The notes under the pieces were generated by a model. The model ran no database searches, was not told where the DNA came from, and was given only the letters and a program-made list of their open reading frames with translations. A stretch of DNA of 64,000 nt from assembly GCA_964188305.1 (NCBI GenBank), contig OZ076886.1, one strand, 5' to 3'. How positions within the stretch are numbered: position 1 is the stretch's first letter; each line of letters begins with the position of its first letter. This stretch comes from Podarcis bocagei. Its lineage: Eukaryota. A program made the position numbers and the translations under genes. Of this stretch, positions 1-64,000 are shown piece after piece.

Positions 1-151
1 ATTTCACACATCCCTAGAATTCAAAATAGAATCTCGAGTGGTATCCATGGAAACCAAAGAGCTGTTGGCCATAGTGCAAGCTGACACCTCACATCAACTC
101 CCAGCATGGAATTCCTGTGCTATCACAGCCGCATGAATTTATAGTTCTCAC

Positions 152-220
152 CTTTATCAATGTGTACATCAGCGTGTGAAGCAAAGGGATGATGTACTGC
201 CGATAGTTGCATCTTTCTGC
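152..220 (-). CDS. PIK3R6: PIK3R6 coding exon 4
   Basis: AERCNYRQYIIPLLHTLMYTLIK; 69 nt, ctctag/gtgaga. Confidence 0.94.
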
Positions 221-2603
221 CTAGAGAAAGCAAACGGTTACGCTGAAGATTTTCCAACAATGTGAGGCTGATTTTGGATCCTCTGGTGTCACAAAACACA
301 TGAGGGAGGAGGGCTGGCAGCTAGAACAACAGAGCATTTGATAGCAGAGACAACTCTAGGTGGAACATTGCCATGGTACCAGCCAGACCTCAGCTGGACT
401 GTGCGTTCAGTTAAAGACTTACCCTTGACATGCTTAGGAGAGATTTGAGGGGGAGGGGGGAATCTATGAATATAAAGCCTAGGAGGAAAGCTTGAAGCAG
501 CTGTGACATCTTTGGTCATGTGCATTTTGCAGGTTTTTGGAACACTACAAAATCCTGCAACATCTGCTTAGGGGAAAAAATAGTGGAATGAGCATACACA
601 TCATGGACCTCCCAATGCTCTGTAAGTATACTATCTTCAGCCAACCTAAAGATCAGTTTTTCTGCAGGAAGAATGGCTTCTAATGAGAGAGTAAGAAGGA
701 CCAGAAGTGGCAGAAAGGTGCAGGATAAACAATAAGGAACACCGGGGCAGCTGGTTCCCTACAAACACTAGAGAGATTGTGAGTGATGTCAGAAGCAGGC
801 TGCATTGGCTACCCTGAATTTATGACTGAGCCAATGAGCCTTGATAGAGGATCTGATGTTTGGAAGTGTCTTCAATTTGAAGAGCAGTATATTAATTTAA
901 TCACATTTTTCCACAGCAATAAACCATAGATTCATATTCATGAGAAAGGCTACATGTGGACTGTGAAGACAACTCCCAGCCCTTTGTTTCCTTCTGTGGA
1001 CATTCTTACCCTTTCCAGTTCTTTCACCAGAATTTTGATCAAGAGGGCTCCATTGCTGGGATTCCTGTCAATCTTCTTGTGCAAAGTCCATCTCAGCATC
1101 CCTGGAAGAAGGTGGGAAGAGAACCAAAGTTAAAACAGCTATCAATGTTTCACTGGGTCAGGAATCAGCAAGAGACAAGAGCAGAATATTGCAAAGAAGG
1201 AAAGTGAGTTGCACTTATAGAAGAAGAGGAGCGGACAGAACTGAACCATAAACAAAAACAGCTCTTCCCTCAAGGTTTCCACATATTATTTTATTTAATT
1301 ATTTATTAGGTCATTCATTTGATTTCTTACTTGCCCTAAGGTCCCAGGGCAGGTTACAGCAGTTTGTACTTGGAAAACATATTCTTTATCACCAAGCTAT
1401 GGCTCCTTCTCTCTACAATTGTTGCCAGTAAGGAAGAGTTTTACTGGTGACATTATTTTGTCTGGAATCAACCAGGTACCCACACCCAGTCATATGCATC
1501 CATATGGGTAGGTATCTCAACAAGACCAGAAAACCCAGGAAATGCCAACACAGCTGGCCAAACATAAAAAGTCATTTCCTTTTGCTCTCTCTAGCTGTGG
1601 GAGAGGTGTTCTCAGACACACTGCAAAACTCTTCAGTGCTCAGTGATGAGCTGGGGCACACGGGTCACTGGCTCTTACCTCTCTCGCTCTGGAAGGCTGG
1701 GTGGTGGCCATCAAGTTCACGAAGGAGGGCATGCACACTTCGGAGGAAGTCAGACTCAACCTCTTGACAAAGGAGAAAAACAGGGTGTGAAGAACAAGAT
1801 AACTCAGTGTCTTCTTGTTATTTGTACTTAACAAACCAAATCCTACCAACAAAAGGGTAATGCTAGTGGTTTGCCATCAATGCTGCAAGCTCCTTTTTGA
1901 GCAAATACATGATAAAGTAGCACAGGAATAATGGCCAGCAGATAAGGGATGAGCTTTTCATGGATCGAAAGGTGCATGCACCCCTGTCTCCTTGTATACA
2001 ACCAGTTATCACTAGTATTATAACAGCTTTGATGTTAACTCTCCCAAACAAGAGAGTGTAGATAGGCATTGCCTTTGGTTATTACCAGTGAAAAACTTGC
2101 TTCCATAATATATAATTCCCATCCATTACCTCTCAGTAAATGCTTACACAACTGATGAAGGGGGTGTGTGTAATTGTTGTTATACTCCTACTGAAGGTGG
2201 GATTCTGGCAATGGTAGGGTTGCACAAGCTAATCAGGTCTATGTCTGCCTGTTGGAATAATAAATAATACAGCTTGCCTTACCCATGAGCTACTGAAGTT
2301 CCTACTAGGTCTAACATTCCATCTAATGAAATGGGCTTATACTACAATAAATCTGTGCAACTTAAAGCAATCAAGAGCCTCTTTTCGTGTGTTTGCTGCA
2401 TCAGACTAACATAGCTGCCCCTCCAAATTTTATTTATCTCTTTCTCTCAACTGTGCAGTGGGGGAACTGGAGACAATCCACTCTTTTCACCTAAACACCT
2501 CATGCTCAGAGAGCAAGCAGAAGCCGATAAGGCACTTTGAGATGCTTCTGTGAAGATGAGACTAATGATCATAATAATAACAACAGTAACCTGGGTTATC
2601 CAT
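152..2603 (-). CDS. PIK3R6: Phosphoinositide 3-kinase regulatory subunit 6 (p84/p87), 5' part; gene continues past window start
   Basis: Coding exons 2591-2603, 1679-1762, 1010-1101 and 152-220 splice to MDNPEVESDFLRSVHALLRELDGHHPAFQSERGMLRWTLHKKIDRNPSNGALLIKILVKELERAERCNYRQYIIPLLHTLMYTLIK, matching the human N-terminus as recalled (MESSDVELDLQRSVQAVLREL...GMWRWSLHKK...IIPLLHT). Lies downstream of PIK3R5 on the same strand, as in mammals. Confidence 0.93.
1010..1101 (-). CDS. PIK3R6: PIK3R6 coding exon 3
   Basis: GMLRWTLHKKIDRNPSNGALLIKILVKELER; 92 nt. Confidence 0.94.
1679..1762 (-). CDS. PIK3R6: PIK3R6 coding exon 2
   Basis: EVESDFLRSVHALLRELDGHHPAFQSER; 84 nt, aag/gtaaga. Confidence 0.92.
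2591..2603 (-). CDS. PIK3R6: PIK3R6 first coding exon, 13 coding nt (whole exon about 2591-2720)
   Basis: caaccATGGATAACCCAG|gttact; good Kozak context, in-frame stops upstream, phase 1 fits the next exon; donor is weak. Confidence 0.75.
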
Positions 2604-3124
2604 GGTTGGGTGGAAGTCACAGCAGGTGGTCGTGAGGTTATCTTTTCCAGCACTTCTGGGAGAACTGGGTGGCCAGAGGGTCCAGTTTCACTGAGCATGA
2701 CCTAGTATCCTCTAGCACTTCTGCAAAAAAAACAAGATGGCGGTTGAGTGTGCTTGAAATCCCTGTTTAATACCAGGGACCTGACACTGAAATGATAAGT
2801 AGCCATGTTAGTTTGTTGCGGCAAAAACAAAAAAGAGACTTATGGCACCTTAATGTGTTTTGCTATTGTATCCACTTTTGTAGATTACGCCCCACTTATT
2901 TCACACTAAGCTTATTTTACCCCAAAATTTGTTGGTGCAAGGGGCACAAGGCTCCATGAAAAAAGAGGGAAGGAGACATCGTGGTTTTCACACTGTAGTT
3001 CCAACATTCAGTGTGCACCTCTTGTTCAAGAAGCAACAAGCTACATTATAGCATGCCCCCACTGGATGGTGTGGGGAAAAGGGATCTAGAAGATGAGTGT
3101 TATAATTCACAATGGCACAGAGTA

Positions 3125-3260
3125 TGGGTGGGGAAGCTGTGGCCCTGAAGATTTTTTGTTTGACTACAACTCCCATAAGCCCTGACCATTACCTATCTTA
3201 GCTGGGGCTGATGGGAGTTGTAGTCAGCAACATCTGGCATGTCACAGGTTCCCCAATACT
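3125..3260. repeat. Short palindromic lizard MITE-like repeat (gactacaactccca...tgggagttgtagtc)
   Basis: Internal inverted repeat; similar decayed copies near 4850, 6535, 10820, 16500, 21620, 21920, 44530, 50945, 56880, 58050 and 60665. Confidence 0.6.
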
Positions 3261-3539
3261 GGCATAGAACTTGGAGAAACTGCTGCCATAAATTACTGGT
3301 ATTGTGCATGCTGGATGAAGGGCATGTGTGGTTGTTAAGGAAGTTGGCCAAACTCTTTCCAGAAGGACATATATCCTCAGATCAACATATTTGTAACATT
3401 TATATCTCATCTTCACCCCCACCCCCCAAGGCAACATAGGAAATCAATTTCTAGATGATTAGCATCAGGAAACATGCCCAGGACAAGGGCTTGGTCAGAA
3501 TGTCAATGACTCTGCTAGAAATAAAGAAGGTCCACTTAC

Positions 3540-3716
3540 CCAGAATACTACAACGTCCTTGGCATCAGGCAGCGGCAAGACAGCAATTTCTACAACCACA
3601 CCCAGGCTCTCCTGCTGGGATGCTGTCGGATTTCTTTGGAAGCTGCCAATCTCTGTCAGGTGGGAACACGCCCAAGACAAACTTGCTTTACCTGCCTCAC
3701 CAGTACCAGCCAATAC
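3540..3716 (-). other. Candidate non-coding 5' UTR exon of PIK3R6
   Basis: (CT)n pyrimidine tract plus tttgcag acceptor and consensus GG|gtaagt donor, 177 nt, 0.8 kb upstream of the ATG exon. Confidence 0.4.
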
Positions 3717-5031
3717 CTGCAAATATTTGAGAGAGAGAGAGAGAAAGAAAATCAGAAAAAGGAATGTGTGGGCTCCTCTTTGTCCATAGATCCCCATCGC
3801 CTATGACCACGTTTGTTTCACTTGCTGCAGATAAAGCCAGGGAAACAAGGACAGTTCTGTTAGTATTTACAGTTGCCCTGATAACATTATTCTCTTCAAA
3901 GTGATTTCCTAAGGCTTAAAAGGAAACTCTTTTCTCTGATTGTACTCTCTGCCAGTTATAACACATTCTGCAGCAGCAGCCACAGGCATCCTGCTCAGGT
4001 GGGCTGGCACAATATTATTTGGTTCACCTGCCTTCCGTTTCCTCTGTGTTCCAGCTCCCCTGTATATTCTGCCGAGATTCCTGGTGATATCAAAGGACCA
4101 CTGGCCCATGCTGTTTAGTGCAAAGCCGAGATAATAAAATGTCTTTATTGCTTGGTCATTGCACAGCACTATTTTGAGGTGAGTAGACAGTTGACTGGCG
4201 TGTCTGGGTCATCTGCAGTAGACTGGCAAAGATTTCTGACTCCCAATTATTTAACAATGGCAGCAGCAAAAAGGTGCCTTCTTTCCCCTCTTAAATTAAG
4301 ACTGCTGAAATTATGAAAGGTTGAGTAAACCAGGAATGGGCTCCCTCACCCCCCACAAAAGAACTGTGAGCTCATTTTGGTCCTGGAACTAGCTAACTAA
4401 CTAGAATGTGCTCGGAGGCACCCTGCTTTTTGAAATTCTAATCTTTTTGTCCTTTGCTTCTGGCTCAAGTTAGTACGTTGTGGGATTCTAGTAAAAACAA
4501 CAACAACAGACTAGCTCCAAAAAGCTGGAAGTTTGTCTATCCCTGCAGTAAATGATGCTCACCTTCTCTGAGCACATGGGCTAGGCTGCCCTGCAGAGAT
4601 TCCAGCAGTTGTGCTCCAGGACTCACTTCAAAGGGAAGCTGAGGAGCAAAACCAGAGACACAAGATTAGTTTCTCCTCCTCAGTAGCAGAACCAGAAGTG
4701 TAATCTTTGCAGCCTTTGAAACATGAGTAGAGTCACACCAGTAGTTGTTATGCTAGCCCCTGCCCCCTCTTGCATCCAAGTACACAGAGGAATGACTCAC
4801 TTCAGGAACAAGCATAGGAGTAACAACTTCTAGAGCATGGGGATGATGTGATGCTCTCCAGATGATGATAGACAACAGCCCACATCCATTATCCCTGACT
4901 ATTGGCCACTCTGTCTGGAGCTGATGGGAACTGGAGTCCAACAACATTTGGAGGTCTCACCACTTTGGCTTCTCTTGTTCTAGAGCGGTCGCTCATGTTA
5001 GTCTGTTGCAGCAAAAACAACAGAGTGTCTT

Positions 5032-5376
5032 AAAGGGACCCCTGACCATTAGGTCCAGTTGTGACCGACTCTGGGGTTGCGGCGCTCATCTCACTTTATT
5101 GGCCAAGGGAGCCGGCGTACAGCTTCCGGGTCATGTGGCCAGCATGACTAAGCTGCTTCTGGCGAACCAGAGCAGCGCACGGAAACGCCGTTTACCTTGC
5201 CGCCGGAGCAGTACCTATTTATCTACTTGCACTTTGACGTGCTTTCGAACTGCTAGGTTGGCAGGAGCAGGGACTGAGCAACGGGAGCTCACCCTGTGGC
5301 AGGGATTCAAACCGCCGACCTTCTGATCATCAAGTTCTAGGCTCTGTGGTTTAACCCACAGCGCCACCCGTGTCCC
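5032..5376 (-). mobile_element. Sauria/Squam1-type SINE, full length
   Basis: Head gggacacgggtggcgctgtgggttaaacc on the minus strand; 13-bp TSD aacagagtgtctt (5019-5031, 5380-5392); inserted into an older Penelope-like pLTR remnant. Confidence 0.9.
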
Positions 5377-6451
5377 TTTAACAGAGTGTCTTGGGTCACC
5401 TCAAAGACTAACAGATTTATTGTGACATTAGATGGATCTTCATCAGATGTATGAAGACATAGATAGGCTGTTGGGGTAACATGCCACCAAAAAGCTACCC
5501 ACCAGGAGATAAAGTTGCATCACAACTCACTCACAAACCCAAATTTTTCTTATCCAGATTTAGAAAAACAGCTCTTTGAAGTGCTCCACCAGATAATTAA
5601 ACCCTTTAACCCCACCTGCAATTATACAAGCAGCGCCAAGTTGTTAAATTGGAATTTCTGAACCAATAGAAAATAGCATTCTTTTGGAATTATATCAGAC
5701 AAACCATGGATCCATCAAGCCCAGTACGGTCAATACTGACTGAAAGTGGCCCTCCAGGGTTTCAGACAGGAGTATTTCCACACAAGGGATTGAACCTGGG
5801 ACTTCAGCCTGCCCACCCCCATTTTCCATTCAATTATCCAATTCCATTCAGGAATTCAGTTCATTAAAATTATTACTGGACTACTTGTGCATAATACTGA
5901 ATAGGTTTGAAAAATAAAACCTGTTTGCAGGATTGGCTGATCACCTTTGACCATTGATGTATGTTCAAAGCAGTTCTCCCCTGTTTGTACTGTCAACACC
6001 TACTAGCCTGAAGCTTTCTCTCCCATCAGAGATGGTCAGCATCAGTCATTACTGTAGAGTGGCACAGTCATTCATAGAAGCAGCCCCAAGGGGCCTATGC
6101 CACTTTGCCATTTCCGCCGTTCTATTTTTAAGACCCCGTTCAGGCAGAAGTGATTACAGACAGCCTAGCTTCCTCTTCACACCTTCCCTACAGTGACGGC
6201 TGAGCTTACAAGAACCCCAACCCACAAGGCTCTCATGCTGTTCAGCTCTGTCACAACAAAGAGTCACGCTAACCTGCCTCAGGTTTTTCATATTCTCCAT
6301 CAGGCCTGAATAGTGCTGTCAAAGAGCAAGCAACAAAGCAGCGAGGAGAGCATTTCCCAGCATTCACTGGGAACTATATGTGTTGTGAGGGAAGCCATAT
6401 TGGACCCTATTCTTAGCTAAGCCATTCAGTTCATAGAAAATACGACATTTT

Positions 6452-6453
<2 letters not shown>

Positions 6454-6502
<49 letters not shown>
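6454..6502. repeat. (TA)n microsatellite
   Basis: Direct reading. Confidence 0.98.
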
Positions 6503-6504
<2 letters not shown>

Positions 6505-6887
6505 CCTCCGACAATGAAGAATGTTCTAGAAGTCCCTGTGGGCCTCTAGGTGTTGGACTGCAACACCCAGCTTCTCCAACCATTTGGTTGGCTAGAGCTG
6601 ATGGGAACAGCAGTCCAACAATAATCAGGTTCTTCATCGCCAGTGCCAGATTTATACACAAGTTAAGTAAACTACAGTTTAGGGCCTCAGATCTGGGGGG
6701 GGGGGAGCTCTAAATACACCAATTTAAAGTTTTACATAGCTGATCAAAAATAAATGAAATGGGATGTAGACTCTAAAGCAGATTTTATCATTCCGGTATG
6801 ACAAAAATGTACTTAATGGCCACACACTTATTTGTTACCCTTTGTTTATAAAACTGTGTAGCATGAACTACAATATAGTTTTTATAT

Positions 6888-6918
6888 TGGTCAGGGGTCC
6901 CTTTACCTTTACCTTTAA
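6888..6918 (+). mobile_element. Sauria SINE 3' tail remnant
   Basis: ggtcaggggtccctttacctttaccttta, same as the SINE 3' end with (ACCTTT)n. Confidence 0.6.
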
Positions 6919-9532
6919 GTAAGAAATCACAATGTATTTTAATGTAAAGGTATTTCATATACAAATTGTCTTATTGCAAGATATGTGTTTCTATTAGATT
7001 GTCAGTTGTATGCTCGCCTACGTACGGGAATATATGCAAATATAAAAGCTTCTTATTTATGTTTTCATTGTTCTTTCGCTTAGAATAATACACATTTTGG
7101 AGTAATGCTGTGGGGTTTCTTAAACTCCATTTTGCTTATAGCCGCAGCATGTCTTAATCCAGCCCTGCCCATTACACCACTTACTACAATTGACCTGCTT
7201 TTTCGAGACAAACATCTGTGATGCACCACTGTCACAGTAAGAAGAAAAGGGCTCAAGTCATTCTTTTCAGGAGGCACAGAGAAGCCATTTTAGTGGCATG
7301 AATACATCAGCATAGCACACAGCTAGCTGACAATTTCAGCCACAATTAGCTCTCACACAATTCTTTTAAAGAAAGAACAGCCCACTGAAAAGCAGACATT
7401 TCTATTTGCCACGGTCTGCACCTGAACGTTGCCACCTGAAGAATTCAAAGATAAGGAACGCATTGTGAGACCGTAGGAAAGTGATCCATTTTGTGGGTCA
7501 GAACAGAACTTCATTGGAATATACTGTCTTTGTAACATGAGACTGAAGTTGCTTTTTGCAGTTAGGGTGCATCTCACAAACAAACAAGGCTCATAAGTAA
7601 GGGACCATTCCTTGAAATAAGGATTGGGTGACAAGCCTATGTGCTACAGTACACATTCATTACAAAACAAAGGGGTGGAGGGAAATGTAGAGCTTCACTA
7701 CGGTTAAACAAACCCCTAAGTTAGGCATATTTATTCCTAATAAAAATAGAAGAATAAAGAACTTCAACAAAACAAAAATAGGATGTGTGCTCATGAAAGC
7801 ATGAGGCAACAGGAACTGATTCCCAGCTCTTTCCCTAAAGCTCAGCATATTTCACAGAAATCGATTATGGGAGGGCAAAAAGAAATGAGAGATACCTAAG
7901 TTCAAACTATCTTCCAAGCATTCCAAGAAAAATAAACTTGGTCCTGTAAAGTTTGTCGTTGAAAAATGAATAGGAGGGAAATCAGAAATCTCTGGATTGT
8001 GTTTTAATTTGGAATGAGGGGAGACAGCTCTAGGGGGCTGTAGTTCCATAATCAACGTATGAATGGGGTGGGAGTGTAAATGAATAAGCAAACTTAACAA
8101 TTCCCTATTTGCTTCTACCTATTACCATATTAATAGCTGATTGGCTCCAATAAGGGATATCCTTTAGACGGATATGTCTGCGCATCTGTGCATGCACACA
8201 CACACAGGGAGGAATCCAATGTAATGCTAAGTTGAACTCCCTTAGCACTGTACTAGCTACGCTAGTGAAATGGCTTGTGCAAGAAAAGGCGCAGGAATCC
8301 AGCCTGGTTCTCATGGCTGGTTGCTCAACAGATCTCTGTAGCCCTGATACTTTCTGTTGTACAACCAGCTTCTGCTAGCACAACGTTTGCTCTGGATTTC
8401 ATGCTTGTACCTAGAGCTGCAGCCCTCATAATAAAGCCCCCTGCCATTCCAAATGACAGAAAGTTACTGTTGTATCTTTGTACTGAGATACCTTTGTCCC
8501 TGCTAAATTGTCTGAAGGCTTTGCTGTCTTGCTGTGCTAATCAACTGGTTTTCTTAAAAGACCATAGAGAAGCTATTGTGGAAAGGTTGGATCCTGCTAC
8601 ATCGCTAGCAGGTTTTACTGCTGATGAACTGGATTGGGGCTGATTGTAGAAATGCATTGAGGTGGGAGGCTGGCCAGCGACTGATATGAAATGTCAGGAA
8701 CACCGCCGTGCACACAAAAGACCTATCCAACCCAAAGGTGCATACAACTCCACTCTCCACACCACCATTTTGATGCTGCTTGGCATACATTGTTTGAATA
8801 GGCTTCACAACAACCCTGTGAGGAAGGCCGCAATTACAACTTCAGAATAAATCCAGGCAAATATATGTCCTTCTAAGTGCCCAACGGAATGCATTATGAT
8901 ATAGAGTCATGAAGACAGTGTAGGAAACTCTGCGATAGTTGCCCCCAAATAAAGTGATAATTGTTTTGACAGATAATTGTGGGAGCTTAGCCTTTGCCAA
9001 CTAACCTGTCATGACATATATCCCAGTGTGGAAGAGGATGTGGTCTCTATCATCCATAAAACCAAGACAGGCTGGCCACAGAATGGCTTGCTATGACTAT
9101 ATTACCAGCACCATGTAGGCCTTCACTGTGCAGCCAGGAACTTTTAGCAACCTTTGCTGTGCTGATGTATACTTGCAAAATTTCCTTTGTCCTGAGGGAG
9201 CGGCTCATGGTTTGTTCCAATATTCAGTACAGAAATGTGCATTTTCCGTTAGAATGTGTATGTTAATGTAATGTGTGTTGGAAAGATGAGGTTCTAGGAA
9301 AGTGCAAATGTGTGGCTTCAATTATGTTATCCTGCCTCCAGAAACAGATGCAGAAAATACATGGGAGGGGGCATTCTCATGTTTCTTATGTTCACTCATT
9401 ATTATTGCAGTTTGCACATGCAATGAGTAGATGTGGCTTCACACTCCATGGTGAAGCATTTTTATCTATGTCTGGACCAGAATAGCACAAAATTCTGGAG
9501 GTTCAAACTAATTCTTAAAGATTGACTGAGAG

Positions 9533-9836
9533 AGGGCCGGGGGCCGGTCCACTGCCCCTCAGACCTTGTGTGGGGCCAGACTATATTTTTTTTTTGGGGG
9601 GATGAACAAATTCCTATGCCCCACAAATAACCGAGAGATGCATTTTAAATAAAAGGATACAGTATACTCATGTAAAAACACCAGGCAGGCCCCACAAATA
9701 ACCCAGAGTTGCATTTTAAATAAAAGGACACATTCTTCTTATCTAAAAACACGCTGATTCCCAGACCGTCCGTGGGCCAGATTTAGAAGGTGATTGGGCT
9801 GGATCCGGACCCTGGGCCTTAGTTTGCCTACCCATG
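9533..9836. mobile_element. hAT-like MITE fragment with an internal ~64-bp duplication
   Basis: gggccg motifs, terminus gtttgcctacccatg; unit gccccacaaataacc..gcattttaaataaaagga repeated at about 9618 and 9689. Confidence 0.6.
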
Positions 9837-12594
9837 CTTTACTGGGTGGCAGTGGGGTTCCTATTCTCATTCTGAAGGTGACTCCTTGGAGAGCTACTGA
9901 TATTTCTAATAGGCAACTATGCAGCCTGACTCACAGGCTTGTTGTACGATCTGTTTGAATAAGGTATTCTAAGTAGTACCAAAACAGTGACAGGAAAGTC
10001 TTGGGCATGGGTGGGGCTGCCTATGTGCATCTGCAACACGCACTGGGGTTCCTGACATTCAATGCAAAGCGTCGCTGAGTCTCTCCCAGCCATTTCAGTG
10101 TATTCAGCAGCTCAGCTCATGGGCATGGCGGGCAGCAAAACCTGCAGGCTATTTTGAAAGATCCAAACAGTCTCCCAGCATTTTGATGGTCATTTGGGAA
10201 TTCAGTTGATGCAGCAGGCAGCAAATTTTGTAGGCAATTCCTCAGGAATACTGCAATCTTCTCAAGGCACCCCCTCACTGTCATTCGGAATGGCAAGTCT
10301 CTTGAAAAAGCTTTATTCTGAGGCCTGTGGATGAGGGTGCCAGATCCCAGCTCATTTCTAGCTCATTTCAATGGTCATTTGTAAAACTTAGCTGATTTTT
10401 ATGTGGATGAATAAGCAACAGGTGATGGTACAATTTTGCAATTTACGCCAGTGCATTTCAGTTGCTCCTCGCAAGTGCAATGTTCTTCTGTTTGGCCACT
10501 TCAGGACACTCTCTGTAGACTGCCTAAAGACCAGTAGGAACCATCTAAACTACCCTTCTTTTAATACATTCTAATTGCCATCTTAACATTCAGATGGCTC
10601 TGCTCAGCGACAGTTATGCAAGTCATCACTGCCCATAGAGCTCTTTGGTGCATTTGGAATTCATGAAAGGTACATTTTGAGTTCATATTTCTTACCACTT
10701 ACTGTGATGGTTAGAGGGGTTTAAAAAATCAGTCAATCAATAGTTGAATGGCTATATTGCCAAACCAGAATGAACTTCAGTGGCAGGGATGAGGTTGAGG
10801 GGTGGCTGAGCCTCATTCAGCATGGCCCATGGTCAGGGATGATGGGAAGTGTGCTCCTACAACTTCTGGAGAGCCACAGGTTTCCCATCTCTGAACTAAG
10901 GAGGGGATCGGCTCTTTACTCACCATCTTAGAACAGCTCTACCCATTACAGTTGCTGAAAGAAACATACGGTAAGCACTGAGTTTCCGGCAGCACTCTTG
11001 CAATGTGTGAACATCATAAGCAACTGACAAATGGTAATATTCAAAAAATCAGCGGGGGGGGGGGCAGGACCCCTCAGACTCTCAGGACAGTCTGTAAGTG
11101 GCTGTACTTGAACAAAGGAACTTTAAAGAAAGACTGTAATGTGAAATCATCAAGAGAGTCAGTGCTATCACTTGTGGATTGAATTGGATTTTTATTATAC
11201 TACATATGTTAATTGGCTTACCAATGGCCTAATGTCTACGTTATCAACATGTGTTTTGTGAATTACCACTGTTAATTATGTAATTATCGCTGTCTCTGTA
11301 TTTTATGCAGTTCATTTCTCTCTGACCTTGCTGTTTACAACCCCAAGTGGGTAATGCACACACACAGCAGTAACCTAGGACATTTCATCTGATTGAATGG
11401 ATCGCACTATGTGAATGCTCGTGTGATAATGAATTTGTCAATGTGCCACAAGTGTTACTGTGGTTTTTGTGTATCTTTAGACATTAATATGTCTGGGAAC
11501 ACGTGTTTAGGAAACCTAACTTACCCAGTGCACATAAACTAGATCTGCGCATATTTATGTGCACAAGAGATGTTTAATGTCAGAAACAGTGCTCCCCACA
11601 TCCATTGTAATGTATTGAGTTGCTTTTATTTCATTTTTGAAGACTACATTTTTAAAAAGAAATTTGGGGTTAAACTTAACTGATTTTACAATGCTCAGCT
11701 AAGGGACTCTGCAATTGGATGAACTCTTGCAGATGGTGCTAAATGCATCAGGAGACAAGTGTCGCCAGTCCCTGTTTCATTGTTGCGACATACACATATT
11801 TTATAATATCAAAGTATATCCAACACAACAACTGTTACAAACAAGAGGCAAAAGGAGAGTTGTTGTTCTTTAACCAACCTTTTAAAAAGGTACACTCTGG
11901 TTGTACAAGATCAAAAGTTCCAAAGTACATCTGTAACTGGATACAAAAAATTACTTTTATCTAAAAGCTCACTCTAATCATGATGAAAGCCGCCCAACTA
12001 GCAACATTAAAACCCTCCAGGCTGTAAGGGAGTTTGTTTCTCAGGTAATTTTCCCTTCTTCCCAGGACCCAATTCCCTGCAACAATAGTACATGTAACAG
12101 TAATCTAAAATACCAGAGCAGGTGAACCTTAAATGGTTCAAAATCCAGTGGCAGAACAGGTTATAATGGCTGACATAAGATTTATTAGGAAACCAGAACA
12201 AAGCATAATTCCTGGCTGTAGCAAAAGAAGCAAAATCAGTACACTACTAATTCTGCCTTGTACTTTCTCTTTCCTGTGATGACATTAATAAGGACAAGGC
12301 AGAAATACATGCTTATGCTATCTGTTTCTTGTTTGTTTCTTTTTCCTCCCTTCTTTCATAAACGAGATAAGGCGTAAGCGTGGTGGCTGACATAAGCATA
12401 ATAAAAGTTAATTTGGGGGCTAAACTAAATTTGGGAGAGCTGGGTGGATCTTTGCACCCCTGCAGCATATATGCTAAAGACAGCACTGGATCCAAGTCTG
12501 GGAAACCCTGTCCTAGGTCTCCTCCTCCATCAGCCAGTTTGGTCAGGGATGGCGAGAGAGCTGCAGTCCAAAGCATATGGAGGACACCATAATA

Positions 12595-12665
12595 ATAATA
12601 GAATCATATAGTTGGAAAGGACCACGAGGGTAATTTAGTCCAACCCCCTGCGATGCAGGAATCTT
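12595..12665 (-). mobile_element. CR1 3' terminal remnant
   Basis: tagaatcatatagttggaaaggacc...gtccaaccccctgc. Confidence 0.7.
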
Positions 12666-13704
12666 TCTCACAATGCAGGGCCCTGCCTTAGGACCACATG
12701 CCACATTTGAAGCACAATGGTTCATTGTAGGACTGCCAAAAGCTAGTGTCAGTCTGCTGCCAGTTCCTCCCTTGCTCTCTCGAGCTGAGGAGGCAAACTA
12801 GAGTGACATAAGACATGCTGTGAAGCTAGGGTGGGGTGCGGGGGTGGCAGGGAGTGAGGCAGTATCTGAACAGAACCAGTAAACAGCCTATTGGGCTCTG
12901 AAGCTGCTCAATCTGCAGCTGACTGACAGCCGGAACCTATGAACCTTTAAATAAGAGATGAAAGAAGTCCCACTGGGAGCTGGCAGGAAGCAGCAGATCC
13001 ATTGCCAGGTGGGTGAGGAGGCATCAAGGGAGCACCAAGTTCTAATACCAGGAGCACTGGCATTTTAAGAAATTTCCTTCTTTGTGGAACTTTCAAAGAG
13101 ATGTAAGGCCAGCTCTCTGTCTGCGAAACAGGCTTTTCAAGGACTCTTTCTTATAGCCGAAGGAGGATGTGCAGACCAGTTCCTGGATGTTAATGATTCT
13201 TTGGAGAGTTCCTCCAGCACGTCATATTTAATTACTTTTTGGAAAAAGAAAATGGCCCTCAGGAAGCAACAGCCTGTTAAACTTTAGCATCTCCCCTCCC
13301 ATTTCCACCGGTGGTTTCAGAAAAACAACCTGGGGGTGAGGTGGGGCGGGGGCGGGAAATTCCTACACTTGTTGCCAAATTTGTTCATCGAAAAAGCAGA
13401 CACTAAGTGAGACAGCACATGAAAAAATATGATAAAGGAGCCAAGCCACACACTCCATCTCTCACCACATGCTATAGACAGCTCTTGTTCAGTACCTTTG
13501 TCCTGTGTAAGGAACCTGCAGTTGCTAGATATCATGTGTTGATCTCCCAGAGCCCTTTCTGCACTGAAATTATCCATGGGGAAAGAATGCCTTGTACATT
13601 AGTACATCTTGGACACTGGCTGCTCTCATGCACTGAATCGGATCCTAACAGAAAGGGCTTTAGGATACTTCCATTTATCTTGCACTACTGTGCTTCCTCT
13701 AGAT

Positions 13705-13923
13705 CAGGCATGTCCAAAGTCTGTTTTGGGGGCCTAATTCGGCCCGCCAGTTGATTTAATCTGGCCCCCGTGGCATTATATGTCCTGAGGTAAAATCCTA
13801 TAAAAAAAAGCTCAGCAACTTCAAGCCTAAAAGCTTCAATCCTAAAAACCTCAAGAAGTTGGGGGTAAGATTGTAAAAAAAAGCTCAACAACTTTGGCTG
13901 GCCCACACGTACGTTCACCCCTG
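13705..13923. mobile_element. hAT (Charlie-like) MITE
   Basis: Ends cagg...cctg, cggcccgc subterminal motifs, 8-bp TSD ctctagat (13697-13704, 13924-13931). Confidence 0.75.
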
Positions 13924-14810
13924 CTCTAGATCATGTGGAAGGCTGTGGAGCCAACCATAGTCACAACCACATCACGCACATTTAATGCACATGGTTTCCT
14001 GCCACAGAACCCTGGAAACTGTAGTTTATCCCTCACAGAGCTACAATTGCTAGCACCCTTAACAAACTACAGTTCCCGGGATTGTGTGGGTGTGCCTTAA
14101 ATATGCACATGGGAATCAGCCGTCACAGATCAAGTACCAGAAACAGATTTTTGTTATACCGCTTCCAACACCAGGCTGTTGGAAGGACTCTATTGACACA
14201 TTCACCTGCAAAGAATCAAGGGCTGCCCAATCAAGTGATGGATGTGCATTTGCAAACAGGCCCATAATATATTATAAATAGCACTGAGCCAGGAGGACAA
14301 GCAGCTGCCAATCTGGGCATGGCTGCAAGAGGGCAACATTCCAACAAAATGTGCTTAGAGGGGGGAAAAACCTCCTTGTAACACAAGACAGGGTTTGCGC
14401 AAGTATTTGAGGAGTGCTTGTTCCCAAAAGGCATCTGCGAACTTCCCCACGCCTCTCTTCCAGATTGTGCCTCTCCCACGACAAAGCCTGTAAAGTCTTT
14501 ACCAGCAATATAAGAGGGCAGATCAAGAGAGATAAACAGCTCTTCCTTGCCCTTGGGAAGCCAGAAGGGGGCCAGACGACTCTCTGCGTTGACACACTGA
14601 AACTTTTTGGGAACACCTGTTGAATAGCATCTGGGCTTAAAGGCTTCCTCTGCAGTTGTTTTGATGGGATCCATTCTGCACGGATGCCCTTCTCCGGCCC
14701 ACCCTTCCCAGAATAATCACCATCTCCCTTGCAAATGAAATTGACTTAGGAAAAGGAAGCATCGATATCCTGTTGGAGTAGCTTCCTTCCTAAGTTGTTT
14801 CTTGGCAGAA

Positions 14811-14816
<6 letters not shown>

Positions 14817-14897
<81 letters not shown>
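14817..14897. repeat. Compound (CT)n(CA)n microsatellite
   Basis: Direct reading. Confidence 0.98.
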
Positions 14898-14899
<2 letters not shown>

Positions 14900-15199
14900 C
14901 TCTCCTTGCTCATCATAATACAGTATGTACTAATTTGTCCCTTGCTAGCCCCATATACTACCAGGGTCTTTTCCTGCAATTTCACAAGGGCCCTCTCTGG
15001 AAAGATTTTGGAAAGGGTTGCCCAGATCCCGGACTCTAGAGCAGGGCTTGTTGGAGGGCGCGTTTTGAAAGCCACGTTTCATAAAACGTTCCTCCAACAT
15101 CTCCTCGCAAACCTCCAAAGAACGCTGTTTAACTCCCGGGACCTCTTTCCATTTCGGCTCGTATTGCTCAAAGATCTACTTAAGGCACATCAAAAGAAA

Positions 15200-15960
15200 A
15201 CAAACCCGGAAAGAGACAGGTATCGAAAGCCGAAGCGCAGCGGTGCCGGTGGTGGTGGCGGCAACCGCCGTCTCAAGACAAGCTCAGCTTACCTCCGGGA
15301 GCTCGCTCGCTCCTTTCCGGAGGTCTAGCGCCGTCTGGTTCCTCGCCGCTCGCCGCCTTGGCTCGGGCTGCTCAGGAAGTCGCCGGGCGCTCGCTCGCTC
15401 GCTCGCTCAGCAGAGTGCGCAGCAAAACTCGACGGCGCGTCCTACTATAGGACGAAAAAGAAGCTTCCTTTTTTCGCCCAACCGCAAGGCGACCGCGCCG
15501 ATCGCCTCCGCGGCGTCTGCTGCTTGGTTTTTTTCTCGGCGCCGAGGAATCGCAGAGCTGCAACCTTTCGCTGGCCTTCGCCGCCACCTCTCCAGCTCCA
15601 GAAGTCAAGTGGGGACGGCGGCGGCGGCGGATGCAGCCGCTGCCAACAGCTACACTAAGGAGCGCCTGACTCACTCGCCCGGCGCGCTGCGCCCTGCCCA
15701 GTCCGGGAGATGTGCGCGTGGGTGCCTCTGTCCGAGGAGAGAGGTGGCTGCGCTGGGCACCTCTGCCCTGGCACCTCCAACAGGAAGAGGCCTCGGCTAA
15801 ATAAAGAGACGGACACAAACAAGGTTGCTACGAGGAAAGCGGGCAGGTGCTGCCCCGCTCCGAGGGCTTCCCGGCAGCGGGAGCAGCTGAGCCGGCCTCC
15901 CAAGATCTCTTGGCAGCAGAAAAAGATCTCGATCTCGTGGGCACAGCGCATGGCGGCCCC
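15200..15960 (-). promoter_or_regulatory. CpG island, probable PIK3R6 promoter and non-coding first exon(s)
   Basis: Very GC- and CpG-rich, not a recognisable TE. Minus-strand donors GAG|gtaagc (exon end 15293) and CGA|gtgagt (exon end 15675); ETS-like caggaagt/acaggaag and E2F-like ttttcgcc motifs. Confidence 0.7.
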
Positions 15961-17574
15961 ACTCAATCACTCGTCCTCAGGCCCCCTTTCAGCATTTCTG
16001 CGTGTTTCCTGTTCATCAGTTTCCTCCTTCTGAAATGGTAAACTTAAAAAAAAAAACTTTTTAAAAAAAGAAAGAAAGAAGAAGAAGTTGTATGTACTAA
16101 CCAACAACCACAGACGCACATCCTTGTTTTGTGGGGCGCACAGCTGAACCCCAAAGTTCTGTTTTGACACCACTTCCGAGCAACTCCTCAAGCTAGAAAC
16201 CAAAGATGGGCAGTGTGCTAACAAATCTTCATCCCAAAGGCCCATCAGTCAATGGACAATCCATACAACAAACGTGGGCAGGCGAGTTGAGGTTCTTTCA
16301 ACTAAGGTTCCCAGAGCATAGGAGCCAACTCCTAGGAACCTATATCCCTTTGGTCCCCAATAAAATATTTGAGGGAGCTGCCCCCCAAGTTAATTGGCCT
16401 TGTCATTCAAATGGGGGGGGGTGCCACGTCTTGTGATCGATTATGTGGGGCAGGGCTTACCTGCCCCCCCCCAATATTTTATTCAAGTTTGCACCCTACC
16501 AGATAGTGTGGGACTACAATTCCCATTGGCTAAGCTGGCTGGGCATGGTGGGAGTTGTAATCCAACACCACTTGGCGACTCAAGGTTGTTGAACGCAAGT
16601 GTAGTAGGCGTAGGGTGTAGTAAGGACGTATCCTGGGGAGATCTGGTTTCAAATTTCCACTCAGCCATGAAGTTTATTGGGGGACCTGTGCCAGTGGGCA
16701 CCTCTCAGCCTCACCTATCTCGCAAGGTTGTTGTGAATCTAAAAGGGGAACAGAGTACTCTATTCTGAAGAGGGGCATCTGAGCTGTTTTGAAGAGGAGT
16801 GGGGTTTTTAAAAATGTAATAACATTCAATAAAGACAACTGGTCATGATCATGGAGTAGAGAATGATTCTCCAACCTCTGAAGCTGCTCCAGTTTCCAAA
16901 TTCCACCATCTTTGAGGCTGAGAACGCACAATACCTTTAAAGCACATTAGAAAACACCCCCCTCTTCCCAATAATTGGTGTGTTAAGGGTTTTTGGGAAT
17001 TGAGGGTGAATGACAGTGCCCACAATTATTTGAGAAAGAATGTCCTTTGAATAGGCTATGTGTATGAAGCCTGGGTTTAGTGATCCAATCTCCCTCTCAA
17101 GGACCTTTGTGCACAGCTGCTCCTCAGCTCCTCAGCTCCTCAGAGGCTCAGTTCACTCCAGGCTCAGGTCCAAGTGAGGCTTCAGGGTCATCTCTTCTTA
17201 GATGTGCAGCCTTATTCCAGATCATATGTTCAGGGGTCTGTGACAGAATCATCCTGATTTAACAGAGCATGTTGCAAGCACATGGCAAAAGTGCAGGGAC
17301 AACAGGATCCTTATATGGGAAGATCTGAACCCCCATGGGTTTAAATGTTTACCAGAGGCACTTTCCTGCAGATGCAAAGCAGGAAGCCTTTCAAGAGAGT
17401 ACTTGCAGTATCTGATTTCTAAAAGTTAAACAAACTCTGTAACTAAGAACTCATGCATGCAGCTTGATTTATTCCCCCTCCTCCTTCCCAATTCCTTTTC
17501 CTTTTGTGCTGTGCCTTTTGTGCTGTAAACCTCAGGGCAGATCACCTGACATTTATAAGCTGATCTGGGAGAGA

Positions 17575-17868
17575 TAATTTATTACTTATACCCCACCCAT
17601 CTGGCTGGGCTTCCCCAGCCACTCTGGATGGCTTCCAACAAAATATTAAAATACAGTAATGCATCAAACATTAAAAGCTTCCCTAAACAGGGCTGCCTTC
17701 AGATGTCTTCTAAAAGTCTGGTAGTTGTTGTTCTCTTTGACATCTGGTGGAAGGGCGTTCCACAGGGAGGGCGCCACTACCGAGAAGGCCCTCTGCTTGG
17801 TTCCCTGTAACTTGGCTTCTCACAGTGAGGGAACCGCCAGAAGGCCCTCAGCGCTGGACCTCAGTGTT
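17575..17868 (-). mobile_element. L2-type LINE 3' fragment
   Basis: Reverse-complement homolog of 47560-47860, with tail ccccacccatctggctggg...cccagccactctgg. Confidence 0.75.
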
Positions 17869-19123
17869 TCTGCTTTGGCTGAAGGGTATGGGGGGGAAAT
17901 GCGTTAAAGAAATAAATATCCAGCAGATCATTGAAGACTGGTTTAAAATGCAAGAAATAATTCATACAGATGAGGACAATGAATTTCACTACATGGGTTG
18001 GCACACACACTACACAATCTCACTCCCATTTCTGCAGGAAATTATCATCCAGTGGTGGCAGGTGTCCATGGAGCTGGTAGGGCAGAAGGCAGGGAGACCA
18101 ACTGCTTGCTGGCTGTCTCCCATCTGTTGCCTCCACTCTGCACACAACCCACCCTTAAGCAGGAAGCTAGATGAAATGTTGAGTATATTCGTTGATTAGA
18201 TTTTGGGGAGCAGGGTGAGGAGAGAATTGGATTAGGTTAATAATAGTGGGGAAACAGTGTCTTAACCACTCCCTCGCCATTTTGCTGATCCAAATCATTG
18301 CCTTCATTTCTCTTAAAGTAGATCTCATGACAAACTTTATTTTTAAACTCACGTACACCATACCAGTGGTCAGATGAGGGTGCAATCAGATAAAAACAAG
18401 CTAATTTTACTCATCAGCTGGATAGGGATGTGATAAATGTGACAAACACAATGACATTATCGCTTCCCTTAATGTAAGAAAGTGAAAATCCTGAATTGTC
18501 AACAACCATCTCAGAAGTTTCTCATCTGAATTCCTGTTGACAGCCAATAGTTCACAACTGAAACATTCAACCCCCCATATAAGGCCAAAACTTCCCCCAA
18601 AGACCAAATAATACTTGAACATTTCAGCTGCAAGGTTCCTCACGAGACAACAGCTTCGGACTTAAAGGGTTTCCTGGGTGAAAGTTGTAGTCTTTCAAAA
18701 GGAATTCACTATGTGCCCAGCAGGGGATAGTTTGGATGATGTTTGAATGCCCATAAACACACAAAAGGACTTCAGATTTTAATTTTCACTCTTCATTTGA
18801 GAATGCTAAGAGCAGGGAGGATTTTTAAAGCATTAAACAAGCAACTTTTTTTGCATGGTGGGGGAGAAAAGAGGGACATATAATGATAGCTGTGGCACAG
18901 GAAAACATGAGTGCCAGAAGCAATTTAGATTACTACAGATTGTTTTTGCACATGTTTGGAAAAAACAACCTTAAACACATGAAGTGAAGCTATTGGAAAT
19001 AAGTGCAGCTGGTTACTGCAGGTACCTGCAAGATGGTCTAGGCTGGGGTCTAAGCCAATTTGGTGCCCAAGTCTGCAAATTTGTGGTTTTGTATTATATT
19101 TTAGTTTTAGTGTACTGTACACT

Positions 19124-19492
19124 GATGCGGGTGGCGCAGTGGATAAAACCTCAGCGCCTAGTACTTGCCGATCGTATGGTCGGCGGTTCGAATCCCCGCG
19201 GTGGGGTGAGCTCCCGTCGTTCGGTCCCAGCTCCTGCCCACCTAGCAGTTCGAAAAAACTCCTAAGTGCAAGTAGATAAATAGGTACCGCTTTATAGCGG
19301 GAAGGTAAACGACGTTTCCGTGTGCTGCGCTGGTGCAGGCTCACCACAGCAGCTTCGTCACGCTGGCCACGTGACCCGGAAGTGTCTCCGGAGAGCACTA
19401 GCCCCCGGCCTCTTAAGCGAGATGGGCGCGCAACCCCAGAGTCGGTCACGACTGGCCCATATGGGCAGGGGTACCTTTACCTTTACCTTTAC
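19124..19492 (+). mobile_element. Sauria/Squam1-type SINE, full length
   Basis: tRNA-like head with box B ggttcgaatcc, (accttt)n tail, flanking direct repeat tacactga. Confidence 0.9.
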
Positions 19493-19675
19493 ACTGACTA
19501 GGCTCAAGAGATACAAAGGAGTTCTTTTAACATCAGGTTTTATTGAACAGTCTACTTCATCGCTTTTTGAAATTGCATGTTAGCCATCTAGAGTTGTCGA
19601 AATAAGCCAATTTGGTGCCCAAGTCTGCAAATTTGTGGTTTTTTATTATATTTTAGTTTTAGTGTACTGTACACT

Positions 19676-19825
19676 GACGCGGGTGGCGCTGTGGGTAAAA
19701 CCTCAGCGCCTAGGACTTGCCGATCGTATGGTCGGCGGTTCGAATCCCCGTGGCGGGGTGAGCTCCCGTCGTTCGGTCCCAGCTCCTGCCCACCTAGCAG
19801 TTTGAAAGCACGCCAAAGTGCAAGT
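19676..19825 (+). mobile_element. Partial Sauria SINE (5' ~150 nt) within a local duplication
   Basis: Same SINE head preceded by the same 73-bp unique flank as the 19124 copy. Confidence 0.85.
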
Positions 19826-20541
19826 TTGCAACTGGTGTAAGATAATGCTACTCACCCTGAACCTTTGAGCAATCTTCTTTCTGCACAATTTCCTACTACT
19901 ACTACTACTATTAATTATTATTATTTTCAGGTTGAAAGTGAACTCACATGACAAAGTCAAATAGCACTGTCCAATTATTGGAGACTCTGTGGCATGATGG
20001 GATGGGTGATATTCAATGAGGTTTTGCTCAGGCAGTGTGTATTGCAGGAATGTTGTTTGACTCTGCCTCCCTTCAGCCCCAGCCACTGTGGCCAATGGTC
20101 AGAAATAACAGAAGCTGGAGTCAAACAATTAGCGGCAGACCTGATATACCCCATCCCTCCTGCCATATGATGTCCCCCTTCCATTTCATTCACACAACAA
20201 CCCTGTGAGGTAGGTTAGCCAGTGAAATTCATGTCTGAGTGGGAATTTGAACCTGTGTCACCCAAGTTCTAGTCTGCCTCCTTGGTTTTGTATTGAACTT
20301 CGTAGAAGACACACAGAGCAGGTGCAGGAGGATCAAATAATCACTTTTTTGCTGATGGACAAGGCTTTATTGATGCTAATTGTGTAGGATTCTTTGGTGC
20401 CATCCAGTGGTTCAACTATGCAACAGCCTTCCCTTGGCTAAAAAGCAGCCTTAATATTAGAAGGAAGCAAATGAGAAAGCATATTAAAAACAACGCAGCA
20501 GTTTTTAAAACATGTAGAGTCTTGATTTATGAAAATGTGGC

Positions 20542-20547
20542 TTTATT
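20542..20547 (-). terminator. Candidate distal polyadenylation signal of PIK3R5
   Basis: AATAAA on the minus strand in an AT-rich block with upstream TGTA motifs (about 20600-20630). Other AATAAA at 20844-20849, 22529-22534 and 24347-24352. Confidence 0.35.
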
Positions 20548-20725
20548 TCAAATAAATTTACAATAAAATATCTCAACAATATTTTATAAAATTAGGTCAC
20601 AATATAAAATTTACACAGTGGGTTTATGTACAAAAGCAAGCAACTCCTGCATCTATTAAGGAAATGCGCCAACAGACAAAAGGTACTCAATTTCAGTAGA
20701 AAAGTTTGCATTTATAATGTACACA

Positions 20726-20794
20726 CTTCCTTCCTTCCTTCCTTCCTTCCTTCCTCCCTCCCTCCCTCCCTCCCTCCCTCCCTCCCTCCCTTCC
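20726..20794. repeat. (CCTT)n(CCCT)n microsatellite
   Basis: Direct reading. Confidence 0.95.
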
Positions 20795-21219
20795 CAAAGC
20801 TTCTTACAAACAGCTTCTGAAAACCACAGCGCATCACTCTGCCTTTATTGCCACAAATTGCTTTTGCAGGCAGGTCTGTGGCAGTGGTCTTGAGAGGGTA
20901 AGGTGTTAAGATTGCAACTTGAAACCAAGGGCAAACAGCTCATTTTAAGGAACAAAATCAGTGCTTTAAAAACAAAAAACAGGGCATACAAAAGCTGTTA
21001 AAAGCACCACTTTGTGGCATCCCATGGCTTCTGTGTGTGCACCTTTCCAGAAGCTTTCTAGGGAAGAATTTGAGACTTGACATCCTTGTCCTCAATTCTT
21101 CACCCAGCAGTTTCTTGATCATTGAACTACTAGCTGATACTTTGAGAAATCTGCATTGCACCTGACCCCAGGTTGTTCCTCTCCCTGAGAAAAGAATATG
21201 CAACTATTGCCCATGCAAA

Positions 21220-21222
<3 letters not shown>

Positions 21223-21265
<43 letters not shown>
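21223..21265. repeat. (TG)n microsatellite
   Basis: Direct reading. Confidence 0.98.
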
Positions 21266-21266
<1 letters not shown>

Positions 21267-22507
21267 CAATAAGAATAAAAAGTGGAATGAGAAGGTAGGA
21301 GGACCCTGTTCACCTGGATTTTTCCTTTCCACATTCTGCTGACACTAACACACACACAGACACTCCCTGCAACTGGGAGTTCAAAATGCCCCTTTAGTCA
21401 CCACCTCCCACTATCAACAATCAGTTTCACCCATTTGCATTCTCCTCTCAAAAGCAAGCAAGTAAACAGCATGTATTATTATTATAACTTTCATGTAAAA
21501 ATGGCTTAATTCAAGTAAGAAGGCAATTAAAATGGACCTCAGTGCTACCTACATTTCTCAGGTTAACATTTTGTTTCCATCTTCAGGGGGGAAAGGAGTC
21601 CCACTCTATACCAAGGATGGAGAACCTGAGGTCCTCCATATATTGTTGGACTCCAGCACTCATCAAGCCCCAGCCAGCATGGGCAATGACGAGGGAAGGT
21701 GGGAGTTCATCATCATCTAGAGGGCCATCCCTGCTACAAAACAAGAGAAACCATGATAGTTCTTTTCCAGTTCTGTTATGAGGCTTCTTTGCCTCTTTGC
21801 TACAGCAACCGCTCATTCATAAATTCTGCAATTGTGCCTCCTAAAATGATTCCACCTGGGTGTCGCAAATCTGGAGCAACACAAGAGCATATAACACCCT
21901 GCATTCCTCGATACCAGGAATGGGGGAAAAGTACCCATCTGCATGTTGTTGAACTCCCAACTCCCATCATCCTTGACTACTGGCCATACCCAGCTGAAGA
22001 TGGTGGCATAGTCCAGCACCACCTGGAGGAACATGGGCTTCCTATGCCTGGAATAAAAGCATTGCTTGCCAGTAACAGCTCAAAGCCATCCAATTCTGTA
22101 GGAAGTTAGGCAAATAGAACAGGTTTGCTCCAAAGGCTCTCCTGCAGAGAAGCAGGGCATCCACTGACAACCATAGATGGCTATTAGTGTTTTCTTCTCC
22201 GATCTTATTTTTACAGAGAAGCACTCTGGTTCATCTAACATTTGTCATCAAACCATTCTGTTCCATTTGAGAGCACACCCTGCTCCAATCTGCCCTTCAG
22301 TTTCATTCAGTGCATGTTCATTCATTTTGCTCGCTTCCTGCCACTGCCCACCCCCTGCTGGCCACCAAATTCCAAATTCCAGCTCCTGGTGACTCTTAAC
22401 AGACTGAGCACCAGGCAATTTTAACAAAGAAAAACCCAAGGTGCAACATACCGCAATCCCTGCAATTTGTGAATGGCAGCAAAGCATAAGCACAAAAGCT
22501 GCATTCA

Positions 22508-24208
22508 TTTTTTTTTTTTTAATAAATTTTTATTGGTTTTACAGCATTTTTTTAAAAAGAACAAACAAACACAAAACAAAACAAACATACAAAATACTTT
22601 CAAAGATATTTTCATAAACCTCTTTTCTTGGACTTCCCCATACCCCCCCTCTCTGCATCCCAGTGTCCATATTTGAACTAGCAACTCCCAGTTGTTACTT
22701 TCTAATCTCTGTCATCTTAGTCCTCCTTTATTATCTAACCTTGTATCCCTGTACCCTGTTACTTCTAGCAACCACAACATTTTAACATTCGTTGAGTTTG
22801 TAGTAGTCCTTAAGATAGCTCTTAAATTTTTTCCATTCTTCTTCCACCATCTCTTTACGTTGGTCACGGATTCTGCCTGTCATCTCAGCCAGTGTCATAT
22901 AGTCCATCACTTTCATCTGCCATTCTTCCAGAGTAGGTAAATCTTGTGTCTTCCAATACTTTGCGATGAGTATTCTTGCTGCTGTTGTGGCATACATAAA
23001 GAAATTTCTATCTTTCTTTGTCACCAATTGGCCGACAATGCCCAAGAGAAAGGCCTCTGGTTTTTTGGAAAATGTACATTTAAGTACCTTTTTCATTTCA
23101 TTATAGATCATTTCCCAGAAGGCCTTTATCTTCGGGCATGTCCACCAAAGGTGGTAAAAAGTACCTTCAGTCTCTTTACATTTCCAACATTTATTATCGG
23201 GCAAATGATAGATTTTTGCCAGCTTGACTGGGGTCATGTACCACCTGTATACCATTTTCATAATGTTTTCCTTTAAGGCATTACATGCCGTAAATTTGAT
23301 ACCGGTGTTCCATAACCATTCCCAGTCATCTGACATAATGTTATGTCCAACATCCTGCGCCCACTTAATCATAGCAGATTTAACTGTTTCATCCTGTGTG
23401 TTCCATTTCAACAGCAAGTTATACATTCTAGATAAATTCTTAGTATTGGGTTCTAGCAATTCGGTCTCTAGTTTTGATTTCTCCACTTGGAAACCGATTT
23501 TCCTATCCTGTTTAAAAATTTCCATTATTTGGCGATATTGAAACCAATTTTCTACTTTGTGCTTCAATTTCTCCTGACTTTGTAGTTTAACCTTGTCTCC
23601 ATCCTGTTCTAAAATTTCCCAATACTTCGGCCATCCGACCTCCATATTGAGTTTCTTCACTGCTTTAGCCTCCACTGGTGACACCCATCTAGGGGTTTTA
23701 TTTTCCAATAAGTCTTTGTATCTTATCCAGACATTAAATAATGCTTTTCTAACAATGTGATTTTTAAAGGTACTGTTAACCTTGTCATACCAAAGATATG
23801 CATGCCAACCAAAAGCATTATTGAAGCCTTCCAGATCCAAGATGTCTGTATTCTCGAGGAGCATCCATTCTTTCAGCCAGCAAAACGCTGCTGCCTCATA
23901 GTACAATTTTAGGTCCGGCAGGGCAAAACCCCCTCTTTCTTTAGCGTCAGTCAGTATTTTGAATTTAATTCGGGGCTTTTTGCCCTGCCAGACAAATTTC
24001 GAAATGTCTTTGTGCCACCTCTTAAAACATTCCATCTTATCAAGAATCTGCAAGGTCTGAAACAAAAATAACATTCTAGGCAATACATTCATTTTAATTA
24101 CTGCAATTCGGCCTAACATTGACAGTTTCAGATTTGACCATATTTCTAGATCTTTTTTAATCTCTGACCAACATTTTTCATAATTGTCCTTATACAAATT
24201 AACATTCT
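22508..24208 (-). mobile_element. L1-clade LINE, 5'-truncated and young (ORF2 C-terminus, 3' UTR, polyA)
   Basis: Uninterrupted ORF 22782-24197 with post-RT motifs (GRIAVIKMNVLPR, GGFALPDLKLYYEA) and CCHC knuckle CWKC...HLWWTC; AATAAA plus A-tail at 22508-22534; 16-bp TSD acaaaagctgcattca at 22492-22507 and 24251-24266. Confidence 0.95.
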
Positions 24209-24252
24209 TACTCTGGCTTCTCCTCAGATCGTATAAATCTTTCGCCTTTTAC
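24209..24252 (+). pseudogene. U5 snRNA 5' fragment (nt about 2-45, through invariant loop I), retrocopied with the L1
   Basis: tactctggcttctcctcagatcgtataaatctttcgccttttac versus vertebrate U5 as recalled, ATACTCTGGTTTCTCTTCAGATCG(C/T)ATAAATCTTTCGCCTTTTACTAAAG; about 2 mismatches in 44 nt. Confidence 0.9.
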
Positions 24253-25210
24253 AAAAGCTGCATTCAGCTCCAGCTGTAAAAAAAAATACCCCGCCTCTGT
24301 TGTTATGGACTCGTTTGTAGGGCAGTAAGTACCATCATCATCATTTTTTATTTGTATGCCACCTTTCCACAGTTAAAAAAAAATGCTCAAAGGCGGCTTA
24401 CAGCATAACAAGATTTACATAATTACAAAAGTTATAAACAATAAATAAACCACATCAAAAAATACACAACCAAATGGGAAACAATTTCCACATAAATCAA
24501 AATCTAAAACTAAGAATATACCATTCATATCAGAATTTAAAATGGCATAGGTAAAAAACAAAACAAAACAGAGCCCTCTCTGCCCAGCAGCAGTAGCGGC
24601 AGCAGTCCTTTATAGAGCCCATCAGGCCCCGCCCTGGGCAGGACTGTGAGTGGCAGGACTGGGGCCCTCAGGCACTGAGCAGGGGAGTCCTCCTGGGTGG
24701 TAGCCACAGCAGCAGTTCTTATAGGTCTGTCAGGCCCTGCCCTGGGCCAGTCCCATCAACAATGCCCTGTTTAAAAGGGGGAGCAGACAGCTGCAATTCT
24801 CTCGCTCTCAATGAAGTTTTTCAATGGTTTAGCAGAAACTGGCCAGTCAAACCCTCCAACTTCTCTGCATTTCAGATGTGCCCCCATCACGTCCATGCCA
24901 TGTCATCTGCAATCTCTCTCTTTCTCTCTCTTCAGCACTCATGGAGAAACCACAGATGGTAGATATTCTTTCCCCTAAAAAACACCAAACCCTTTCATAT
25001 TCCAGGCGTGTCAAGTGCCTTGTTTCCCAGTTCTGGGAGGACTACCATGCCCTGCTTCTGCTGAAGCCAAACTATCCAGCATGGGCAGGAAGACGCATGC
25101 CATGGGTTTTCCTCTTTCAGTGGAGGTCCATCTCCATTGGATGCCTGGTAGCACATTTGATCAGCACTGGGAGTTGGAAGCCGTTCACTCACTCCATCCT
25201 TTCTGACTCC

Positions 25211-25358
25211 CTAGGGCAGTGCCCCACTGAAGGTGGCAATGGGTAAGCAGAGAAGAGAGCAGAAGTCAGAGGAATTTTGGGTAGGGAGAAGTGAACAGGG
25301 GTTCTCCTCAATGCAGGGCTCACTGATCTTGGGCTTGTAGCATGCAGAGACTTCACAC
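25211..25358 (-). CDS. PIK3R5: PIK3R5 last coding exon
   Basis: (R)[10 protein letters not shown]...[18 protein letters not shown] then TAG at 25213-25211. Confidence 0.95.
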
Positions 25359-28300
25359 CTGTGAATACAGCAGGGCATTGAGATTGAAGCAGAAGTTGAT
25401 TTATTGAGGAGACACAGACACATTTAAGTGCATTATTAACTCTGAGCAAAGCTGCAGCACACTGTTCAGTCAATAGGTGGGCGTACTGGTACAGCTGCCT
25501 AGCAGAAATACATAGGCCCCTGTACCTGTAGATTGACTATGCAGTGAGGTGGACTCTGCTGCTTGGAAAGAGCAGATATACAAAGAGTATATCTGGATGG
25601 ATTTTATCCTAGATTGTAAGTCCTGATCCCCATTGCAACCCAGATGTTTGGCCTGCTCAAGTACACAAAGTGAATGGCACCCAGCTTGGATCCTGAAGAT
25701 CACTGCAGAAGTCTCCTGTGAGAGAGTTTTCAATTGTGGACTAATCCGCATAATCAGGAGTGAAGGGTCACTGTTGGATAAAGTAGACCAAGCTTAAGGC
25801 TATCCACAAAGAATATTCAACACTACATACTTTTTAATGGACTTAATCTAGAGGGAGACGACTGACAGGCTGCCCCCAAACCAAATGACCGTAAAGGGCT
25901 ACTTGGGTCACCCTGAACAATCTAAGCAGCTGAGGATTAGAGAATATGTTCCCAAAACTAACTAAACCTTCTTACAGGATCTGCTGGAACTTGATGGGAA
26001 TGAAGAATTTGCTCCAACCCCCTTTTCACCACAGGGACACGGGTGGCGTCAGTCGTGACTGACTCTGGGGTTGTGGCACTCATCTCACTTTATTGGTCGA
26101 GGGAGCTGGCGTACAGCTTCCGGGTCATGTGGCCAGCATGACTAAGCTGCTACTGGCAACCAGAGCAGCACATGGAAATGCTGTTTACCTTCCCGCCGGA
26201 GCGGTACCTATTTATCTAGGTTGGCAGGAGCACGGACCGAGCAACGGGAGCTCACCCCGTTGCGGGGATTCTAACCGCCGACCTTCTGATTGGCAAGTCC
26301 TAGGCTCTGTGGTTTAACCCACAGCGCCACCCGGGTCCCTAAATTCTTAAATTAGATATACCCTAATGTGAAGGTCCAGTATTCATCTTTGGTCCTGAGG
26401 CTTTGGAACTAGAGTGGCTTACCTGTAAATCGGGATGGACCAAGGGGGGCAATGCAGTTTCCCTATCCACCCACCCCCATCAAAGAGCTCAATTACAACT
26501 ATGGGGAAATGTCCTGATGTCCTGTCCCCCCCCCATGTTTTCCCTACCTGGTGACACTCTGCAGAATCTTCTTCTCATCCTGGTCCAGGCACATAGCAAA
26601 GGAACAGTTCACCCCAATAATCTGGACCTTGTCCACTTTCATCTGAGACACACTGATTTGCTGCAGAAGAAAAATCAGTCAAATTATTGGCGGTTGTTGC
26701 AGCAGCAGCAGGGAAATTCACCAAGGCTAAAAGCATTCTTGCCCACCCAACAACACCATGAGATGAAAATAAGACCCACAGGTCAGGCTACCTGGTTGAA
26801 ACTCTTCTTGGACTTGGAACTCTGCCTCTTGATTACCTCTGTTGCAGTGAGAGTTAAGCATTCGGTTTTTGAATCTGGAAGAAACAGGAAAGGAGCTATA
26901 TTAGTATATGGAACTTTGATAACAACACCTTCCTCACGGTAAAGTCAATTATGGTCCCTCCAGACATCCTTTTTATTGTGCATTCATGATTATTTGTGTT
27001 CTGATTGTATCAGGATGGTTATACAGGATCGTGCTTTAAATACTCTCTGTGCCTGCAGAGGTTTCAGGGCAGAAATGTTTCCAACCTGTGCATGTTCCAT
27101 AGCTACCTACTGAAAGCCTGTCACTTTTCATACCACACATGTCCTGGAGGTGGGTGATGTCTCACTTTTGTTGCACTTTGTGCAAGAGTGCCCCTCCAGA
27201 CGTCAATAATGCAGCAGTGTGAGAAATTGATATGAAAGCTAAGAGCTAAATGGCACCCTAAACCTAGGTTATGGGCACAACAATTGAATGTCTAGGCATG
27301 CTTCTGTGTAACAAGAATACAAAGCTGAAAATTAATGAACTGCAGCTAAAATATTATGTTCATTTTTCACATGGTCTAGTCCTTCCCCTGCCTGCCCACC
27401 CCCCTAACATTCTTAAGAGGGTCTCTTCTCCAGTCTTCAGAGAGTAGCTGGAAGTGGGGAGGCAGAAAAAGGTCCTCCTTTCCTTCCACTCTGCAGATTT
27501 AATCTGAAATCTCAGGCATGGTACCGTGCCCAGAGATCAGAAACTGCATGCGCTAATGAAATTTATTGTCACAAAATGTGCCTATAACAATGGGAGTTAC
27601 TGTGATGCAGTAACACTGGGAAATAACAACTAGTAGAGCTGAATGATGTGTGGATGGTCCAGCATCAACATGCCACTAATGCACTATTACTGCACTAGTA
27701 ACACATTGCAGAATGCACCCTCAAAAAAGCACCAGTCTGGAGGGACCCTTAAGAGCCCATTATAAAAGAAGCCACACATAGTTACATTTTATGGACAGCA
27801 GGGCTGCTCTGCAAAAGTTCTGAAGCTTCAGGAAGAAGTCTATGAAGGGTGCAGTCCAGTGGCTACAGTTTCTGCAGCACCTCGATACACCCCTCTCCTC
27901 ATTCCCTTGACTCCAAAGCTCATCATATTTTCATCTCCCATCCCTCCTCCTCCTCCTCCTCCTCCTCCTCCACCACCACCACCACCACCACAGTATCAAA
28001 TAGCAATGTGTTAGTTGTCTTAACCTCAATCCCTTTCCCTGGCACATAATTAGGGGGCAAGGCTGCACGCAGCAGACACTTGCCCGCACTTTTCTGCAGT
28101 GCCTCCCCATTTCACACCTTACAAAATCCAAGAACCAATCTGCGATGTTGTGCTAGATGGTTCGTAAAAATGTATTTCAGTGAGGAAACCCCACTCAGTC
28201 TATGCAAGCAATTAAGAGTATTTCAAATCGAAAGCCAGTTGCTTTAGTGGGCTAACAACAGATTTTCTTTAAAAGAGCTGGACCAGAGTCAACCCTGAGT

Positions 28301-31300
28301 TTCATGCAAAAGGTGAGCCAGAGTCCTTGCAGCATTGGCCAGAAAGTTTGTGACACCTTGTGGCCAAGTGTATTATTGCATGACTCTAGCAGAATAGTTT
28401 TGTTTTTAAAAAGCAAAAGGGGAGGGATGAAAAAGGAAGTTGCAGCATTTGGTCAACAGAAATGCAACAGGCAGAAGCAGTAATCCAGGTGGGTGGTGGT
28501 TTGGAGTCTGGCCTACATTCCTGTGCCAACTGTCCCACTATCTGTAAGAGATTTTGAAATCCCCAAGGGGCTAACTACACATGCAACAGAGCCAGATTGT
28601 GTGGATTTTGTGTGCTGTAGCCTTTTTCTTGCCTGGCAGAACTGGCATAACTCCATTCCAAATGTGCATGTCAGCAGCTTCCCTTCAATATGCTTCAGCA
28701 AAACAAGGAACCATCAGAACAAGATGACAGCATATATATATTTATATATAAATACACAAACGTGACAAAACAGCTTGCACACACACACACTGAGAAGAGC
28801 ATGCTCATCTACATCAGGAGCTGCTTCTGTTGCACAGGGCTTCTCCAAATCACCTGGCCCATTCTCCACCTAAGTGCTGGGAGAAGGTAGCAAAAAGTCA
28901 TGTTCACCCTAGCATAAAGACTCACCAAGCTCTTCTTGTTTCTTACAGGTCTTGCTGAGATTGATGGTCGTGCAGACTTTCTGAATGTCATTCCAGCGGC
29001 TCCGTCCACTGACTGCTCTCTGGAGGGATCACACAGCACCCCAGTTATTCTCTAGTCTGTGGAAGCATGCAAGAAAGGGGGGGCAACTGATGCTCAAAGC
29101 CCCAGCCCCATCTAATTAAAACATTCTCCAAAAGTGCTTCCAGAGTGCAAGTCTTTCGCTCACATGTGGCCTATTCATTCCCTGCATTTTGCCTCTCTGC
29201 AGCTGGTCCTCTCCTTTCCAGCCCAGCTAAAGGCCTAGGCTTGAATATTAGAGGCAAACATCAGCAATAGGAGCAAGCAGCAGCCGCTACCTCTGAATTA
29301 CCTTGCTGTAGGCGATCTGTAGTGTTAGTGGGATTGCTTCTCTGTCTCCATCTATGCCCAGCCGCTTGCAACCTGGACCTGCACCCAAAAAAAGGGGAAA
29401 GAGAGGAGGTAGTACAGTGGCACCTCGCAAGACGAATGCCTCGCAAGACGGAAAACTCACAAGACGAAAGGGTTTTTGGTTTTTTGAGTTGCTTCGCAAG
29501 ACAAATTTCCCTATGGGCTTGCTTCACAAGACGGAAACGTCTTGCAAGTTTGTTTCCTTTTTCTTAAAACCGTTAATACAGTTGCGACTTGACTTCGAGG
29601 AGCAACTCATAGCACGCGGTGTGGTAGCCTTTTTTGAGGTTTTTGAAGACTTTGGTGATTTTTGAAGCTTTTCCAAAACTTTTCCAAAACCGTGCTTCGC
29701 AAGACGAAAAAATCGCAAGACAAAAAAACTCGCGGAATGAATTAATTTCGTCTTGCGAGGCACCACTGTATTTTGTTACAGACAAGGGCTATGTAGTGCA
29801 GAGTCTCTTGTAATGTATCCCAGGACATTATACTCAAGAGCAAAGGGGAAGACAGGCACAACATAAGAGCAAGTTCTTCAGCAGCAGAACATGGAAGGCT
29901 TCTCAACAGAACAAACAGATGTGCAAATAAAAAAACTGAAAAGCTGCCCCAGTCATCAGCATTGCCTCTTGAGGCAGGCTGCATGTCCTAGGCTCGCCAC
30001 TCCATACTCTGCTGCCACATTCCCCAGTTCAGCTGGAAGTAACTTTGCAGGATTGATCAACCTACTCTACATAGGTGTCTGAGACAGGAAAAGAACACAC
30101 CCCATCCTGTGAAGATATAAAGAAAACCAGGCTCTCCACTCTGTTGCATGTTGCAGAGGGGGAGGAGAAGGAGCGGGTGATCCTCTCGTTTCTGCTGCTG
30201 TCCACAGCTTTGTTAACTTTCCCCAGCAGGAGGAGATGGCAGCAGAGGCTACCAGATAGACAGATGAGTCCAGTACAGGCAACAGGCCTCAAGCAGAGGA
30301 GGAGAGGCAAGTCCAGCGTTGGGAGTTCCCAGTAGCATGCATGTCTGTCAGTACAACTGCAAAAGGTCCTCTTGTGTAATGGTTAAGAATGGTGGACTCG
30401 TAATCTGGTGAACCGGGTTTGCTTCCCCGCTCCTCCACATGCAGCTGCTGGGTGACCTTGGGCGATTCACACTTCTCTGAATTCACACTACTACTACAGT
30501 GTTATGTCTGTATTCACCAAGAGTCTCAAAGGTGCCTAATCCTAGCAGTGTATTAATAGGAGAATACCCATCCCAGCAGATCATCATGCAGTCCAAATTC
30601 TCAATTTGCTGCTTTTTCTATGGGTTAGGAATTTGGTTTCCTCCTGCCCACCTCTGTTCTCCCCTTCACTTTCTAGGGGAATAGCTGTGTTAGTTTCTTG
30701 CAGACTAAACAGCACAAAATGATGTCACAGAGAACCTGCTTTCAACATTGATCAGATGCATACCTGAGGCTTTGATGGCCCGTGTGGCTGCTGAGTGGCC
30801 CAGCTCTAGGGAGTGGATGAAGATCTCTGTCTTCGTCTGTCCTCCAATGAAGGTGAGCTGTGGAATTGAGGAAGGAAGAGGTCAATCCAGCATTTCTTAG
30901 ACACCCTATTCAGCTCAGCCCTTCTTTAGGTCAAACATTTTCTAAAAACAACCCAGTAGCTTAGGGGCAAAAAATGGGATTCTAATGAACAGAGTACCAA
31001 TACACAACTTTTAAAACACAGACCAGGTCCTTTCAAAGGCATCACTGAAAAGAAGAACACAAGGACCCAGAGTTATATGCTGCTGAGGAAGTCACTCTAT
31101 GCGGCATATCAAATAGGCCTGGAGGAAGGAAGCCAGCATCAGTGTGTGTGTGTGGAGGCCACACAGAGTTGGCTTCAAGAGGAGCCACAAGCAGAAGATT
31201 GTGTCAGGCAGCTGGGTCGTATTTACACAGTGACTTCATTCAGATTGTGGTTCAGTCATCAGACACTTACAAAGAGTATCAGACACTTATGTCCACCCAC

Positions 31301-31619
31301 TTTTTCATTTCTCATTTCACGGTAAACCAGAGTTTGTTATCTTGTCTGAACTGGGTAAAATAAGATTATGACAAACCATCGCTTGCCTTAAACTACAACA
31401 GGAAGCCTCAGTTTGAACTGGGTTTCCAGTCCTGGATTGGAAATGAGCTGTGATTTGCCTAAAGATCACATGAGCCTGACAACCATACATCTGGGTCCTC
31501 TCCAAGAGCAGACAATTGTTCTCTTATGGGACCCATATCAATTTCCTATGGAGGGGTTTCCAATTTCCCTGTCATTAAGGCACACACAACATTTTTAGTA
31601 GACAGGAGTACGTGTGCGT

Positions 31620-31654
<35 letters not shown>

Positions 31655-34600
31655 AACTGATAGTGGCCACCACATTGCAAGTTATCTATATTTGACAAAT
31701 GTGACTGTTACAGAGTGAAACCAATGGCTCAGATCATGGAGGCCCAGCCTGGCCAAACACAAGGCACGGGACACGCAATTGCTTCTCATCTCTCCAGCAA
31801 ATATGAAGTGAGTCTTTAGCTGCTTGGACAATCCCATGGGGCTTTAGGACCAAACTCACCTCTACCTGATAGACCTGCAGCAACACTGGGCGGGTAGCAA
31901 AACGACAGTAATAAAGGATCATGTCAGCAAGGATGGGGAGCTGCTCTGCTGTATCTTCTAGGGGCTCACCCTCAGGTTTGGCAGATTGCTATGGAAAGAG
32001 CAAAAAGTGAACAAACCCCTCATTCACACACACACAGGTCTAGGCCAAGGATGCCCTGGTGATTCAATTGCAGCACCTACTCTAGTAACTCTTTCTTCAG
32101 CAACATAAGCAACTTCCTTATCCCAAGTCAGACCATTGGTCTCTCTAGCTCAGCATTGTCTAAACTCACTAGCACTGGTTTTCCAGGGTTTCAGATAGAC
32201 ATCTCTCCCTGGGACTTGCTGAGGACTGAACCCATGACTTTCTGCATGCAAAGCAGGTGTTCTACCACTGAGCTCTGGCATCCTCCAAGAGCAAGAGAGG
32301 AGTCAGCATTTGAGCACCCCGTGGCTATATGCCTGAAAATGTGCACCGCTTGGTCGCAACAATTCTGTTAAAAACAGAATCGCCAACCACTGCAGAAAAA
32401 ATGAGAATAGCATAAGCATTCTCAGCAGCTGCCTTCTCTTCAGTGCTTTGCTTTGAAGAAGGACTCCTTCTTCAGGCAGATACATGTAGATGGGGAGAGT
32501 GCTCCATACAGTCCCATAGGAACCCAGCACCAATAGCAATAGCTGGTGAGTTGGTGGGTGGTGATGGCAACATCAGTGAGTGGGCAGCTAGTTGGGATAG
32601 CTGAGGAGATGGCAGCGGTGATGGCAATCTGTAGCCTTGAGCATGGCCCTAGACCCACACTGACCAGCACCTAAGCTCCAAGGATGGGGGAGATGACTGA
32701 GTGTAAGCTCATAGGACACTGCTACACCACGCGGCCTGGATCTTACAAAAAGAGAGCACTGCTGTTTTAGAGTATAAGCAGTATAGAGTTCAGGACCTAC
32801 CTGGCATAGAACATTTGTGGGAAGGTTCATTAGCCCAAGAACATTGCGCTCGTACCATGGATCCAGCATACCAATGTAGACCGAGATATCATTTGTGCTG
32901 CTCTCCAACCCTGCCAAACTGGGATCCTGAAAATCAAAGAAAGAAGCATAGCCCATTAGCTAGCTTGCTGCTATCAATGGCCAGGTCTTACCAGAATCGT
33001 AGCAAGAGGATGCCCAAATTGCTCCCAACATCCAAAGAGATCAAGGTTGAAATTCCTGCTGTGAAAGGTTCTTGATTCCTAGGGTGGAGGCACACAAGCC
33101 AGGCTACCCCCACTATCTCAGATAATGCAAGAAGGTTCTTTCCAAAATAAGGCACCCAACAAGCACCAGTAATAGCTAAAAGTGAAGATATTGTGTGTCC
33201 TGGTATAATGGAACATGCTCCCTGGAAGCCTGCCATTCCCCAAATGCATACCATTGATCCACAGGAACGAGAATGTGGATCTCCTGGAGAAGGAGGAGGG
33301 TAGGTCAGTGCAGATGAGGTAGAGCTACTCCTCTTCACGGGGACATAGTAAAACTGCAGTTTGAAGTACCGAGTTAACCAGGGGCAGCTGCTTTCCTGAG
33401 ATCTGCAGCGAATGAATAGGACACATGGAAAACAGTAAGATGGAGACCACCTTGCTACAGTCTTCAGTCCACAGCCCTAACTAATCCCAACAAGCCTCCC
33501 TATTTGTCCAAGTCACACCCACCTGCCCTACGCCTGGCCACCAGGGCTTACAGAATGCTGTGCCTTTGAACACATGGTTTGATCTGAAACCCAGCAGGCA
33601 AAACTGGTTCACCTGACTTCATTGCAATTTCAGCTGATTGAAACATGGGTGGTCATGACTACCTATCAAACTCAGCCCGTGGGGAGGGGATATGGATCCA
33701 GACAGACCCAGTTCCCCACCCCTGTGCTACAGTCTGCTAGCATCCATCAAAAGGTATAAAAGAAGGGTACAGTACTGTAGTAGTTAGGCATACTGCAGAG
33801 CTCAGAACCCATTTCAGAGACCATTTTCATGGCATATTGGTGGCATGAAAGGGTAAGATAGGATATGAATTGATGGTGTGATGTGAAACTCCAGAGGGGA
33901 CCTTATCACCCACCCCCTTGGGCCAAAGGTAGGTAAGTGGGTTGTTAAGAGGAAATCCCTCCCGTGTCTGCCTGCTGATCCCTTAACAGGGACTCAGCAA
34001 GTAGAGGAGATCACCAGCAGCCAGGAGGCTGTTCTGCCACTCACTTAAGATTGCTGTAAGCCCGGGCCACTTTCCCAGAGATGCGGTCAGAGCCAAACAC
34101 GACCACCCGCAGCGTCGAGACCTTGGTGTCCTCGTCACAGCTCAGGAAGGGCCTGCGCTGGACACAGGCATTCTGTGGCACCCGGGTCTGGAAAAGGGTG
34201 GCACTCAGTGCATGCTGCGGCAGAGAGAGTGCACGCCGTGAGCGTGTGGGGATGCGCTCTTTGACCACGGGGTTGTAGAGGCTCTCGGCTCGGCGCAGCG
34301 GCAGTGAGAGCGACGCCACCTCAGAAACGTCCCGCAATTCCCTGCCCAGGATGAGCTGGCTCTTGCTCTTGAACAGCTTGATTATCCTGTTGCTCAGGCG
34401 ATACCGGTGTCTGGGAGATGCCTTCTCCTCCTTTGGATCCAGGCGGCCCATCGGCTCAAGGGAGCTCTCGTCACTGTCCTCCACATAACCACTGTCCGTG
34501 TAGTCCTTCAGGCTGGAGACAAAAGTCTTCAAGGAGTTTTTAGAGGCCAACAAGAGCTCAGAGTCTTTGGAAAGGGTGGAGAGGACTGGTGCCTGCGAGT

Positions 34601-37600
34601 CATGGGGACTGACTTCCGACAATACGGAATACACAGATTCCTTGGAGACAGCAGCCAGGGAAGTCAACAGGGAAGTTCTTTCTGGACAGTAGCCATCAGC
34701 TTCTTCTTCCTCCTCCTCCTCCTCATCTTCCAAAACCACAGGCTTTGGGAAGTGCCCCTCTTTGTCTAGTACCTCATTCAAGATGTCTGCAAAAGGGACA
34801 GAGGTGCAAAATTAGGAATAGAAAAGGAGAAAATGTATACAGTTTTAAACTTGAGATTGCTTTTATATGCTCTGCTCTAGTAGCACCCACTGAAAGATCA
34901 GCCTTTAGATTTAGAGATGTAGTAGGGTACAAGGGTCCAACTAGAGCACAGCTGATGTTGCCAGGATTATCACCGCTTGGGAAAAAGAAAAATACACAAC
35001 TGTGAATGGGAAGCCATGATGGGGCCAAGGAACATCTCCTGGAATCAAGCCAAACTTGCTTACATGTTTCCAAGCTTACCAAAGTTATCCTTATCCCATC
35101 TGTAGGTGTAACACCGGGCAACAGGGATGGGGATCAGGTGGAGTTTACAAGGCTGGACTTCCCCTAAAGAGACAAGGAACCAGAGGTTAGGAGCGCAACA
35201 TGCTCCTTCAGGATGGTATGGAACTGACCACATCCAAACATGCCCAACCACACCCCAAGGAAAAACTGCCCTAATAATTTCCCACCTGTGATTTCAGGCA
35301 GCCCGGCTGCCTTTGCAATCTCCAGCAAAGCAGATTCCAGCTGCTCCTTAGCCATGGAAAGGTCATTGCTGGTGGCAGCTGCCAGCTCCTGAGCTTCTGT
35401 GGTGCTGGCAAATATCTCCATGAGCTTTTCTAAAGGTTTCAGCTGGAGAGAGAGAACAGTCAGCAGAAGATCTATCTGGTATCTTAGCATCCATTTCACA
35501 CACTACACAATATACAACAGGTGGGAGGATGGGAGGACAGAGTTTAACCATGATGCATGGGCTGTGCTGCCCTTTCTGAGCAAGGAACAGGATCACACAG
35601 TTTAGGCAGGAGGATTTAAGTTTAAGTAAATATCCTGCAGTGCTGCAAGGACACACACACACAGAAAAAAATTGCTGTGGTTTTTAGGGTAAAACCAATC
35701 TACTTCCTGAACTAAATAGTCAACCTGCAAACAATGTGAGGCAAGTTATTCAGTATCCTTCCTTCTCTCACCCTTTGACCCAAGCCACTTTCTTAGCTAT
35801 GCCAGTTTTGATTTATTTGCCATCAAAACGTCTGCTTCTTCAAGACTGAAAACTCCTGGAACTTAAGGATCGCTCAAGTAATCATTCCATAGAGCTATGC
35901 ATCCAAGGCCCCAGGCCACACAGCTTTCCCTACCTTGAGAACTTCACGTAGTCTTGGCAGGTCACATTTGGTCCCAAAGTTAGCTTGGTAGATGTGCTCC
36001 AGGAGTGTCACCAGTACCGTGTGCTGGGAGTGCTCTGCCGTGCTCAACTTTTCAGCGACCGAGAGAAACTCCCCATCAACCTCTGAAGGGTTCAGCAACA
36101 GGACTGTTCTGTGGGGGTGGGGGATGGGGAATAGGTAAGAGAGAAGAGGCAATAGGACGGCAAGCTGTTAACAGCCCAACTCAGAAATGGAGAGACTCAA
36201 CTTTTATCTGTGCCTGGGGCCACAGATGACTTTCATAATCTATGAGCTATTGGAGGGCAGGAGAAAAAATGCAGAGGCTCCATACTTCAATTAATTCACA
36301 TCAAAGCACCAGCAGATGGCACAGTTTTTCTGTTTTTCTACACCCACTCCCCTTCTATGAACCAGCATGCTTAGAAAACATAGCCTGGCATTGTTGAGAT
36401 AGCTAGCAGTTATAAGACTGCAGAGAAATAATCATAATCTACAACTAGCCCTCCCTATCCATGAACAACTGATAACCATAACTATATAATCTCTGATGTG
36501 GTGGTGGACTGAAAAGGGGCAGTTATAGACTTGTCTGCACCTCAGCAGACACACATCAATTTAGGATCAGACACAGGTCACTTCAGAGTCTGGGCTGATC
36601 CTGTACATATCCATTATGATCCCACCATCCACATTCCTTTCCCAAACTGTACCTATTTGAGGGGAACAGAGACCTGCTAACAACAAACCAAAATTCCCAT
36701 GATTCTTTAGGGGAAGCCATGGCTGTTTAAGTGGCAGGATTCTGCTAGTGCAGTTGGGACCTACGATCTGTCAGGTCTCAAGCCTGCCTACAGTCACCCT
36801 ACCACCACTGGTCTGGGAGCCATATCTTTTGTCTGGGGGGTTTCACAGCTACTCAGTAGTGATGGAAAGTCACTCTGCATACTCAGGGGACTATTTCATT
36901 TATCCTTCCTTCATATAGTCCAGGAATTTCCTCTGTTACCTAAAATAAATGCTGGGGCTGAGCCCTGGTACAAGCCAAGCCCTGAGCAACAGGAGGCCCT
37001 GGGAAATTTAAAGGAGGACAATATCCCCAAAAGCTCCTTCCCTTTCCTAACCCACAGAAAGCAGTCATGATTCCTGCATGATACTTACACAATGGAACTC
37101 TCACAGCTCTTTGCAGACAGACCCTGCTCTGCCCTAACCAGCCTTTGAAATGAAATCCCTGTTAAAAGAAAGGGAAGGTTGTTAAAACACAGTGGTGGCA
37201 TCCACTTCTCACTGAGACCTCACAGAACTGGTGGGCTCAGGTGGAAGAGACAGGTGAACCCCATGGGGGCAGGGGTGAATGGAAGAAGGAATTCAGGTTG
37301 AATACCACTCTTCACCATTATCTTCTTGGATAGGGTCTAACTCCCAAACAGTTTGACACACAGTGGGTTTTTTTACCAACATTGATTTCCCCAAATGTGT
37401 AGAACTATGCAGAAGAAAGAAAGCATATACAATTTGCTTGCAGCAGTGAAACAACCCATCAGGCCAATTGCCTCTCAGCAAATCTGTTGGACTGAAGGAT
37501 CCACCATGCAAGGTGAGCAAAAAGCTTAGAGCAGCTTTTCAAATTTCTCGGCCTTGGAGAAAGATAGCTTCAAGTCAGCCCACCAATGGAATTGGAAAGT

Positions 37601-40600
37601 TTTGCATTCCCCTGTTTAAGAGTGTTCAGCTACTGCTTCCTTTCAATAATTCACCACTGCGGAATTCTGTCTCTAGCCATTGCACATTGAGAAAGTGCTA
37701 CCTACGCGATGTCCGCTACTCCAACAGTTCTTCCATGTTTCACAAATATTCTACCCATTTCCAGTGCAGCTTCTCCGCCCTTGAAACAGTCCAGCTGAAG
37801 GACATGCACCCCACAGAGCAATTCTTACTTACCCACTCAAAAACTCTCTATTGCGTGTGGTCACATGGTTTGCAAGAAAGCAATAAGATAGTAACTAGGC
37901 CCATTTCACACTGGCAACATACGTTTGAAGTGCATGGTGTCTCCGGGGTTTACACCTCACAGAGCTACAATTCCCAACACCCTTAACAAAGTACAGTTCC
38001 CAGGGTTTCTTTGGAAGGAAACTATGTGCTTTAAATGCATGGTGTGGATGAGGCACATGTTTTTTAAGGCACCAGTAGCTACTGGGCCCCTGGATATTTG
38101 CACCCTCGGGCATTTGACAGATAAATCAGATTAATGATTGGAGGCACAGCATAATGAATAAGCATACTGAACACTCTCAAACTTCAGCTTTCCTAAGAAC
38201 TCCAATAGTTCAATTTAAACTGTGATGATTTACTGAAAGTCTTATAGCAGAAGCAAGGAATTGGCAGCCTTAATGAGGAAATGAAAAAGAGACACCCTGT
38301 ATTTCACCTCTAATGGCATTAATAGGCTCTTCCAAGGTAGATCTGACACTGAATCTGTTGCAGGTTGAAACACAATGCTGGGCACCCAGGCACTTTCTAA
38401 GAAAGCCTCTCCATTTAATTGGGGAAACTGCTTAATGAGGAGTAACAGAAGGCTGGCTGCCAGCATGGCCTAATTAAGAAGTTTCCACTGCATAAACTTT
38501 AAGAACCCTTATGAGTGCTGATAATCAACAGGAGCAGAGTCTAAGCTCATTAAGCAGAGGCTGCACCATAGTTCACGAGCAGAGACCAGAGGTCCCAGTG
38601 TATCATATGGAAATTATCTGACACAGTTACCCATTCAAAGTCCAAGTCTACCTGAATGGATTCTCTGTTGTTACTGGAGCATTTCGATGAGCCATTCATC
38701 CCCTTTCAAGTGAAGCTGGAGGGTAGGAGAGCAATGGAGTGCAACCACATCCATTGTGTCAGGCAAATGACTTTGCACAAGAAACATTCTATCCTTGGGT
38801 GGAAACCATGGGCTTATAAAAGGTCAGAGTACTGAAAGGAGCTCTCCAGCCTCTGGTTCAAATCCTACTTCAGAAGGGGGAACCTTAGACCAGTGTTTCC
38901 CAACCTTTTTTGGGCAAAGGCACACTTGTTTGATGAAAAAAATCTCGAGGCACACCACCATTACAGCCCCGTGACGTCAGCGCGCAGCGTCACGCCGGGA
39001 GGGACGCACGAAAGTGTAAGTTTCAATTTTTTCCCTCCCCCTTGCCGGGGAACATCCAAGCTTTGGGGGTGGGGGGGGAGGAGGCAGCAAAGCGAGGCAG
39101 GAAGGAGAGCGCGGCTTGGCTGGGTGAGCTTTGGCAGGGGCAGGGAATGAGAGCCGCGAGGCGGGCGCTGCGGACGGAGGCGCTGCCCGCCGAGCTCGCA
39201 GGCAGCCAGGCAGGCAGACGGCGAGAGCCCCGCGCTGGGCGGCCTCTCCTCGCCGCCGCCACCGCCCCGCCTCTCGCCGCCCAACTCACCCGCCTCCCTC
39301 CAGGCAACATCTCGCGGCACACCAGGCAACATCTCGCGGCACACTAGTGTGCCGCGGAACAGTGGTTGGGAAACACTGCCTTAGACAAACCACTGTACTC
39401 CCATTCTTAATCCCTACAGGAAGATACTACCCTTGCTGGAATGTGTCCTCGAACTGAGATACTGCATGGCTGAAATGTAGCCTATTGTCCAAAGGTTGAC
39501 ACTGCATCCCTTGTTTCACACTTCGTTTCTTCTTTCTTTTCACCTCTGGCCCTGCCTACTTTTACCAGCACTGGTATGTGGCCCTTGGAAGGTTGCCATT
39601 TAGGGAATTTTGCCCTTGGGCAGAAAAACATTCCCCACCCCTGATATAAAATGCTAAAAGAAGAGTGGCACCTTCCAGATTAAGAGATTTATAGTAGCAC
39701 ATACTTTTGTGTGCTGGGGCTTTATTTCAGATGTGGACAGTCCATCAGCCCACCTGGATTTCCCTCGGTGGGTTAAAGTGCTTTCTTCTCTGAAATTAAT
39801 ATACCATATTTTTCGCCCTGTAGGACGCACCGGCCCATAGGACGCCCCTGGAATATTTTTGGGGGGGGGGGAATAAATGGGAAAAAATTTATTCCCCCCC
39901 CACCCAGGCACGGGGCTGGGGGCGGGTGAAGCCCGAGCATCCCCCGACCCCAGCCCCCAGAACGGGAGCCAGAGCGATGCCGAAGCTGTGCACAGCTTCG
40001 GCATCGCTCCGGGGGGTTGCGCGGAGCTGCGCCGAGCCTGGGAGCGCAGGCAGCTCTGCGCAACCTTTGGGAGCCCTGCGAGAAGCCGGGCTCCCTAAGG
40101 CTGCACAGAGCTTTCTGAAGCCTGGAGAGGGGTCGGTGCGCACCGACCCCTATCGCTCACCAGGCTTCAGCAAAAGCCTGTATTCGCTCCATAGGATGCA
40201 CACACATTTCCCCTTCATTTTTGGAGGGGAAAAAGTGCGTCCTATAGGGTGAAAAACACGGTAAATGGCTAAACAAGTCTGCCTTGGATGCTGAAATTCC
40301 TGTATTGCAGGGAGTTGAACTAGATGACCCCTGGGGTCTCTTCCAGCTCTACAATTCTATGATTCTATTAACCATTATTTGATGGGCCTTGTGTAAATAA
40401 TCCATCCAATATGGTCTATAATGCATCTTGTTTCAGAACCAATACTGTTGATATGCAAGCACTGAGTAAGCTTCTTTCATCAGGATACAGCCTTAATGCT
40501 TTTGCCCTATGTGCTGGCACCATTTGCACACCATGCAGCATGCCAGCAGGCTTATGGTGTGGGATGAAGCCACCACACTCATATAGGCATGTGCATGAAA

Positions 40601-42418
40601 CACCCTCCAAAAATGTTGTGCTTGCTGTAGAGAGTGCCTCTACATGAACACATATGGCTACGAGTGTTTTAAAAATCAAATATCAGGATCACTGTCTTGA
40701 CTATAATTGCATTGTTGGCAATAACCCTTGCCACGATGTATGCAGCCCACTCCAGTTCATAGCACAGTGTTAGCTTCAATGCCTATATGGCCCATAAATG
40801 TACTGGTGCAACTTTAGGTTTCTCAGTTATTCATCAACACCAAGCACCCCCCCCCCAAGAAGGAAGAGTCAGCACCACAGAGGGCTGAAGGAACCCTGCT
40901 GGGAGCAGACAATCTGGATCCCTACCTGGGGCTTTGAGTTCATTGCTGATGAAGGTCAGGAGCTCCTGGCAGATATTGCAGTATGGCACAGGCCAGGTGA
41001 GGAAGTCACAGTACGTTCTCATGGCTCTCAGAAGGAAATCTGACTCTGAAGGAAAGTGTGGTGTCTATAAAGAAAATAGCAGTGGCATAAATAGACCAAG
41101 AAGTGGAGGCCAGCATCTCCTTATCTTCTTCCAGATTTAGGAATTCAGCAACTTTAACCATGCACATTTCCCACTGCCAGCTTCAGCTGCCAGCGCTGTG
41201 ATCAAGTTCCTTCAGCAAAATCCCCCCCGCCCCCCCCCGCCAAGGAAGCCATTGGAGAAAAAGAAGATGGGCTGATGCTACATGGGCTTAAGTTCAAGTT
41301 TCCCCTGCTGAGCAACAGTGCTGAATGCTTTGAGTGATAGCCCCAAAAGATGTGCACACACCACCAACAAAGAGGAAAGCAAAGCATCAAGGTGAAACCC
41401 AAAGTGTAATTTGACTTTGCTGTTAGTCATATAATGAAACAGAACAAATAAATAGGGGTTTTTTTGGGGGGGGGGTTCACACACATATAGAATTCATCAA
41501 TGGATCCTTGCAGCACTCAGTTTGCAGTCAACAGTTAGAACTTCCTCTGTTGAAGAGTACCAATAATTGACATCAGGTGAGACAGAAGCTCTTTGGTGGT
41601 GATCAAACCGATCATTCAGTGTTACAAGTCAGCACACAATGAGCATGCATGTGTAAACCAGCACTCAGTATTTAGCTAGATAAAAATATCCCAACTACCA
41701 ATGGTTCTCCTAAAAATCAGGAATACAGAGGTTGACCTGAGTCAGTAGGGAAACTCAAAGTTTAATCTATGTTTTAATTTTGTATGTATGAATTTCTGTG
41801 AGCTCTTTTGAGTCCTACATGGTGAAAAGCTAGATATAAATTTTTAAACAAAAACAAAAGGTTTTCTCATCAACTTTAACAGCCACAGAGCCAATGCCTT
41901 CAGCTATTCGTACCAGCCATGCTGGGACAACTTACACACATAACAGCTGAGCTGAAGAGCAGAGCCAGTGGAGCAAAGAGATCATAGTTGCATTTCTCTT
42001 GGACCTGCAGAGGAAGAAAAGAAAGCACAAGAGGGAAGTGAGATTCTGGTAAAACTACTCAAAGAAATGCTACCCAAACCGATCACCTGGAAGCTTTGGA
42101 GGAGAATTGATGTGTGACTTGACAAGATTGCTATTTGCTTCTCTCTAGGTAAAGTCTACTCTCCAGGTGTTACTTGTTGCAGTGGCAAGTCACTCCTCCA
42201 TGGTGACTCTGAGCCCAGTCACATCATTCTTGGGTTCTTCAATCACCTTCTCCAAATGGCCCTCACATTTCAGAAGAGTGTCATGATTTCCTAGCCATTC
42301 TAAACAATTTTTTTCTGTATTTCCCTTTTTGTATATAGAAGGTGTGCCTGGCACACCTTAGTAAACATTCCTAACAATATGATCTTTTTTGATCCAGTGG
42401 TAGAATATCATTGGGTAA

Positions 42419-42473
<55 letters not shown>

Positions 42474-45400
42474 GGAAGTTCTCACACAGTTCCTCTTTAT
42501 CAAGAAGAGAAACCAAGCAGCATTTCAGCAACCAAACATGGTATATTTGCATCTTTAGTCAGAACAGCTGCAAAGGCTGCAAGTTGCACAACAGAATACA
42601 ACAGAAGCTGTGTGACAGGGTCTCAGTATCACCCTAGCACAGGTAAATTGATATCAAGATCTCCAGGTCAAATTTCTTATGCTGTGGTTTTCTTACGTAA
42701 GCCACTGGAAAGCAATAGTCAGACTGCTCAGCCAGTAGAGAGAATCATCCGCTTTAAGATGTAGGACTCTGAATACTACTGCTACTACTAATCATACTAA
42801 TTTGTGGTGTGTTTTTTATTATGTGGAACTCAGCGTAGGGCTAAGTGGGGCATTGCATGAGTAGAATAAGGTCCACTTACTCAAGAAGACTTCCCCGCAC
42901 TCCTCCTCACATGTGCCTCCTAAATTTGTTCTGGGGTTTCCCCAACTCTCTAGAGCAGATTTAGTGGGTGCAGAGGGGCACCGGGGGGGGGGGAGTCCAA
43001 TTGCACAAGGGGACCTTGGTCTGTGAACAGAACAACTTAGGTGCATCCTCCTCATTACTAATATTATTTATATCACTATCATTTTATTAATTATTACTAT
43101 TATATATTTTTTATAACTGAAGTATCTCCTAGAGAAGGAAGAGAGGTGGTTAGCTCCATGAAGAGGGGAACAACCCCTCTATGGCCCTTTCTGCTCTTGC
43201 AAGGCCCTATAATGATGCTGTGGCACATAGTACCTCTAAGTGCAGTACATTTTCTTCTTGCAGGCTCTCAACAGCTGCAGATTTGTGCATGTTGAGCCAC
43301 AAGACTATTTTTAGGCCAAAAATTCCTCAGAATAGCCAGGGCAGGGCTTCCATTAAACCTGCCAGGAAGTTATACTGTCTGACAACAATTTAAAAAGAAA
43401 GGGCGGGGGGAAACAGCTTCTAACGAACGGGTTCACAGGAAAACCTGCTGCATTCATTCTCTGGGCAGCAACCTTGCTGTGACCCTGTTTCAAACAAGAG
43501 TCCTGGAAAGCCTTTTGCATGCCACAAGCTGGGGTCTCCCTTCCTCAATTCCCCACTGGCCTGCCATCACAATAGCTGGGAAACAATGGAGGCAGGGAGC
43601 TCAGCCTGCCAAGCAGCTCCCAACATTCTGCCATGTGAGAGACAATTGCTCCCTAATGGGGAGGTGTTGGACAAAGCAGGAAGTAGGAAATCTCCACTTG
43701 ACTCTGACAGTTGCTGACCCAGGTGTTCTAACTCATTCATTGTCCTCTTTTTCCCAGCAGTGAAATTCAAACCTCCAGATCCAGCATAACAGAGAGCGGA
43801 GCTGGGCTCAAGTCAACCCATGATGCTCAAGGACTCTGAATCCCATAGGATCCCATGCACAGTATCTGCATTGCCACATAAACAGCAAGGTCAACACCGG
43901 CTCAAGACATTCTGCTGCAGGGTGGGGAGGCAGTGGGGAGCAGTAATACAAATGGTGTCTTGTGCCCACTCCTTGCAGCAATGTGCAAAACAAAGTAACT
44001 GGCAAACTGCTGTCCTTTAAAAGTTCCCAGAGACTGCTCCTGAGGCCAGAGTGTTGTTTAGTCGTTTAGTTGTGTCCAACTCTTCGTGACCCCATGGACC
44101 AGAGCACGCCAGGCACTCCTATCTTCCACTGCCTCCTGCAGTTTGGTCAAACTCATGCTGGTAGCTTCAAGAACACTGTCCCACCATCTCGTCCTCTGTC
44201 GTTCCCTTCTCCTTGTGCCCTCCATCTTTCCCAGCATCAGGGTCTTTTCCAGGGAGTCTTCTCTTCTCATGAGGTGGCCAAAGTATTGGAGTCTCAGCTT
44301 CAGGATCTGTCCTTCCAGTGAGCACTCAGGGCTGATTTCCTTAAGAATGGATAGGTTTGATCTTCTTGCAGTCCATGGGACTCTCAAGAGTCTCCTCCAG
44401 CACCATAATTCAAAAGCATAAATTCTTCGGCGATCAGCCTTCTTTATGGTCCAGCTCTCACTTCCATACATCACTACTGGGAAAACCATAGCTTTAACTA
44501 TACGGATACCTCACTCTAAAAAAGGGGGTGAGGAACCTGAAGCCCTCCAGGGACTCCAACTTTCATCCGCCTCACCCAACATGACCAATGGTCAGGGATG
44601 GTGGGATTTCTGCTCCAGCAACATCAAGAGGGCCACAGGTTCCTTGTCGCTACCCTAAAGACATGGCTGACTCCAAGCAGGATTCAACCAACATCAAGTA
44701 CAGGGGCAGGTTGGTTGGATGGGGGTGAGATTACTGCTTGGTTTATTAGTAGATAGGTAGCCGTGTTGGTCTGCCATAGTCAAAATAAAAAAAAATTCTT
44801 CCAGTAGCACCTTAAAGACCAACTAAGTTAGTTCTTGGTATGAGCTTTCGTGTGCATGCACACTTCTTCAGATACACTGAAACAGAAGTTGCCAGATCCT
44901 TCTATATAGTGAGAAGGTGGGGAGGGGTGTTACTCAGAAGGGTGGTGGGAATGGGAGATAGCTGAGAGAGCCTGTTGACGACTCTTAACGACTGTAATAG
45001 GTCTTACAGGAAAAGGCAAGGGGTGAGAAGGTGAGAAATGGTTTAGTGAGAAATGGTTTTGCTGCCACATACACCCGGACAACACCATTACTGGCCCCAA
45101 CAACATCACACATACCATCTCGGGACTATTTAATTGCTCATCGTCTAACATTGTGTATGCCATCAAATGCCAACAGTGTCCTTCAGCTCTTTATATTGGA
45201 CAAACAGGCCAAACCTTACGCCAAAGAATAAACGGACATAAATCTGACATCAAGAATCACAAAACAGAGAAACCAGTAGGAGAACACTTCAATCTCCCAG
45301 GACATTCTATACAAGATCTCAAAGTAGCTGTTTTACTACAAAGGAATTTCAGAAATAGACTGGAAAGAGAAGCTGCTGAATTACAACTCATTACCAAACT

Positions 45401-48400
45401 TAAAACCATGGAAAGACCTGGGCTGAACAAAGACATTGGATTCTTATCTCACTATACATGACTAAACCATTTCTCACCTTCTCACCCCTTGCCTTTTCCT
45501 GTAAGACCTATGACAGTCGTTAAGAGTCATCAACAGGCTCTCTCAGCTATCTCCCATTCCCACCACCCTTCTGAGTAACACCCCTCCCCACCTTCTCACT
45601 ATATAGAAGGATCTGGCAACTTCTGTTTCAGTGTATCTGAAGAAGTGTGCATGCACACGAAAGCTCATACCAAGAACTAACTTAGTTGGTCTTTAAGGTG
45701 CTACTGGAAGGAATTTTTTTATTTTGTGCTTGGTTTATTATTACCTGTAAAATACTAAACATTTAAAAAGTGGGACATATCCACTTATGTGTGGGTTCCC
45801 AGGGTGCAAAAGGGGGGGGGGAGCAATTCTGTGAGTGACAAACTGACCTAAACACCAGATTCTGTTTCCAACATACAGAGCAATGAGTTACAAATGGCCA
45901 CAAAAACTAGCAACTTCCTCCAGGACATGTTGATGCCATTTTGGAAAGAAGTACTCCCATTCCAAGGTATTGTGTGCATCTACTCTCTTGCCTTAAATTG
46001 TTTTAACATGTTGAAACACCATGCAGAGCACAGAACTTGGTCAAAGGCAAACTGAAATCAGCAGCAAGCTGGGCTGATGCACAAAGCAACCAGCCACTTT
46101 TCATTCTTATTTGTGCTAGAGGTATTCCAGATTCTTAGAGAGAGAGAGCGCACATCAGACTGAGCAAGAATTCCCTTTGTACAAATATTCTTTCCTCTTG
46201 CCCTCTTTGATTTACCTCTTGGGTCTTTTGCAAGATTTTCTCCAGAAGGATGAGGTAGTTCCCTGCATCACGACTGACCAACTCCTGGAGACTCCAACAA
46301 TTCAGACAAAGCCCAGCTGCCAAAAAATGAAGAAACAGGTCACGTTCTGAGCATGGCACGAATTCCAGAGCACTCAGTGTCCTAATTGCAGAAGACAGAT
46401 GTTCATTGAAATTTTGAGCTAGATGGGATATAGGCAAAATGAAAGAGATTCATGGACCATAATGAAAGATACGAGATGTGTGTGGAGTAATTTAAAAAAA
46501 AAGATACAGTGCATGAGCTTTCTTTCTCAGTAGTCACCTACTATCTGGATCCAGTTCTTCAAGAGAGAAAATGTATTTACCACCCTATTAGGGATAAGAA
46601 CAACCTGGAATACAGCATTAGGGAAACAATGTATTTTTGACCTACACCAAGTATTTCCAGTTGTGCTTAATTCATTAGCCTGCAACATTTCCAACAAATC
46701 ATGTGCACTAACTCTTAGGGTAGAGCTGCCTCAAAGTTTCCTATGGCAACATGTCCAAATAATATAAGCAATCCATAATATACATAATTCATTGAGTCCC
46801 TGAGGTGAAGCAGTAAAAGCAAAGAGCCATTGCAGCCCATAGACAATACTACTCCCCATCTTCTTCCTGCTACAGGATCGGTGGCAAAGTTTTGCATCTC
46901 TTTTGCATCTTTGCAGTTAAACTGCTGGTCCTACATGGAAGGATTCAAAGCGAGAAAGAGACACACACACTGATGCAGTGTGTGCAAACCACACAGGGAT
47001 GGGCACCACTGTGGCAGTGGCATACAGGTTAATGTGGTTAGGACTGGGGAGACCCAGGTTTAAATCCCCACTCAAACATGAAGCTAGCTGGGTAGCCTTG
47101 GGCCAGTCACAGTCTCTCAGTTTAAATCAACCTCACAGGGTTGTTGTAGGGATAAAATGGAGGAGGTGGAGAGAGAAGCATGTGTCCCACCTTGAGCTAT
47201 TGGGGGGGATTTAAGTATTAGAGAATAAGAATCTAAATGGTAGATAAGGGCTTAGCAACTTGGCAACCTCAAGATAATTGGAAGGACGCAGCTGTTACTT
47301 GTAATTGCTTTTAGAATGTTGTAACTTGTACTTGTGTTTAGATGTTTTAAATTATAATTGTTTTTAGAATGTTTCAATCTGTTTTTGCTTTGTTTTTGTT
47401 TGTACATTGTTTATCTGTTTGCTGCTCTGTTTGCTCCTTAGGGGGGAAGGGCAGGGTATTACGTTTCCGAGCACAATTCAAAGTGTTGGTGTTGACCTTT
47501 AAAGCCCTAAACGGCCTCAGCCCAGTATACCTGAAGGAGCGTCTCCACCCCCATCATTCTGCCCAGATGCTGAGATCCAGCGCTGATGGCCTTCTGGCGG
47601 TTCCCTCATTGTGAGAAGCAAAGCTACAGGGAACCAGGCAGAGGGCCTTCTCGGTAGTGGTGCCTGCCCTGTGTAACGCCCTCCCATCAGATGTCAAAGA
47701 GATAAACAACTACCTGACATTCAGAAGACATCTTAAGGCAGCCCTGTTCAGGGAAGTTTTTAATGTGTGACATCTTAGTGTATTTTTTGTTTTTGTGGAA
47801 GCTGCCCATAGTGGCTGGGGAAACCCAGCCAGATGGGCGGGGTACAAATAAAAAATTATTATTATATTATTATTAATTCAATTATTATTGTAATTCATCA
47901 TCATCATCATCATCATAGCAGGGTCAGCATGGAAGGCAAATTCCAGAGCAGCTGGCTACGCTCCTTGCTGTCTCTTCCTTAACTTCTGGTACCTTAGTCC
48001 TCCCCCTCTGGTTTAGCAAAATAGTGCTAGATCAGCAACAGAGGAAATTGACACTGCAAGGCTGTATCCAGATGGCAACACACTGCAGCAGCACAGCTAA
48101 AAAAAAGTTGGGTGGCAGCAGCACCCACATTTGCGGCTGGCAGCTTAAGATGAGCTTCAAGAGATGTTTTTCTTGGAAAAGAAACAGTGAGTTCTCTTCT
48201 GAGGACTGCTTGCCTTCTCCAGCAAGTGCTGCCTGCGTAGGGTGGCACTGATGGTTAGCATTTCCTCTCTCAGTTCTCTGAAAGGCAAGGGCAGCTCATG
48301 GCTTGCAACCAGCAATTGCTGTGAAACATTACTGAGATGCTGTAACCACCATGGCTCCACGTGTGAGCTGCACATGCCCCATGCCCACCAAACCCTGGAG

Positions 48401-50011
48401 CAGGCCAATATAAAAATGTGAACCTATAAAGCTGCTTTCCATTGCATCAAGTGGTATCACAGCACTTTCAAGTGTTGCATGGTGTAAAGTAAAGGTAAAG
48501 GGACCCCTGACCGTTAGGTCCAGTCGTGGCAGACTCTGGGGTTGCGGCGCTCATCTCGCTTTATTGGCCGAGGGAGCCGGCGTACAGCTTCCGGGTCATG
48601 TGGCCAGCATGACTATGCCGCTTCTGGCGAGCCAGAGCAGCACACGGAAACGCAGTTTACCTTCGGTACCTATTTATCTACTTGCACTTTGGTGTGCTTT
48701 TGAACTGCTAGGTTGGCAGGAGCTAGGACCGAGCAACGGGAGCTCACCCCGCCATGGGGATTTGAACCGCCAACCTTCTGATTGGCAAGTCCTAGGCTCT
48801 GTGGTTTAACCCACAGCGCCACCCACGTCCCCCCTTGCATGGTGTAAATGTTGCCAAATATCTTCCTGCCCTCCACTCTGTTGTAAGAAAGAGGTTGGAG
48901 CAAAAATCAAGAATATTGAGGCTCAACTCCCCCCCCCCATCCATAAAAGCCATGTTGAAAACTAAAAATTGAGGCTGTAGGATCAGTAAATTGGCAACAT
49001 GGCTGCATAGCCCCAGTTAGCTTCAGACTTCTTTTGAAGCAACTTCGCAAGCTTCCACTCCGAAGCAGCATCTTCCTCTGCTGCCCTTTGGAACTGGTTT
49101 TTGTGATAGCCCTGGTGCTTCTGAAAACATGTTCCATCATGTGGGGCAAGAGCTCAGCGCAATGGCCTGGTTTCCACACCACAGTAAGTCAGAGCATAGC
49201 TTAGCAAGACCACATGAGAATACTGGCTTCCGGAGATCAACATGCGCTCATTTGGCTCCTCTTCCCATGCTTTTTAGGTCAATGGAGGAAAGCAACAAAA
49301 CCAAGGTTAGGCTTAGCAAGTCTTCCAAACCCAGCATTGTGGTTAAGGTCTCTCCACCTCAACCACAATCTCCTATAGTTTAAGGCCATGGTTAAGGAGG
49401 AGACACACAGCATTCGAGGTCAAACCTTGATGTAGCTGCTGCACTGCGCTGACCTAAAAAGCCCAGGGAGGAGCAGAGCAGCTGCAAATTCTTCCTTGGG
49501 AGCTACTGCATTTGCACTAAACCATGGTTTGCCTTAGTGTAGTGTGCTAATGTGGCCACTGTTCTACTGATACTAGAATAGTTGGGAACATCTGTGATGT
49601 TCATCTTATTCCCCAAACTATCAATGAGACATTTTTTACTAGCAGGGGGTTGGTTAGGCTTTTAAGCTCTTTCACTAGGAGGAGGAAAAATCAAGGGAGT
49701 TTGGGTAAGAAGGAGGATTAACGTCAGTTCGTTGTTTAAATGTTGAATTGCTTCCCTTTTCATTGGTTAATAGTTTGACCACACATGAGCAAACATTGCT
49801 ATTGCAATAAGAATCACTAAAGAGTGGGGGAAAGCCTCCAAATATATTTCAATAACAAACTGAAGAGGAAAGAAAAATCATCCTGGTATGGTGATGGGGT
49901 TAGTAACTTACCAGTCCAAGTGCTAGCAGAGAAAGTGCTTCTGCTGAGGCCATGAAGGCACCTCTCCAGTGCATGGTGGATCCTGTCCTCTGTGCACGTC
50001 GTGTGCTGCAT
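25211..50011 (-). CDS. PIK3R5: Phosphoinositide 3-kinase regulatory subunit 5 (p101), complete spliced CDS, 18 coding exons, 883 aa
   Basis: Exons: 49912-50011, 46216-46316, 41936-42004, 40926-41064, 37089-37158, 35934-36108, 35286-35442, 35080-35163, 34045-34786, 33252-33402, 32801-32926, 31860-31988, 30764-30857, 29302-29378, 28926-29019, 26792-26874, 26548-26660, 25211-25358. They sum to 2652 nt with GT-AG boundaries and consistent phases. The protein runs [22 protein letters not shown]...[13 protein letters not shown] and is colinear with human p101 as recalled. Confidence 0.97.
26033..26340 (-). mobile_element. Rearranged Sauria SINE (tail replaced by an inverted head, internal deletion)
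   Basis: Body aligns with the 5032-5376 copy; ends agggacacgggtggcg / cgccacccgggtccct. Confidence 0.85.
26548..26660 (-). CDS. PIK3R5: PIK3R5 coding exon 17
   Basis: [37 protein letters not shown]; 113 nt. Confidence 0.94.
26792..26874 (-). CDS. PIK3R5: PIK3R5 coding exon 16
   Basis: [28 protein letters not shown]; 83 nt. Confidence 0.94.
27942..27990. repeat. (CCT)n(CCA)n microsatellite
   Basis: Direct reading. Confidence 0.95.
28926..29019 (-). CDS. PIK3R5: PIK3R5 coding exon 15
   Basis: [31 protein letters not shown]; 94 nt. Confidence 0.95.
29302..29378 (-). CDS. PIK3R5: PIK3R5 coding exon 14
   Basis: [26 protein letters not shown]; 77 nt. Confidence 0.95.
29415..29768. mobile_element. 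Tc1/mariner (pogo/Tigger-like) MITE
   Basis: TIRs cagtggcacctcgcaagacgaa / ttcgtcttgcgaggcaccactg (2 mismatches), TA TSD, internal repeated cgcaagac motifs. Confidence 0.9.
30366..30485 (+). mobile_element. tRNA-derived SINE head (Squam3/MIR-like), partial
   Basis: gtgtaatggttaaga...ccgggtttgcttccccgctc...gctgggtgaccttggg; related decayed copies at about 16600-16800, 20180-20280 (minus) and 47010-47220. Confidence 0.6.
30764..30857 (-). CDS. PIK3R5: PIK3R5 coding exon 13
   Basis: [31 protein letters not shown]; 94 nt. Confidence 0.95.
31611..31654. repeat. (CGTGTG)n(TG)n microsatellite
   Basis: Direct reading. Confidence 0.95.
31860..31988 (-). CDS. PIK3R5: PIK3R5 coding exon 12
   Basis: [43 protein letters not shown]; 129 nt. 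Confidence 0.95.
32100..32285 (-). mobile_element. tRNA-derived SINE, decayed
   Basis: Minus strand reads agctcagtggtagaacacctgctttgcatgcagaaagtcatgggttcagtcc; related remnant at about 5690-5810. Confidence 0.55.
32801..32926 (-). CDS. PIK3R5: PIK3R5 coding exon 11
   Basis: [42 protein letters not shown]; 126 nt. Confidence 0.95.
33252..33402 (-). CDS. PIK3R5: PIK3R5 coding exon 10
   Basis: [30 protein letters not shown]...SCGSM; 151 nt. Confidence 0.9.
34045..34786 (-). CDS. PIK3R5: PIK3R5 coding exon 9 (large exon with acidic tract)
   Basis: [10 protein letters not shown]...[12 protein letters not shown]...DSGYVEDS...[24 protein letters not shown]; 742 nt. Confidence 0.97.
35080..35163 (-). 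CDS. PIK3R5: PIK3R5 coding exon 8
   Basis: [28 protein letters not shown]; 84 nt. Confidence 0.95.
35286..35442 (-). CDS. PIK3R5: PIK3R5 coding exon 7
   Basis: [22 protein letters not shown]...AAGLPEIT; 157 nt. Confidence 0.92.
35934..36108 (-). CDS. PIK3R5: PIK3R5 coding exon 6
   Basis: [29 protein letters not shown]...LREVLK; 175 nt. Confidence 0.95.
37089..37158 (-). CDS. PIK3R5: PIK3R5 coding exon 5
   Basis: [24 protein letters not shown]; 70 nt, aacag/gtaagt. Confidence 0.93.
38891..39378. mobile_element. hAT non-autonomous element, young and CpG-rich
   Basis: Perfect 15-bp TIR cagtgtttcccaacc and perfect 8-bp TSD ccttagac (38883-38890, 39379-39386). Confidence 0.93.
39804..40261. 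mobile_element. Tc1/mariner-superfamily non-autonomous element, GC-rich
   Basis: Imperfect ~27-bp TIRs ccatatttttcgccctgtaggacgcac / gtgcgtcctatagggtgaaaaacacgg, TA on both sides. Confidence 0.85.
40290..40367 (+). mobile_element. CR1 3' terminal remnant
   Basis: ctagatgacccctggggtctcttccagctctacaattctatgattcta, typical CR1 end. Confidence 0.75.
40926..41064 (-). CDS. PIK3R5: PIK3R5 coding exon 4
   Basis: [46 protein letters not shown]; 139 nt. Confidence 0.95.
41936..42004 (-). CDS. PIK3R5: PIK3R5 coding exon 3
   Basis: [23 protein letters not shown]; 69 nt, ctgcag/gtaagt. Confidence 0.93.
42422..42467. repeat. (AG)n microsatellite
   Basis: Direct reading. Confidence 0.98.
44052..44506 (-). 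mobile_element. BovB/RTE LINE 3' fragment
   Basis: ORF 44058-44489 [45 protein letters not shown]...[11 protein letters not shown], the characteristic BovB C-terminus, with a short caa-type tail. Confidence 0.93.
44838..44875 (-). ncRNA. Minimal hammerhead ribozyme motif in the inverted pLTR (sense to PIK3R5 pre-mRNA)
   Basis: Exact reverse complement of 45633-45670. Confidence 0.7.
45633..45670 (+). ncRNA. Minimal type I hammerhead ribozyme motif in the Penelope pLTR
   Basis: gtat-CTGAAGA-a-gtgtg(catg)cacac-GAAA-gc-TC-atac: core boxes, stem I gtat/atac, stem II hairpin, palindromic AGCT in place of stem III. Confidence 0.7.
46216..46316 (-). CDS. PIK3R5: PIK3R5 coding exon 2
   Basis: (A)[33 protein letters not shown]; 101 nt, cag/gtaaat. 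Confidence 0.95.
47461..47875 (+). mobile_element. L2-type LINE 3' fragment
   Basis: [28 protein letters not shown], typical of the L2 ORF2 C-terminus; ends in (tat)n tail. Confidence 0.8.
48485..48831 (-). mobile_element. Sauria/Squam1-type SINE, full length
   Basis: (aaaggt)n tail, body like the 5032 copy, TSD ttgcatggtgtaaa (48475-48488, 48835-48848). Confidence 0.9.
49912..50011 (-). CDS. PIK3R5: PIK3R5 coding exon 1 (exon starts at 50024 with 13 nt of 5' UTR)
   Basis: [33 protein letters not shown]; acceptor ctacag, donor G|gtaagt. Confidence 0.95.
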
Positions 50012-50095
50012 TTTAATTCATCTCCTGTAGATATAAAAAGAAGTAAGTCAGAGTTAGCCACACACAAGTGGTAAACATAAATCAAACCCAGTTTT

Positions 50096-50639
50096 TAGAA
50101 TCATAGAATCATAGAATCATAGAGTTGGAAGAGACCACAAGGGCCATCGAGTCCAACCCCCTGCCAAGCAGGAAACACCATCAGAGCACTCCTGACATAT
50201 GGTTGTCAAGCCTCTGCTTAAAGACCTCCAAAGAAGGAGACTCTACCACACTCATCGGCAGCAAATTCCACTGTCGAACAGCTCTTACTGTCAGGAAGTT
50301 CTTCCTAATGTTTAGGTGGAATCTTCTTTCTTGTAGTTTGGATCCATTGCTCCGTGTCCGCTTCTCTGGAGCAGCAGAAAACAACCTTTCTCCCTCCTCT
50401 ATGTGACATCCTTTTATATATTTGAACATGGCTATCATACCACCCCTTAACCTCCTCTTCTCCAGGCTAAACATGCCCAGCTCCCTTAGCCGTTCCTCAT
50501 AAGGCATTGTTTCCAGGCCTTTGACCATTTTGGTTGCCCTCCTCTGGACACGTTCCAGTTTGTCAGTGTCCTTCTTGAATTGTGGTGCCCAGAACTGGAC
50601 ACAGTACTCCAGGTGAGGTCTGACCAGAGCAGAATACAG
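50096..50639 (-). mobile_element. CR1 LINE 3' fragment
   Basis: ORF 50181-50528 [29 protein letters not shown]...[14 protein letters not shown]; (ATTCTATG)n tail. Confidence 0.95.
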
Positions 50640-52247
50640 TTTACTCCAATTTTTAGTTTACTCTAATTTTTCCAGTTGGTGTCTAGTCTGCTTCCCAATC
50701 TTCTTCTGCTCATGATCATGTAGGATTTTGAGTTGCCAGAAAAAGGGAAACAGTTGCCTTCATTTTGACTCCTCACATAACCCAACAGGAAAGCTTTGCA
50801 ACAAGAGGGTAAATGAAAATCCACAACTCTGCACTTCCTATACGTTCAAAAGGCATCAAGATAAAAGAGAGGAAAGGATCCACAGCTGAGCTGTGTTCTA
50901 CCATGTCGTTGCTCCTGTTCATACACATCCATTTTTTATACCAGGATTGGGGAACCTGTGTTCCTCCAGATGTTGTTGGACTACAACTCCCATCAACACC
51001 AAACAGAATGGCCAATTGAGCAGCTAGAACTCATGCAATCAGAATTTCAGGGCTACAAGAATCTTTGAAGTGACCTTTGAAGAGTCAATTTCCTTGCATT
51101 TTGACAGGAATCACTGCATCAAAGGGTTACCAATAACTTGTGCAAGTTAGACAAAGAGTACTTCCACAGGAGAGGTGCATCTAGGACAAGCAGCCAACAT
51201 GCCCAGGTGGCTTAAAGGTCTCCATACACACACAACACAAGACCATCCTTCTATGGGCAAGTTTACCACTCTAAGATAGCACCAGTACAGAAGAGATTGT
51301 GTACCCAAAGGAGCTCAGGATAGAATAACTAGAAAAGGATATATGCATCCCCACGTTCTCTCAACATCTTAATCACATTTTCATGCAAATGTCAAGGAAA
51401 GTGGTGATTGAACAAGGGGCATGATTCACACCCTGAAAGTGGCCTGGAAATAGTCTTCTCTTATGTCAGTTCCTTATGGGACACCACAAAGTGTGATCAG
51501 CAGAAGGCTTTCCTTCCCCAATTGGTCACGCACTGGCAGGAAGTCTGACCAGTCCTCATAGCAAATTTGGTCTCTCTCAAAACCCTGGGTTGTGCAATCG
51601 AGAACTGACAGCAGAGATAGGACAGGACATTCCCGTAATGTGCAAAAACCACAGGATGCAGATTCTGTTCCTGTCATCGTTTCCTAACATGATGCCACCA
51701 GAGACTCCTGCCTTTACAAATCAGGAAACGGCTTAGATTTCTATATAAAACTATATAATTATATTAAAGTCATGGCCATGCTCACAAGGCTATGCCTTAC
51801 TTATAATTAGTCTGCATGTAGCTTTTTTGCTGCCAATTCCCTCCTCCCAATCCCACTTCTGCTATTTTACTGCTCTGTTCTACAGATTTTTGTAAAAGAA
51901 AAAGAAAAGGTCCTGCATTGTTCTTTCCCCCTTCAGATCTTATGTTAATCTTTGCTTTTAATTGAATCAATAATATACGCACTACACACAGACTGCCAAA
52001 GGCTGTTAACGCCATATCTGAAGGTTTGGTGCACAACGAACCTGCAAGATCTGCACTGAACCTCTGTGTCATCTTCCACTACAAACAGAATCATGCCTGG
52101 CTTGGGTATCATGTTGAACAAGCATAGAAGCATTTGGCACGTGGCTTCCTGGGGGGGGGGGAGGCATTTTGCACCACACCGGCTAGCATTAGTCATACTT
52201 GTCATTGCCATCATTTCAGGCCAAAAAATAGGAATGTGACAAATTAT

Positions 52248-52432
52248 CAGTGGGTGACTGGCGGAGGAAGGGGGTGCGGTCCACCCCAGGTGTCATCCCT
52301 GAGGGGGGTGACATTGCTGTCCTGTCCCCTGGGTTGCTCGCCGCAGGCAGCGCCCCCCTGGGATGCTAGCCCTGTCCCTGGGTGCACAGCCTGTGCGCCG
52401 CTCCGGGTGCTGGAGCAGCTAGCTCCGCCTCT
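52248..52432. mobile_element. Degenerate GC-rich hAT-like MITE
   Basis: tggcggag near the left end and ctccgcctctg at the right end; no clear TSD. Confidence 0.4.
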
Positions 52433-53204
52433 GAGTATAGTTCATACATCTCCTAAGTGTGGTGGTTTCCATTTCCACCCGCCCACCTCTCATATCTATC
52501 CAGAGAAGACTCAGAAAGGCCTTATTTATACCTGAAGTGGATAGTTGCGCCTTGAGAAATAACCTCTCTGTAGTCTCCTCATTTCAAAGAGTACTGGAGC
52601 AGCATGGAACATTGTCAAAAATCTACAAACACCCCACTTCAGTAATGTGATCCATACTACATAGCACTGAAACCTATTCATCACATCTCCAGGTACAACC
52701 TGCAACATCAAAAAAGCCATTTAGAGCTGGGGTGTAAAGTGCTATAGACTCCAGCAAGTGCCTGGTTCATTCTAGGACTCAAAATTGGCAGGAACTCAAT
52801 TCTGCTGCCAAATTCCAGCCAATGCAGAATTTGGCAGCATATATATTCCCAGCTAGTTACTCCCAGCACCATTCAGGGGTTACTAATTATTCATCAAGGG
52901 CAATTGGCCAGAGTTCATGCTGTTGCTAAGTTGAAAGCAACTGTCACCACTCAATCCCTTTCTTTATAGCCCTATAGAGATAGGAAGAGTCACAAGCAAA
53001 ACCAAGACAAGCTTATGCATCCCTTAGTTAAAGAGATCCAGCGATGGAGCCCCTTAGATATTTCTCACCTCTGTATTATATCTTTTTAAAGCTTTTGAAA
53101 AAAGCTGCTGGAGTAAAAAGAACTAACTAGGGGTTTTTTTTTGCTGCAGGTTGTTCAAACCAAAGGGAGATTTATGTAGAGGGGAAAGGCATAAATTGGT
53201 AGTA

Positions 53205-53495
53205 GAGAGGTCCAGAAGGTGGCAACACTGAGAATGGGCCTTTTTGGCAGTGACTCCCTGTTTGTGGAATGCTCTCCCCAGGGAGGTTTGTCTGGCACGT
53301 TCACTATACATCTTTAGCTGCCAGGCGAAAATGTTCCTCTTCAACCAGGCCTTTGGCTAATTAATATTCTACAGCCTTTTAAGTAAGTGTGTGTGTGCGT
53401 GCGTGTGTGTGTGTGTTGGGAGGGTTGCTTTTGTTTAAATTATTTTGGGCTACTGATCTTTGGATGAAGGGTGGTATATAAATTTAATAAATAAT
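53205..53495 (+). mobile_element. Older L2-like 3' fragment
   Basis: gggcctttttggcagtgactccctgtttgtggaatgctctccc... and tail agggtggtatataaatttaataaataa. Confidence 0.5.
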
Positions 53496-54199
53496 GATAA
53501 TAAACAATAAAATAGTTGTTATTATTACTACTGGGCCAAAATAAGCAGCTTACAACTATGCAATCAGTACATAACTAAAACACACAACAATTCTATTGGG
53601 GCAAAAACCAGTTACAGGGGAAGTTCAGTTCAGGGGAATGCTTGCCTAAACAGGTGGTGCCTACAGGAGCCAGCGGAATGCCAATACTGATAGGGCCCCT
53701 CTTATTTCAGCAGGGACAGCATTCCACAACACCAGTGCCACCAGTGAATATAAGTTTAGGAATATAAAGGGAGGGAGAAGCCACTAAAGTGTCTTCTGTA
53801 TAGGAAGTAGCCTCAAGGGTAGGTTCACACATATGCTTTCATTATTCCATCAAGGAAATATTTCCATGTATGAAACAGTCAGATAGTTCACACTGAGTAC
53901 CACCTCAAACAGAATACCCTGCTGGGCAGTGAAATGTCAAGACATGTATACACATGTGCAAAAAAGCATTAAGCGGGAGGAGGAATAAGATTGATTTTTA
54001 TCTGTCTTACCCACCCACTTCCTGGAGATGGCAAGGGTAAAAAAGGGAAAGTTGTGTCATATATGGTGTGAATGTCAATTAGCAAAAGCAGGTGGGGGAA
54101 TTATCCTATAATAGTTGTTATTAGACAAGATCTATCCTGGCCCATATGTCTGCCTGGGCTAAACTACATGGGTAGCTTAATTCATCAGGAATATAGCCT

Positions 54200-54470
54200 T
54201 GTACATACTTAAAACAACAAGAACCTTATATGCCAAAATATGGTGACTAGAAGTTATGCCTTCAAAAAGTGACACAAAAGACATGGGAATTTGTGCTTAC
54301 AATGGAATTAATGGATTATATCAGAAAGAAAGAAAGAAAAATATCAATGGTAGGATTCATAACAAAGGGATCTTGTTTTCTGAATATAAAAGGATTTGCT
54401 GCTTTCAACCACTCACCTAAGTTAATATTTGACTTTATTTATTTATTTATTTTGGTTTTGGTTTTTTAAA
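54200..54470 (+). mobile_element. Possible decayed L1 3' remnant
   Basis: acaacaagaaccttatatgccaaaatatgg (TTRTLYAKIW) resembles TAARILIAKYW of the intact L1; AT-rich; heavily degraded. Confidence 0.3.
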
Positions 54471-56995
54471 AGAAAAGAAAACCACATGTGTGAGGAATAT
54501 TATCTATCACCTTATAATAATAGAAATGAGTTATATTTTATGTTAGAAATTACTTGTATTTAGAAAAGATTGTGTTTTGTTGGTTTTCAGTTTCAATTTA
54601 ATTTTTTTGCATTTACATTTACATTTCAAGTAGTTCTTACATTGAATGCCTAATGGATGGCGAGAAGAAGGAACATTGGCAGCATGACAAGTGAAAAATG
54701 GGTACTCCTGCAGAACTGTTGCAGAGCAGAATCTTGCTGATAAAGGCCCTATCTACAATTCACTTATACACGCTGATGATAAAAAACAAAACAAGGAAAC
54801 CAAAACGGTACAACATAGGGCGGGTTTCAACTTTCTGAAATCAGCTAAATCAAAAGGGTTCAAAAGTCACCAAAAGGCTGGTAGAGAACAGAATGATGCC
54901 TTATATTACAGTGGTATCTTCTATCATACAAGTGTCCCTAGAAACCCAAGGGAATGTTATGCCTGATTCAAGTTTTTAAACAGTTGCTTGGTTCTGGGCA
55001 AAGAAGAACAATGTCCATACAAGCAAGCTTTCCTGAACCAAAAGATAAGCAAGGATTCCTCCAGATGATCTTTACAGCTTTCCCAGCTTTATGAATAAGT
55101 CTCTGCTACAGGTGTCTACTTTGCATTGTTTTTAAAACACTTTTGTTATATTTTTGTGCTGCTTTTAAAAGCTGTTTTTAGTTTATCCTGTACATCACTC
55201 TAAGACACATGTGTGGAAGCCGATTAATAAGAATAATAAAGTCATTCTGATCTGCTTGTACAGGTGTTACATTGTATCCAGTCTTTTTAAACATTCTTTC
55301 CCATTAGTTTGTAGGGATATTATACGACAATGAGCATTCAAGCTGCATTCATCGTTATTTGCTTGTGTCTTCATGTTAACCATTTGTTCATTCCATACTT
55401 TCCAGTGCATTTGACCATTACTTTCCCAGCTGCAAAATATCTGTTTCTTTCTTTGTGCTAGGGCAACAGAATGCTTTAATCCTCTTCAAATTGCATAAAC
55501 CCACTATATTGCAATTATATGCAATATAATGCCATTACCAAGCAAATTTATTGAAAGATGGGTCCTGTTCATTGAATTTAGGAATCACAAATGAAACACC
55601 TCTTTATAATTTGTTCACACAGCCCAGGGCCTCCATACACACTGTCCAGGCTTGCACCCTGGAGAGTTCACTTCATAGCTGCTAACACAGCAAAACAATT
55701 CAGGAGGCTGCTGTTATGAGTTACCAGTCTCTGCAGCCACAGCAGGCGCTGTGATTCTCCATCCCTGGAGGCGCATTCCAGTCTCTCTCAAGGTAGTTGG
55801 ATGCCAGCGACAATTTTAATTTTCTTTCACACTGAAATCACTTCTACATGTTCTTTAAAAAAAAAACTTTTCCTTGCTACTATTTACTTTTTATTATTGA
55901 ACTGTGTTTTTTTAATGCATAAACTCTAATTTCCTGATATGTGCTTGAATTGCTCCCACAACTCAATACTGACATTCTAGAGGCATCCAGGTTCCCTTTC
56001 TACTCAAACCCACCTCTTTTTCAGCCACTGGTGTGCAATGAGCTAGGTGTGGGTAGTCAAGTAACAGCGGTGGACTCATTCCCAGAGTCGTTCAGTCGGT
56101 GGGAGATTATGCTCAATCCCAAAAATGTAAGACGCTAAACATGACTAGCCTGAAGAGCTAAAGAAAGAGATTACCCAAGGTTTAGCTCTTTGTGATCCCA
56201 CTCATGCAGAAACTCCTGAATAATGAGGGCCAACAAGTATTCTTGGCTACTGTTCAACAATTGATGATTTTCTTTTCCCTAGGAGATTTGACCCCCCCAA
56301 AATATAAGCCTTTTCCAGGGGCAACATAAACACACCTTTGTATGTAGATTGACATTTGCTTACCACAGTCACATGCATACAGAACTCCCCTAGACTAGCT
56401 GTTCTTTTAATATTTCCATTTTTTTGCAGAGTATGCACACTCAAGAGGTTTATGAGTTCACAAGTCTAAAGTCACATTATGTTAATGCGTCAACTGATTA
56501 ACATTCTTCCCTAAAGCAGGACTGGCTCATGGACAACCATGTTTTATGAACCGCACTCAAAGTACAGCCAAAGCATGTACTGGAGGATGGAGGGCAGAAA
56601 TGAGCAGCTTTGGCTTTCAACCCAAGAAAGCATCACCATTGCTTTGGTGAATAGGCCATTGGCCTACACAAAGAAGACTCCTGGGGGCCACTACATTGAT
56701 GCTGATTTTTCATTAAGTAACATTATTATGACATGATAGGCCTGCCATTCTGAAATGGAATAGTTAGTCTGCTGCATAACACAGGGATTCTTAAAGGGAT
56801 AGGCCTCCTATAAAAAAACTGACAACAGAAGTCTTAATTCTCCTCTTATCTTTGAACTACGCACTCCCTATAAACTAGCTGTGACTAACCTGGACTCCAG
56901 CTTCCATCAATCCCAAACAGCATGGTCAGTAATCAGGGATGATGGGCACTGTAGTGCAACAATATCTGGTGGGCCAAAGGTCAGTTATCCCAATA

Positions 56996-57237
56996 CAGTG
57001 GTACCTCGGGTTAAGTGCTTAATTCGTTCCAGAGGTCCGTACTTAACCTGAAACTGTTCTTAACCTGAAGCAGCACTTTAGCTAAGGGGGCCTCCTGCTG
57101 CTGCTGCACCGCCGGAGCACGATTTCTGTTCTTATCCTGAAGCAAAGTTCTTAACCTGAAGCACTATTTCTGGGTTAGCGGAGTCTGTAACCTGAAGCGT
57201 ATGTAACCTGAAGCATATGTAACCCGAGGTACCACTG
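56996..57237. mobile_element. Tc1/mariner (pogo/Tigger-like) MITE
   Basis: Perfect 18-bp TIR cagtggtacctcgggtta, TA TSD, internal taacctgaa repeats. Confidence 0.92.
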
Positions 57238-58086
57238 TATAAACCATGATGATTAAATAAATATACTTCACTCACAAAATATAATTTTTAAGTAAAGAAA
57301 GAAAGAAAAGAAAGTAGAGGGACTGAGCTTATTTCTAAATTGCAGCACTGGAAACCCATCTTCTGGTCAGAGATTTACTTGGAAGAAGCCATAACAACCA
57401 CAGTCAAAGCCTTGCCATTTATCCCTGCTCTTGCAAATTTAGCTATCGGGAAGCAGTATTTTCCAAGTCTAGACTCCACAGCATCAGACTTGCACATGAT
57501 GAATGCAGTCTATTTCCTAATTACCTAGAGTATGTTTTTGTGTGCATATAAAGTTTGCTGTCATTAAGTGAATTGAAAGAGGAAACACAACAGGAAGGAG
57601 AACATGGCTAGGGATAATATCACCACTGCATAAATTCCTTCTGCTGAAGGTAAAGCAGAACAGAACAGCAAGGCTTCAAAACTCCATACTGGCGATTAAA
57701 AGTATTAGCTCAAGGTTCAGAACCAAGTGTCTGGAAACTGCAATCTTGACAAACCAGGCGAATAGTGCACATGTGTGAAGAGTGTGTGCTACCTTCTTAC
57801 AATTAGCAAAGGCCAAACCCACTAAGTAAGAGATACTGTTGATCCTTCTCTATGAAAGCAAACTCTATGGTCTCTAAGGCCAGGGTGAGAAACTTTTTTC
57901 AGATCACAGACCACACATTCCCTTCCAGGGGCCACCTGCCAGTGGTGGTTCAGGCCAGAGGAAGAAGTGGGCGGAGCAACACAGCCACTCTTACATTTGT
58001 ACAGTAGGCTACATTCCAGCTACACAACACTCAATGGCTTCTATATAGCAGGGATAGTCAATGTGGTGCTTTCCCGATGTTGCTAG

Positions 58087-58255
58087 CAGTGGCGTAGCGT
58101 GGGTTGTCAGCACCCGGGGCAAGGCAAGTAATTTGCACCCCCTAGCCCGTGGATTTGCGCCCCCTAACCCGTGGATTTGCGCCCCCTAACCCTAACCCCC
58201 AGATGTTGCGCCCGGTGCGGCCGTCCCCCCCTGCACCCCCCACGCTACGCCACTG
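58087..58255. mobile_element. hAT MITE nested in an older MITE
   Basis: Perfect 17-bp TIR cagtggcgtagcgtggg, 8-bp TSD gttgctag (58079-58086, 58256-58263). Confidence 0.92.
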
Positions 58256-60934
58256 GTTGCTAGACTACAATTCCCAGCCTGCATGTTTTGGGGGCAGACA
58301 TACAGTACTACTTTGTTTCCAGTTGATGCATGTCCTGCAGCTTCCTGCTGAAATCTTGAAACTTGTTGTACCACAAATGTTTCAGGTGTGTGTTGCTTTG
58401 AATGCACTACAGTGCAAGAGTGCCCCTCCCAATGGCAATAATGCAGAAACACTGGGCAACCATCTCAGACCAACTAATAAAGTAGACTGATAGGTGGGTG
58501 GTCCAACATAAATACTTAACTAATGCAGTATTACTGTATCAATGACATGTTGAAAAAACAAAATGAACAGCAATTTGGAGGGGCCCTAACACTGAATTGT
58601 GCCTAGAGAAAACACAACAAAAGTCACCATTGTTGACAAGGGCTAGAATAGCACCTACTCAGGAAAGTATTATTAATATAACACTATATTTGGGGTGTGG
58701 GTGTGTGCTGAGAAGCTATTTTAAATTATAACCCAAATGCATGAGACTACATGAACAACTTTTGGACATGCATGTATTATTCAACTTTTAAAGAAGCATC
58801 CAGAACACAAATCTTTTGGTTCATAATTCCTGGACTAATTTTGAGCTCTTTTGCTTTAAAAGTGAAGTGAGGGAAATGCACAGAAAGCTGTTTTGCCCCC
58901 CTTTCCCTAGCCCAGGACAAAAGCAAGGCACTGGGCCAACCGAGAAAGACTAATCAGGGTGCAAATAAGAGACTGTTCATCGCTAATCCACAGCATGGTC
59001 CATGGGGGTTGAGGGAATGGATAGGCCCCATCCTGCAAGCAGGAGACTTTAAAATAAAAAGGGACAGGATCCTTGAAACATCTCGATATGCTCTTGCCTG
59101 CTCAAACTAGACAGAGCAGTGCTACAATTGCCTTTTATTCCCACCCGCCACCAAATGGCCATCAGTCAAGATTGAAAAACCATAGGAGGCCAAAAGAGGA
59201 ACCCTGAACTGTATAGCCTTTTGAGAAAAACATTCTCTCTAGATTCTCTGTAACAAGCTACTGAACTGAAGATGGTAGTTCCAAAGAAACTGACAAATGT
59301 GGAACTAAGATGTTAGGCTTTTGACCACAACACACACTCACCCCCCCCTTCTTCCCCTTACCTGTTGGCAGTCCGTCTTCAGTCTCTACTAGGTTGTTGC
59401 TACTGCAGACACATTAAGGAGAGGCTGGGTTTTGCTTTGTTTTTTTGCCTCAAAGCAAACCAATTAAACCGAATGTCTCGATACAAACAAGGCTTTGTTT
59501 ATTGCCCTGAGAGGCAGGCTTTCAGTGCAATCACTCTTCTGTTCTTAAATACAAAGAAACGCGTTCATCTCTGGCATAGACTCCATTCACATCAATGGTT
59601 TATTACTAGGATTTAATGTGGCTCCAAAGACACACGGTAATGAGAATATAAGCACGCTGGTGAGATCCCTTCACCTCTCACTGGCCTGCATTTATTAGGA
59701 ACAAGGACACAACGTACAAAATGTGTATCGTTTGGCTTCAGGGACTGCCGAGAGGTTTTCATGATTAAGCAGCATCCAAATAGTGTTAAATAAAATCAGG
59801 AAAGAACTGGCAATAGTGGAAACACCACCTTCTCAATGCTGTTGCACAAACTCATTGATCTGAACAGAGCATACACATGTTGCAAATACCATATGCAAAT
59901 CTGTTCCAGAATCCAACCTGAAAGGAGACTTTTTGAAAGCTAGAATGAACATTAGTGGACACTGTAGCAGCTTTGGCAAAGAAGAACAGCTACGAGATAT
60001 ATTTCCAGTGACACAATTTGTTTCATTCATGTGCCTGCACCTGCGATGCCACCTTCCAACTAGCACAATAACAAGTATGCTCGGTGGGACAGGGCCCCAC
60101 TTTTCCTCCTCCCTTCCAATGCCATTTCCTTTTGTGCTTCACCTTTTAGATTGTAAGTCTGAGAGAGTAAGGAGTATGATGCTACTGATATATGTTAAGC
60201 TGCTCTGGGAGCTTTTTTCCTGAATCATGGAGTGGAAGTATTTTAGCTTTGATTCCTGCATTGCAAGGGGTCAGACTAGATGGCCCTTATAGGATTCAAA
60301 CAAGCAAATAAGCGAAGGGTGAGGATGGGTGCCAGACCCCACCATTCAGACTTTGCAGCATATGCACAATGTTGAGCAAATACAGCTGTGCCTCATGGAT
60401 CGTCCTCTGTTGGCTTTGGCAGAATAGGCAATGTCAATAGTCTTCAAGGAAGACACTTCCAAGTTCAGGTTGCATTGTTCTCTTCACGGAAAGAACCTCC
60501 TTCTTGCTTTCCCATGCAGGCATTCAAACCTTGCCTCCCAACTCTCCATGGATCAGGATGCTTGACCAAGCCAATTTAATTTACTGGATCAGGATGCTTG
60601 ACCAAGGCAATTTAATTGGCTTGAAGGCCACTAGAAGGAATTAACTGGGAGGGAATATCTAAAGCAGCCTTCTCCAAGCTGGTGCCCTCCAGATGGTCTG
60701 GACTACATTAGCCATGGCCAGCTTGACTGGGCTGGCTGGGGCTGATGGAAGCTCAGGTCCAAACCACCCAGAGGCCACCAGGCAGCTGATCTAAGAGATT
60801 TTCAGCAAGACTATTCAAAACCTTAATCTAAAGACCTACCCTCCAAGGTTGCTGTCTCTCCCAAAACCTGCACTGAAAATTCCTCATTCTTTCTGTACAG
60901 CCTCATTCACATTTGTCACCTTGTTATAATATAA

Positions 60935-60982
<48 letters not shown>

Positions 60983-60995
60983 TGTTGTTGTTGTT
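60935..60995. repeat. (AAT)n(GTT)n microsatellite
   Basis: Direct reading. Confidence 0.95.
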
Positions 60996-61090
60996 ATTTT
61001 TAATTTATATCCCACCCATCTGGCTGGGTTTCCCCAGCCACTCTGGGTGGCTTACAACACATAAAACACAACAAAACATCCAACATTAAA
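60990..61090 (-). mobile_element. L2-type 3' tail remnant next to (AAT)n
   Basis: cccacccatctggctgggtttccccagccactctggg, same tail as at 17590. Confidence 0.65.
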
Positions 61091-64000
61091 AAAACAAGAT
61101 ATCCTATACAAGCAACAAACAGACCAATAAAACAATAAAATCAATAACAATAATAACAAGCAGTTTACAGTTATACCCAAATTAAAGTAACCGCCAACCC
61201 CAACTAAACGTTTAACCAACACCAACCCAAGAAAAATGAAACAGAGGAACCAAAATTAGAACCATTTAAAACATTTTAAAACATTTTAGCCAGTTGCCCC
61301 AACCCAAGAGTTGTTCCAACAATGTCCCAGTGGCCTCTTTTAGCTGTTCAGGGTGAGTAGTGAGCCCCGAACCCTAGGCCAGGTGGAAATGGGCCTTTCA
61401 GCAGGGAGCAGGTCTTTCTTCCAGCACTCAGGCACCATGCTATCAAGATTTTGAAAAACATAAAACCTTTGAACAGTATTTACTTCACCAGCACACGCCA
61501 TAAGCACATCTGAAACCACCCGGGGTGGTGCATACATAGTTGTGGCCAATATAGGAAGGATGAGGCTTACAAGAATTTCTTAGAAATGCAGTGCACTGTG
61601 AGCCACATACTTCTGCACTCACGATCAGTTTTATCCTCATGTTTCCTTTTCTCTCACTTGAAGAAGAGGAAATGGTTGAAAACTAAACAAATCTTATACA
61701 AGACAGAAAAAAATATAGCTCGCTCCATTTGCAGTAACAATAATGACCTACTTATCAGTGTGGGCATAAAAGACAGGAAAAGATTATAGAAAGTGAATTA
61801 TGAAGTAGATCACTGCAGTCTTTTTTGTTCTGGGAGTTGAATTGCAAGGCTCAGAGACATTTGGGGGAAATACAGTCTGCAGGCAGCTGCAGCCTCTGTC
61901 ACCAGAACCAGGTTGAGCATGGCTGGTTCACCACCCCAATGGAAGGGTGAAAGACCATCATCATCTGGTAAAGTTACTGTGTGTGAGCACACACACCTGC
62001 ACAAATGCATGCACACGTATGCAGGCAGGCCAGTAGGCACCTTGCCAAGGATCCCCTGAGAAAATCCAGTCCACATCCAGTACATTATTTGCAGTGGAAG
62101 CACCATCAATTAACTTTGCTCAAGCTTTGAGAAAGTCTAACGTATGGATGAATTCCAGCTTTGCAACCTCTTGCATTATTCCACATCTCAAGCTGCCCAG
62201 AGACCTTAAGATCAGAGACAGAGTATCCACAGAGCCCCAAATGCTCTGTTGTTGTTCCTGTGCACTCAGAGTCTTAAATATGCTCCTTTAAACACACAGG
62301 GACCAAAACAAAGCAATCAAAAGGGCCTGTTGGAAGTTTGTTTACTAACATGCAAGTGGATTTACTCTTTCACAGATGGACCGATAACCACTATCCTGAC
62401 AATATCATTACAAATGCCAAAATACATATATGTGTAGGTCCTCTAAATTAACACAAGCTCAAATCAGATGATACATCTCCCCTGGTCCAGCCCAGAGCAT
62501 GGAAGGGAGAAAGCATGTGCAGCTGCTCCACATGCACTGTGTGTGTTAGCCCTGCCTCCTCCATATGGATTGTGTGAATGCCACCTAACCATCTTTCAGC
62601 CAACAAACTTGGGTGAAAAGTCATATGGACCATTTGCTATGTGAAAGGAGGAACTCAACCACATGATTTGCAGCTGTGTGTGTTGAACTGTATGCACAGA
62701 TGTCAGCATTTGTATGTTCTGTTCCCATATGTAGCTCAGTGTTACGAGCATCTGCTTTGCATGCCCTGGCATCTTCAGGCAGGTGGCAAATATCTCCCAT
62801 CTGAAGCCCTGGAGAGCTGCTACCCATAAGTGTAGAAGACAATAATGTGCAAGATGGACCAGTGCTCTGACTCAAGGCAGATTCGTTTGTGCATATGGGG
62901 ATGGAAAAGGAAGGGCTGGCATACTGGGAGGAGTTGTGTGCACTCCCCCCTCCCCCCCCCCGTCCTCATTGAGCTGGATCGGGGAAGACATATCCAATGC
63001 ATTGCACATATTGCCACAAAGCAAAAACAGAGTGCAATTTATTCCAAGGAAAGAATTGCAAGAATTAAGGAATGGGCACTGCTAGTCAACAGGGAGTCTC
63101 ATTCTTAGGTGTAACCCCTTGGCTACAAAGGAAAGTTTGCCTCCTATATCCATGTGCTCCTTCAAAAACTGAGTTCTAACATGAAATGTTAACTCTTTGA
63201 TTTGATGGCACCAGAGCCAGATAGCATGGTTATTTATGCATTGCCAAAAAAGGTGAAAAAGACAAAATACATCACAAAAAAATGTGTTGAATTATGTCTG
63301 GGCATAAATCTAACTTAGCCACACACCCTCTACTTATCATTCTGTGTGTCATGCCTGAAACCAACAGGTAACAGTATTGACCTCTTTCACAGAACTGAAG
63401 GAATTAATGTTTGCCAATGGCTTTGTATTTTTAATGTGCTGCTAAAACACCAGTTTAACTGATCATTAATAAACTCAGGTGTAAAGGGAAAGGAAAGATT
63501 CTGGAATCCAGAATTCAAGGTTGTTAGGGGGCTCATTTTGTTTTGTTTTGTTTTTTAAAAAAACTTGATTAAAATGTTATGGGTCATTTGAATAAGGATG
63601 TCTTGCAATAGCTTATTTCATCTGTGAACAACCAGGATGGGAGATGGTCTTACTGTGTTTCAAAACTGTGTAGCCATGAACGTTTTTGAAAGGAACTAGA
63701 AGCTGACCTCATTACCGTGCAAAAAATTATTCATGAAATTGTTTGTGAAGCTGACAAATGTGGATTAAACTTTTTTTAAAAAAGAAAACAAGCACAAACA
63801 ATTTTAAAGAGGTTGCATTTAACCCACAAGAACCACTTGTCGTAACCAGAGCATCCTGCTATGGGTACCTCAGAAGCAAAATATGGCCAAATCATCAACC
63901 CATGAAGTTACTGAAGAGCTAATTGGGTTAAACAAACAATGTAAGTGCAGGGGTGGATACATGGAAGTGGGAAGAGGTATCTCAGAAACATCTGTGCATA

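Follow-up and report, generated by a model that had tools for sequence, protein, structure and literature searches.

An inverted U5 snRNA/L1 insert within one target site duplication in the lizard Podarcis bocagei, consistent with twin priming on U5

The closest described systems are four human chimeras in which U5 snRNA is joined in inverted orientation to L1 or SVA, with U5 truncated at nt 36, 48, 43, and 46 (Doucet et al. 2015, Mol Biol Evol, PMC4476161). These human inverted U5 chimeras belong to the "twin" type (Group IV in Fig. 1 of PMC4476161), and a twin-priming model with target complementarity has already been proposed for them. In the human cases, the nick site on the L1 side fits the endonuclease consensus (PMC4476161). 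The antisense arrangement accounts for 80% of the human U5/L1 chimeras (Law and Burns 2025). Tailless snRNA retrocopies are known in Anolis, the green anole being the only non-mammal for which they have been reported (Noll et al. 2015, PMC5322556). U6/LINE chimeras are also known in Anolis, with L1, L2, and RTE as the partner, and lizard L1 has been credited with tailless copies and U6/L1 chimeras alike. Neither PMC5389967 nor PMC13295347 has anything on the target sites of lizard L1 or on chimeras with snRNA.

We analyzed a 64-kb stretch of DNA from Podarcis bocagei, hereafter the window, that holds an insert of 1,743 bp flanked by a perfect 16-bp target site duplication (TSD), ACAAAAGCTGCATTCA. 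The two TSD copies are found at positions 22492 to 22507 and 24251 to 24266. The first-pass annotation of this DNA had claimed that one perfect repeat encloses both parts of the insert. This was confirmed: the window contains ACAAAAGCTGCATTCA at these two places only, against 0.01 matches expected by chance. Inside the TSD, a T13 tail is followed by a minus-strand, 5'-truncated L1 and then by a 44-nt U5 segment on the plus strand. The U5 and L1 parts abut each other directly in opposite orientations, with no filler at the junction (24209 to 24210). With 476 stop-free codons, a perfect TSD, and a pure tail, the insert looks young and intact. When the window was scanned for other insertions with both a poly(A) tail and a TSD, none was found, and the inverted U5/L1 insert was the sole find. 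A self-BLAST of 22400 to 24400 gave no further copy of the L1 family or of the U5/L1 junction in the window. Exons of PIK3R5 are located near the insert.

The minus-strand part had been described as a poly(A)-tailed, 5'-truncated L1, and four features confirmed this description: the T13 run, an AATAAA signal, the 476-codon frame, and homology to ORF2p. The poly(A) tail (22508 to 22520) appears in the plus-strand sequence as T13, and the AATAAA signal lies ahead of it on the minus strand, at 22534 to 22529. The 3' UTR (22521 to 22781, minus strand; 262 nt when counted from 22520) ends in AATAAAAATTTATT, as does a Podarcis lilfordi L1 copy (L001). The C-terminal region of a 5'-truncated ORF2 occupies 22782 to 24208 on the minus strand as an open frame, with its stop codon at 22784 to 22782. 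On the minus strand, one frame stays open for 476 codons between 24212 and 22785 (SKNVNLYKDNY...KLNEC*). No Pfam family was found for this 476-aa fragment, and its identity was established by PDB and protein searches. Human LINE-1 ORF2p provided the only PDB matches. The frame aligned with its residues 779 to 1238 of 1,275 (E value of 4e-31), and the region from 22782 to 24208 corresponds to residues ~775 to 1238. According to the protein search, the fragment is 80 to 89% identical at the amino acid level to Podarcis L1 ORF2 fragments, and related L1 proteins bear an APE endonuclease and a reverse transcriptase (RT). A Cys-rich motif, CWKC..H....C, is present in the C-terminal region. Judging from the ORF2p homology, the Cys-rich motif, the A13 tail, and the 16-bp TSD, the element is an L1-clade LINE.

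The 44-nt segment (24209 to 24252, plus strand) had been identified as the 5' end of U5 snRNA up to loop I. To assess the match, we used as reference the mammalian U5 sequence printed in bioRxiv 10.1101/2021.08.01.454689. The segment agrees with U5 nt 2 to 45, comprising the 5' strand of stem I and loop I, at 42 of 44 positions, and it is inverted relative to the L1. A match of this quality would be expected ~4e-18 times by chance in the window. Both mismatches, at nt 10 and nt 16, have C in place of U, and the invariant loop I, CGCCUUUUAC, is exact at 24243 to 24252. The earlier identification was thus borne out. Identity to U5 collapses beyond nt 50, with 2 of 15 positions matching for nt 51 to 65. 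A check against the Rfam U5 model (RF00020) likewise scored the segment as U5, with 26.7 bits (E value of 0.0057) over model positions 1 to 55 of 117 and a flag for 3' truncation, and a local match on loop I gave 18.7 bits. Both scores are lower than the gathering threshold of 40 bits for RF00020, as expected for a segment that holds ~40% of the U5 RNA. At gathering thresholds, no Rfam family was found in the entire window, and hence there was no local U5 gene for comparison. Weak Rfam matches to mir-3158, mir-471, and snoZ188 in the region from 23900 to 24600 (E values of 0.46 to 9.3) were set aside as chance matches. On the evidence of its sequence, the segment from 24209 to 24252 is a U5 fragment, not a U5 gene.

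Because the self-BLAST of the window gave no other copy of the L1 family, the position of the junction was set by comparison with five external Podarcis L1 copies that span it. All five lose homology to the window at 24206 to 24210 and then go on with KYLG-coding sequence. The relatives read ...KKVKYLGVNLT(S/A)KNVNLFKDNY, whereas in the window the KYLG position is occupied by U5 in reverse complement. The absence of the KYLG motif expected upstream of KNVNLYKDNY, pointed out in the first-pass annotation, therefore held against the relatives, and an origin of the 44 nt within L1 was rejected. At 24209 to 24210, the dinucleotide TA is common to the L1 (..TC TA AG..) and to U5 nt 2 to 3. This 2-nt microhomology had also been suspected, and the two closest L1 copies bear it out, reading ACA TCT AAG AAT at the junction.

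At the other end of the U5 segment, the first 7 nt of the right TSD copy, ACAAAAG, agree with U5 nt 44 to 50 (ACUAAAG) in 6 of 7 nt, at the very point at which U5 stops. This agrees with what had been noted before, and the chance of such a match at a fixed register is ~1e-3. The truncation of U5 falls in loop I, at nt 43 to 45. In the native RNA, nt 47 to 50 are paired in stem Ic, so that annealing to them needs local opening. On the L1 side, the nick TTCA/GC fits TTTT/AA poorly, although this consensus is that of mammalian L1 and may not be that of the lacertid L1. The minus-strand site on the U5 side, CTTTT/GT, which lies two bases inside the TSD, is more like an endonuclease site, with a T-richness that complementarity to U5 AAAG partly imposes. 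The window, with its single insertion bearing a poly(A) tail and a TSD, did not suffice for a local endonuclease logo. We therefore compared nick sites at five Podarcis loci, which gave three usable L1 insertions. These related insertions (n = 3) have loose sites, namely, CCTT/GG, TTTG/AT, and GTAA/AA.

We propose, with a probability of about 0.6, that the insert was produced by one L1 retrotransposition in which two cDNAs were primed at two staggered nicks, the L1 first and U5 as a template in trans (twin priming). The plus strand would have been nicked at 5'-CATTCA/GCTCC, and the 3' end of the left TSD copy (..CATTCA-3'OH) would have primed the L1 mRNA at its poly(A), giving an L1 cDNA of 1.7 kb. 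We regard the plus-strand nick and the priming of L1 as shown by the structure of the insert. The minus strand would have been nicked 16 bp away, and its 3' end (..CTTTTGT-3'OH), at the right TSD copy, may have annealed to U5 nt 44 to 50 on the 3' side of loop I. From there, ORF2p would have copied U5 back to nt 2 to 3, the two cDNA ends would have been joined head-to-head at TA, and gap filling would have yielded the 16-bp TSD. In support of a single event, U5 lies in one TSD with an L1 whose 3' end is complete and bears both an AATAAA signal and an A13 tail. Template switching and RNA ligation were rejected, since both give the same orientation for the two parts and thus cannot make an inverted chimera. 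The first-pass annotation had suggested that the second-strand 3' end annealed on the 3' side of loop I and copied U5, and this is supported as the best available explanation. Counting against it are the poor fit of the L1-side nick to TTTT/AA, the pairing of U5 in stem Ic, and the single locus. The order of the two steps, L1 first and U5 second, would follow the published human model and is the one that we tentatively favor.

The reverse order within a single event is also possible, but we consider it rather unlikely. The minus strand would have been nicked first at 5'-CTTTT/GT, U5 would have been used by template choice, which is the route to tailless 3'-truncated U5 pseudogenes, and the L1 mRNA would have been copied from the plus-strand nick. 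The TSD would then be 14 bp long, with the extra AC derived from U5 A44-C45. This order would explain why the sole TTTT/purine site is on the U5 side, the L1-side site being TTCA/GC. It also agrees with the findings of Doucet et al. that tailless U5 copies begin where an endonuclease nick pairs with the run of purines following U46, and that their TSDs are over-called by one or two bases. However, ORF2p binds L1 mRNA in cis, and L1 mRNA normally takes the first nick. L1 first also suits each of the seven human inverted snRNA/L1 cases (PMC4476161). In addition, selection for annealing to U5 AAAG would by itself be expected to make the U5 side rich in T, the sites used by related lacertid L1 insertions are loose, and the identity of the U5 AC with the AC of the target would be a 1 in 16 coincidence. 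If the reverse order is true, the tailless-snRNA pathway and L1 insertion can couple in one event, and, together with this locus, it would mean that squamate L1 has the relaxed, trans-priming behavior of therian L1.

Readings other than a single event with two primed templates fare worse. An antisense U5/L1 3' part might have been formed beforehand, as RNA or DNA, and then been retrotransposed or duplicated into the site. We consider this improbable: it has no direct support, a 5'-truncated L1 has no promoter, and a second copy is absent from the window. Furthermore, the 5' end of such a molecule would have no reason to fall at U5 nt 45 or to precede a target that matches nt 46 to 50. Tailless snRNA fragments do occur in lizard genomes, and the L1 could have inserted next to a U5 fragment already in place, or a tailless U5 could have arrived later, precisely at the 5' end of the L1. 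An older fragment would have to be outside the TSD of the L1, but U5 is inside it, so this geometry excludes the older U5 pseudogene that had been raised as a possible objection. A later U5 insertion would carry its own TSD, but no second TSD flanks 24209 to 24252 alone, and the left TSD copy is preceded by an unrelated sequence, gcataagc. Two separate events are therefore very improbable. The 44 nt might instead be internal to L1, resemble U5 by chance, or belong to another repeat, or the junction might be an assembly artifact; the Rfam score of 26.7 bits against the 40-bit threshold is the one point in favor. We give these possibilities hardly any credence, given the 42/44 identity from U5 nt 2 that includes the invariant loop I, the lack of these 44 nt at the junction position in five L1 copies, and the exactness of the junctions and the TSD.

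The first-pass annotation had suggested that squamate L1 machinery can twin-prime and capture U5 in trans, a behavior possibly not described outside mammals. The squamate host stands as the new element, but an inverted loop-I U5/L1 chimera and the model for it were already published for human (PMC4476161); the check for precedent in the literature found the same kind of chimera with a twin-priming model there (Doucet et al. 2015). The mechanism is not new, and the novelty shrinks to the host lineage. The Podarcis bocagei insert may be the first inverted U5/L1 chimera to be noted in a squamate. It shows that a lacertid L1 can make a human-type inverted U5/L1 chimera with the same loop I breakpoint, and it points to U5 loop I as an intrinsic, host-independent hotspot. 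This supports the view, put forward by Noll et al. (2015), that the L1s of lizards and therians have in common a relaxed machinery, that is, priming on short complementarity to abundant nuclear RNAs. With an intact frame and a perfect TSD, and with the microhomology at each junction still legible, the locus is a clean, young textbook example and could seed a genome-wide census in squamates.

Compared with known systems, the insert has features of several. Like tailless snRNA, 5S, and tRNA retropseudogenes (Schmitz 2004; PMC5322556; Doucet 2015), its U5 piece keeps the 5' end of the RNA and points to internal priming on a single-stranded purine-rich stretch with target complementarity; tailless retropseudogenes, however, stand alone in their own TSD, whereas this piece has its TSD in common with an L1. 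As in U6/L1 chimeras (Buzdin 2002-2003; Garcia-Perez 2007), one TSD encloses an snRNA together with the 5'-truncated LINE to which it is joined. In those chimeras, which are made by template switch or RNA ligation, the snRNA is usually full length and is in the same orientation, whereas here U5 is inverted and cut at nt 45, and their mechanism therefore does not apply. L1 twin priming offers another parallel, in that two cDNAs start from the two ends of the target, both the primer site and the internal junction have microhomology, and there is a single TSD, but there the second template comes from within the same L1 mRNA instead of U5 snRNA. The human inverted U5/L1 and U5/SVA chimeras differ from this locus in the lacertid host, in the lacertid L1 family, and in the L1-side nick, which is off TTTT/AA here. 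In both, U5 is truncated in loop I (nt 36 to 48 there and 43 to 45 here) and runs opposite to a 5'-truncated poly(A) element, both parts lie in one TSD, and complementarity between the target and U5 is seen where U5 is truncated.

The first-pass annotation had reported a head-to-head chimera of U5 snRNA and L1 within one target-site duplication (TSD), and the layout, the TSD, the identity of both parts, and their junction were all confirmed. On the plus strand, the left flank (..gcataagc) is directly followed by the left TSD copy ACAAAAGCTGCATTCA (22492-22507), a run of T13 (22508-22520), 1.7 kb of L1 as its reverse complement, the 44-nt U5 segment (24209-24252), and the right TSD copy ACAAAAGCTGCATTCA (24251-24266), directly after which the right flank (gctccagc..) begins. 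The 16-mer occurs exactly twice in the 64-kb window, also when one mismatch is allowed, compared with an expectation of 0.01. A scan of the whole window for poly(A)-plus-TSD signatures gave only this insert.

The U5 assignment was examined with Infernal. In the search of 24207-24262, RF00020 (Rfam U5) was the only family found, as a 3'-truncated match to model positions 1-55 (26.7 bits; E 0.0057), and in a 701-nt Rfam search the part of U5 that registered was limited to loop I and its stem (18.7 bits). Both scores are below the RF00020 gathering score of 40, which is expected of a fragment. The segment was then compared with a mammalian snRNA reference sequence, which we take to be U5 from its Rfam match. 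This sequence is unlabelled in its source, a concatenated snRNA reference set (bioRxiv 10.1101/2021.08.01.454689). Mammalian U5 nt 2-45 and window positions 24209-24252 shared 42 of 44 nucleotides, with about 4e-18 such matches expected in the window. Past nt 45, four of the five bases at nt 46-50 were identical, and identity at nt 51-65 (2/15) was at the random level. The two mismatched nucleotides, nt 10 and nt 16, are both C in the segment and U in the reference, and both belong to the 5' strand of stem I. Because these two nucleotides are base-paired, with A67 and A61 in the mammalian fold, lacertid U5 genes may have a compensating G at their partners.

The L1 part, read on the minus strand, has a 476-codon open frame (24212 to 22785; SKNVNLYKDNY...KLNEC), the ORF2 stop codon (22784-22782), and a 262-nt 3' UTR with AATAAA 9 bases ahead of the tail. 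The encoded protein aligned with residues 779-1238 of the 1,275 residues of human LINE-1 ORF2p (E 4e-31); no solved protein other than LINE-1 ORF2p was matched in a structure-database search. It had 8,113 relatives among the 1.8 billion representatives searched, and the closest ones in a word-indexed search were without exception fragments of L1 ORF2 in Podarcis muralis, P. lilfordi, and P. raffonei (80-89% identity). Longer relatives possess an APE-type endonuclease and an RT domain. Judging from the ORF2p alignment, the Podarcis relatives, and these domains, the element is a 5'-truncated LINE of the L1 clade, and the genome is lacertid-like. The insertion is young, since its frame is intact, its TSD perfect, and its tail pure. 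A near-palindrome in the ORF2 region (23906-23997; ggcagggcaaaa...ttttgccctgcc) gave weak mir-3158-like matches, one per strand (E 0.46 and 4.2), that stay well under the gathering score, and is most probably a fortuitous hairpin within L1.

The L1 breakpoint was located with relatives spanning the junction point. All of them read ...KVKYLG(V/I)xLT(S/A)KN(V/I)(N/D)L(F/Y)..., while the window frame upstream of KNVNLY is KAKDLYDLRRSQS, in which KYLG is missing. The breakpoint was placed with five L1 copies at 80-89% identity rather than with the source subfamily. These copies, from the loci L001, L002, L004, and L005 (two copies) of P. lilfordi and P. raffonei, lost homology with the window at 24206-24210, and their own L1 sequence continued upstream of this break. 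The two closest copies, in L004 (89% identity over 211 nt) and L001 (85%), read ACA TCT AAG AAT, compared with CCAGAG TA AGAATG on the window minus strand. Given TCT AAG in the copies and TA AG in the window, TA (24209-24210) is assignable to either L1 or U5 nt 2-3, and there are no filler bases. Thus, the absence of KYLG and the 2-nt TA microhomology, both suggested in the first-pass annotation, were borne out, as was the proposed match between the target and U5 nt 44-50. The TSD begins at U5 nt 44, and its first seven bases, ACAAAAG, agree with U5 ACUAAAG at six positions (chance of about 1e-3 at a fixed register). The minus-strand target 3' end, ..CTTTTGT, is pairable with U5 nt 50-44, with both terminal bases matched.

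The whole insert would be explained by one event with two primers, in which synthesis of L1 cDNA would begin at the poly(A) tail, primed by the plus-strand 3' end ..CATTCA, the minus-strand 3' end ..CTTTTGT would prime the copying of U5, starting at nt 43-45 and reaching nt 2-3, and both cDNA ends would be joined at TA. With an inverted U5 inside the TSD of L1 and no separate U5 TSD, twin priming, as originally proposed, is supported as the best explanation, and we give a single two-primer event, in either nick order, a probability near 0.9. Template switching and RNA ligation both make same-orientation chimeras and are therefore excluded by the inverted U5. Landing of L1 beside an older U5 fragment is excluded by geometry because U5 sits inside the TSD of L1, and a later U5 insertion should have its own TSD, which is not present.

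As for the order of the nicks, we lean toward L1 first and U5 second. Reversed, U5 would have been copied at the endonuclease nick and L1 at the second nick. The L1-side site, TTCA/GC in the L1 orientation, fits the mammalian consensus TTTT/AA poorly, and the U5-side minus strand has CTTTT/GT, two bases within the TSD; the latter fits the tailless-U5 route of Doucet et al. (PMC4476161), in which the TSD is over-called by one or two bases, so that this order is possible. However, pairing with U5 AAAG imposes the T-richness of the U5 side, and three related Podarcis L1 insertions are also at loose sites (CCTT/GG, TTTG/AT, and GTAA/AA). Little weight is therefore given to the reversed order, which we consider unlikely. 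These first-nick sites, from insertions with clear 13-17-bp TSDs (L001:1974-5342, L004:5418-11464, and L005:4799-5425), hint that the lacertid L1 endonuclease is less bound to TTTT/AA than that of human L1, three sites being far too few for a logo. At L004:13129-15011 (P. lilfordi OX395127.1), a poly(A) insertion of 1.86 kb is flanked by a 12-bp TSD, and in its 5' part some 105 nt of L1 ORF2 are inverted relative to the tail. This insertion is a candidate lacertid case of classical L1 inversion by twin priming.

The window also carries minus-strand exons of PIK3R5 (PI3K-gamma adapter p101) at 26789-34823, including a 246-amino-acid exon at 34044-34781 (Pfam PF10486; E 1e-49) and others near 33.3, 32.8, 31.9, 30.8, 29.3, 28.9, and 26.8 kb. 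The insert, with L1 in the gene orientation, is about 2.5 kb past the last exon found and so is in a late intron, in the 3' UTR, or just downstream. Two GC-rich islands, at 15001-16000 (0.61 GC) and 39001-40000 (0.57 GC; background, about 0.44), have ORFs overlapping on both strands and no Pfam match and may represent CpG-island promoters or first exons.

In the human genome, four U5 copies are inverted relative to L1 or SVA, each pair in one TSD, with 3' truncation at nt 36, 48, 43, and 46, all in the exon-contacting loop, and with insertion sites complementary to U5; twin priming on U5 was proposed for them (Fig. 1 c' and d'), and U1, U2, and one U6 provided further cases (Doucet et al. 2015, PMC4476161). 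In human U5/L1 chimeras, U5 is always 3' truncated and in 80% antisense, and 5S rRNA and tRNA halves follow the same pattern (Law and Burns 2025, bioRxiv 10.1101/2025.02.02.635956). Anolis was screened for U6 only, which gave U6 chimeras with L1, L2, and RTE and 25 3'-truncated U6 copies (Doucet et al. 2015, PMC4476161). Among nonmammals, tailless U2 and 5S retropseudogenes were found only in the anole, and a similarly relaxed L1 was predicted in it (Noll et al. 2015, PMC5322556). For squamates, no inverted U5/L1 chimera was found described in the literature searched, whose coverage leaves out most subscription journals. The novelty of the insert is limited to its host lineage; the inverted U5/L1 class is already known from human. 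The lizard insert resembles that class in every structural feature tested except one, the L1-side nick consensus.
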